Part shown: one piece after another, positions 1 to 33,858 of the stretch
Layout: every line of letters begins with the position of its first letter
How positions within the stretch are numbered: the first letter of the stretch is position 1
Source of the DNA: a virus
Taxonomy: Duplodnaviria; Caudoviricetes
Direction: 5' to 3' (one strand)
DNA: 33,858 bases
Virus record (IMG/VR): IMGVR_UViG_3300041584_000118
Span: 1 to 33,858 of that record
Program-made: the position numbers and the translations under genes
Notes under the pieces: model-generated
The model's input: only the letters and a program-made list of their open reading frames with translations
What the model was told of the DNA's origin: nothing
The model's database searches: none

Positions 1-165
1 ACAGCACTTACAATAAATTGGGGGTTCTGTGGTAACTTGTATCTTTGTTCTTCGCATCAAGTATAGTGGTTCAATGAAGTTTTCTGCTCCGAAATCCCCA
101 ACTTCTTGTAGCTGCATTCCGTTATAGTAGGCAAACTTGCCCTCGGTTTGTTTGTTGATTAGCAT
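1..165 (-). CDS. Hypothetical phage early protein (partial, runs off left edge)
   Basis: ATG at 165; frame reads MLINKQTEGKFAYYNG...PIYCKCC without a stop to base 1; preceded by the same TAAACAGCTAAGCAA motif as the 170..502 gene. Confidence 0.6.
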   Translation of the reverse strand, partial: MLINKQTEGKFAYYNGMQLQEVGDFGAENFIEPLYLMRRTKIQVTTEPPIYCKCC

Positions 166-169
166 TTGC

Positions 170-502
170 TTAGCTGTTTATTGTGAAAATTTGAATTCCT
201 TCCTCCGAAAAATCCCCCTTCACCTCTTTCAGATCAAACTTCCACCACTCATACGTGCCATTGCCTACCCGAAGGATCATACCGCCAGTATAACCAGGGT
301 GCATCAGTACACTTTCAGGCTTACACCTGGGGTACATCTCATTGCCCTTTTTAATTAATCTTTCAATAGCCTTTTTGAATTCATCGGGGTCGTCGGTCAG
401 GTATTTCATTGGCTTTCTGAACTCATCCCAGAGCCACTGTTGCAGCGGGTTCTTGGGGTTCAGGCTATGCCCGCAAGTGATGTAATACTGTTTCTTTTTC
501 AT
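170..502 (-). CDS. Hypothetical phage protein (110 aa)
   Basis: ATG-initiated ORF co-oriented and tightly packed with neighbours. Confidence 0.7.
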   Translation of the reverse strand: MKKKQYYITCGHSLNPKNPLQQWLWDEFRKPMKYLTDDPDEFKKAIERLIKKGNEMYPRCKPESVLMHPGYTGGMILRVGNGTYEWWKFDLKEVKGDFSEEGIQIFTINS

Positions 503-535
503 TCTTGCTTAGCTGTTTAAAAGTGAAAATTTGGA

Positions 536-805
536 TCAAACTATTTCCCGCATAGTCAGGCGGTACTCTTCTTTGGTGGCCGGGTGGTAAAAAAAGAACT
601 GCCCGGCGTGTACGATGTAGTGGTGTACCTGGGTGTACTTGTAGCTCCCACCGATGCGGTTGTTGATGTGCGCTACGGCCTCGGATAGCTTCAAAAACGG
701 CCGTACCTCCCGATACTCGCCGGGCTCCGTCTCGGCCTGGATCACGAAGAGCCGGTTCTTGCCTATGTCTTGCATCGGGCGCGGGGTTGTGTTAGGTTTA
801 TTCAT
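536..805 (-). CDS. Hypothetical phage protein (89 aa)
   Basis: ORF in early operon with A-rich upstream region. Confidence 0.65.
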   Translation of the reverse strand: MNKPNTTPRPMQDIGKNRLFVIQAETEPGEYREVRPFLKLSEAVAHINNRIGGSYKYTQVHHYIVHAGQFFFYHPATKEEYRLTMREIV

Positions 806-830
806 GGTCGTTGTTTTTTAGGTTTTTTAT

Positions 831-864
831 TGCCTGCCCCGAGCCACCCGGCCCAGGGCGGGCA
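831..864. other. GC-rich hairpin downstream of the SSB-like gene
   Basis: tgcctgccc...gggcgggca imperfect inverted repeat. Confidence 0.4.
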
Positions 865-868
865 GTAG

Positions 869-1576
869 TCAAAACGGTAGGTCGTCGTCGTTCCCGTCGC
901 TTGTCAAGAAGTCGGGCACCGGTACTACCTCTCGCACTACCGAATACGGCTGGCTGGCACTGGGCCGCATCACCGGAGTTTTACTGGCCAAGTACCCTTT
1001 CACAATCGAGTAGTTGGCTTCGGCCTTGGCGCTGTCGCCAGGTGTTTTCGGCCCGCCCCACTCAAACACCGGCAGCGTGTACACCTGCCCATTGTATTCT
1101 TTTTCTTGGGAGCTGCTCACCTGTATCCACTCTTTCTTCCAGCGGTCGCCGTGCATTTCAATAGTCTTGAAGTTCAACATCTGCTCACCCTTCAAGCGGA
1201 TGTTAATAATCAACCCCTTCGGGCTCATGGCGTAGATGCTCCGCGTATACTTGCCGCCAATAGGCCGCAGCATATCTTTCAACTCCGCATAGAGGCCCGT
1301 GGCTATCTCCTCGTTGTTTTTCTGGTAGGCCACTCGCAATAGCTCAGTACGGGTATCGCTCACCTCGTTGGAGTAGATCCCCCCCTGGAAGGTTTCGTCA
1401 TAGCCACGCACCGAGCTCATGAATTTCAGCGCCACAAACTTGAAGGGCAGCTTCATAGGCTTGCGTATGCCTTCTTCCTTATCGTAGTAGCAAAAAGCAT
1501 TCTCCTTACTGTTCCATTCCAGATAGTACTGGCTCGGGTTAGGCATCACGCCCATGTTTTCATCTTGTAGAGACAT
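869..1576 (-). CDS. Putative phage single-stranded DNA-binding protein
   Basis: Acidic C-terminal tail DGNDDDLPF typical of SSBs; located in the replication module. Confidence 0.6.
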   Translation of the reverse strand: MSLQDENMGVMPNPSQYYLEWNSKENAFCYYDKEEGIRKPMKLPFKFVALKFMSSVRGYDETFQGGIYSNEVSDTRTELLRVAYQKNNEEIATGLYAELKDMLRPIGGKYTRSIYAMSPKGLIINIRLKGEQMLNFKTIEMHGDRWKKEWIQVSSSQEKEYNGQVYTLPVFEWGGPKTPGDSAKAEANYSIVKGYLASKTPVMRPSASQPYSVVREVVPVPDFLTSDGNDDDLPF

Positions 1577-1615
1577 TGTTTTTGATTGGTTATTGATTTA
1601 TTTACGAGTGAATTA

Positions 1616-1888
1616 TTATTGTTCTTTCTGTATGATCCGTACGAGCTCTCCCCGTTCAATATCGTGCGAAAACTCCTTGTATTGGAGCGTTATTTCTCGC
1701 TCTCGGCGCACATCCAGCAAGCGGGTTTCCTTCTTGTAGCTCGTGCCGTCGGTTTCGTATATATGCCAGTATCCTAGCAGGATATATACCCGGTTGGTTG
1801 AGCGGCTTTTCCACAGGCTGTATAGTGGAAATACATCGCCCTGCGTTAGGGGCCTCTTGGTACTTTGCTCATTTTGGATAGGGTCCAT
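1616..1888 (-). CDS. Hypothetical phage protein (90 aa)
   Basis: ATG-initiated ORF co-oriented in early operon. Confidence 0.65.
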   Translation of the reverse strand: MDPIQNEQSTKRPLTQGDVFPLYSLWKSRSTNRVYILLGYWHIYETDGTSYKKETRLLDVRREREITLQYKEFSHDIERGELVRIIQKEQ

Positions 1889-1928
1889 TTCGCTATTTTT
1901 TACTTTTTTTTCTGTGAGTTTCTAGGGG

Positions 1929-2127
1929 GTGTAGTCTGACTACACTACACGAACTTTACAACTACTTGTCATTCAACTACTTGCGGGCAAAATTTTGTAG
2001 TCGCACCCTGACTACAACGACTACAAAAACTACAAAACTACACTTTGACTACACTTTGACTACAACAAAAAACAACTTAACTATCTATTATTCAATTACT
2101 TATCCTTATTTGTAGTCGTGTAGTCGC
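1929..2127. repeat. Iteron-like ACTACA/TGTAGT repeat cluster; putative replication origin
   Basis: About a dozen (G)ACTACA copies in both orientations in a non-coding AT-rich gap directly downstream of the primase-helicase. Confidence 0.65.
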
Positions 2128-2156
2128 TAAAATGCCTTTTCAAATTCATTTTTATT

Positions 2157-4895
2157 TTATTGCGGTGTAGGTCTATGCTTTAAGTTTAGCCCGAATAAAT
2201 CTTCTAACTTACTGTATTCCAGTTCGCAAGCTCTTTTCTCTGGTATTGTTGTTGCTTGCGAACTGCCCGTTCCATCGTTCATGAAGCGAATAGACTTTTG
2301 CATCTGCTGCCAGTCGCTCAGGCCGGCAAGTGTAGTCAGCTCGGTCTGAATGGTGTCGCGATCGGGCGCCGACTTGTAAAATAGCTGTCGATACTTCTGT
2401 TGGAACAAATTGTACAATTTCGGGAAATGAAGCTTCACCATGGCACCATCAAACCGGAAGTGGTACTCATCATGGATCTGGCCGGCATCGAACAGCATTT
2501 GTATAATCTCGAAGAACTCGGCAATAGACTTACTCTCGTTCTGAATCCGCCACTGCCGCATGATGTACATCTCCCCGATCCGCACAAACTCTTCCAGTAT
2601 CTCGTCTTCACTATCGGCCTGCTCTGGCAGCATATTGATGCGCCCAAAACAGTGGAGCGTGAGCGGTGCCGCCATAATCTGGGCAAGATTAGCGTATAGA
2701 CGCTCGGCCACTTGCTGGCCATCGAAGCGTTTTTTCAATGCCTTATACAATCGGTTATAACTAACAAGATAGTTATCATTCATTTCCAGGTCTTCTCTAT
2801 ACGTCAGTAGCTCTACCGTCATGTGGCCAAGGCCGCGCTCCTGTATTTCTTCGAGCTGTTGGTAGGCTGTCCGTTGCACATCGCTTTTTTCTTGGTTACT
2901 GATGGGCACAAACACGCATCTCGAAAAGAAAATTGGGTTGTCGGGTATGTAGTTGCTTGTAAGCGCCAAGGCGCTGTGTATCTCCACCGTGCTGGTATCA
3001 ATACTATTGAAGTCAGCGGTCGACTTGTGGTAGCCATCATTATCGTAGGCCGCTTGCAGAAGTCCTTCGTGCTGAAACTCATTATGAAACTCATCGAACC
3101 AGGTCACGGCGTTGCTGGTTTGGCTCATCAGCTTCACCAGCGCGGCTTCTGTATTCTTACTTTTCAGGTTCACGCCATCTTGTTTCCGACCGAAGCCAGC
3201 GGTCAGTATCCGTACCATGGAGCTCTTTCCGGTACCGGCCCCACCTTTCAAGAATAAGATCGGAGAGAAGTTCTTGTACCGTACACCCAGATCACGAAAC
3301 AGGGAGAAAATGTAGAAGCACGCAGGCAAAAAACTATTCTCATAGCCATGTGCCGTGTTGTAGTACTTCCAGAAGTCCCCGTACGACACCTTCTGATCTG
3401 TGAGCTCGTAGCGTGCTTGGCGTATCTTGGTCTGTACGGGCATCGAAAGGTGCAGGCCATTGGCGGCTACGATACTGAACGCATCCGGTGTAAGCAGCTG
3501 CTTCGTTTTGACGTTAAAGGCCACATTGGCGAAAAAGTATACGCTACTCGGTACGTGGTAGCCATACCTGATCACCTTCTGGGCGGTGTTGAACTTGGTC
3601 TGGGTGAACAGGTAGCTCTGCAATTCATCCAGGTGTGAGTCTTTGAGCTTGAAGCCGATCTGCTTGGTGGCCAAGATGTTTTTCAGCTTCCGGGCCGAGC
3701 AAAACTCATCGTGCAGTACTTCAATGAACTCCTTGCGTCCATCGTTCATCACGATTTCCAGCACCCAGGTAATGTTCTCCTGCTCGTCTTCGGTCTTGTA
3801 TTTGATGAACAGCTGGAAGTTCGGCGCGACGTTCTCCCAGTGCTTGCCGGCCTTGATGATAATGCCACCATCCTCCCGGTAGATCACCGTCGTCTCGTTC
3901 CAGGTCTCCATGTCGGTAGGCGACTTCTTCCCGGCCTTTTTAGCCACCACTCCCTTCTGATCGGGCGGCGTGGGCGTACTTGATTGGGCGGTTTTGCGCT
4001 TCGGCTTGCTCACATCGACGCCGTAATCCTTGGCAATCTGGAAGAATTTCCAGGGTGTCGTGAACCGCGACGTGGCGATAGCGTTGTCAAATTTCGCGTC
4101 GGCGTCCTTTTCGTCGTACTTCTCACTCAGGGCGCTCACCCGGTGGAAGTAGCCTCGCCCGGCCTCGCCCAGAGTGCTAAGGCAAAAGGCAATGAGTAGC
4201 CACTCACTGCTGTACTCCCCGCAGATGTTCATCTTGTGGGTCTCGATGCGCTCGACGACGGCCGCCAGGTGCCGCTTCGTCTCGCTGACGTCGGTCAGTT
4301 GCTGGGCTTCTGTCCGGGGCTTCGGCGGCATGGTCGTCTTGATCGTGTACGTCTTCGGCTCGGGATTTAGCCAGGCGTCGGGATCCCAGCTCAGGAAGCA
4401 AGCCCGGCTCGGGTCGCTGCCGCTCACGTCCACCTGCTCTTCTTTCGATAGACGATATACGTTGTTGAAGTAGGCCGCCAGGTCGGCAAAGACTGCCTTA
4501 TGGTTCTGAGCATCGACCTTGCACTTCACTACGCATTTCAGCCCCTTGCCGCTGGGCGACACAAAACAAGCCGCCACGTAAGGATCGGCCTGGAACTGGA
4601 TGCGTAGCATGGCCACGTCGGCAATGTGGTCGAAATCGACCACGATAAAACCACTATGATTTTTCAGGTTCGCCGCCAGCCGAGTAGGGCTGAACGTGCC
4701 AGAGAAGGTCACGTAATCCAGATCCTTCTTGAAGAAATCAGCGGCTTTTTTGCTGGTCTGCTCCCGAATGGCCAGCACCTGTTGCTTGAAAGTGTCGGAC
4801 CTTATTCGCCCGATCACCGTATCCAGCGTCGTGACGCCATCCGGTTTCTTATTCGTAATGCCGCCTACGAAAAAATTAAATTGTGCTTGTGCCAT
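2157..4895 (-). CDS. Primase-helicase: BT4734/VirE-N-like primase domain, PriCT-2-like domain, C-terminal P-loop NTPase
   Basis: N-terminal TFSGTF...HSGFIVVDFDH...FVSPSGKGLK...D.SRACFLSWDP motifs; EWLLIAFCL...FHRVS...Y segment (PriCT-2-like); Walker A GGAGTGKSS and Walker B WFDEF. Confidence 0.85.
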   Translation of the reverse strand: MAQAQFNFFVGGITNKKPDGVTTLDTVIGRIRSDTFKQQVLAIREQTSKKAADFFKKDLDYVTFSGTFSPTRLAANLKNHSGFIVVDFDHIADVAMLRIQFQADPYVAACFVSPSGKGLKCVVKCKVDAQNHKAVFADLAAYFNNVYRLSKEEQVDVSGSDPSRACFLSWDPDAWLNPEPKTYTIKTTMPPKPRTEAQQLTDVSETKRHLAAVVERIETHKMNICGEYSSEWLLIAFCLSTLGEAGRGYFHRVSALSEKYDEKDADAKFDNAIATSRFTTPWKFFQIAKDYGVDVSKPKRKTAQSSTPTPPDQKGVVAKKAGKKSPTDMETWNETTVIYREDGGIIIKAGKHWENVAPNFQLFIKYKTEDEQENITWVLEIVMNDGRKEFIEVLHDEFCSARKLKNILATKQIGFKLKDSHLDELQSYLFTQTKFNTAQKVIRYGYHVPSSVYFFANVAFNVKTKQLLTPDAFSIVAANGLHLSMPVQTKIRQARYELTDQKVSYGDFWKYYNTAHGYENSFLPACFYIFSLFRDLGVRYKNFSPILFLKGGAGTGKSSMVRILTAGFGRKQDGVNLKSKNTEAALVKLMSQTSNAVTWFDEFHNEFQHEGLLQAAYDNDGYHKSTADFNSIDTSTVEIHSALALTSNYIPDNPIFFSRCVFVPISNQEKSDVQRTAYQQLEEIQERGLGHMTVELLTYREDLEMNDNYLVSYNRLYKALKKRFDGQQVAERLYANLAQIMAAPLTLHCFGRINMLPEQADSEDEILEEFVRIGEMYIMRQWRIQNESKSIAEFFEIIQMLFDAGQIHDEYHFRFDGAMVKLHFPKLYNLFQQKYRQLFYKSAPDRDTIQTELTTLAGLSDWQQMQKSIRFMNDGTGSSQATTIPEKRACELEYSKLEDLFGLNLKHRPTPQ

Positions 4896-4906
4896 GTGTT
4901 TTTGAG

Positions 4907-4998
4907 AAAAAAAACCCCCCTGCTCTCATAGCCCGGCAAAGCCAGGCTCGAGAAGCACTTATAAAACCCTCAAAACTACAAGTATGAAAGCAGGGGGG
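4907..4998 (-). promoter_or_regulatory. Long stem-loop with U-tract just upstream of the primase start (attenuator-like)
   Basis: Minus strand CCCCCCTGCTTTCATA-(about 50 nt)-TATGAGAGCAGGGGGG then TTTTTTTT, 11 nt before ATG 4895. Confidence 0.45.
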
Positions 4999-5005
4999 AG
5001 GGGAA

Positions 5006-5251
5006 TTAATGAGAAAGGGCCAGCAGTTTGCGCAGGGCGATGTCGCGCTTGGTGACAACTTGCCGCTTGTTGCACCCGTAGCGCAGGAATATGCGCAGAT
5101 CGGTGCGGAAACGGTTGTCACGGGCGGCCCTGAACCAGATGTCGTAGGTGTACAGCAAGTCCAATGGCGGCTGCCAGGTACGCTCCAAGCCGGCGCACAA
5201 GGCGGCGGCCCAGGTGCGACTTTGGTTTATTGTTTTGCTTTCTGGCTTCAT
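5006..5251 (-). CDS. Hypothetical phage protein (81 aa)
   Basis: ATG overlaps the upstream stop (ATGA coupling). Confidence 0.6.
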   Translation of the reverse strand: MKPESKTINQSRTWAAALCAGLERTWQPPLDLLYTYDIWFRAARDNRFRTDLRIFLRYGCNKRQVVTKRDIALRKLLALSH

Positions 5252-5532
5252 AATAATTGAGCTGTTGCATGGTCAGTGGGTTTTTCCATTTTCGATAAGA
5301 AATTACAGACCGCCGTCATGGCGTCATTCTCGTTGGTGAAACCAGGTAAGAACACATCTTCTTCCGGCTGCCTCACTACGGCCTCAAACTGGTAGTGGTT
5401 GCGGTATACTGTGGCCAGGTGGTTGGTTTCCTGCCGGGGCATACCGTCGGCATAGTCGGCCACGATGCACTCGATGTACACATAGGTGTCGTGGTGGAAC
5501 GGCGAAGAAAACCAAGCGCGTTGTCTACGCAT
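5248..5532 (-). CDS. Hypothetical phage protein (about 94 aa, start MRRQRAW)
   Basis: Start reassigned to ATG 5532, which overlaps the end of the 5525..5890 ORF. Confidence 0.55.
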   Translation of the reverse strand: MRRQRAWFSSPFHHDTYVYIECIVADYADGMPRQETNHLATVYRNHYQFEAVVRQPEEDVFLPGFTNENDAMTAVCNFLSKMEKPTDHATAQLL

Positions 5533-5890
5533 CGCAGCCTCCTTTCGCGCAAAAACGGCTGTGGGCACCACGAGCTTGGGCAGTGCTAAATCTACGTGTG
5601 CAAGTCGGGCAAGGGAAGGATATAACTCCCTGGCTCTCGATGGAGTCGACGCAGGCCCCGGCGGTGGCGTCGTCGATGATGGCCAGGAGCTTGGCCCGGC
5701 GCTGCTCATCTTTGGTGTCCAGCCAGCTTTTGGGCGCGATCATCAGCGCCCAGCAGTCCACAATGATGGCATTGAGGCACTGGCGCTCGATGAAGGCATC
5801 GCCCTGGGCGGCCGTCATGCGGTCGTAGTGGTCGTCTAGCCGTTGGTGGCGGAAGGCTCGCGGGGCGGCTTTTGGGGTTGTTGGATTCAT
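5525..5890 (-). CDS. Hypothetical phage protein with CxxC/H/C motif (possible zinc binding)
   Basis: CPTCTRRF...HSRFC near the C-terminus. Confidence 0.6.
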   Translation of the reverse strand: MNPTTPKAAPRAFRHQRLDDHYDRMTAAQGDAFIERQCLNAIIVDCWALMIAPKSWLDTKDEQRRAKLLAIIDDATAGACVDSIESQGVISFPCPTCTRRFSTAQARGAHSRFCAKGGCDA

Positions 5891-5920
5891 CTGATTAGAT
5901 GTTTAAGGGGTGAAAAATTG

Positions 5921-6037
5921 TTACTCGGGTTGTTGGGGAACTTCGTTTTCGAAGTTCTTCTTGGCTTGGCCTACGAGCCAACCGCCCAAGACGATCAGGG
6001 ACACATAGACCAGGCAATAGAGTGTGATGTATAGCAT
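5921..6037 (-). CDS. Small single-pass membrane peptide (38 aa), not in the ORF track
   Basis: MLYITLYCLVYVSLIVLGGWLVGQAKKNFENEVPQQPE fills the gap between two genes. Confidence 0.5.
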   Translation of the reverse strand: MLYITLYCLVYVSLIVLGGWLVGQAKKNFENEVPQQPE

Positions 6038-6072
6038 AGCAACAGGGGTCAGGATGCCTTATAGTGAATTGA

Positions 6073-6411
6073 TTATTGATTTTCCTTCTGCTTAGAAGCT
6101 CTTTTGCGCCGCGCGGCGGGTGGGGCAGCTTGGGGCCGCACCAGGCCCTGCTTGCGGATGGTGGGCTGGCCACTGACCACTGCATTCATGTCGCCCACAA
6201 TTAGCCGAAGAGCTTCATTGCCCACCGTGCCCTTAAAAGTGTTTCGCCAGGCTTCTAATCCCTTAGAGGATGCATGCCAGCTGTTCTTTACCTTTAACAC
6301 TGCACGCCACCTTCTCCCATGTTCAGGGTATAGATAGTGGAAGTCTTGCAGAAGTTTTTCTTTAATATCGGCCACACTACACTGTATACCGTTCGCTAAT
6401 TGTTCACTCAT
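6073..6411 (-). CDS. First gene of the early operon, basic protein in a Cro-like position
   Basis: Directly follows the operator/promoter region; no clear HTH recognised. Confidence 0.6.
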   Translation of the reverse strand: MSEQLANGIQCSVADIKEKLLQDFHYLYPEHGRRWRAVLKVKNSWHASSKGLEAWRNTFKGTVGNEALRLIVGDMNAVVSGQPTIRKQGLVRPQAAPPAARRKRASKQKENQ

Positions 6412-6431
6412 ATTGTGCTATTTATTATTAT

Positions 6432-6472
6432 ATTACGTCGTAATTATTACGTGGTAATTATTACGACGTAAA
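6432..6472. promoter_or_regulatory. Three tandem palindromic operator-like sites
   Basis: ATTACGTCGTAAT (6432-6444), ATTACGTGGTAAT (6446-6458), ATTACGACGTAAA (6460-6472); 14-bp period in a divergent AT-rich region. Confidence 0.7.
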
Positions 6473-6521
6473 GTAATGCACTATTCTGTGCATTTGCAAA
6501 TAATTATGCACAATTTAATTC

Positions 6522-6743
6522 ATGTATTTTTCACAAATGACCGATCAGCAGTACGACCTTTATGGATTTAAGCACACGGGCGTTATCGCGCTTTACCTGG
6601 CCACGCGTGACATTAAGCTGATCCAAGCCCAATGCCGACATAAGGACATCTCGACGACAGACATTTACCTGCGAGACTTGGGGCTTTTTCTCGATCAGGA
6701 TGCGCTGGATATTTTCCCGGATCCCGGGCGGGATCATACCTAG
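6522..6743 (+). pseudogene. C-terminal remnant of a tyrosine recombinase/integrase
   Basis: YGFKHTGV...IQAQCRHKDISTTDIYL carries the box II His and catalytic Tyr region; only 73 aa, in-frame TAA at 6516-6518 upstream. Confidence 0.8.
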
Positions 6744-6778
6744 AAGCCAATACCGAATCAACTAACCATTAAATAAAA

Positions 6779-8188
6779 CTACACGCTCAGTAACTCCAAT
6801 TCCGTCAAGGTGTTGAGCGGTAGGGCTATGCGTTGGGAGCCTATGAGGTAGTTGGTGCCCTGCACGTGGATTTTCATGTTTTGACCAACAGTGCGGTGGT
6901 GATCAATGTGGGCGATGTCTGACGCATTGAGGTTGGCGTAGAGTAGCCGGCGCGTGGTCTTTTTTCGGAATTGCTCGTAGTCCTTCCAGAACCTTTCTAC
7001 AAGATTATTGGTACCATGCCACGCTAAGCGGTAGCTGCCGTAGTCGGGTAGGGCGGTGGGTTGCCCGGCTACTAGGCCGTGCCAAAACAGCAGCCGTGGC
7101 GAAAATTTGTTGTTCATCTGGTTGTTTGTGGGCGTAATACCGGGCTGCTCCATGAGGGGCAAGCCCGTACTGACGTCTTTTTCGAGCGTGCTGAGCCGGG
7201 TTTTGACCGGGAACAGTGGCGTATCGCCGGGGCTTTGGTAGAGTTCGTAATCGGTGGGGCGCACTTTCATGCGGCCGTCGCCGCTATCCGGCTCCCAGTC
7301 CAGTTCCAGGCGGCGGGCCACTTCGGGGGCGCGGTTGGCGGCGGGCGCAAACTTGCTGGACCAGTTGAGTAGTGGTTCCTGATTCAACAGGCCATCGGCG
7401 TAGTTAATGGTGAGGGTACGATTGCGGACGTCGAAAAACAGCGCCAAGTTGAATAGCTTGCGCAGCTCTTTCAGTAGGTCGGGTATCGTGATTTCGGGCA
7501 AGTGGTTCTGGTAGGTGATGGTACTCAGGCTATCGAGCGAAAACGTATTGGGCCATACCAGGCGCTGCATGGCGGCATCGTCGACGAACTCGCCCCGAAT
7601 GCTGAAACCGCATAAGGTTTCGATCTGGCGGAGTAGCCAGCCCAGGAAAAACATAGGCACCAGGGTTTGTGTGCCTACGTAGGCGCTGCCGCTGTATTCG
7701 TTCATGCGTCCACTGAACCCAATGGGTAGGGTGGTGCCATAGAACCCGCTGTTCAGTACGGTCGGAAAACAGTAGGCCGCTGTGAGGTGATCGGCCACGG
7801 CCGGGATGATGCCAGGCACGGCCTCCGAGCCGAAGTCGATCTGATTGAGCGGAATGCGCTGGTAGTCGCCGAAGATTTCTCCTAGGTTCTGACTATATGA
7901 AATCGAATAGCCGTTGCTGAGCACACCCAGCAGGTACACGTAGCCGCGCTCGAGCAGCTCGGAGCCATCGTATTTTTCGCAGAAAAACACTTCGTCGGTA
8001 ATGGGGGCCTGCGGCAAGCGGGCGTGGCCGAAGATCTTGTCGTTGGTGCGGCTGAACGGCACGGTGTAGTCGAGCACCTTGGCGCCGCGTACTACGTCGA
8101 AGTCGAAGAGCGGATTGTACCGCTCCAAGACGATCGTCTGGGCTGCGTATAGGTCGAGCCGTTGGCCGTTGATCCTGATCTGAAACAT
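6779..8188 (-). CDS. Phage tail protein (distal tail/hub-like)
   Basis: 469 aa immediately downstream of the tape measure gene; call is mainly from synteny. Confidence 0.6.
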   Translation of the reverse strand: MFQIRINGQRLDLYAAQTIVLERYNPLFDFDVVRGAKVLDYTVPFSRTNDKIFGHARLPQAPITDEVFFCEKYDGSELLERGYVYLLGVLSNGYSISYSQNLGEIFGDYQRIPLNQIDFGSEAVPGIIPAVADHLTAAYCFPTVLNSGFYGTTLPIGFSGRMNEYSGSAYVGTQTLVPMFFLGWLLRQIETLCGFSIRGEFVDDAAMQRLVWPNTFSLDSLSTITYQNHLPEITIPDLLKELRKLFNLALFFDVRNRTLTINYADGLLNQEPLLNWSSKFAPAANRAPEVARRLELDWEPDSGDGRMKVRPTDYELYQSPGDTPLFPVKTRLSTLEKDVSTGLPLMEQPGITPTNNQMNNKFSPRLLFWHGLVAGQPTALPDYGSYRLAWHGTNNLVERFWKDYEQFRKKTTRRLLYANLNASDIAHIDHHRTVGQNMKIHVQGTNYLIGSQRIALPLNTLTELELLSV

Positions 8189-8200
8189 GGGGCTGGGTGG

Positions 8201-11200
8201 TTAGAGGTTAGATTTGGACGCACTGGCACTGGATGCCGCCATGGCTCCCTGAATATCGTGCAGGCTTGGCCCGGTGGGCTTGTTGCGGATATCGTTCAGG
8301 ATACCATTGGTAGTATCGAGTTTGCTGCTCATGCCGTTGATGGCGGCGGCGGCATCGGCGGTATTCTTGGCGATACGCTTCATCAGGTCCTGGCTTTCCT
8401 GGATCTGGGCGTTGGTGGTGGCGGTAGTGCCCGCGGCATCGCCGCCTTCGTAGCCTGAGGCATCGTAGGAATATTCTTCATAGCCACTTCCGCCATCGTC
8501 AGAATAGCCATCATATTGGTTGGCTTGCATATCTGCCTCATAGGCGGCTTTCTTTCTCTTGCGGGAGCCAAAGAGGTACATTTCACCGAATGCCGGAGCT
8601 TCTACGGGGGAGTCGGCGTACATACCGCCATCGCGGTACATGATGGGCGCGCCGTTGCGGTGCAGCGAGCTGTGCAGGAGCTTGTCTACCACGGGGCGAT
8701 TGTTGCGGTAGGTGGCCCGGCTCAGGATCATAATCGGCTCTCCGCCTTCCATTTCGCCCCGCTCTTCGCCGGTTTCGCGGTCTACGAGCTTGATGCCCGA
8801 CTTGCCGTAGGCGCTGCCGTGCCTTGGCCCAGCGGGCACGCCCGCATTGCGTACGTAGCCGGCCGATTTGGCGGGGAGCGTACCCCCACCGGCGAAGCTC
8901 GGCGGCTTCTGCTTTTTGATCACGGCTATTTGGAATGCGGTAGTGACGGCCGATGCCGCCACGCCGATAAGGCCCAAGGGCATACCCAAGATGGCGATCG
9001 ATTTCATCGCCGCCGAAGCGCCATTAATGATGGCCATACCGATCTGCATGGCTTGGTCGCGCCGCCAGGCTTTTAGTTTTTCGTAGTGCTCGCGGTCGCG
9101 GGCTTCGGCGTTGATGCGGGCTACCTGCTCTTCGTATTCGTCTTTCGAAACCTTACCGGCCTCGTACTGATCCGTCCAGGATTTGAGTTGGCTATTTTTC
9201 TCGTTCTCAATTTTTTTCAGCTTGCTTTCGAGATACACCTCGTTCAGCTTCTGCATCCCCAACACTACCTGCCCGGCTATTTCCAGGGTCTCCACGCCCT
9301 TGGCGGCGAAGCTCTTCAATCGGCTATCGTTGGCGGCTTGGTCGTTGGTGACCTTGGCCAGCAGTAGATTAGTGAAGGTAGCGAAATCGCCACGGGCCAG
9401 GCCTTCTACGGCCGTAAAAAACTGATTGGTATTGGTGAGGCGGTTTTGGTGTTGCTCGGCCAATAGCCGGCTTTTGTCGGCTTGGAGGTTGGCGTCGTTG
9501 GTGCGGAGCTGGGCCGTGAGGGTGTCATCAATGGCCTTCAAGGCGGCAGCCCGGGCGTTGGTGTCCTGAATACTTTCGGCCAAACGAGCCTTTTCGTCGG
9601 CGGCTTCCATCTGCAATTTGCGCTGGCGGAAGGCGTACTCCTGCGAAAGCGAATTGAGCTTCACCTGCAACTGGGCGTTGGAGCCGTCGCGGGTGTTGGC
9701 TAGTTCGGCTTCGGTTTTGGCCGAAAATGCCCGGAACTCAGCATCAAAGAGCGTCTTTTCTTCTTTCAGCTTGGCGTCGCGGGCGGCTTTTTCTTTGGCG
9801 GCGGTTTCCAGCCGGTACTTATCTTTCACGGCGGCAATTTCCGCTTCGGTGCGGGCATTGATAGCCGCCTCCATACGAGCGAGGGCGTCTTTCTCGGTCA
9901 GGAGCTTACGAGCTTCGAGTAGGTCTTTGGCGGCTCCGGCCACAATGGCGGCAATTTTGCGGCTCAGGTCGTCGGCTTCGTACTTGGCTTTCAGAGCGTC
10001 GGTTTTCTGGGCGGTGTCCTGGTCGGCTTTTTTCTTTTTGTCGCGGGCATCGTCGTTGATCTTCTCGATCTTGGTGGTATGTTCCTTTTCCAGAGCTTCC
10101 AGCCATTTGGCCTTGTTGCCCGCGTCGGCCTTCGATTTCTCGACCCGTTTTTTCTCCTCCGCGTATTTGGCGTTCTCGTTGGCGACGGCCCGCAGCAGGT
10201 CATCTTTAATGCTGTCGATCCGCATTTTCTCAATAGCCTTGCTGGCGTCGGAGTTGGCTTTCAGGCGCTCTTCGGCTTCCTTTTTTGCGGCTTCCTTGTT
10301 CTTGTCGGCTTCGGCTTTGCGGCGGTCTTGCTCGGCTTTTTCCTTTTTGTCGCGGGCGTCGTTTTCTGCTTTGGCCTTATCGGTAAGCGTTTTTTTGTTG
10401 GCGGCAGCGTTGTCGGCCGAGATCTGATCCACGGTCTTTTTCTCGGATTTGCCGCGTTCGTCCAGGTGTTTCTGGTTGGCGGTTTGCTGTTGGTTCAGGC
10501 TTTTGGCGTGCTCGCCGCCTAGCATCCCGAAGAATGATCCCACAGAAGACGCCAGTTTTTTGATGTTGGCCCATACGCCATCAACGACGGTACGCACGCC
10601 TTCAAAATTATTGTAGAGCGTCACCAACAACCCCACCAACAGCGAAACGCCGGCCACGATCAGGCCAATGGGGTTGGCGGTCATGGCGGCATTGAGGAAC
10701 AACTGGGCGGCGGCGGCTGATTTGGTCCAGATGATCCGGCCTTTTTCGACGGCAGCGTGGGCTAGTGAGGATGCAGTGTAGGCTAGTGAGGATGCAGTGG
10801 CGGCAATGTTGGCGGTATTGAGGCTTACGATAGCCACCCCCAGGGCGATGAAAGCCTCTTTGTTTTCAGCAATAAAATCGGGAACAGCCCGGATGGTGTT
10901 GATGAAGGCAATAATGCCTGTAACCACGTTGGTAACGATCGGCATCAGGATCTCACCCAACTGGAATGACAAGGCTTCTACGGCCTTGTCTAACTTCGCC
11001 AGTCGGGCGGCGGCGTTTTCGTTTTTGATGTTGAACTCGTCGGTAGTCGACTTAGCGGCTTCCAAGGCCGCAGAGGTCAACAGCTGCTTTTCTCGCACAA
11101 AGTCGGTCTCCTCGGCAAGCAACGACATGACCTTTTTGGCCTCCTGCGAGGAGATGCCTAGGTCATCCATCTGGCTAACGACCTGGTCGGTGGGTAAGCC

Positions 11201-12349
11201 CTTGAAGCTCTCGGCCAGTTTCATCACAACCTCGTTGGGATCGGAGTTGATAAGGTCTTTGAACGCCTGGTTGGTCATGCCGAGGTGCGTGGCAAAATCA
11301 TCGGTATTGGCTGCCGCCGTGAGCAGGATATTGGACAGGCCGCCGCTGGCGATTTCGGCGGTGAGGCCAAGTTCTTCGAAGGCCGCACCGAGGCCCATGG
11401 TCTGGGCGATTTGGGGCGAGAGGTTGCCGAGCTGACCCATGCGCTGCGCGAAATCGGCGATGACCGGACCCGTGGCGGATCCTGAGGCGCCCAGCTCGTT
11501 GATGGCCGAACCAATGCGCAGGATGGCTTCCCCTGCATCCATGTCCTTCGTCTCTTTGAAGAGGTTTTTGAGTACGCCCAGCTCTTTGGCTACCTCCTCC
11601 GCGCCGCCGCTGAACTCGTCGCCCAGGGCCACCACGGCCTTGTCCACCGCTTCCACGAAGCCGAACATTTCCTCCTTGGCGATGCCGATCTGGCCGCCTA
11701 TTTTGGAGATATTGAGCAGTTCGAGCTGGGAGGTGCGCGTATTGATGCCCTGCAACTGGGTGTTGAGCTCGCGCACCTCGTCGGCGGTCATCCCGGTGGT
11801 TTTCTGGATGTCGGCAAAGGAGTCGGAGTACTCCGCCGCCACGCGGATAGCCTGCTTGCCAAATTCAAAGACCGCCTGAGCGGCCTGCTTGATGACATCG
11901 TAGGCGAAAGCCTCCGTGAACGTGCCCTTGAAGGTTTCCCAGAAGCCCTTCTGGACCACGCCTTCGTCCTTGATTTTCTTCATCTCCTCCCGCACGTCGC
12001 TCATGCGCCCTTCTACCTGGGCTATTTCTTTGAGCTTGTCGATCCACTCTTCGGAGCCTATTTTGAGGTTGGCGAGGTCGCGGCTGAGTTGGCGGTTGAG
12101 ATTGGAGAGTTCACGAAACGACGCGTTGTTGATATCGAGGGCGGCGTTGAGCCCTTTGATCTCGGTTTTGGTGTCGGCCTGGATCTTTTTGAGTTCTTTC
12201 CAGGCTTCCGAGCCTTTTTCGCCGTTGAGATCCATAAGCCGTAGCTCAGAGTTGACGGATTTCAGGCCACCTTCGAGGCTTTGGATTGTTTTTTCGGCTT
12301 CGTCGCCCAGGATTACGAGCCTGAGCTTGGCTACTTCTTCGATATTCAT
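8201..12349 (-). CDS. Phage tail tape measure protein
   Basis: 1382 aa, Ala/Lys-rich helical; TP901-like core (FADIQKTTGMT...), AMTANPIGLIVA motif, coiled coils. Confidence 0.92.
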   Translation of the reverse strand: MNIEEVAKLRLVILGDEAEKTIQSLEGGLKSVNSELRLMDLNGEKGSEAWKELKKIQADTKTEIKGLNAALDINNASFRELSNLNRQLSRDLANLKIGSEEWIDKLKEIAQVEGRMSDVREEMKKIKDEGVVQKGFWETFKGTFTEAFAYDVIKQAAQAVFEFGKQAIRVAAEYSDSFADIQKTTGMTADEVRELNTQLQGINTRTSQLELLNISKIGGQIGIAKEEMFGFVEAVDKAVVALGDEFSGGAEEVAKELGVLKNLFKETKDMDAGEAILRIGSAINELGASGSATGPVIADFAQRMGQLGNLSPQIAQTMGLGAAFEELGLTAEIASGGLSNILLTAAANTDDFATHLGMTNQAFKDLINSDPNEVVMKLAESFKGLPTDQVVSQMDDLGISSQEAKKVMSLLAEETDFVREKQLLTSAALEAAKSTTDEFNIKNENAAARLAKLDKAVEALSFQLGEILMPIVTNVVTGIIAFINTIRAVPDFIAENKEAFIALGVAIVSLNTANIAATASSLAYTASSLAHAAVEKGRIIWTKSAAAAQLFLNAAMTANPIGLIVAGVSLLVGLLVTLYNNFEGVRTVVDGVWANIKKLASSVGSFFGMLGGEHAKSLNQQQTANQKHLDERGKSEKKTVDQISADNAAANKKTLTDKAKAENDARDKKEKAEQDRRKAEADKNKEAAKKEAEERLKANSDASKAIEKMRIDSIKDDLLRAVANENAKYAEEKKRVEKSKADAGNKAKWLEALEKEHTTKIEKINDDARDKKKKADQDTAQKTDALKAKYEADDLSRKIAAIVAGAAKDLLEARKLLTEKDALARMEAAINARTEAEIAAVKDKYRLETAAKEKAARDAKLKEEKTLFDAEFRAFSAKTEAELANTRDGSNAQLQVKLNSLSQEYAFRQRKLQMEAADEKARLAESIQDTNARAAALKAIDDTLTAQLRTNDANLQADKSRLLAEQHQNRLTNTNQFFTAVEGLARGDFATFTNLLLAKVTNDQAANDSRLKSFAAKGVETLEIAGQVVLGMQKLNEVYLESKLKKIENEKNSQLKSWTDQYEAGKVSKDEYEEQVARINAEARDREHYEKLKAWRRDQAMQIGMAIINGASAAMKSIAILGMPLGLIGVAASAVTTAFQIAVIKKQKPPSFAGGGTLPAKSAGYVRNAGVPAGPRHGSAYGKSGIKLVDRETGEERGEMEGGEPIMILSRATYRNNRPVVDKLLHSSLHRNGAPIMYRDGGMYADSPVEAPAFGEMYLFGSRKRKKAAYEADMQANQYDGYSDDGGSGYEEYSYDASGYEGGDAAGTTATTNAQIQESQDLMKRIAKNTADAAAAINGMSSKLDTTNGILNDIRNKPTGPSLHDIQGAMAASSASASKSNL

Positions 12350-12374
12350 GCAATGGGTAGCATTAGTTACGCTA

Positions 12375-12410
12375 CGAAATTGCAGAGGGGGCGGCTGGGA
12401 TCACAGGACA
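12375..12410 (-). promoter_or_regulatory. Candidate phage late promoter (TGTCCT-N22-CAATTTCG) for the tape measure gene
   Basis: Same motif and spacing found at four gene-module starts. Confidence 0.55.
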
Positions 12411-12445
12411 AAAAAAAGCCCGGACGCGGGGTCCGGGCTTTTTTT
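12410..12445. terminator. Bidirectional intrinsic terminator ending the CRISPR transcript
   Basis: AAAAAAAAGCCCGGAC-GCGGG-GTCCGGGCTTTTTTT. Confidence 0.85.
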
Positions 12446-12480
12446 GTCGGTGGGTCAGTGGGGACACTGGCCACGGTGTA

Positions 12481-12917
12481 GTTTCGAAGGATATGTACAG
12501 GAATAGTCGTTTTGTTCGAGTGCATCTATTTCTTCAAGATGGTTTCGAAGTTTACCAGAAAAAAAGGGTAAATAATATAGATAGAAAGTTCGAGTGCATC
12601 TATTTCTTCAAGATGGTTTCGAAGATTTCGTTTGTTGACTTCTTCAATTTCATCTTTTGTGTTCGAGTGCATCTATTTCTTCAAGATGGTTTCGAAGAAA
12701 GAGTATTCCAGCCGTTCGGCGGGGTGCGTATAGGTTCGAGTGCATCTATTTCTTCAAGATGGTTTCGAAGGAAACCCTGGACCGCAGATTATTGGAATCA
12801 CTGGACAGTTCGAGTGCATCTATTTCTTCAAGATGGTTTCGAAGGCACTCCCACGGCTACCAGCCGGCATATCAGACGGGGTTCGAGTGCATCTATTTCT
12901 TCAAGATGGTTTCGAAG
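12481..12917 (-). CRISPR. CRISPR array B: 6 full 37-bp repeats, 5 spacers of 36-37 bp, plus a 24-bp spacer and a 9-bp terminal repeat remnant
   Basis: Repeat on + is GTTCGAGTGCATCTATTTCTTCAAGATGGTTTCGAAG, starting at 12514, 12588, 12661, 12734, 12808, 12881; remnant gtttcgaag at 12481-12489. Confidence 0.97.
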
Positions 12918-13068
12918 GGCAGCCAATTCCGTTTAACCGCAGATTCTGCCATTTCCATAGCCCTATTCCGTTTCAAAACCATCATGTCAAAGAAAATAAA
13001 AATGCTTCGCGAGTGGCGTTAACCCTCACGCTAAGGCTGCCGAACCAGCCCGAAATGTTGTCAGTGGA
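12918..13068 (-). ncRNA. Second copy of the putative tracrRNA/leader
   Basis: Matches 14134-14284 with 2 substitutions, both outside the anti-repeat. Confidence 0.75.
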
Positions 13069-13251
13069 TCACTCCACTATAAGTTCAATGCCGAATTTAC
13101 GACATTTATAGGCGATTTTTTCTTTCAGGCCATAATACCCCCAGTTTCGCAGCAGAAAAGGCTCGCCCTGCTCAAACTCCTCCTTGGCCTCCTCCTGCTT
13201 GGCGGTCTGCTTTTTCAGCACCAGCTGCGCGCACTTGTGCTTCACGCAGTG
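13069..13251 (-). pseudogene. Duplicated 3' fragment (about 60 codons) of the cas12f-like gene
   Basis: Matches 14285-14467 with 2 substitutions; fused to a half repeat at 13251-13263. Confidence 0.9.
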
Positions 13252-14133
13252 ATGGTTTCGAAGTCCCGTGTCAATACCAAGTTGACGAACAGTTCGAGTG
13301 CATCTATTTCTTTAAGATGGTTTCGAAGTACAAAGGGAATTCCACCTTCTAGTCTTTCATTCTAGTTCGAGTGCATCTATTTCTTCAAGATGGTTTCGAA
13401 GAAAAAGGGCAAGTACTTTCCCACTCCAAAGGAAAAGAGTTCGAGTGCATCTATTTCTTCAAGATGGTTTCGAAGGTCAAAGGCAAGAAAGAACTGCTTA
13501 TCTCAGAAGCTGTTCGAGTGCATCTATTTCTTCAAGATGGTTTCGAAGCTGGCTTGTTTTCCTAGTTTAATGAGGGTGTCTAGCAGTTCGAGTGCATCTA
13601 TTTCTTCAAGATGGTTTCGAAGACGAACAGGTAGAGGTTTCGCGGGTCGTGGGTTTCGGTTCGAGTGCATCTATTTCTTCAAGATGGTTTCGAAGAGAGG
13701 AAGATTACCGACATGGCCCGTAAGTCCAGAAGTTCGAGTGCATCTATTTCTTCAAGATGGTTTCGAAGTACAAAGGGAATTCCACCTTCTAGTCTTTCAT
13801 TCTAGTTCGAGTGCATCTATTTCTTCAAGATGGTTTCGAAGATAAAAAGTTTCCTACAAAAGGACTGGACAATATAAGTTCGAGTGCATCTATTTCTTCA
13901 AGATGGTTTCGAAGAGCTCTTTGGGTCGAGTATATACCAAGATTTTCCGAGTTCGAGTGCATCTATTTCTTCAAGATGGTTTCGAAGCTATACGGCCAAA
14001 GCTATACAAGAGTTGCTAAAAGAGTTCGAGTGCATCTATTTCTTCAAGATGGTTTCGAAGAGGCTTGAAACTACAGAAATTCGTGGATGCGGGCAGGTTC
14101 GAGTGCATCTATTTCTTCAAGATGGTTTCGAAG
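13251..14133 (-). CRISPR. CRISPR array A: 12 full repeats plus 1 partial, 12 spacers (11 of 36-37 bp, one of 28 bp)
   Basis: Repeats start at 13292 (1 mismatch), 13365, 13439, 13512, 13586, 13659, 13732, 13805, 13878, 13951, 14024, 14097; partial at 13251-13263. Confidence 0.97.
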
Positions 14134-14284
14134 GGCAGCCAATTCCGTTTAACCGCAGATTCTGCCATTTCCCTAGCCCAATTCCGTTTCAAAACCATCA
14201 TGTCAAAGAAAATAAAAATGCTTCGCGAGTGGCGTTAACCCTCACGCTAAGGCTGCCGAACCAGCCCGAAATGTTGTCAGTGGA
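14134..14284 (-). ncRNA. Putative tracrRNA plus short leader
   Basis: Anti-repeat at about 14188-14221 pairs with the 5' 29 nt of the minus-strand repeat using G-U wobbles and small bulges; hairpin 14251-14266 has loop GUUCGG complementary to the repeat 3' end CGAAC. Confidence 0.8.
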
Positions 14285-15388
14285 TCACTCCACTATAAGT
14301 TCAATGCCGAATTTACGACATTTATAGGCGATTTTTTCTTTCAGGCCATAATACCCCCAGTTTCGCAGCAGAAAAGGCTCCCCCTGCTCAAACTCCGCCT
14401 TGGCCTCCTCCTGCTTGGCGGTCTGCTTTTTCAGCACCAGCTGCGCGCACTTGTGCTTCACGCAGTGGTCGACGAGCATTGAGGAGTACTGGTGGGCCTT
14501 GGTGGTGACGTAGTTTTTTTCCTTTTCGTGGAACCGATCCAGCGCCGCCAGCTTCTTTGTTCGGCCCTTGCCGCCTTCGTTGTAGCGGCTGGCCGCTTGC
14601 AGCCGCTGCAAAGCCCGCTGAATCTGGACGCGGCGGTGCAGGTACTCCTCCGCCGTGCCAATCATCAGGGTTTTCTTGCCAATGTTGGCAATGATGGGGT
14701 AGTCGGCCGACAGCTCCGCCGCGCACACCTTGCCCTCGAGCAGCTTCACGGGCGTAGGGGGCAGCTTGAACACCGCCAGCAGGAATATCTTGCCTTTTTT
14801 GAGCTGGATGCTGCTATCGCACAGCTTGTACTCGCCCGCCAGGGCGGAGTCCAGGATCACCTCGTTGCCGCTCAGGTCGCGGCCAAAATAGGTCTTGAAG
14901 CTCAGGTCGAACAGCTCAAACGTATAGTTGCCATCGTCGCCCTTTTTCCAGGTTCGGAACGATGCCGAGGGCATCGGCATCGGGATGGTGTCGCGGTAAG
15001 TTCGCAGGGACCGCTTCCCCATCCTGACCTCCTGTAACTCCTGCTTCACGGTGCCGCTCACTACTGTGTTGAGGGCGGAGAGCATGGCCATGGGAGCCTC
15101 GCCCTTGAAGGCGCGAGAGAGCACCTGGTAAGTGGTGTTCTGGCGGCTGGTGGTCAGGATGCCGTCTTCGTCTTTGTGAACATCGGCCAGCTTGACCTTT
15201 TCTTCGTTCACAATATAGTGGATGCTCTGGATTTCGGACTGGATATACTGGTGGGTGGCCACCCAGTTGGCGGCCTTGTGGCATATCCGCTGCCACTCGT
15301 ATATTTTCTTGTATTTCTCCTTCAACTCGGCCTTATCGGCCACGTCGAAGTTGAGTTGTATTTTGCGGGTTATTACGATGTCTTTCAT
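14285..15388 (-). CDS. cas12f: Cas12f-like (type V-F/TnpB superfamily) effector, predicted nuclease-dead
   Basis: Colinear by eye with Cas12f1 motifs (G.RSL.TY..IP, IL...L.GEYK, GG.GR.KK, H.YS..LVD, FL.NW.YY.L..KI.YK...GI); RuvC-I GIDLG reads AAELS (E225), RuvC-II Glu reads K320, ends before the zinc ribbon and RuvC-III; adjacent to tracrRNA and array. Confidence 0.88.
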   Translation of the reverse strand: MKDIVITRKIQLNFDVADKAELKEKYKKIYEWQRICHKAANWVATHQYIQSEIQSIHYIVNEEKVKLADVHKDEDGILTTSRQNTTYQVLSRAFKGEAPMAMLSALNTVVSGTVKQELQEVRMGKRSLRTYRDTIPMPMPSASFRTWKKGDDGNYTFELFDLSFKTYFGRDLSGNEVILDSALAGEYKLCDSSIQLKKGKIFLLAVFKLPPTPVKLLEGKVCAAELSADYPIIANIGKKTLMIGTAEEYLHRRVQIQRALQRLQAASRYNEGGKGRTKKLAALDRFHEKEKNYVTTKAHQYSSMLVDHCVKHKCAQLVLKKQTAKQEEAKAEFEQGEPFLLRNWGYYGLKEKIAYKCRKFGIELIVE

Positions 15389-15391
15389 AAT

Positions 15392-15907
15392 TCAGGAAGT
15401 GTATTCTTTTAGGAACTCGTCTAGCCCATTTTCTCGTCCATTTATTTCCTCCCAAAAAATCCGGAGTTCCAGCAGCACGAACTCTGCCTGGGCCAACGTA
15501 AGCCGGTTCAGCTTGCCCAAAAGCTCAGCCGAGTCGTAGCCGTGCCGGGTGCCGCTGCCATCAAGGTCACCGGCCTCCTTTATTTCGGCGTATAGCATCT
15601 CCCTGGCCGGAATGCCCATGCCGCGCACGAGTGTTCCGTTGAAGGCGTCGAGCAGGCCGACCCATTCCTGGGTGCTGAAGCTGCCCTTAATCTCGCGGCG
15701 GAGCGTAAGCCGCCGGGCTTTCAGCATGGCCTCCACCATTTCGTCGAGCAGGTCGGTACTGGTGATTCCCGTTTCGTGCCGCAGGCGGGTAAGGATTTCG
15801 GCGGCGGCGCTGATGGTGGCCTGCTTGCCCACGTCGGGGAAAGCTTGGTACAGGTTTTCGAGCGCCACAGGCTCTACGTAAGCCTGGATTCCTTTTTTTT
15901 GAACCAT
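15392..15907 (-). CDS. Hypothetical 171-aa helical protein directly upstream of cas12f
   Basis: Stop is 3 nt before the cas12f ATG; function not recognised. Confidence 0.8.
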   Translation of the reverse strand: MVQKKGIQAYVEPVALENLYQAFPDVGKQATISAAAEILTRLRHETGITSTDLLDEMVEAMLKARRLTLRREIKGSFSTQEWVGLLDAFNGTLVRGMGIPAREMLYAEIKEAGDLDGSGTRHGYDSAELLGKLNRLTLAQAEFVLLELRIFWEEINGRENGLDEFLKEYTS

Positions 15908-15924
15908 TTTTTTTTGGGGTGGGG

Positions 15925-15956
15925 TATGGCCCCGCCGATGTGGCGGGGCCGGGTTG
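15925..15956. repeat. 32-bp hairpin-containing direct repeat, copy 1
   Basis: TATGGCCCCGCCGATGTGGCGGGGCCGGGTTG, identical to 16247-16278. Confidence 0.9.
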
Positions 15957-16017
15957 GGGGTACGGGCATCTTGCCAGTTGATCAGGAAATCAATATTTCG
16001 TTAGTCATGTACGGGGC

Positions 16018-16203
16018 CTACCCACTAATTACACGATACCTGCCATCGTCAGACCAATGCTGAACGGTGTGGTGAACGCCGTCCGTATCGTAGCAGTAGC
16101 AAGACGACACCGCCGCCCCACTGTCCGATGTGAAATCACAAGACCAATCGGCGGAATCTATTGCCAACTGGGAAAAACAGAAACCTGAAATTATAATTGT
16201 CAT
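16018..16203 (-). CDS. Small Cys/Asp-rich hypothetical protein (61 aa, MTIIISGF...)
   Basis: ATG at 16203 lies between the two hairpin repeats; the longer ORF-track start would run through the repeat. Confidence 0.5.
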   Translation of the reverse strand: MTIIISGFCFSQLAIDSADWSCDFTSDSGAAVSSCYCYDTDGVHHTVQHWSDDGRYRVISG

Positions 16204-16246
16204 AAATAATTCCCCGACGTTTTGCCCCGTTCGGGAGGGATTGGGA

Positions 16247-16278
16247 TATGGCCCCGCCGATGTGGCGGGGCCGGGTTG
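16247..16278. repeat. 32-bp hairpin-containing direct repeat, copy 2
   Basis: Identical to 15925-15956. Confidence 0.9.
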
Positions 16279-16282
16279 TGGG

Positions 16283-16531
16283 TTAGTTTTCAAGAGCGAA
16301 CACCTGCTCTATGACCCTTTCGGGGTCCGAGCAACTTTCGTAAACGTCTTCATGATCCTCGTAGGACCAATAAACTCCCCCTTGGGAGTCCAATTCTATT
16401 TGGATTTTTTCGTCCATTTCAATTTCTTCAAAACTCCAACCAGACAGCGCGTCTAGTTGGCTGGCACTGTACACAAATACCGTTTTGTCATTTCCATTTA
16501 AAAGAAGTTGTAATTTTTTTTTCGTTGTCAT
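16283..16531 (-). CDS. Small acidic hypothetical protein (82 aa), first gene of the CRISPR cassette
   Basis: ATG ORF after an AT-rich promoter-like region; strongly Asp/Glu-rich. Confidence 0.7.
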   Translation of the reverse strand: MTTKKKLQLLLNGNDKTVFVYSASQLDALSGWSFEEIEMDEKIQIELDSQGGVYWSYEDHEDVYESCSDPERVIEQVFALEN

Positions 16532-16559
16532 GGTTTTTGCTTAGATGTTTGTGATTGCT

Positions 16560-16670
16560 ATGATGTAAAGGTAACGGATTTAGTTAGATATACAATACGT
16601 TATGCAATATATTTTACCATATTTTATAAAATATTATTTAACTACCTGATAATCAATAAAAATATTTTGC
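16560..16670 (-). promoter_or_regulatory. AT-rich promoter region for the cassette
   Basis: Minus strand TTG...TACCTTTA resembles the Bacteroidota -33/-7 (TAnnTTTG) promoter. Confidence 0.45.
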
Positions 16671-16706
16671 AAAAAAATCGCGATAGCCAACGGCCACCGC
16701 GATTTT
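16671..16706 (-). terminator. Intrinsic terminator insulating the cassette from upstream late transcription
   Basis: Minus strand AAAATCGCGGTGGC-CGTTG-GCTATCGCGATTTTTTT. Confidence 0.7.
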
Positions 16707-16826
16707 AGACTAGAAAACTATATCAAAAAAATCTTTAGCCGGGCATGACGCACTGGAACTGGTGCTTGGTTTTGCCAGTGGCGATGTTTCCAGCCAAAAT
16801 GATTACCATACTATATAGGAGTTAAT

Positions 16827-17357
16827 TTACTGCGCTTCCAACTGCTCCTTCAGGGCCTTGGCCACCAGCGACTGGGCGCTGTAGAGCAGCCGGCTGCTCA
16901 TGACGTTCACAAAGTCGGCTTTGGTGCGGTTGTACCAGCGTTGGTTGGGCCTCCGGCCTACTTTGTTGACTTTTTTACGGTGCATGGCAATGGCCCAGGC
17001 AATGTGCCGAGCATCGGAGCGGGTGGTGGGTACTTTGCGATGCCCAAACCGGTTGACCCACGCGAATTTATCAAGCCCTACTTTTTCGATATAGGTTTCG
17101 AGCTGATCAATGGGCGGCATGCCTACGTAGTTGAGCGTTTTCATATCCTTGAAACGACCATAGGCGCCAAAGTGAATTTCGCCAGCGGCGGCCAGTTGGC
17201 CGGCTTGGTAGGTGATGTGGTACTCAAACGAGCTTTTCAGGTCGCCGGTGAGCACGAGGTTCCCGCGATCTAAGGCACGCTGAAAATAACCCACGGCTTC
17301 GCTGGTGATCTCGGTGGTGAGGGCTATGATTTCTTGGCTTAGTTCGTCTTGGATCAT
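16827..17357 (-). CDS. Putative neck/tail-completion protein
   Basis: 176 aa, basic, TGDLKSS motif reminiscent of HK97 gp10-like proteins; located in the tail module. Confidence 0.5.
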   Translation of the reverse strand: MIQDELSQEIIALTTEITSEAVGYFQRALDRGNLVLTGDLKSSFEYHITYQAGQLAAAGEIHFGAYGRFKDMKTLNYVGMPPIDQLETYIEKVGLDKFAWVNRFGHRKVPTTRSDARHIAWAIAMHRKKVNKVGRRPNQRWYNRTKADFVNVMSSRLLYSAQSLVAKALKEQLEAQ

Positions 17358-19366
17358 GGGGCGGGCTCGATGATGATGATTAGGTCGGGATCGGCCCAGG
17401 CTACGGCTAGGGTGGAGAAGCGGTAGGTTTGGGGGCCATTGAGCGTGGGACTGGCCAGGCTCTTGGAGGGTATCCGGATGCGGTACGGTAGCGTAGGCGG
17501 GCTGGAAAATATGGCCCGGACGTCGATATTATAGGTACCGCCGTCGATGGGGCTGGCGGCGTAGCGGGTCACGCCCAAGGCGTAGGTGGTGTTGGGGATG
17601 ATCTCGACGCCGCTAAGCAGTACGGCCGCAATAGGATTATAGGACCCCGCGTGCAGGCCGGAGGCATCGCCGGGGCAGTTGTTTTGTAAGCCAATGGGTA
17701 CGGGAGCGGCCGCGATGCAGCTGCCGTATAGGTTGGCGTTGGCCTGGGTATCGAGGGCGGTGTAGGCGGCCTGGGCGCGGGCGTCGGCGTCGGCTTGGCT
17801 AGTTTCGGAGCCATAGGTCCCCGCTGGTATGCTGATGAGCCAACGGGTACCCACTTGCCCCACTGCGCAGCCTGTCTTGAAAAAAATAGAAAGCGCCGAA
17901 ACGGCGGCACTGAGGTAGGGCGTATTGGCGGCAGTGCAGTCGGCACTTCCCCAGCTATCGATGTAGCCCTCGGTGCCGGGGCTATTGGTTTTTTGGGTGT
18001 AGGGCTTGACGTCTTGGCCGGTATCGAGGTAGTATTTTGCGAGCACGCCAAACCGCTTTTGGCCAGTGCGTAGGCCATTGGCGGGGTTGATCTGGCAAGC
18101 GGGGGCATCGCCACGCCAGCCGGTGGCACGGGTAGGTGCGGCCTCGATGCTGGGCAATAGGCTATACGAGCGCTCCTGGTTGGTATACCGAAACACCATG
18201 CCGCGGGCTACGAGGTCTTCGGCGTCGGCTTGTACGAGGTAGCTGTCTGACACGGGCTGCAAGGCAATGTGGGCGCGGTCGGTAATGAGGTAGCATTGCT
18301 CGGAAAAGTAGAGCTCTTGCCACCAGGCTTTTTGGGCCTGCACCTGATGCCTCGGAAAGCCAAAGGCCACGGAAAGCTCACGCTCGCCGCTGACGCGATT
18401 GATGATGCGCTCCTGGGCAGTGGGTAGGTAGTCGTAGCCCGTGAACTGATCGGCGAGCTCGCGGGTCACTTTGAGGGTTTCGGTGGCGTCGCCGGTGAGG
18501 GCGAGGGTATCGAAGCTTCCGAGGCTGTTTTCGAACAATACGTACCGAACTTGACGGTGATAGGTGCGGTCGACGTAGTAGGTGCGGATCTCGGATAGGC
18601 GCTCATTGGCTTCGTTGGAAATCCAGAGATCGTAGTGCAATACTTCTTGGGGTAGTGCCAGTAGCCCAAGCGCCTGCATGCCTACGGGGATGCAGTAGGC
18701 CGTCATGGCCTGCGCCCCGGCTAGGGTGCTGGCGGTGAGGGTGTGGCGGGTGTGGTCGGCGTAGAGTACGTTCACCCGCACGCGCAGCTCGGTGGGGGCC
18801 GGGTTGATGTTGGTGAGGTAGGTAAGGTACTCGGGCTGATCGGTACGGATGTTGCTGCGGTTGGGCTTGTAGGTAAGAAACTTGCGGCCCTGGGTGTAGC
18901 GGCTGAAAAAGGTATCCTTGAAGTCGGCGTAGTGGCTGGGGCCAACCCCAGCCCGGTAGACGTAGCCCGTGGGTAGCTGGGTGGTGTCGATGGGCGCTTC
19001 GGCGTCGAGCCGGCGCGATACGGCATAGTACGACGTGGTGAGGGTATCACACACACTGATGGCCTGCTGGCCAAAGTCGGGTGGGCAAGCCATGAGCTGC
19101 GAATGCAGCAGGTCAGCTACATCGAAGTAGGCCCCGGCGTAGATGGTAGCGTCGGCGGTGCTGGCTGGCGGCTCCTCGGAGGCCTCTAAGGTGGTGAGCA
19201 GCTGGTAGTCTTGGCCCTGAAAGTATTTGGGCAGGTAGATATCCAGGAGGTACCTGAGCCCCGACCGGGTGGGGTACTCGGTGGGGCTCAGGGGGTCGGT
19301 ATTGAGGACGATCGGGTTTTTGGACAGGGCCAGGTCGATGGTCGTGAAGTTAGCTAAGGAGTCCAT
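17354..19366 (-). CDS. Virion tail protein with a DUF5977-like repeat
   Basis: FENSLGSFDT motif; GTYGSETSQADADARAQ...QANANLYGSC matches the recalled DUF5977 pattern; ATG start 19366 preferred over 19393. Confidence 0.65.
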   Translation of the reverse strand: MDSLANFTTIDLALSKNPIVLNTDPLSPTEYPTRSGLRYLLDIYLPKYFQGQDYQLLTTLEASEEPPASTADATIYAGAYFDVADLLHSQLMACPPDFGQQAISVCDTLTTSYYAVSRRLDAEAPIDTTQLPTGYVYRAGVGPSHYADFKDTFFSRYTQGRKFLTYKPNRSNIRTDQPEYLTYLTNINPAPTELRVRVNVLYADHTRHTLTASTLAGAQAMTAYCIPVGMQALGLLALPQEVLHYDLWISNEANERLSEIRTYYVDRTYHRQVRYVLFENSLGSFDTLALTGDATETLKVTRELADQFTGYDYLPTAQERIINRVSGERELSVAFGFPRHQVQAQKAWWQELYFSEQCYLITDRAHIALQPVSDSYLVQADAEDLVARGMVFRYTNQERSYSLLPSIEAAPTRATGWRGDAPACQINPANGLRTGQKRFGVLAKYYLDTGQDVKPYTQKTNSPGTEGYIDSWGSADCTAANTPYLSAAVSALSIFFKTGCAVGQVGTRWLISIPAGTYGSETSQADADARAQAAYTALDTQANANLYGSCIAAAPVPIGLQNNCPGDASGLHAGSYNPIAAVLLSGVEIIPNTTYALGVTRYAASPIDGGTYNIDVRAIFSSPPTLPYRIRIPSKSLASPTLNGPQTYRFSTLAVAWADPDLIIIIEPAP

Positions 19367-19823
19367 TGGCGTTAAGATAGAGTTCAAAATCAAGTTTCCA
19401 GCCGAAGTGGTTATTGGCCCAGGCGCGGTCGACGGCAGTTTTGCGCATGCCCGACAAACTGCAATGGATGAAGCCCTTGGCGCGGTTATCGGCCAGCATT
19501 TGTTTTTGGAGCTCGTAGATAATCCTGACGGAATCTATTTCGGCCTGGGTTTGCTCCTGGGGGCTATCGAGTGGGGGGGCGTAGATGACACTCACGCCAC
19601 CATAATAGACTTCGGTGAACTGGCTGGCCTCGTTGTCTTCGGACCGGATTTCGGGTTGTTCGAGCCACAGGAACGGGTACGAGAAATCTTCGTGGCCGGT
19701 GGCGTACTGGATGCCCAGCTCTACGCCTCCGTACAGAAAAAAATTAATGTCAGGATGGTTGGCGGCGAAATCCTTGAAATAGTTGATGTAGGATTCGAAG
19801 TCGGCAGAAACTAGCATGGGCAT
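19350..19823 (-). CDS. Putative tail terminator-like protein
   Basis: 157 aa acidic, YPFLWLE motif; synteny. Confidence 0.5.
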   Translation of the reverse strand: MPMLVSADFESYINYFKDFAANHPDINFFLYGGVELGIQYATGHEDFSYPFLWLEQPEIRSEDNEASQFTEVYYGGVSVIYAPPLDSPQEQTQAEIDSVRIIYELQKQMLADNRAKGFIHCSLSGMRKTAVDRAWANNHFGWKLDFELYLNANGLLS

Positions 19824-19842
19824 TCCGTGGTGAGTGAATGCG

Positions 19843-19878
19843 TGAAGGTCGGAAGGTTTGGGGGGTTGGAGTAGGACA
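19843..19878 (-). promoter_or_regulatory. Candidate late promoter (TGTCCT-N22-GACCTTCA)
   Basis: Shared motif and spacing. Confidence 0.5.
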
Positions 19879-19998
19879 GAAATTTTTGGAGGAAGGGAGG
19901 GGCTGACGTAATACTATCAACATCAGGGGCTCATTATGATGTGTATAACTAGTAGTAACAGTAGTATACAGATCCCCCCCCTTCTTGAAATACCTTAC

Positions 19999-20199
19999 TC
20001 AGGCTAAGGTATGACACTCCAACAATTCAGGAATAGTGGTAATATCCCATATTGCCTTTTCTTCATTTAAGCTTTCGTAGTATGCTCTGGCTTCCGAAAG
20101 TTTTGTGAACTCTTTTGTCACTTTTGCTTCCACTTCATACTTGCCATTTTCGGCTGAGTAATCATACCCATCTCCAACGTATAGTTGTAGTTTTTTCAT
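19999..20199 (-). CDS. Hypothetical protein (66 aa, AT-rich)
   Basis: ATG ORF, co-oriented. Confidence 0.65.
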   Translation of the reverse strand: MKKLQLYVGDGYDYSAENGKYEVEAKVTKEFTKLSEARAYYESLNEEKAIWDITTIPELLECHTLA

Positions 20200-20210
20200 A
20201 TTGCTCTACT

Positions 20211-20564
20211 CTATTGAGTGACTCCTTGTTTCTTGCACATGAATTCGTGGATGGCTTGTAGGGCCACCAGGGGGATCTTGTGCTTGCGGCGCTGGATTTG
20301 GTAGTCGACTTCCCATAAGTCGGGATGACGGGTGCCGTTTTCTATTGCTCGTTTCCGTGCGATCAGCCAATTGACCATAGTGTTGTCGAGCTTGGTATCG
20401 GGGGGGATTTGGAGGCCATCTAGTGCCCCTAACCGAAAACGGATGGCTCCTAGCTGGTAGGAGAGCCATGGGGCGATGTACTCCCAGAGTATGCCAAATA
20501 TCTGGATTCGGGGGTGGGCGTAGCTACGCTTGGCTTTGGGCTTCCATTTGTCGGAGTTGTTCAT
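20211..20564 (-). CDS. Hypothetical protein (117 aa)
   Basis: Co-oriented ORF, 41-nt overlap with the upstream gene. Confidence 0.5.
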   Translation of the reverse strand: MNNSDKWKPKAKRSYAHPRIQIFGILWEYIAPWLSYQLGAIRFRLGALDGLQIPPDTKLDNTMVNWLIARKRAIENGTRHPDLWEVDYQIQRRKHKIPLVALQAIHEFMCKKQGVTQ

Positions 20565-21330
20565 CGTTTTTGATTTTCTTGTGTTTCAAATATAACCAAA
20601 TAGTATGAACATTGGTAGCACAGACACTATCAAAATTTCCGTGGACGCGGTTTTCGGCTACGTCTTCGATGGTGGAGAGCCAGCCTTCGCCATTATGAAA
20701 GAGGGTGCGGGCGTCGGGGGCGGCGTCGTATAGGTTGGCGTAGCGTTGCACGAAGGCGTTGTTGTGGTGCTCCCAGTATAAGATAATGGGCAGGATGGTT
20801 TCGAGGCTGAGCCGACGGAGTTTTTTGGCGCGTTGGCTGGCCCGAAGGGAGTTGTAGGGCTGGCGGTCGTCGCCGTCGTAGGAGGTGAAATGTTTGCGTA
20901 GCTGCCAACCGAAGCGGCGCGGGCGCAGGATGATGGCCAAGAATTCGTAGAGTGCGTCGGGGTTGGGCGCTTTTGGATTGGAGTAGGCTAGGTAATAGAT
21001 GTTGGCCATGGCTACTTCGATGGTGGAGCTGTCGGCGTAGGCGGGCCGTGGGAGGTAGTAGCGTGTAAGGCCCACGCGAACGTACGGAAACGGCGGCTCG
21101 GTGATGGGGGTGTTGATGGCCCAGCGCACGGCGTCGTAGAGATCGTTGCGGGCTACGAGGGGCAGCTCGGCTACGTCTTGTAGCCCGGTGAGGACCTGCA
21201 CGAGCTGGTTATAGAGGGGCAGCGTGAGGTCTTGGTCGTCGGTAGTACGGATGGCCAGTACCAGGGGTAGGGCTTTTTTGAGCTGCCTAGGGCTACACTC
21301 GGCCCATGATGCTGGTATTTTGTTTTTCAT
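20524..21330 (-). CDS. Phage morphogenesis protein (possible tail assembly chaperone)
   Basis: 268 aa, IPASWAE start; position in the late region; function inferred only. Confidence 0.5.
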   Translation of the reverse strand: MKNKIPASWAECSPRQLKKALPLVLAIRTTDDQDLTLPLYNQLVQVLTGLQDVAELPLVARNDLYDAVRWAINTPITEPPFPYVRVGLTRYYLPRPAYADSSTIEVAMANIYYLAYSNPKAPNPDALYEFLAIILRPRRFGWQLRKHFTSYDGDDRQPYNSLRASQRAKKLRRLSLETILPIILYWEHHNNAFVQRYANLYDAAPDARTLFHNGEGWLSTIEDVAENRVHGNFDSVCATNVHTIWLYLKHKKIKNDEQLRQMEAQSQA

Positions 21331-21341
21331 GCGGAAGCGAT

Positions 21342-21800
21342 TCAGGTGCTTTCGTAGTAGGTTTTGCCGGCAATGCGCAGGGCGGTGAGCTGCTGGCGCC
21401 GGTGGCGTTCAGAATAGCTAACGTGGATCCAGGAGGGTTCGCCTTGGGCGTCGGGAAATTCGGCAATGAGTTGGTCGAAGGGCAGTTTGAGCGCTACGAT
21501 CCTGTCGAGTAGTTCGGCGTTGCTGACACCGGGGCTGCTGATGTCGGCGGCTTGGCCCTGCACGTGTTGTGAGCTGCGGGCCCCACCAATGGCGCGGTTG
21601 AGCCGGGGGCAGCGGTAGCCACTGCTTACGCGGATGGGTACGCCGACGCTGAGCCGGAGGGGTTCAAGGATATTGACGGATAAGGCCCGGAGGTTTTCGG
21701 TGATCTCCTCCGACGGCGCGAACTGTTCCTTGTAGCCGCGACGGGTGGCGGTTTGGCTGGCTAGCATTTCGGCTAGGGTGAAGCGCTCGGATAGTTTCAT
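21342..21800 (-). CDS. Endolysin, peptidase M15A (zinc D-Ala-D-Ala peptidase) family
   Basis: SSGYRCPRLNRAIGGARSSQHVQGQAADI and WIHVSY zinc-ligand motifs. Confidence 0.92.
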   Translation of the reverse strand: MKLSERFTLAEMLASQTATRRGYKEQFAPSEEITENLRALSVNILEPLRLSVGVPIRVSSGYRCPRLNRAIGGARSSQHVQGQAADISSPGVSNAELLDRIVALKLPFDQLIAEFPDAQGEPSWIHVSYSERHRRQQLTALRIAGKTYYEST

Positions 21801-22399
21801 GGCGCTGGCTTGGTGTCTTTCTTCTCGTCGGTAACCTCGGGCGGTGTTTTCAGCAGATCGGCGAACTCTCCGGTCTTGCGGAACCGCCGAAAGGTAGCCG
21901 AAAACCAGGCGGGTACGTAGTTGGGCAGGATCTGCTCGATCAGGTCTAGGGATTTAAGGCTGTGGTAGGTGAAGGTGATCATGTAGCCGGAATAGATGAA
22001 GTACATGCCGATGATAGGCCCAGTGGGCACGTCGACAATCCCGACCCGTGAGGCGATGGTAAGGACGCCAAAAATAGCAATGGCGAATAGGTAGCCGAGC
22101 ACGATGAGGGACACCATGACGGTAAGCTGCGTGGCGGTCTTGATGAGAAACAACTTAGCGTCACGCTCTTTGTTTTTTATGTGCTTGACGAGCCCGAGCA
22201 TGGTCATGAGCGCGAAGGCGATGAAAGTAATGTAGGCGAAGTCGGCGGTGACGTCGCTGTCTTGCATCAGTACGCGCATGAAGCCACTGGTGGCCAGTGC
22301 TATGGCTAGTAGGCCTTTGTCGGCAAGGGTGGATGTGAGGCCATCTGCCAGGTCGTTAAGAAAATTGTTCACGGTATAGTCTCGAAAGTATGGTTTCAT
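21797..22399 (-). CDS. Putative holin (multi-pass membrane protein, about 200 aa)
   Basis: About 4 hydrophobic segments, charged C-terminus, coupled to the endolysin; start reassigned to MKPYFRDY. Confidence 0.65.
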   Translation of the reverse strand: MKPYFRDYTVNNFLNDLADGLTSTLADKGLLAIALATSGFMRVLMQDSDVTADFAYITFIAFALMTMLGLVKHIKNKERDAKLFLIKTATQLTVMVSLIVLGYLFAIAIFGVLTIASRVGIVDVPTGPIIGMYFIYSGYMITFTYHSLKSLDLIEQILPNYVPAWFSATFRRFRKTGEFADLLKTPPEVTDEKKDTKPAP

Positions 22400-22409
22400 G
22401 GTTTCGTGT

Positions 22410-22799
22410 TTAGATGGGTACAAGGACGCCAAGTAGGAACCCTTCAAGGCGCCCTTTCCAGCGCTGGCGGCGGCGGTATTTCTGGGCGGTGAGCAGTGCT
22501 TGCTGGTGCAGGTGCTCTGTGATGGCGGCTTGCAGGCGTAGCACTCTGACTTCGTGGGCGAGGGCCTGGTTGTGTTGCTGTGTGTACTCATGGGCTTTCA
22601 GGAGGTTTTGGTGGGTGTGTTGGAGCTGGGTGTAGAGCAGCAGGCTGTCGAGCAGGGCGTTTTCGTAGGCTGTCGAGAACTCGTCCCTGGACAATTGCCC
22701 GGAGGCTGTCGCGGAGCAGCACAGTAGTAGCATCACCACGAAACAGGCGCACGGCCAGGCTGTGGAGTTCGGACTTGGATTGTTGGTAGCGTATTTCAT
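22410..22799 (-). CDS. Putative spanin-like envelope protein (overlapping frame)
   Basis: Hydrophobic Cys-containing N-terminus, coiled coil, hydrophobic C-terminus; overlaps the upstream gene. Confidence 0.45.
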   Translation of the reverse strand: MKYATNNPSPNSTAWPCACFVVMLLLCCSATASGQLSRDEFSTAYENALLDSLLLYTQLQHTHQNLLKAHEYTQQHNQALAHEVRVLRLQAAITEHLHQQALLTAQKYRRRQRWKGRLEGFLLGVLVPI

Positions 22800-22983
22800 A
22801 GTAGGCGGCTGAATCGTGCGCAAAACGTGCTTTTTCTTGGTAGTGAGCGGCGCTGTCGTGGGCGGTTTCGAAGGCGCTGCGCGTTGGCTTCTGCTGGCAC
22901 GCCCGGTACACTAAGGCCAGAAAACCCAAGGTAAGCAGGCATAATGCTAGGGTTGCGACGGTGCGGATGGGCGTGTTTTTCAT
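22588..22983 (-). CDS. Putative inner-membrane spanin (Rz-like)
   Basis: N-terminal TM helix then helical domain, Pro-rich tail; in the lysis cassette. Confidence 0.5.
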   Translation of the reverse strand: MKNTPIRTVATLALCLLTLGFLALVYRACQQKPTRSAFETAHDSAAHYQEKARFAHDSAAYYEIRYQQSKSELHSLAVRLFRGDATTVLLRDSLRAIVQGRVLDSLRKRPARQPAALHPAPTHPPKPPESP

Positions 22984-23028
22984 TTTTGAATCAGTGAATA
23001 GGGGCAATGTTAGAATAGTTCATTTTCT

Positions 23029-24816
23029 CTATCTTCTTGCTTCGCCCCAGAAGTCGGTGTCGTCGGGTCGTAGCCAGTTATCTCCTTTCCAGAAGGGGCT
23101 GTATATCTGTTGGCCTTTCCAGAAGGCGGGCGTAATAGAAACCTCGGTGGTGGGCCAATTGGGGCGGGTGTAGGGCTTGCCAATATACTTTTCATGCAGG
23201 CGTTTGAGGTGCGGCTCCATATTTCTAATCTCCTCAGGACAGAAGGCCATCGCGAAGGCTACTACGTGGGTGCCTTGTTGGTAGGCTTTTTCGTATTCTC
23301 GTTCCATCAGGCCCAGGTCAATGCCGGAGCAGTACCGTCCAGAACTGGCGAGGTCGGTGGGGTCGTACTCGATCATGCTGAGCTTGCCCATACCTTGGGC
23401 GATGGCGTTGCACAATAGTTTTCGGTCGATATTGGAGGGAAAATCGCCATCGGTGCCATACATCATATCAGCTGCTGCGGCCTGAGCGGCGAAGTTGCTG
23501 TGCAGAAACCAAGCGTTTTGCGGGTTGCCCGCATCAGGGTACATATACACGCTCAGGAGTTTTCCATTACTACCCTTTTTCACAGCCTTGGTGAAGCTCT
23601 CGAAGTGGTTGGTTAGATTAAGACTGATATACCTGGCGAAATCCTTGCCGACTTCGTTGCCCATTTGCAAGCCTACGCCGCCGGTCCACTCCACGATCTC
23701 AGGGCGTTGGTAGGGTTGGTTTTTGCCTTTGCGAAACTGGCGAAAACCTTCCTGAAAAATGGGCTCGAAACCTGTGATTTCAGGGGTTGCGCTTTCACCT
23801 ACGCCGATTGTGGGGTTGATGTACTCTTCGGCTAGGCCACTACCTAGCGCCACGGAATGAGATTTTTCATAGGTAGCCAGCTCGGCGGATAGCGCTTCGA
23901 TGGCGGCGTACATTTTCTGGTTCACTTCCTGCGACACCATGGAGCCTAGTATGAGGCGATTTTCCATTTTCAGGGTAGTGCCCCGGTGGCCCTGCATGGC
24001 TTGTCCGGGGGGGATGAAGCCGTCGTTTTCATCCCGAAAGGGCCAGAAAAACACGGCTAGTTTCAGGTTTCGAGCGCGGCAGTAGGCTATTATTTTCTGT
24101 AAGGTGGCCTTCTGGAAATTGCCTGGGGTGGGTTCCCATTGGTGCCAGCGCACGCAGAGCCTTATACCCGTAATGCCATAGCCCCAACTGTACCGGAAAG
24201 CCTCAATGCGCTCGACCCACTCGGGGGCCATGCCTTGGGGGTCTTGGGGCGAAAAGCCGTAGCCGGTGAGGTTCATCAACAGATCATAGCTCGTGCCTTG
24301 GCTCGGGAAAGGTGGGAGCACGGGCGGTAGTACGGCAGGCGTAAGAACGCCAACGTTGGCAATAATAAAGGCTTTTTCGCTGCGTCCCTGGCAATTTTTC
24401 CCGTATAGTTTCAGAAGATAGCTGCCGGGCGGTAATGCCTGGTACGTGATATCGAGCACGTTGGAACGGGGTTCGATGCTACCCGTCCGGAGCAGGCCGG
24501 CGGCGGAGCTGATCTGCCAGGTGATGTCTGACACCTTAACGCCATGGAACTGGGTTTGGAGGTTGGTAGGGGTGACGTTGTAGATTTTCCGTATTTGGGG
24601 GCCTTCTTGGCAAGGGCTGAGCAGGGGTACGTTGATGACCGGCGGCAGTACTACCACGGGGGGCGTAATGACGGGAGCCGTGAGGGCTCGCACGACGGAA
24701 TCGACGTAGGCTTCGGTGGCGATCTTGCCCGATTTGGGAAATGTGACTGTACTCTGGGCAAGCGCTGCGAGGGCATAAACGAGCCAAAAGGCCGTGAGGA
24801 ATAGGTGTTTTTTCAT
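23029..24816 (-). CDS. Secreted glycoside hydrolase-like protein (signal peptide, Pro linkers, beta-sandwich, TIM barrel)
   Basis: Signal peptide ending ALA-Q; IRLCVRWHQWEPTPGNF...LQKII resembles clan GH-A/GH14-type barrels. Confidence 0.6.
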   Translation of the reverse strand: MKKHLFLTAFWLVYALAALAQSTVTFPKSGKIATEAYVDSVVRALTAPVITPPVVVLPPVINVPLLSPCQEGPQIRKIYNVTPTNLQTQFHGVKVSDITWQISSAAGLLRTGSIEPRSNVLDITYQALPPGSYLLKLYGKNCQGRSEKAFIIANVGVLTPAVLPPVLPPFPSQGTSYDLLMNLTGYGFSPQDPQGMAPEWVERIEAFRYSWGYGITGIRLCVRWHQWEPTPGNFQKATLQKIIAYCRARNLKLAVFFWPFRDENDGFIPPGQAMQGHRGTTLKMENRLILGSMVSQEVNQKMYAAIEALSAELATYEKSHSVALGSGLAEEYINPTIGVGESATPEITGFEPIFQEGFRQFRKGKNQPYQRPEIVEWTGGVGLQMGNEVGKDFARYISLNLTNHFESFTKAVKKGSNGKLLSVYMYPDAGNPQNAWFLHSNFAAQAAAADMMYGTDGDFPSNIDRKLLCNAIAQGMGKLSMIEYDPTDLASSGRYCSGIDLGLMEREYEKAYQQGTHVVAFAMAFCPEEIRNMEPHLKRLHEKYIGKPYTRPNWPTTEVSITPAFWKGQQIYSPFWKGDNWLRPDDTDFWGEARR

Positions 24817-24831
24817 GGCTAATAGACTTGA

Positions 24832-25812
24832 TTAAAATCCGTAATACTTTTTTTCTGCACTATTATTGACCCGACTTCCGGCGACGGTTCGGGCGGGTTT
24901 GTAGGCACTGGACGAGAAATAATCAGCAAACTCGGAGTCGCTGGCGTGGGCCATGAGGTGAGCAGTGAGCCTGCTTTGGAACTCTTGCACCTGACGTTGG
25001 CATTCGGAACGCATCTCTTGGCGGCGGGCGGTGGGTAGTATTTCTTCGTTGGAAATACCGTCGGTTTCGGAGATTAAGCGCCAATCTTGGTCGATATTCA
25101 GGAACGTGATACTCTCAAAAAAGGTCTGGTGGGCTAGCAGGTACCGGAGCATTTGGAGAGCTTCGGTTTCGAGGGCCGACCACGTAGACTCATCTTCGAG
25201 TAATTTTTCTTTCCAGGTGGCGTACTGCGCTTCACCCAGCAGGGGTTTGAGGTAGTAGTGCTCGGTTTTGGCCAGATAATCGCGCAAGGCCAGATAGACA
25301 CGCCGCGACTGCCGGGCTGGTGGAAAATAGGTAGTGAGCTCGGTGGCTGAGCTGATAAATAGTTTCTTGGAATAGGTATAGCTACCGGACGACCTCCAAG
25401 TGGGGAAGTCGGCGGCGTTGGTTTCGAGAAACTGCAAGGCACGTTCGAGTGCGAGGTCGGCTTTGTTGATGGCCTCCTTGCGAGCGGCCACGATCATCCA
25501 TTTGCCGGGGGACTGCATATTGTTGCCGGAGGGCGACTGCTTACCGGCGTCGGAGGTGTGCAGCACGAGCCGCATGCCTCCGAGCAGGTCGGCGTATTCG
25601 GCAATGGAGATGCGGAGCCAAGTCAGAAGACTGGTTTGCTTGGCGGTTGGCGTAGTGGCGTTGTCTAGTTCGGCATAGAGCTCTTGCCCGATAGCCGGCA
25701 CGATGTAGAGCATTTCGGCTTGCTGCACGAAGGGTTTCCAGGTGCGCCAGTTCATGGTTTGCTGGATGCCGCCGATGGCCTCTTTGAGTTGTTCTATGGA
25801 GTTGATAAGCAT
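24832..25812 (-). CDS. DUF6712-like phage protein (possible head-tail adaptor)
   Basis: 326 aa two-repeat architecture directly after the portal; recalled Bacteroidota prophage synteny. Confidence 0.6.
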   Translation of the reverse strand: MLINSIEQLKEAIGGIQQTMNWRTWKPFVQQAEMLYIVPAIGQELYAELDNATTPTAKQTSLLTWLRISIAEYADLLGGMRLVLHTSDAGKQSPSGNNMQSPGKWMIVAARKEAINKADLALERALQFLETNAADFPTWRSSGSYTYSKKLFISSATELTTYFPPARQSRRVYLALRDYLAKTEHYYLKPLLGEAQYATWKEKLLEDESTWSALETEALQMLRYLLAHQTFFESITFLNIDQDWRLISETDGISNEEILPTARRQEMRSECQRQVQEFQSRLTAHLMAHASDSEFADYFSSSAYKPARTVAGSRVNNSAEKKYYGF

Positions 25813-25826
25813 GGGTATCGGGCGGT

Positions 25827-27134
25827 TTAGGGTGCTACAAAGTTGGGGTTGTCGGGCGAGGTGGTGGGGGTAACGTCCTGGGTGTAGGAGGTGATCCGGT
25901 ACACGTAGGGGAACATACCCGCGCCAATGCCGTCGATTCGCATGGCGTACAGGATGGGCTTGCAGAGCATTTTCTTGTCGAAAAACGTCATGAAGTCCTG
26001 CATATAGTTGGCCGATGCTACGATTTCTTTGCCGGAGGTACCCATGTCGTTACCGATGGCAATACCTGCTAGCTCGGGCCGGACTCCGTGCGAGCTGGCT
26101 TGTACGAGGTTGGAGGTATTGAACATTTTGATGAAAGCTTCGTCGTTGATGGGGTTCTGGATCGGCGTGATTTTGATGCCCTGGATAGCCCGGCCGTCGA
26201 TGGTGAGCTTTGAAAAAGTAAACAGGATCTTGTTGGCCTTTTCGACACCTGATAGGGTTTCGGATATACCGTCCAATACTTTGTTTTTCAGTTCGTCTTG
26301 TCCGTCTTGATCGAGGCCATCTTGCTCGAAGTAGTCGTCTGGAATGTCGACATGATGGGTTAAGAAAAAACCGTTTTCAAAAGTGCTTTCGTAGTAGTCG
26401 GTAACGCGGTTGGAGATGCTCGTCCATTTCTCACTCCCCCACCACGGCTCAAAGCCGTAGTATTTCTGCATAGGTATAGGGTGCTTAATGTGGATGAGCG
26501 ACAGCGGGTACCGGGTCGGATCTTCGGGATCGAAGGCGGGTACTACTTTGCAATCTTCACGCTTTACTTTTTTCTGGAAACCAAATTGGGGGTTGATCAA
26601 GAACTCGGTAACCTTGTTAGATTTTGCGGCCGGCCTCACGGCGCGCACTTCGTTGGCATCAACTACGTCAATGCTTTTGATTTTCTTGTTGGTTTCGAGC
26701 GCTACCAAGACATTAAGCTCACCACAAAATGCCAACTGGTAGGAGGCCGCAGCGGCGTAGTCGTCAAGGTTTACTTTTTCCTGCCAGCCTTCGAAAGTAT
26801 CGTCAATGAGGGGTACGTAAGAAAACTGTTTATTTAGCACCTCCTTTTTGTGCAGACCAATACCAAGCCCGCCGATGAAATTGCGGCGGGTGACGATGAA
26901 TTGCCATTTGTTGGGGCTTTCGGTGGCTAGCTTGTGCATCACCAACAGCTTATCGTCATTAACGCCACGATTTACGTAGGCATTACTAGAACCACCACCG
27001 CCACCGGTCGATGGCTTTTCACCATGAGCCGCATCGACGGCTTTGGCAGCATCTTTTCCGAAGGTCACTACCACTGCCGACTGCGGGGTGTAGCTTGCCA
27101 GGTAGACGTTTTTGGAAACTCGTTTCAAACTCAT
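25827..27134 (-). CDS. Portal protein
   Basis: 435 aa downstream of TerL; YYG.EPW, LSGVEKANK, HGVRPELAG...SG motifs. Confidence 0.8.
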   Translation of the reverse strand: MSLKRVSKNVYLASYTPQSAVVVTFGKDAAKAVDAAHGEKPSTGGGGGSSNAYVNRGVNDDKLLVMHKLATESPNKWQFIVTRRNFIGGLGIGLHKKEVLNKQFSYVPLIDDTFEGWQEKVNLDDYAAAASYQLAFCGELNVLVALETNKKIKSIDVVDANEVRAVRPAAKSNKVTEFLINPQFGFQKKVKREDCKVVPAFDPEDPTRYPLSLIHIKHPIPMQKYYGFEPWWGSEKWTSISNRVTDYYESTFENGFFLTHHVDIPDDYFEQDGLDQDGQDELKNKVLDGISETLSGVEKANKILFTFSKLTIDGRAIQGIKITPIQNPINDEAFIKMFNTSNLVQASSHGVRPELAGIAIGNDMGTSGKEIVASANYMQDFMTFFDKKMLCKPILYAMRIDGIGAGMFPYVYRITSYTQDVTPTTSPDNPNFVAP

Positions 27135-27397
27135 TAGGTCAGGTGATTGATGGCTTGTCCGTTGAAGGTTAGTAGGAGGTCGATGTAAATATCCATCATG
27201 GCTCCGCTCGATTTATGAGCCAGCTTGATAGTACCAGATCGGTTCATTCGCTTGCGCTCTCCTAGCTCGTTAGTGGTGTTTCTTCTAAGCATACAGCCTT
27301 TCTTCTCACCCCACGATCCGTCAGTTTTACGATAGGTAATATCGAAGACACTAACAGGCTTATTCATTTCAGATAGTACAGCACCAATCGTTATCAT
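27134..27397 (-). CDS. Small phage protein between TerL and portal (87 aa)
   Basis: Stop overlaps the portal ATG; FDITYRKTDG motif. Confidence 0.7.
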   Translation of the reverse strand: MITIGAVLSEMNKPVSVFDITYRKTDGSWGEKKGCMLRRNTTNELGERKRMNRSGTIKLAHKSSGAMMDIYIDLLLTFNGQAINHLT

Positions 27398-27418
27398 TTC
27401 TTACTCCTTTTGTTGATA

Positions 27419-27454
27419 CAATTATACTTTATGCGTCCTTTCGAGAGTAGGACA
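27419..27454 (-). promoter_or_regulatory. Candidate late promoter (TGTCCT-N22-TATAATTG)
   Basis: Shared motif and spacing. Confidence 0.55.
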
Positions 27455-27615
27455 GAAGTTTTTTGAGGTACTTATGCAATGGATTCCTAGATAATCACCA
27501 ACAAATGAGGTGCTTAGGTCGAAAAATCGCAAAAAGGGACTGTGTTAACCTCAGGAATATTTCCCGCACTTTACCCAGGGCGGCAATTGCCGCCTTCCAA
27601 AAAAGGAATATAGGG

Positions 27616-29214
27616 TCATCTGGTTTCGATCAGATTGCGTTGCTTCCGCCTTTGTCTCAGGTAGCTCTTGCACTTCACCCACAGCCAGTAGTCGAGTGCA
27701 TCTGTTCCGTCAGTGGCGAACTCTCTGTTACGGGTTCGCTTCTCTGACGACTTGTCTTTCTGAGCTGATTGGATGCTACCTTTCTTGAAGGTCTTGTTAG
27801 TACTGACAGGCGTCTGTTGGATGTTGATGAGTAGTACCTTGTTGGTGTTGTGGTTGAAGCGTAGCTTGGGAGCACGTGGGTTTCCTTCTTCGAGTAGCGA
27901 GTTGATGAGCGTGTACTTTTCCTGATGGGTAGGGTAACTTGATAGCTCTCTCCTGAACACTCGCCAACCTCGCTTGATAAGTACATCACAGATCAGATCA
28001 AAGAACGGACGGTTCTTCATGGATGTCGATGCACTCGTAGCCTTACCACCAGGGTCGCCATATACAAATACATCCTTCACTTCATTGGATTGATAGGTGT
28101 CGCAGAACCACGTGCCGAGCTGTTCGAGGATACTATTATCCTGATCGACCTTAACGCCTGTCGGCTTCACGTAGTTGGAGTTGATAACCCTTAGCTCCTT
28201 CCCCATGTCTTGCCCTACGATACCCCACACGATATCAGCGTTAAAATCAAGGCTGAAATCCAGGGGCCGTTCAGTCAGGTAGTCATTAGATCGGTAGAGT
28301 ACGAGCCCTGTCTTCTCGTCGTCCTGATACGTAAATGATTTCGTATAGCAGTGCTTAGCCACAGTGAACCCAAAGTAGAACCCGTTCGGTAGCTTGCCCA
28401 GCCGGTGGTTCAATACTTCCACATCAAACTCCAACGGTTCAAGCTCATCCCTTAGCCTACCTTCATAGTCATCAGGCAGTACAGCCTGATTGTCCTTGAA
28501 GGTCGATTCCAAGAATAGGTACGTAGGAGGAGTGGCAGTGAGCTGATCCGCGTCCCAGTTGGCCCGCTCGGCGAGCATGCCGTTCCAGCGCTCCTCCGTT
28601 TCGTAGATCCACATCCCCTCCTGTGTCCAGGAGGCTGATGAGAAATCGAAGAAACCATGGTGCCAGGGGTGAGACGCAAACTTCGCATACTTATTGGCCC
28701 GCACCGCCGGTTGGATTACTTTCTTGATGAAATCTGGATTCATCGTTGCTGACTCATCCACCAAGAACCCGTCCAAGTTCAGGCCTCGGTGGGTTTCAGG
28801 CCTGTCCTGACTGATGAGCCGAAGCGTAAAACCATTAATGAACGTGATACAATACTGGTACCCGAGCCGTCCCACTTTCTTGTAGGGCGATATCCAGTGA
28901 TCGGGAGGTTTCACCCCTACCACAAACAGCCCGGCCGGGTTCGTCTTGGCGTTATACTCGGTGATCCCCATCATCGAGAGCGCATCCCGTATCGAGGGTA
29001 TCACGATAAGGTCGAGTTGTACGTATGTTAATCCTACAATAGCCCATGTGGCCTTGGCGAAGTAGTTGAACAATATCCCTACCGACATCCCCATCACAGT
29101 CGACTTCCCCGAGCCTCGCCCACCGATGAAGCTCTTGCGTTTCGCCCTACTTCTCAGAAACTTAATCTGCTTTTCGTTGGCGTGGATCTTCCGTACAATC
29201 TCGTGGCTACTCAT
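27616..29214 (-). CDS. terL: Terminase large subunit
   Basis: Walker A GGRGSGKS, Walker B FLVDES, nuclease acidic motifs SLDFN and DGTDALDY; start MSSHEI overlaps the TerS stop. Confidence 0.92.
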   Translation of the reverse strand: MSSHEIVRKIHANEKQIKFLRSRAKRKSFIGGRGSGKSTVMGMSVGILFNYFAKATWAIVGLTYVQLDLIVIPSIRDALSMMGITEYNAKTNPAGLFVVGVKPPDHWISPYKKVGRLGYQYCITFINGFTLRLISQDRPETHRGLNLDGFLVDESATMNPDFIKKVIQPAVRANKYAKFASHPWHHGFFDFSSASWTQEGMWIYETEERWNGMLAERANWDADQLTATPPTYLFLESTFKDNQAVLPDDYEGRLRDELEPLEFDVEVLNHRLGKLPNGFYFGFTVAKHCYTKSFTYQDDEKTGLVLYRSNDYLTERPLDFSLDFNADIVWGIVGQDMGKELRVINSNYVKPTGVKVDQDNSILEQLGTWFCDTYQSNEVKDVFVYGDPGGKATSASTSMKNRPFFDLICDVLIKRGWRVFRRELSSYPTHQEKYTLINSLLEEGNPRAPKLRFNHNTNKVLLINIQQTPVSTNKTFKKGSIQSAQKDKSSEKRTRNREFATDGTDALDYWLWVKCKSYLRQRRKQRNLIETR

Positions 29215-29737
29215 CCAGCTCGATTTGTTTCTTGAACACATTCACGTTGTTCACGAAGACGTACTTAGCCGTCTTCAAGAAGTCCGCTGGATCAAGACCT
29301 ACATCTTCTGGCTCGTTCAGCTTGGCCAGATGATCTCCCTGCTGCCTCGCTTTCACGGCTGCGTCCAAGTTATTTTCCTTCAATGCCATGTTCACAATGA
29401 GGTCATAGAACGCAATCGACGCCGACCGCCGACCGTCCCGGTCTACCTGGTCCAGCCGGCCATGCACAAACTTCGCTTCCTCAAAAATGTACCTTGCCTG
29501 CCGCTCCTCAATTTCATAGTCGCGCATCAGCATACTCCTTATCATATCATCCGTCCGGCCCAGGCAGTACCAGCTCCAAGCCTTCCGGTACTTTTCCAGC
29601 ATATCTATCTGGGTAGCGGTCATATCCACCAGCTCCACTTCCTGATTGTAGTACCTCAGGTAGGCGTCCATCTTCGTTTCATCTATTTTCAGGATGCGCT
29701 TCAACTTCCCTATACTTTTCACTTTGCTCATGTCCAT
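29207..29737 (-). CDS. Putative terminase small subunit
   Basis: 176 aa helical protein immediately upstream of and overlapping TerL. Confidence 0.65.
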   Translation of the reverse strand: MDMSKVKSIGKLKRILKIDETKMDAYLRYYNQEVELVDMTATQIDMLEKYRKAWSWYCLGRTDDMIRSMLMRDYEIEERQARYIFEEAKFVHGRLDQVDRDGRRSASIAFYDLIVNMALKENNLDAAVKARQQGDHLAKLNEPEDVGLDPADFLKTAKYVFVNNVNVFKKQIELDE

Positions 29738-29755
29738 ACATTAAAAAACCTCCCT

Positions 29756-29791
29756 GCTAGTTACAGGGAGGCCTTTTAAAATAGTAGGACA
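29756..29791 (-). promoter_or_regulatory. Candidate late promoter (TGTCCT-N22-TAACTAGC) overlapping a hairpin
   Basis: Shared motif; hairpin CCTCCCTG...CAGGGAGG at about 29749-29771. Confidence 0.45.
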
Positions 29792-29831
29792 GGAAATTTT
29801 CAGGTTTCAGATAACCTAAAACAGCCCATTT

Positions 29832-30161
29832 TCATTCGGGTCTTCGATCGCCCCCTTCAAACGTCTTCCTACTACCCGAATTCAAGCCCTTCCCGTTCGT
29901 GGCGGAAGTAGGCGTAGCCACCCACCACTCAAACTCGTAGAACCGACCCATGGCCTTGCTGAGCTCCACATAAAACAGCATACCTTCCCCGGGTTGCAAA
30001 AGCCTGGTAGCGCACCGGTGCTCCTGTTGGCCATACAAGGGCCGGCGCATCTGCACTACCACGTGCCCACGCATAGGGGTATCCGTTTTGTTCACTACCC
30101 GAAACACCGCCTTGGGTAGCTCCTGCCCTTTCACGGTCACATTCATAATATGCTGTACCAT
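29832..30161 (-). CDS. Hypothetical protein (109 aa)
   Basis: ATG ORF co-oriented. Confidence 0.6.
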   Translation of the reverse strand: MVQHIMNVTVKGQELPKAVFRVVNKTDTPMRGHVVVQMRRPLYGQQEHRCATRLLQPGEGMLFYVELSKAMGRFYEFEWWVATPTSATNGKGLNSGSRKTFEGGDRRPE

Positions 30162-30171
30162 TTCTTCTCAA

Positions 30172-30807
30172 TTATATCGTTATAAACAACGCCTTCATTA
30201 CCTCATACTGCGCCGTACCTATCGCAATCCGCTTTTCGTACTCCGCTTTTTTGCTCATAGTCTTCGCTTTCGCCATCAGCTTCGGCCAGCGATGATTCAC
30301 ATTAATAGCCATATTCTTCATCATCCTATCCAGCTCCCACTTATCGCGGGGGAGGTCTTCGGCGTAGTTCACCGGAAACCCCACCTCCTGGTCTTCCGGC
30401 TCCTGTGAGGGCAAATGCCCATACCGCCGCACGTACTGAATCGTATCGCCCAGCTCCTCCCATTGCGCCCGGTAGTCGAGTATCTCCTTCGTCAGCTCCG
30501 GGCACGGCCTACTGGCCGGTACCGTTTGAAGTCGCATCGAGACATGGCGTTTCTTCACGTCGATCACTGCCCGTTGCCTTTCCAGCTCCACCAGTAGCGT
30601 TTTCATCTCCGAGGTTTCGGGTAGCAGTGGCAGCTCCGCCAAGGTGGGCGTAGGCGGCACATAGGTATACTGCCCTATCCGCTCCCACACCAGCTGAGCT
30701 TCCTGCACCTGTTGTTCGGTAGCCTTGCCGCTGCGGAGTTCTAGTTTCAGTAGCTGCCATTGGGCCTTGGCCCGCATACGTTCCTTTTTGATTTGCGCTT
30801 CATCCAT
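30172..30807 (-). CDS. Hypothetical coiled-coil phage protein (211 aa)
   Basis: ATG ORF co-oriented. Confidence 0.7.
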   Translation of the reverse strand: MDEAQIKKERMRAKAQWQLLKLELRSGKATEQQVQEAQLVWERIGQYTYVPPTPTLAELPLLPETSEMKTLLVELERQRAVIDVKKRHVSMRLQTVPASRPCPELTKEILDYRAQWEELGDTIQYVRRYGHLPSQEPEDQEVGFPVNYAEDLPRDKWELDRMMKNMAINVNHRWPKLMAKAKTMSKKAEYEKRIAIGTAQYEVMKALFITI

Positions 30808-31078
30808 GGTCCAATATCGCCAAAATTACCGGCGCAACGTTTCGTGTAGCACATTAGCATCTACCCCCGCGCTGGTCAAAACTTCATCAATCCGGGCAAA
30901 GGGTAGGGGGGCGGGTGTCGGTTCGGGTGGGTACATAGGTAGGTATGTTGGTTGGTCACTGCGAAACTTACTGCATGCACACAGAAGGATGGGGCACTTT
31001 CAGCCCCATGCCAACCGACAATTTCTTGTCGGCCTTCTCCATACATCTAGTTCACTAAGTTTCGCGGGGGCAATATAC

Positions 31079-31110
31079 AAAAAAAGATCCCTCCAACATG
31101 AAGGGATCTT
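31079..31110 (-). terminator. Intrinsic terminator after the capsid operon
   Basis: Minus strand AAGATCCCTTCA-TGT-TGGAGGGATCTTTTTTT. Confidence 0.75.
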
Positions 31111-31136
31111 CTCTCATTCTTTCACCCACTGAGGGG

Positions 31137-31364
31137 CTAGGCTTCAAGTTCGGGTGCCTGGCGTTTTTCCAGCGCGGCCAATTGGGCCTTTGCCTTCTCT
31201 ACAATCTTCGCCGCCCACTCCGCTTCCGGATCCAGCTCGTCAACCGCATCTTCCGATACAGTCGGCTCGGTGTCAACCTTTACTTCTTCCTGCTTTTCCT
31301 GCTGGGGAGTCTGCTCCTGGGGTGTTGTCTTTTTCATCCGTATTCGGGGTTTTAATTGGTTCAA
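31137..31364 (-). CDS. Small acidic hypothetical protein (likely start MKKTTPQ)
   Basis: Glu/Lys-rich ORF ending just before the terminator. Confidence 0.55.
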   Translation of the reverse strand: MNQLKPRIRMKKTTPQEQTPQQEKQEEVKVDTEPTVSEDAVDELDPEAEWAAKIVEKAKAQLAALEKRQAPELEA

Positions 31365-31515
31365 AATACCGGTCGAAGCCCAGGGCTATCAGCTCCGCAA
31401 TCGTCGAGTCCTTCAAGCTCTCGTCGATCTTCACGTAGCCGAAGCCCGGCACCACGTGTGCCACGCCGCCTTCCGGTACATTCACCAATCTGAATTTAAA
31501 TTTTTTCATGATCAA
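31273..31515 (-). CDS. Small hypothetical virion-associated protein
   Basis: ORF after the tube-like gene. Confidence 0.55.
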   Translation of the reverse strand: MIMKKFKFRLVNVPEGGVAHVVPGFGYVKIDESLKDSTIAELIALGFDRYFEPIKTPNTDEKDNTPGADSPAGKAGRSKG

Positions 31516-31562
31516 TTCCTTACAAGTGAATTACTAGCCTGAATCAACAGGGTGGCTACCGC

Positions 31563-32228
31563 TTAGGCCTGAATCAACAGGGTTGCTACCTGAGCCGCAG
31601 CCAAAGGTAGCACATCCCATATGTATCCGTCCTGCTCACCTTTTACCGTAAAACCGCGCTTGTCGTTCCCTTTCTTGCCACCTTTGAAGGCTTGCTTCAC
31701 AAAAATGGGGTTGTCGCTGCTGCCCACTACTACGTAAGTGCCATCGTTCATTTCTACCACGAAAATCGCCCCGGCGTTCATGTATTTGTCTAGCTCGCCT
31801 TGGATGCTCTTCGAGAATCCCGCCAGCATAAATTCAATCGCGTGCTTATAGCTCTGAAACCCAGGGTCGCCCTGTTTCTCCGAGCTCACCTCAATCGTCC
31901 CGTCCGGGCACTCATACTTCGCAAACTTCTCCGTATCGATCAGCGTCGGCACGGTCGTAATCTCACCAGCTGTAATATCCGCTCGCTTGGGCCATATCCC
32001 CGTCACCATATTGGCCAGTACTACCAGCAGCTGCCGGGTACCGCCGGGGTTGCCCACCTGATGGCTCGTGCCGTCTAGGTTCGCGAAGTTCACAGCCACG
32101 GCCATGGCCACGCCACCACCAAGGGCCGGGCTCAGGTGGGCCATTAGCTCAGTAGGCAGCACCACGGCCACCAAAAACAACATCAAGGCCCCCAAAAAAC
32201 TCACAATATTTTTCATAATAAGACTCAA
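31563..32228 (-). CDS. Putative major tail (tube)-like protein with a hydrophobic N-terminal extension
   Basis: NPGG motif, beta-rich body with GAIFVVEMNDGTYVVVGS; follows the capsid gene. Confidence 0.55.
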   Translation of the reverse strand: MSLIMKNIVSFLGALMLFLVAVVLPTELMAHLSPALGGGVAMAVAVNFANLDGTSHQVGNPGGTRQLLVVLANMVTGIWPKRADITAGEITTVPTLIDTEKFAKYECPDGTIEVSSEKQGDPGFQSYKHAIEFMLAGFSKSIQGELDKYMNAGAIFVVEMNDGTYVVVGSSDNPIFVKQAFKGGKKGNDKRGFTVKGEQDGYIWDVLPLAAAQVATLLIQA

Positions 32229-32301
32229 TAAATAGTAGAAAATTCACTTAAAATAGAATAGCCAGTGCCCCCTTCCTGCTGGAAGAGGGCCTTGCTTAGG
32301 T

Positions 32302-33303
32302 CTACGCTACGTCACCCATCCAGAACAACGAGTCCATGGCCCAGTCAAACCCTACCTGAAAATCAATCATGTAGGCCAATGAGCGGGAGCGCTTATCGTA
32401 GTCAAACTCAATGCGGGTCTGCTCGCCTTCGTCGTCATACAGCCACGCCAAGTTCTCACGGGTGGTGATAATCGGCGACTCAAACGCCGTGGCCCCGGTG
32501 GTCGACATCCCCGGCTCGACCACAAACTCAATCATCGTGCCCTCGATATTCATTTTGTCAAACCCACCGTTGTACGGCGAATCGTTGAACTTCGAGCGGT
32601 AGTCACGCTCATAGGCCTGCTTGTATTTCAACGGCGTAATACACACCAGATCCTCGTAGAAATAATCCGACGGCACCAGGTCAATAATCTTCTCGATCTC
32701 GGCCACACCATTGGCTTGCGTAATGGCGTTGATGGTCACAATCTGATTCGCCGCAATTCGCGAAGCCGCCTTGGCCACCGCCATCTTGTAGAACAACCCG
32801 TCCATCGCTTCCAGCGCCGTGGTACCGGCGTCGTTGCGTTGGCCATTAATCAGGGCTACCGAGCGCAGGTCGGTACTAAGTTTCTGGAACACCTTCTCAA
32901 TCACCTGCGCCTCGAAAGGAAACGTAGTGCGGTCGATCTTCCCGCCCCGTACCTGGCCATAGTAGCTCTTGTACAGCGCCATAATGGTACTTTCCTTGAA
33001 CAACAAATCCACCTTGCAAGGCTTCACCTTGGCCCGGCGTGGCTTCAACTTCACCGCATTGGTGAGGGGGTTGAAGGCATCCTTGTTGCCCGGCTGCAAC
33101 ACGCTCTCGATGTAGAGCTCCGTGAGCACTACTTCGTCGTTGCCAACCACGGGCATCATGTAGTCGGTTACGGGTTTAATGGGCGTGCCCGGCCGTCCGG
33201 CCATACCGCCAGCATAAATCTTCCCAAAAATGTGGTCCTTATTGTCCCGGGCGTAGTCGGTCGCCGTGGTGGCCAATAGGCTCAAATCCACTGAATCTGC
33301 CAT
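32302..33303 (-). CDS. Major capsid protein
   Basis: 333 aa, EAMDGL motif, C-terminal YMIDFQVGF strand; follows a scaffold-like gene. Confidence 0.75.
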   Translation of the reverse strand: MADSVDLSLLATTATDYARDNKDHIFGKIYAGGMAGRPGTPIKPVTDYMMPVVGNDEVVLTELYIESVLQPGNKDAFNPLTNAVKLKPRRAKVKPCKVDLLFKESTIMALYKSYYGQVRGGKIDRTTFPFEAQVIEKVFQKLSTDLRSVALINGQRNDAGTTALEAMDGLFYKMAVAKAASRIAANQIVTINAITQANGVAEIEKIIDLVPSDYFYEDLVCITPLKYKQAYERDYRSKFNDSPYNGGFDKMNIEGTMIEFVVEPGMSTTGATAFESPIITTRENLAWLYDDEGEQTRIEFDYDKRSRSLAYMIDFQVGFDWAMDSLFWMGDVA

Positions 33304-33366
33304 AGCTAATAGAAATTAAGAAATTAAAAGTCAATACGTTGTTACTAATTCGGGTTACTCTGCGCC

Positions 33367-33858
33367 CTAGCGGTTATTCCAGGGGGCCGTTTGCCAGCTT
33401 TTTGCTTTGGCTGGTTTGAGGTCGGCGGCATCCTCGGGCTGCACACCGGCTTCTACTTTTGTAGCGTTGGCATACCAGCTCTGCAATACGCCATACTCAG
33501 CCCGGTGTTGTTGCCAAGCCGCAGCATCCGCCCGGAGCTGTGCTAGCTCTTGGGCGCTTACCTGCTCCTGCTCGGGCTGTTCTTCGGTAGCTACTACCTC
33601 GGGGGCAGTCTCTGCCTCATGGGCTGTTTCAATGGTTTCGGCTACCACGGGAGCTTCGTTAGCTAGCTCAGCTACTTCTTGCGTAGCTTCGGTTTCTACT
33701 GCTTCCGGAGCGGCTACCGCCTCGGGTGCAGGTGGGGTCGTAGCGCTCAGCCGATTACTAATCTCCTGCACATCGGCCCCCAATTCGTTGTAGTCTTCGG
33801 TCGTCAGCGACTCGCTCAGCGCCCGGTTCGATCTCGGAAAAAGGCTGGCCAGCAGCCC
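33367..33858 (-). CDS. Scaffold-like acidic Ala/Glu-rich protein (partial, open to the right edge)
   Basis: Frame is open from 33858 to the stop at 33367; low-complexity E/A/T/P tract directly upstream of the capsid gene. Confidence 0.6.
   Translation of the reverse strand, partial: GLLASLFPRSNRALSESLTTEDYNELGADVQEISNRLSATTPPAPEAVAAPEAVETEATQEVAELANEAPVVAETIETAHEAETAPEVVATEEQPEQEQVSAQELAQLRADAAAWQQHRAEYGVLQSWYANATKVEAGVQPEDAADLKPAKAKSWQTAPWNNR

Follow-up and report, generated by a model that had tools for sequence, protein, structure and literature searches.

A phage-borne nuclease-dead Cas12f with a multi-spacer array: a candidate adaptive silencer of host CRISPR and putative phage satellites

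Introduction

The closest described relatives of the locus reported here are the Bacteroidota dCas12f–sigmaE systems (Fta; PDB 9N9C; PMC13472631; 10.1101/2025.06.10.658880), in which a dead, C-terminally truncated Cas12f is associated with rpoE and hth and has a single guide, no tracrRNA and a G flank. CRISPR-associated dCas12f without rpoE has already been noted, untested, by Hoffmann et al. (PMC13472631); in that cluster (Extended Data Fig. 1a,b) the dead Cas12f lies beside an array and an upstream structured RNA, repression is proposed, and the passages on it describe efflux promoters as targets. Altae-Tran et al. (PMC10691335) draw an array-bearing dead Cas12f as an intermediate stage.

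Nuclease-free silencing borne by mobile elements is known from type IV-A3, a multi-subunit, DinG-dependent plasmid system that acquires its spacers via host type I-E Cas1/2 (Benz et al. 10.1101/2023.06.23.546257), and from type V-M Cas12m, a member of another Cas12 lineage; plasmids are the main targets described for the two. Phages and prophages supply two further parallels: TldR, a TnpB-derived, prophage-borne dead RNA-guided repressor of a host gene with one fixed promoter guide (Wiegand et al. 10.1101/2023.11.30.569447), and the type I-F array that Vibrio phage ICP1 directs at the island-like anti-phage element PLE, which belongs to a functional class 1 system that is complete down to an adaptation module of its own (reviewed in PMC11656645).

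Here we analyse a 33,858-nt phage fragment, incomplete at the contig end, the whole of which we call the window. Its dead Cas12f shares whole-length homology, C-terminal truncation and a dead RuvC with Fta dCas12f, whereas the locus has neither rpoE nor hth, lies outside the sigmaE clade and in a phage, pairs an anti-repeat RNA with an 18-repeat array and shows a TTA target flank. By description it fits the class of dead Cas12f with array and structured RNA but no rpoE, for which the passages of PMC13472631 on efflux targets mention neither carriage by a phage nor a type I-B-like repeat, nor guides directed at cas genes and satellites; an earlier note, made from the DNA alone, had not recognised the configuration as characterised, a statement that this precedent tempers. 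Unlike ICP1, the phage has one dead class 2 effector, its record shows no cas1/2, and its guides extend to the host cas operon; unlike that of TldR, its guide set is updated and multiplexed. The reading that we favour, with a probability of about 0.7, is that the locus encodes an adaptive system that silences host CRISPR and phage satellites by binding alone, with guides supplied by the host's Cas1–Cas2–Cas4.

Results

The phage is one of Bacteroidota-group bacteria, and its cassette occupies a slot between a neck-type gene and a tape-measure gene that related prophages fill with unrelated cargo.

15392..15907 (-): 171-aa ORF, stopping 3 nt before the dCas12f start, with a weak ribbon-helix-helix signal
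14285..15388 (-): dCas12f, 367 aa, RuvC-I D>E225, RuvC-II E>K320, without zinc ribbon or RuvC-III
14134..14284 (-): tracrRNA-like scaffold with clade-conserved 5' hairpins, anti-repeat at ~14187-14214 and a linker/leader of ~50 nt that runs directly into repeat 1
13292..14133 (-): array block A, 11 spacers of 36-37 nt (10 distinct) between 12 repeats of 37 nt
12918..13251 (-): duplicate of the dCas12f 3' end, tracr and leader, 334 nt, a copy of 14134-14467 with 4 substitutions
12490..12917 (-): array block B, 5 spacers and 6 repeats (12514-12917), with a 24-nt terminal spacer common to sister contigs L093 and L094
12410..12489 (-): degenerate last repeat and a terminator-like perfect hairpin of 15 bp, with T/A runs
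33367..33858 (-): scaffold-like gene, truncated by the end of the contig and lying immediately upstream of the major capsid gene
6522..6743 (+): integrase remnant, the 3' 67 aa, 87% identical to a prophage integrase

Because the cargo of this slot varies among related prophages and the cassette has its own 15-bp hairpin, the earlier placement inside a phage tail operon holds by position only. Its companion statement, that no cas1, cas2, cas4 or sigma factor lies in the window, was borne out for the window proteins searched (20 against Pfam, 21 against PHROGs, in a record that is a fragment); no repressor match was found in the window either. Rfam gave nothing above the gathering score, a Bacteroidota promoter motif was not found upstream of the cassette, and a promoter scan stayed near chance. 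In the five genomes with the closest prophages, a scan run without a positive control found no dCas12f. The 171-aa ORF, retained in L003 and L091, has 114 relatives, none of a named family, and its ribbon-helix-helix match (E 0.013) falls short of the Pfam cut-off; since the family is absent beside the other dCas12f loci examined, it is probably no core part of the system, and it matched no nuclease family.

The effector is as first read, with E at residue 225 (AAELS), K at residue 320 and a C-terminus of GIELIVE, and alignments to PDB structures place E225 and K320 where active Cas12f has its RuvC-I Asp and its RuvC-II Glu; the intact D-E-D triad and zinc ribbon of an active type V-F1 nuclease are absent. 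PADLOC calls the protein Cas12f (E 3e-52), residues 6-366 match the Bacteroidota dCas12f structure 9N9C (E 1.5e-83), and full-length homology to Fta dCas12f, truncation before RuvC-III and loss of RuvC residues together assign it to the Bacteroidota dCas12f clade. Among 120 homologs, not one has an Asp at position 225, a CxxC at the C-terminus or a tail longer by over 30 residues. The case in which homologs all keep a full RuvC-III, raised beforehand as the sign of a recent pseudogene, is thus not what we find, and we reject a recent pseudogene on these counts; as judged from these sequences, nuclease loss is the family's design. In the tree, the phage protein falls outside a 58-row clade that contains all 55 sigmaE-linked rows, and its closest genome match is a single-guide version (L010) adjoining a TetR-like/RND-like efflux operon. 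No full-length cluster member that we read has a broken frame, and the sister copies compared are intact, with more synonymous than replacement changes (16:11 and 13:11).

Between gene and array lies an anti-repeat-bearing RNA, in keeping with the tracr-like RNA proposed at first reading. Its folding z-score is -2.9, its 5' part is common to eight further loci (L004-L006, L008-L011 and L014), and the computed anti-repeat:repeat duplex reaches -27.3 kcal/mol, against -9.6 with the repeat of the likely host. The 18 near-identical repeats initially counted are present as full 37-nt repeats (17 identical, one with a single change), but the 17 distinct spacers reported with them reduce to 15 distinct among 16 regular spacers (13329-13364 equals 13769-13804), arranged in two blocks and accompanied by truncated spacers of 28 nt and 24 nt, each before a partial repeat. 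What separates blocks A and B is the 334-nt duplication, whose junction is the same in L093 and L094 as in the window and different in L092; an assembly artefact is ruled out by the 4 substitutions and by the recurrence of one junction in two contigs with different spacers. Distal spacers are common among the sister contigs and tracr-proximal spacers differ: as read from these contigs, spacers turn over at the tracr end. An exact scan of viral contigs with the repeat found none, and the other array-bearing dCas12f loci examined have ~36-nt repeats ending in ACAAC and 30-nt spacers.

We pooled 36 spacers from the window and six sister contigs and assigned targets to 18, of which 3 lie in a type I-B cas operon, 14 in one family of small elements and 1 in a host gene for a CDF-like transporter (37/37, flank AGT); no target was found for the other 18 of the 36, or for 9 of the 17 window spacer sequences. 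Assigned guides fall on both strands (7 sense, 10 antisense), which fits DNA targeting. Searches against annotated phages and plasmids gave chance-level matches only, an exact scan of viral contigs with two spacers lacking targets found none, and there is no self-targeting in the window. Related prophages yielded no convincing match, so that targeting of rival phages is unsupported within the sequences searched. When 57 spacers of other array-bearing dCas12f loci were compared with the element proteins, two weak matches emerged; the target set may therefore be lineage-specific.

The guides against the cas operon are all exact, comprising two spacers and a truncated form of one.

13549..13585 (-): spacer W_8, 37/37 to the cas8b start-codon region (G016:C199), 5' flank TTA
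13251..13291 (-): 28-nt truncated spacer with a 13-nt partial repeat, 28/28, flank TTG

The 28-nt spacer targets a small ORF ~210 nt upstream of host cas8b, and its 36-nt form in sister contigs (L090_4) matches at 36/36 with a TTA flank. Both cas guides lie within the first ~470 nt of a ~10-kb operon, a clustering at the operon start that fits a transcription block. Through the three exact spacer matches only, G016 is the likely host; it lacks a capsid homolog, and no match to the phage occurs among its six visible spacers.

The 14 element guides converge on a family of small integrase-primase-RimK elements.

13623..13658 (-): spacer W_7, 35/36 to a RimK-like gene in G099:C76, flank CCA
14061-14096, 13915-13950 and 12771-12807 (-): spacers W_1, W_3 and W_13, translating to RimK-like peptides
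13402..13438 (-): spacer W_10, 32/37 to an element primase-helicase in G006:C2, flank TTA
13988-14023 (-): spacer W_2, matching the primase-helicase gene family of the W_10 target

RimK-like peptides 91-100% identical come from 8 of the 36 spacers and primase-helicase peptides from 4, whereas in neither set did any of 320 shuffles reach ≥70%; most of these element matches are to diverged alleles or at the peptide level, not to the DNA of the actual target element. Most assigned guides address the RimK-like ligase, primase-helicase and integrase-like genes of the elements, the ligase most often, and they are spread through gene bodies on both strands without promoter bias. The RimK-like gene has a patchy distribution, occurring in 28 of 301 family genomes; of the 9 RimK regions examined, 8 have it next to integrase, HTH or primase genes. 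Set against a PICI-like phage satellite, which would have an integrase, a regulator and a primase module but no capsid genes, these regions show integrase, HTH and primase genes and no match to the window's capsid, and one copy has a tape-measure homolog; of two viral scans with the RimK-like gene, one found nothing and the other a single distant relative. The targeted ligases end in a SWxxAPWN motif that they share with the phage's scaffold-like protein, whose C-terminus is KSWQTAPWNNR. We infer that the elements act on the phage, as satellites or defence islands, and predict that the ligase docks on the procapsid by its copy of the scaffold motif, which would explain why it is the gene matched most.

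TTA flanks four of the six full-length near-exact targets, W_7 and the transporter spacer having the two flanks without TTR, and a repeat-like mini-guide of the host's own points at a TTA-flanked site upstream of its operon. The phage repeat is identical to the host I-B repeat at 22 of 37 positions (maximum of 20 in 20,000 shuffles), and host spacers measure 35-38 nt, those of the window 36-37 nt. Flank, repeat likeness and spacer length together point to the host's type I-B Cas1–Cas2–Cas4 as the likely supplier of spacers, in trans.

Discussion

The dead active site, the anti-repeat complementarity, the spacer turnover at the tracr end, the target identities and the TTA flanks are all read directly from the DNA; from them we infer a complex of dCas12f, tracr-like RNA and crRNA that would bind DNA beside 5'-TTR without cutting and block transcription of the cas operon and of element genes. 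At the start of the cas operon such a roadblock would have a polar effect on every cas gene. The earlier proposal of a multiplexed, binding-only effector against mobile elements or host genes thus gains named targets in both classes, with silencing as its conditional step. A roadblock within element gene bodies, on both strands, may be weak. A bolder version, to which we would give slightly less than even odds, is that of an adaptive RNA-guided anti-CRISPR: borrowed type I-B Cas1/2/4 would write guides with which a dead Cas12f shuts the same cas operon, and the same system would silence undescribed Bacteroidota satellites whose RimK-like ligase bears swappable scaffold tails to dock on and modify the helper procapsid.

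Four other explanations have to be set against these. The relatedness of the phage repeat to the host I-B repeat, together with a TTA flank that equals the inferred host PAM, could mean that the array is a mini-array whose crRNAs are loaded by host Cas6 and Cascade–Cas3, which would destroy the elements and the cas locus, leaving dCas12f secondary. Hijacking of host effectors by viral mini-arrays is established (PMC11656645, section 5), but those described there have host-identical repeats, whereas the phage and host repeats differ at 15 of 37 positions, the 3' handle and hairpin among them; as the phage locus has its own effector and an anti-repeat that fits the phage repeat far better than the host's, and as dCas12f is intact among the sister copies compared, with an excess of synonymous changes, we regard this as unlikely. 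Still less probable is that, in place of blocking transcription, the complex prevents the element from replicating or excising, or brings in a partner such as the 171-aa protein that damages or occludes the target. The unbiased spread of guides through element gene bodies would suit it, as would the closeness of the 171-aa ORF to dCas12f and its retention in two sister loci; the clustering of cas guides at the operon start argues for a transcription block instead, and the 171-aa family is not found beside the other dCas12f loci examined and matches no nuclease family.

Recruitment of sigmaE in trans, with transcription starting ~46 bp from the targets to give antisense or truncated transcripts, would follow the Fta complex, whose start site lies ~46 bp downstream of the TAM (10.1101/2025.06.10.658880) and whose dCas12f is of the same family and length. 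We give this little credence: no rpoE lies in the window, the protein stands outside the sigmaE clade, one CTD-type sigmaE query found nothing in G016 and a weak partial match in one of five genomes, and the targets lie within genes in both orientations. Equally hard to credit is a relic or passenger locus to which host Cas1/2 adds spacers passively, without selected function. It would be in line with the partial duplications, the truncated spacers, a spacer that lacks a TTR flank and those without a target, yet one small element family accounts for 14 of the 18 assigned spacers and one operon start for 3, the frame is intact in the full-length members read, and the tracr-leader unit has been duplicated with two different junctions.

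If adaptive binding-only silencing is correct, the locus would represent anti-CRISPR by programmable silencing of cas genes, the routes reviewed being proteins or RNA decoys. The named targets and PAM give a testable role to the array-bearing dead Cas12f, the predicted ancestor of the sigmaE activators, previously without an assigned function, and the spacers bring to light what may be a new weapon of satellites, an ATP-grasp ligase addressed to the capsid. At 367 aa, a natural multiplexed blocker with a TTR motif is also a candidate for compact CRISPRi.

A truncated, nuclease-dead Cas12f

An earlier note on this DNA had described a dead, 367-aa Cas12f-like ORF ending before the zinc ribbon, a description borne out by sequence matches to a solved Cas12f and to Cas12f HMMs.

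14285-15388, minus strand: dCas12f ORF, 367 aa

A Pfam search with this ORF gave no match; PADLOC Cas12f models match it (E 3e-52), and 9N9C, a solved structure from the sigmaE activator group entitled 'nuclease-deactivated Cas12f', aligns with residues 6-366 (E 1.5e-83). Alignments against active Cas12f place E225 at the RuvC-I Asp position, K320 at the RuvC-II Glu position and the stop at the point where the zinc ribbon starts. The counter-case, homologs that keep RuvC-III, was not what we found: in a search confined to lengths of 201-643, none of the best 120 of 561 homologs has Asp at 225, a CxxC within its final 60 residues or an extension of over 30 residues past the end of the window protein. 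Judged from these sequences, C-terminal truncation is a trait of the family.

In a quick, midpoint-rooted protein tree of 118 rows (leaving out rows below 300 aa as well as P0004, which duplicates L010), the window dCas12f clusters with homologs P0001-P0003 and L010 (support 100), belongs to a set of 34 rows that also contains three further viral members with arrays (support 98), and lies apart from a 58-row side (support 93) that contains all 55 sigmaE-linked rows. The locus belongs to the dCas12f protein clade, outside the sigmaE activator system; arrays are present at five of the six other viral dCas12f loci. L010 (L010:1517-2800) is a chromosomal derivative, 62% identical, that sits upstream of TetR-like and RND-like genes of an efflux operon and has the same RNA scaffold fused to a repeat end as a single guide, for which a target was sought and not found. 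Long degenerating arrays adjoin dCas12f on two other viral contigs (L006:11300-13150 and L008:7250-8400), and at a further phage dCas12f locus (L004:8085-8612) repeated tracr-end/repeat units resemble a step toward tandem single guides.

The phage and its cargo

The record is linear (33,858 nt) and, judged by synteny, holds most of the phage genome but lacks a stretch that would lie upstream of the scaffold gene. Recognisable genes include those for terminase, portal, capsid, tape measure and primase. Among 301 genomes from the family that includes the Persicitalea MAG L010 (Spirosomataceae), 55 have a capsid homolog, the nearest one at 81%. In genomes G006 and G019, syntenic prophages fill the slot of the dCas12f cassette, between neck-type gene and tape measure, with unrelated cargo. 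Of an integrase, only the final 67 codons remain in the window; sister contig L095 has an apparent repressor start in its place, read by eye.

6073-6760, window: lysogeny-module deletion
L095:3940-4360: lysogeny-module deletion, different from that of the window

Because the remnants differ in this way, loss of the lysogeny module apparently happened twice, and the pattern suggests that both phages are lytic ones derived from a temperate lineage. Upstream of each of two small cargo-cassette ORFs lies a 42-nt GC-rich hairpin (15920-15961 and 16242-16283), the two being nearly identical.

A duplicated tracr-leader unit and an apparently growing array

The 18 repeats (37 nt) reported previously are present; the single array with 17 distinct spacers is not. 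The repeats fall into two blocks with a 334-nt duplicate of gene end, tracr and leader in between, and there are 16 regular spacers (15 distinct) and truncated ones of 28 and 24 nt. The claimed tracr-like RNA beside the array is upheld: the RNA encoded in the stretch from gene to array has a better fold than shuffled sequences do (z -2.9) and contains an anti-repeat that pairs with repeat 1, and its 5' hairpins recur, by eye, 3' of most other dCas12f genes checked.

Six contigs of the same phage group came out of a metagenome scan that used part of the repeat. Since sister contigs share distal spacers and differ in tracr-proximal ones, in both blocks, spacer acquisition seems to be continuing, with new units entering at the tracr end. 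The window, L093 and L094 have the same duplication junction and L092 has another; both junctions show microhomology between repeat start and gene end. Every tracr-leader copy is an extra acquisition site and an extra tracr-repeat unit, paralleling the route from arrays to duplicated single guides proposed by Altae-Tran et al. (PMC10691335).

Guides matching a likely host's cas operon and a small element

The spacer search yielded targets and a candidate PAM, as the earlier note had hoped: 18 of 36 unique spacers pooled from the window and sister contigs were assigned, including 8 of 17 window spacer sequences. We searched the 301-genome sample with the window and L092 arrays only, scoring two candidates per genome, and five genomes in full with the window, L092 and L094 arrays. 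In the likely host, G016, window spacer W_8 matches 37/37 across the cas8b start codon of a type I-B operon (G016:C199), and a spacer common to L090, L092 and L095, present in the window in a 28-nt form, matches 36/36 in a 51-codon ORF ~210 nt upstream of cas8b. Both sites lie at most ~470 nt from the inferred promoter of this ~10-kb operon, in which cas8b, cas5b, cas3, cas1, cas2 and cas4 were identified by NCBIfam, an upstream WYL gene by PADLOC, and cas7 and cas6 from position only. Another spacer common to L090, L092 and L095 matches 37/37 in a G016 transporter gene, named CDF-like from its sequence, with no TTR flank (L133:9677-9713, G016:C466).

The other targets lie in a small, satellite-like integrated element. 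At 91-100% translated identity, eight spacers match RimK-like ATP-grasp peptides and four match primase-helicase peptides; two match an integrase-like gene (11/12 and, weakly, 8/11, translated). Shuffled controls at ≥70% gave 0/320 for each of the RimK-like and primase-helicase sets and 2/320 for element loci. The RimK-like gene is present in 28 of 301 family genomes, accompanied by integrase, HTH or primase genes in eight of nine larger regions retrieved; in the G006 copy (G006:C2, L123:1999-5190) a 1064-aa tape-measure homolog adjoins it.

A 5'-TTA flank occurs at four of six full-length near-exact targets, the others having CCA and AGT, and the 28-nt truncated spacer TTG. Upstream of the host operon, two degenerate I-B repeats flank a short guide (L120:16932-17027, G016:C199), followed by a 51-aa Cys-rich ORF and cas8b. 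This guide, likely an autoregulatory CRISPR-like RNA of the cas genes (compare 10.1101/2023.03.03.530964), matches, apart from positions 6 and 12, a site 50 nt upstream that has a TTA flank, and so points to TTA as the host PAM independently of the phage spacers. The phage repeat equals the host I-B repeat in length and shares 22/37 bases with it (20,000 shuffles averaged 10 and reached at most 20); spacers in the host measure 35-38 nt. Because the repeat here is host-like, whereas array-bearing L004-L006, L008, L009 and L014 have ~36-nt repeats ending ACAAC/ACAGC and 30-nt spacers, the window lineage seems to have switched its repeat to fit type I-B adaptation, with a matching anti-repeat (duplex -27.3 kcal/mol with the phage repeat, -9.6 with the host repeat).

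Comparison with known systems

The dCas12f-array association is real. We put at about 70% the reading that it combines anti-satellite activity like that of ICP1 CRISPR with in-trans silencing like that of type IV-A3 (Benz et al., 10.1101/2023.06.23.546257), its added feature relative to both being guides against the host cas operon. Koonin and Makarova (PMC11656645), in the text available, list ICP1, mini-arrays, Racrs and dead phage Cas9, and no phage effector silencing cas genes. Hoffmann et al. (PMC13472631) mention CRISPR-associated dCas12f without rpoE and suggest that it represses efflux promoters; their main text has 'phage' once and 'prophage' never, and 'phage' is absent from the four supplements searched. 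Xiao et al. (10.1101/2025.06.10.658880) and, for TldR, Wiegand et al. (10.1101/2023.11.30.569447) were also compared.

Scaffold-like tails on RimK-like ligases

A literature search, with most subscription papers outside its reach, found neither this configuration nor scaffold-mimicking RimK ligases. Surveys of CRISPR systems encoded by viruses, such as that of Al-Shayeb et al., may include loci of this kind.

RimK-like ligases of these small integrated elements carry terminal motifs copying phage scaffold-like C-termini, in about four classes.

33367-33858, window: gene called scaffold-like for its place before the major capsid gene
L122:704-1741, P0139-P0258 and L235-L264: other loci and homologs behind this comparison

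The window gene ends KSWQTAPWNNR. SWxxAPWN ends the scaffold-like gene in the five closest prophages among 30 loci examined and 21 of 120 RimK-like homologs, a number that rises to 27 under a looser pattern. It is in every best-matching allele for six of eight RimK spacers and in only some for two, an association that is partly circular because the search seed was a motif-bearing allele. By eye, scaffold and RimK tails also share LTQADIxARE (L262, L263; P0173, P0174), VSAxTQxAI (L257, L260; P0200, P0214) and RYKGM (G006 prophage; P0156, P0157). Scaffold C-termini of the P22 type bind coat protein; a RimK-like ligase is predicted to dock through its scaffold-like tail and to ligate, and may thus act against phage, or for hijacking, as an enzyme addressed to the capsid.

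Follow-up and report, generated by a model that had tools for sequence, protein, structure and literature searches.

A guide RNA scaffold between a phage-borne nuclease-dead Cas12f gene and a CRISPR array with spacers matching the start of a probable host's cas operon

What kind of RNA lies between a small Cas12-like gene and a CRISPR array on a phage genome, and to which DNA could it lead its protein? The locus in question is part of a linear virus record of 33,858 nucleotides, which was analysed in its entirety (hereafter the window); its CheckV completeness is 34%, and terminase, tape-measure, structural and primase genes are present. The RNA locus belongs to the minus strand and is bordered by a 367-aa gene (14285-15388) and by an array with 18 full 37-nt repeats. 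Searches of the record revealed neither cas1 nor sigma region 2; given the incompleteness of the record, cas1 or rpoE could lie beyond its ends. Immediately upstream, a 171-aa gene (15392-15907, minus strand) ends 3 nt before the 367-aa gene, with which it is likely co-transcribed; it has no match in Pfam, NCBIfam or PHROG, and its Atlas matches are all under 0.9. Among the rows for metagenome runs carrying the locus, 23 of 24 are labelled salt lake, and none of the listed runs holding it is an RNA dataset. Viral contigs searched for exact copies of the repeat, of a stretch of one spacer and of a scaffold stretch gave 0 matches each, a P0005 search gave a single weak match, and a comparison of the array with INPHARED phages returned 11 records, which we regarded as chance matches (best E 0.5). 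The phage repeat is absent from the five genomes searched with up to 3 mismatches allowed, and the array has no self-target within the window outside the array itself.

Read on the minus strand, the region downstream of the gene comprises a first hairpin (14251-14266), a second hairpin (14224-14246), an anti-repeat (14188-14223) and a 54-nt linker (14134-14187), the whole being contiguous with the first repeat (37 nt, 14097-14133). An earlier note, made from the letters of the sequence, had proposed this architecture, and its individual elements were all recovered. The 12-bp pairing that it described between anti-repeat and repeat engages 14199-14188 and the 5' part of the repeat, with 11 Watson-Crick pairs and 1 G·U; the extension of this pairing through wobbles suited to the minus orientation gives a predicted duplex of 26 bp with 4 G·U pairs, at -25.0 kcal/mol compared with -18.7 kcal/mol in the plus reading. 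The proposed pseudoknot turned out to be one base pair longer than counted in that note: the six last bases of the repeat all find a partner (one G·U) in the 6-nt loop of the first hairpin (14261-14256). The second hairpin was found at 14246-14224, the spacing between anti-repeat and first repeat is indeed the 54 nt of the linker (14187-14134), and the 12-mer said to occur twice in the linker has its copies at 14189-14178 and 14150-14139. As a conserved element, this twin 12-mer was rejected: it was not seen in relatives on inspection and one copy is mutated in a duplicate of the unit (see below), so that no role for it is supported.

For 14097-14284, the folding z-score was -2.65 in the minus reading, a value matched by 1 of 200 shuffles, versus 0.10 on the plus strand, and the anti-repeat duplex stands at z -4.9 against shuffles. 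The linker alone has no folding signal (z -0.94). When the repeat is supplied as a free molecule, i.e. in trans, a co-fold with the scaffold is predicted at -60.1 kcal/mol. No Rfam family matched the scaffold region at gathering score. Note that a 9-mer of the anti-repeat (14203-14211) also occurs in the leader of a host CRISPR array described below (L170:18340-18348), the first repeat being about equally far away in both; the 9-mer resembles a boxA antitermination element.

The covariation check that the earlier note had called for was performed on homologous loci. Starting from 139 related loci, 24 scaffold-plus-array modules were curated by hand, since automatic scaffold-array pairing mis-picked hairpins; near-identical loci were entered once, and three of 27 candidate modules (L041, L006 and the second module of L062) were dropped. 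By-eye adjustment moved three hairpin registers by 1 nt, and one further register was set from a motif; one repeat end was lengthened by a column, and repeat 3' ends were set by column agreement among repeat copies. The loop-repeat pseudoknot covaries in this set: loop and repeat end pair at six of six positions in 19 modules and at five or more in all 24, with two-sided changes at loop positions 2, 4, 5 and 6. The cognate pairing score was 138.0, compared to 120.4 ± 2.3 for permuted partners (0 of 20,000 permutations reached it), and 51.0, compared to 42.1 ± 1.8, for the 9 distinct combinations, both tests ignoring relatedness. In an alignment of 21 sequences, 98.5% of the cells are paired and 14 of 19 pairs changed on both sides, including 7 of the 8 pairs of the second hairpin, whereas slid partners pair in 32-51%. 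The window's own loop and repeat end both deviate from the common form, yet pair six out of six; this particular compensatory change is taken from the 24-module comparison, as the A2 alignment misaligns the 3' end of the window and cuts L060 short. Covariation among the related sequences thus supports the two hairpins and the pseudoknot, and the anti-repeat duplex is predicted. Nine of the 24 modules have a strong anti-repeat (z <= -3) and the other 15 are without a strong signal, which led us to drop the idea that a long anti-repeat is peculiar to this locus; the feature belongs to the clade. A profile built from the window's scaffold produced 155 matches, spread over 83 of 140 sequences and including rpoE loci. 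Like the window with its duplicated unit (see below), L003, L004, L007, L041, L049 and L062 each contain at least two separate scaffold-plus-array modules, and dCas12f with the same scaffold recurs on many further viral contigs (L004-L030), whose short arrays measure about 36+30 nt.

The array itself is split in two. Array 1 (13251-14133, minus strand) has 12 full repeats and 12 spacers and terminates in a 13-nt partial repeat; array 2 (12481-12917, minus strand) has 6 full repeats, 5 full spacers, a spacer of about 24 nt and a 9-nt repeat remnant. Of the 18 spacers 17 are distinct, and the 18 repeats show one substitution overall. The spacer that occurs twice is at 13329-13364 and 13769-13804, and run X3 has a version of it altered at its end. 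Between the two arrays lies a feature absent from the earlier note, a 372-nt duplicate (12880-13251, minus strand) of the dcas12f 3' end, scaffold, linker and repeat, which differs from the original at 4 positions, 2 of them in the linker. Contigs in runs X1 and X3 span the duplication junction, and the duplicated part is deeper there; by contrast, in each of runs X2 and X6 gene and scaffold are linked by one contig, which is what a single copy would give. The duplication, which supplies a second scaffold-first-spacer unit, probably represents a true polymorphism.

Which strand is read? Four features point to the minus strand assumed in the earlier note: the folding signal, a TTR trinucleotide on the 5' side of the targets, a terminator-like hairpin at the far end and the degenerate end repeat. 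The hairpin (12410-12445, z -6.95) has A/T runs on both sides and is located between the array and the tape-measure gene; it is absent from the listing of a simple terminator scan. TTA or TTG was found on the 5' side of 7 of the 8 located targets in the minus reading (binomial p 5e-10 at a background of 0.035), a count that takes the spacer at 13623 by its copy in run X1, since its other copies read TCA and CCA; the target of the spacer at 13915 is flanked by CTT. TTR is 5' of the spacers in the minus reading solely, which argues against a plus-strand transcript and puts the flank where a Cas12 protein needs it. The likeness of the repeat to that of the probable host (22 of 37 bases identical, versus 21 of 37 in the other orientation) does not fix the orientation.

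The 367-aa protein itself is likely a nuclease-dead Cas12f, predicted to bind DNA without cutting it. Indeed, its best PDB match is 9N9C, 'Nuclease-deactivated Cas12f' (E 1.5e-83, residues 6-366 on 8-364); E225 and K320 replace the RuvC D and E (RuvC-I and II) of the outgroup protein from L028, and the RuvC-III region is missing, the protein stopping where the 365-aa 9N9C chain stops. The intact RuvC triad and the zinc-finger C-terminus of active type V-F1 enzymes are both absent from it. In a FastTree tree of 88 proteins, retained from 131 ORFs after de-duplication and length filtering and labelled by hand for arrays, it is grouped (support 0.954) in a clade of 15, among which 10 arrays and 0 rpoE neighbours were counted, and the sister group holds all 33 rpoE-linked proteins. 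Likewise, no rpoE with a C-terminal extension was found upstream of dcas12f in the record, 34% complete as it is. The nearest relative in a genome is L060, whose record is titled Persicitalea (62% identity), where a single fused guide has the same loop and repeat end as the window but no array; judging from these features, L060 looks like a collapsed form of the window's system. A target search with the L060 guide was empty; downstream of it lies a TetR-RND efflux operon (L060:1517-7617).

These results identify the RNA as the guide scaffold of a nuclease-dead Cas12f family, as far as homology and pairing allow, and the new part is its phage setting together with targets at cas8b. The RNA is of a known kind, given the array-linked dCas12f guides of Hoffmann et al. 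and the fusion path of Altae-Tran et al. The earlier suggestion that the first repeat and spacer could form a natural single-guide RNA is plausible as a prediction but not new, since such guides are the rule in the dCas12f protein family according to the accessible parts of both papers (PMC13472631, PMC10691335).

The array was then compared with three overlapping samples, comprising 301 genomes of the family of L060, 151 relatives and 401 genomes of the order. Two of the 17 distinct spacers have perfect matches, all in a single genome, G017, and both at its type I-B cas locus, whose order is WYL-cas8b-cas7-cas5-cas3-cas6-cas1-cas2-cas4-array (the cas6 being a cas6b). The gene called cas8b was identified by TIGR02591 (E 1.2e-20, below the cut-off) and by the neighbouring cas genes. 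Spacer 8 (13549-13585, minus strand) matches 37 of 37 bases over the cas8b start codon, the match beginning within the ATG, with TTA as 5' flank. Spacer 12 (28 nt, 13264-13291, minus strand) matches 28 of 28 bases, 216-243 bp upstream of cas8b on the opposite strand, with TTG as 5' flank. Both matches are therefore confined to 281 bp at the 5' end of the operon, where they provide candidate sites for a silencing anti-CRISPR. Spacer 8 has the sequence of the cas8b mRNA and so can pair only with DNA. In G135, a gene with the same N-terminus has the spacer 8 site with 5 mismatches and a CTA flank. In the stretch L170:8102-8319, the target of spacer 12 is within a 51-codon cysteine-rich ORF and overlies an inverted repeat; another such repeat, at 45-59 bp before cas8b, is one to which the neighbouring WYL regulator may bind. 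Host cas3 and cas6 are separated by a REP-associated tyrosine transposase-like gene (L170:14578-15561), which breaks up the operon and itself has an 18-nt tandem repeat insert.

G017 is a probable host, as suggested by these spacers and by one shared metagenome: run X6 contains the phage as well as contigs with both cas-locus flanks. The link is one-way, because no other spacer and no further part of the phage matches G017, and the 4 readable spacers of G017 miss the phage by 13-16 bases. The cas targets sit 10 kb from the host array, near which self-spacers may be enriched, and acquisition of the second cas-locus spacer could have been primed by the first. It is a single case: no target, at a cas locus or elsewhere, was found for the arrays of L062, L010 (2 genomes) or L004 (351 genomes, two weak matches). 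The target of a spacer from L032 was not found either.

Seven of the 17 distinct spacers point, less closely, to a mobile element that encodes an integrase, a primase and a RimK-family protein. The best of them is spacer 7 (13623-13658, minus strand), with 1 mismatch to a RimK-family gene; the others, starting at 14061, 13988, 13915, 13402, 12771 and 12551 (minus strand), were assigned through genome copies or flanks in runs. Mismatches to genome copies number 1, 5, 8, 9, 10 and 11, the assignment with 10 being weak, and one spacer was assigned solely by its flank in runs. Run X6 joins three of the element targets on one record. In G007, an integrase-primase-RepB-like-RimK element (L173:1-10248) ends in a tape-measure-like gene, 32% identical to that of the phage over 344 aa; the 35 kb read revealed no further relatives of window genes. 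This gene and the lack of others related to the window make the element appear satellite-like, possibly a satellite carrying its own tape measure. The flank of the spacer 7 target reads TTA in X1, TCA in X2 and CCA in G099, which could represent escape variants. In G099, a related RimK-family gene (L171:704-1994) lies beside tRNA-Asp at a contig start, after tandem repeats of about 41 nt. As to the remaining distinct spacers, three have unassigned flanks in runs and five had no target among the 24 of 58 loose ends displayed.

How could the array have obtained such spacers? The repeat of G017 is 37 nt long, as is that of the phage, and its spacers measure 35-38 nt. In Flavobacterium, acquisition in trans has been documented even though repeats and leaders differ (PMC8092290). 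The PAM preference of one characterised type I-B system is strongest for TTA and weak for TTG, TCA and CTA (PMC10551041, accessible part). The TTR flank may reflect only acquisition by the host, not a preference of dCas12f. L032 has the same scaffold and linker as the window but a different first spacer, and the far end of the array holds a repeat remnant and the terminator-like hairpin, so that growth at the scaffold end is likely. This suggests that the linker likely doubles as a leader; its alignment with the host leader is not significant (p 0.17).

Our preferred reading, which we think likely though by no means secure, is that the phage's dead Cas12f and its array bind the start of the cas operon without cutting it, which would block transcription of the probable host's CRISPR system. 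One minus-strand transcript would span scaffold and array and fold into the two hairpins and the loop-repeat pseudoknot, for which covariation argues, together with the predicted anti-repeat duplex. The protein would take up the first repeat-spacer in cis, as a natural single guide, and loading of those further along would be in trans, by way of the long anti-repeat; both cas8b spacers, at array positions 8 and 12, would need the trans route. By analogy with Fta dCas12f, the protein would bind about 14-16 nt of target beside the TTR flank, as a dimer. The host's I-B Cas1-2-4 proteins would add new spacers at the linker. The presence of dCas12f at the cas8b start would silence cas8b-cas7-cas5-cas3, and its binding to the primase and RimK genes would hinder the co-resident satellite-like element. 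More tentatively, with a confidence that falls a little short of even, we propose an adaptive anti-CRISPR, in which the host I-B Cas1-2-4 proteins, working on the phage's scaffold-linked leader, acquire spacers against the cas operon and a tape-measure-bearing satellite, and the phage's own dead Cas12f silences both. As insertion adjoins the scaffold, the newest spacer would become the natural single guide.

The fact that seven of the distinct spacers lead to the integrase-primase-RimK element and 2 to the host could also mean that the system acts only against competing mobile elements, like Cas12m, the cas-locus spacers being harmless self-spacers picked up near the host array. The linkage of three element targets in X6 and the 10-kb distance between the cas targets and the host array fit this explanation, in which self-spacers would be kept because the effector cannot cut. 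However, both chromosomal spacers fall at the operon start, one across the ATG, and no further spacer matches G017; for a single uniform draw, landing in a 340-bp interval there has p ~6e-5 (the interval was set post hoc and hotspots are ignored). Besides, an effector that binds the element genes should also bind the perfect cas sites. We consider this explanation unlikely, albeit the one to be taken most seriously among the alternatives. It is improbable that the array RNAs are instead cut by host Cas6 and used by host Cascade to repress its own operon, in the manner of Cracr RNAs or mini-arrays, with dCas12f using the first guide only. The 37/37 match next to TTA on the chromosome should then direct Cas3 cleavage of the host, as is usual for type I systems; the last 8 bases of the repeat differ from those of the host at 3 positions and covary with the phage scaffold loop; and the anti-repeat would mask the repeat hairpin. 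On the other side, the repeat length, a hairpin before its last 8-9 bases and the TTR flanks fit type I-B, one cas spacer is 28 nt long and in one I-B system repression replaces cleavage when crRNAs are short (PMC10551041), and the Cracr RNAs set a precedent (10.1101/2024.10.29.618823).

Less weight still goes to the possibility that function is limited to the scaffold-proximal spacer, with the remainder of the array serving as a record and duplication of the scaffold switching on a second guide. The second scaffold inserted in the array, the relatives with two or more modules and the 15 of 24 modules devoid of a strong anti-repeat signal are in line with it; against it, a 26-bp anti-repeat far exceeds the need of cis folding and the 18 repeats have kept to one substitution. 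Finally, homology to the Fta activator over the full length, and an 84-aa gene on the minus strand that spacer 12 faces at 327 bp, would agree with recruitment of a host sigmaE in trans and activation of transcription, as by Fta dCas12f. This we regard as very improbable: upstream rpoE is found in 0 of 15 clade members and no sigma region 2 in the record, a P0001 search of G017 gave no relative, and the targets are mostly within coding sequences.

With repression as the preferred reading, the locus can be set beside known systems. Hoffmann et al. (Nature 2026; PMC13472631, Ext. Data Fig. 1a,b) describe, in the accessible part, array-linked dCas12f systems that lack rpoE, with covariance-found guide RNAs upstream of the arrays and repression as the proposed function; in the sigmaE systems that they tested, tracrRNA-like species were not found. 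The window has the same nuclease-dead, C-terminally truncated Cas12f and the same covarying guide RNA between gene and array, and its protein is in an rpoE-less clade, the correspondence of this clade to the cluster in the paper's own tree being assumed. The targets named for that cluster in the text available are efflux promoters in bacterial genomes, whereas the window's system is phage-borne and aimed at a cas operon and a mobile element; its 37-nt repeat and 36-37-nt spacers also differ from the approximately 36+30 nt of most relatives seen. Fta dCas12f-sigmaE (PDB 9N9C; 10.1101/2025.06.10.658880) shares the protein fold, the truncation and a guide directly downstream; by contrast, it has a fixed single guide, a sigmaE partner and an activating role, where the window has an array and no rpoE neighbour, and it reads a 5'-G flank. 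In the collapse from Cas12f to omegaRNA systems by tracrRNA-repeat fusion, as set out by Altae-Tran et al. 2023 (PMC10691335, accessible part), a dead Cas12f, a tracrRNA near the repeat and a retained repeat 3' end are also found, and the window looks like a pre-collapse stage with L060 as its collapsed, single-guide sister.

Phage-encoded silencing of cas genes has been described in two forms, in sources available in part. CasPR proteins, bound near the 5' end of cas8b, silence type I-B (10.64898/2026.02.23.707548); the window's system is likewise phage-encoded and predicted to bind DNA near the cas8b 5' end, but CasPR specificity comes from protein-DNA contacts, while here it would be conferred by the spacers acquired. 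Cracr RNAs and viral sgRNAs (10.1101/2024.10.29.618823; 10.64898/2026.06.01.729453) are phage guide RNAs that silence host cas transcription by redirecting the host effector through partial complementarity, whereas the window has its own dead effector and full-length spacers; the host-identical repeat 3' handle of Cracr RNAs and mini-arrays is not seen here, with 5 of 8 handle bases identical. Cas12m, which guards cells against mobile elements, and phage TldR, which regulates flagellin expression, are nuclease-dead RNA-guided repressors derived from TnpB/Cas12 as well, but of other lineages (PMC11013384, PMC13418256, accessible parts). The combination seen in the window was not found in the literature searched or in four supplementary files of PMC13472631, a search in which subscription papers are thinly covered; figures and the PNAS and bioRxiv supplements may list such loci.

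The window and its array-less sister L060 form a matched pair for studying the collapse from dual-guide to single-guide Cas12f, and the array-linked dCas12f group gains a concrete candidate job with exact targets. Known transcriptional anti-CRISPRs are either fixed DNA-binding proteins, such as CasPR, or RNAs that borrow the host effector, such as Cracr RNAs and viral sgRNAs. If the adaptive reading is true, this phage would possess a programmable counter-defence, whose targets are updated through the host's own acquisition machinery and which would be able to track host escape mutants.
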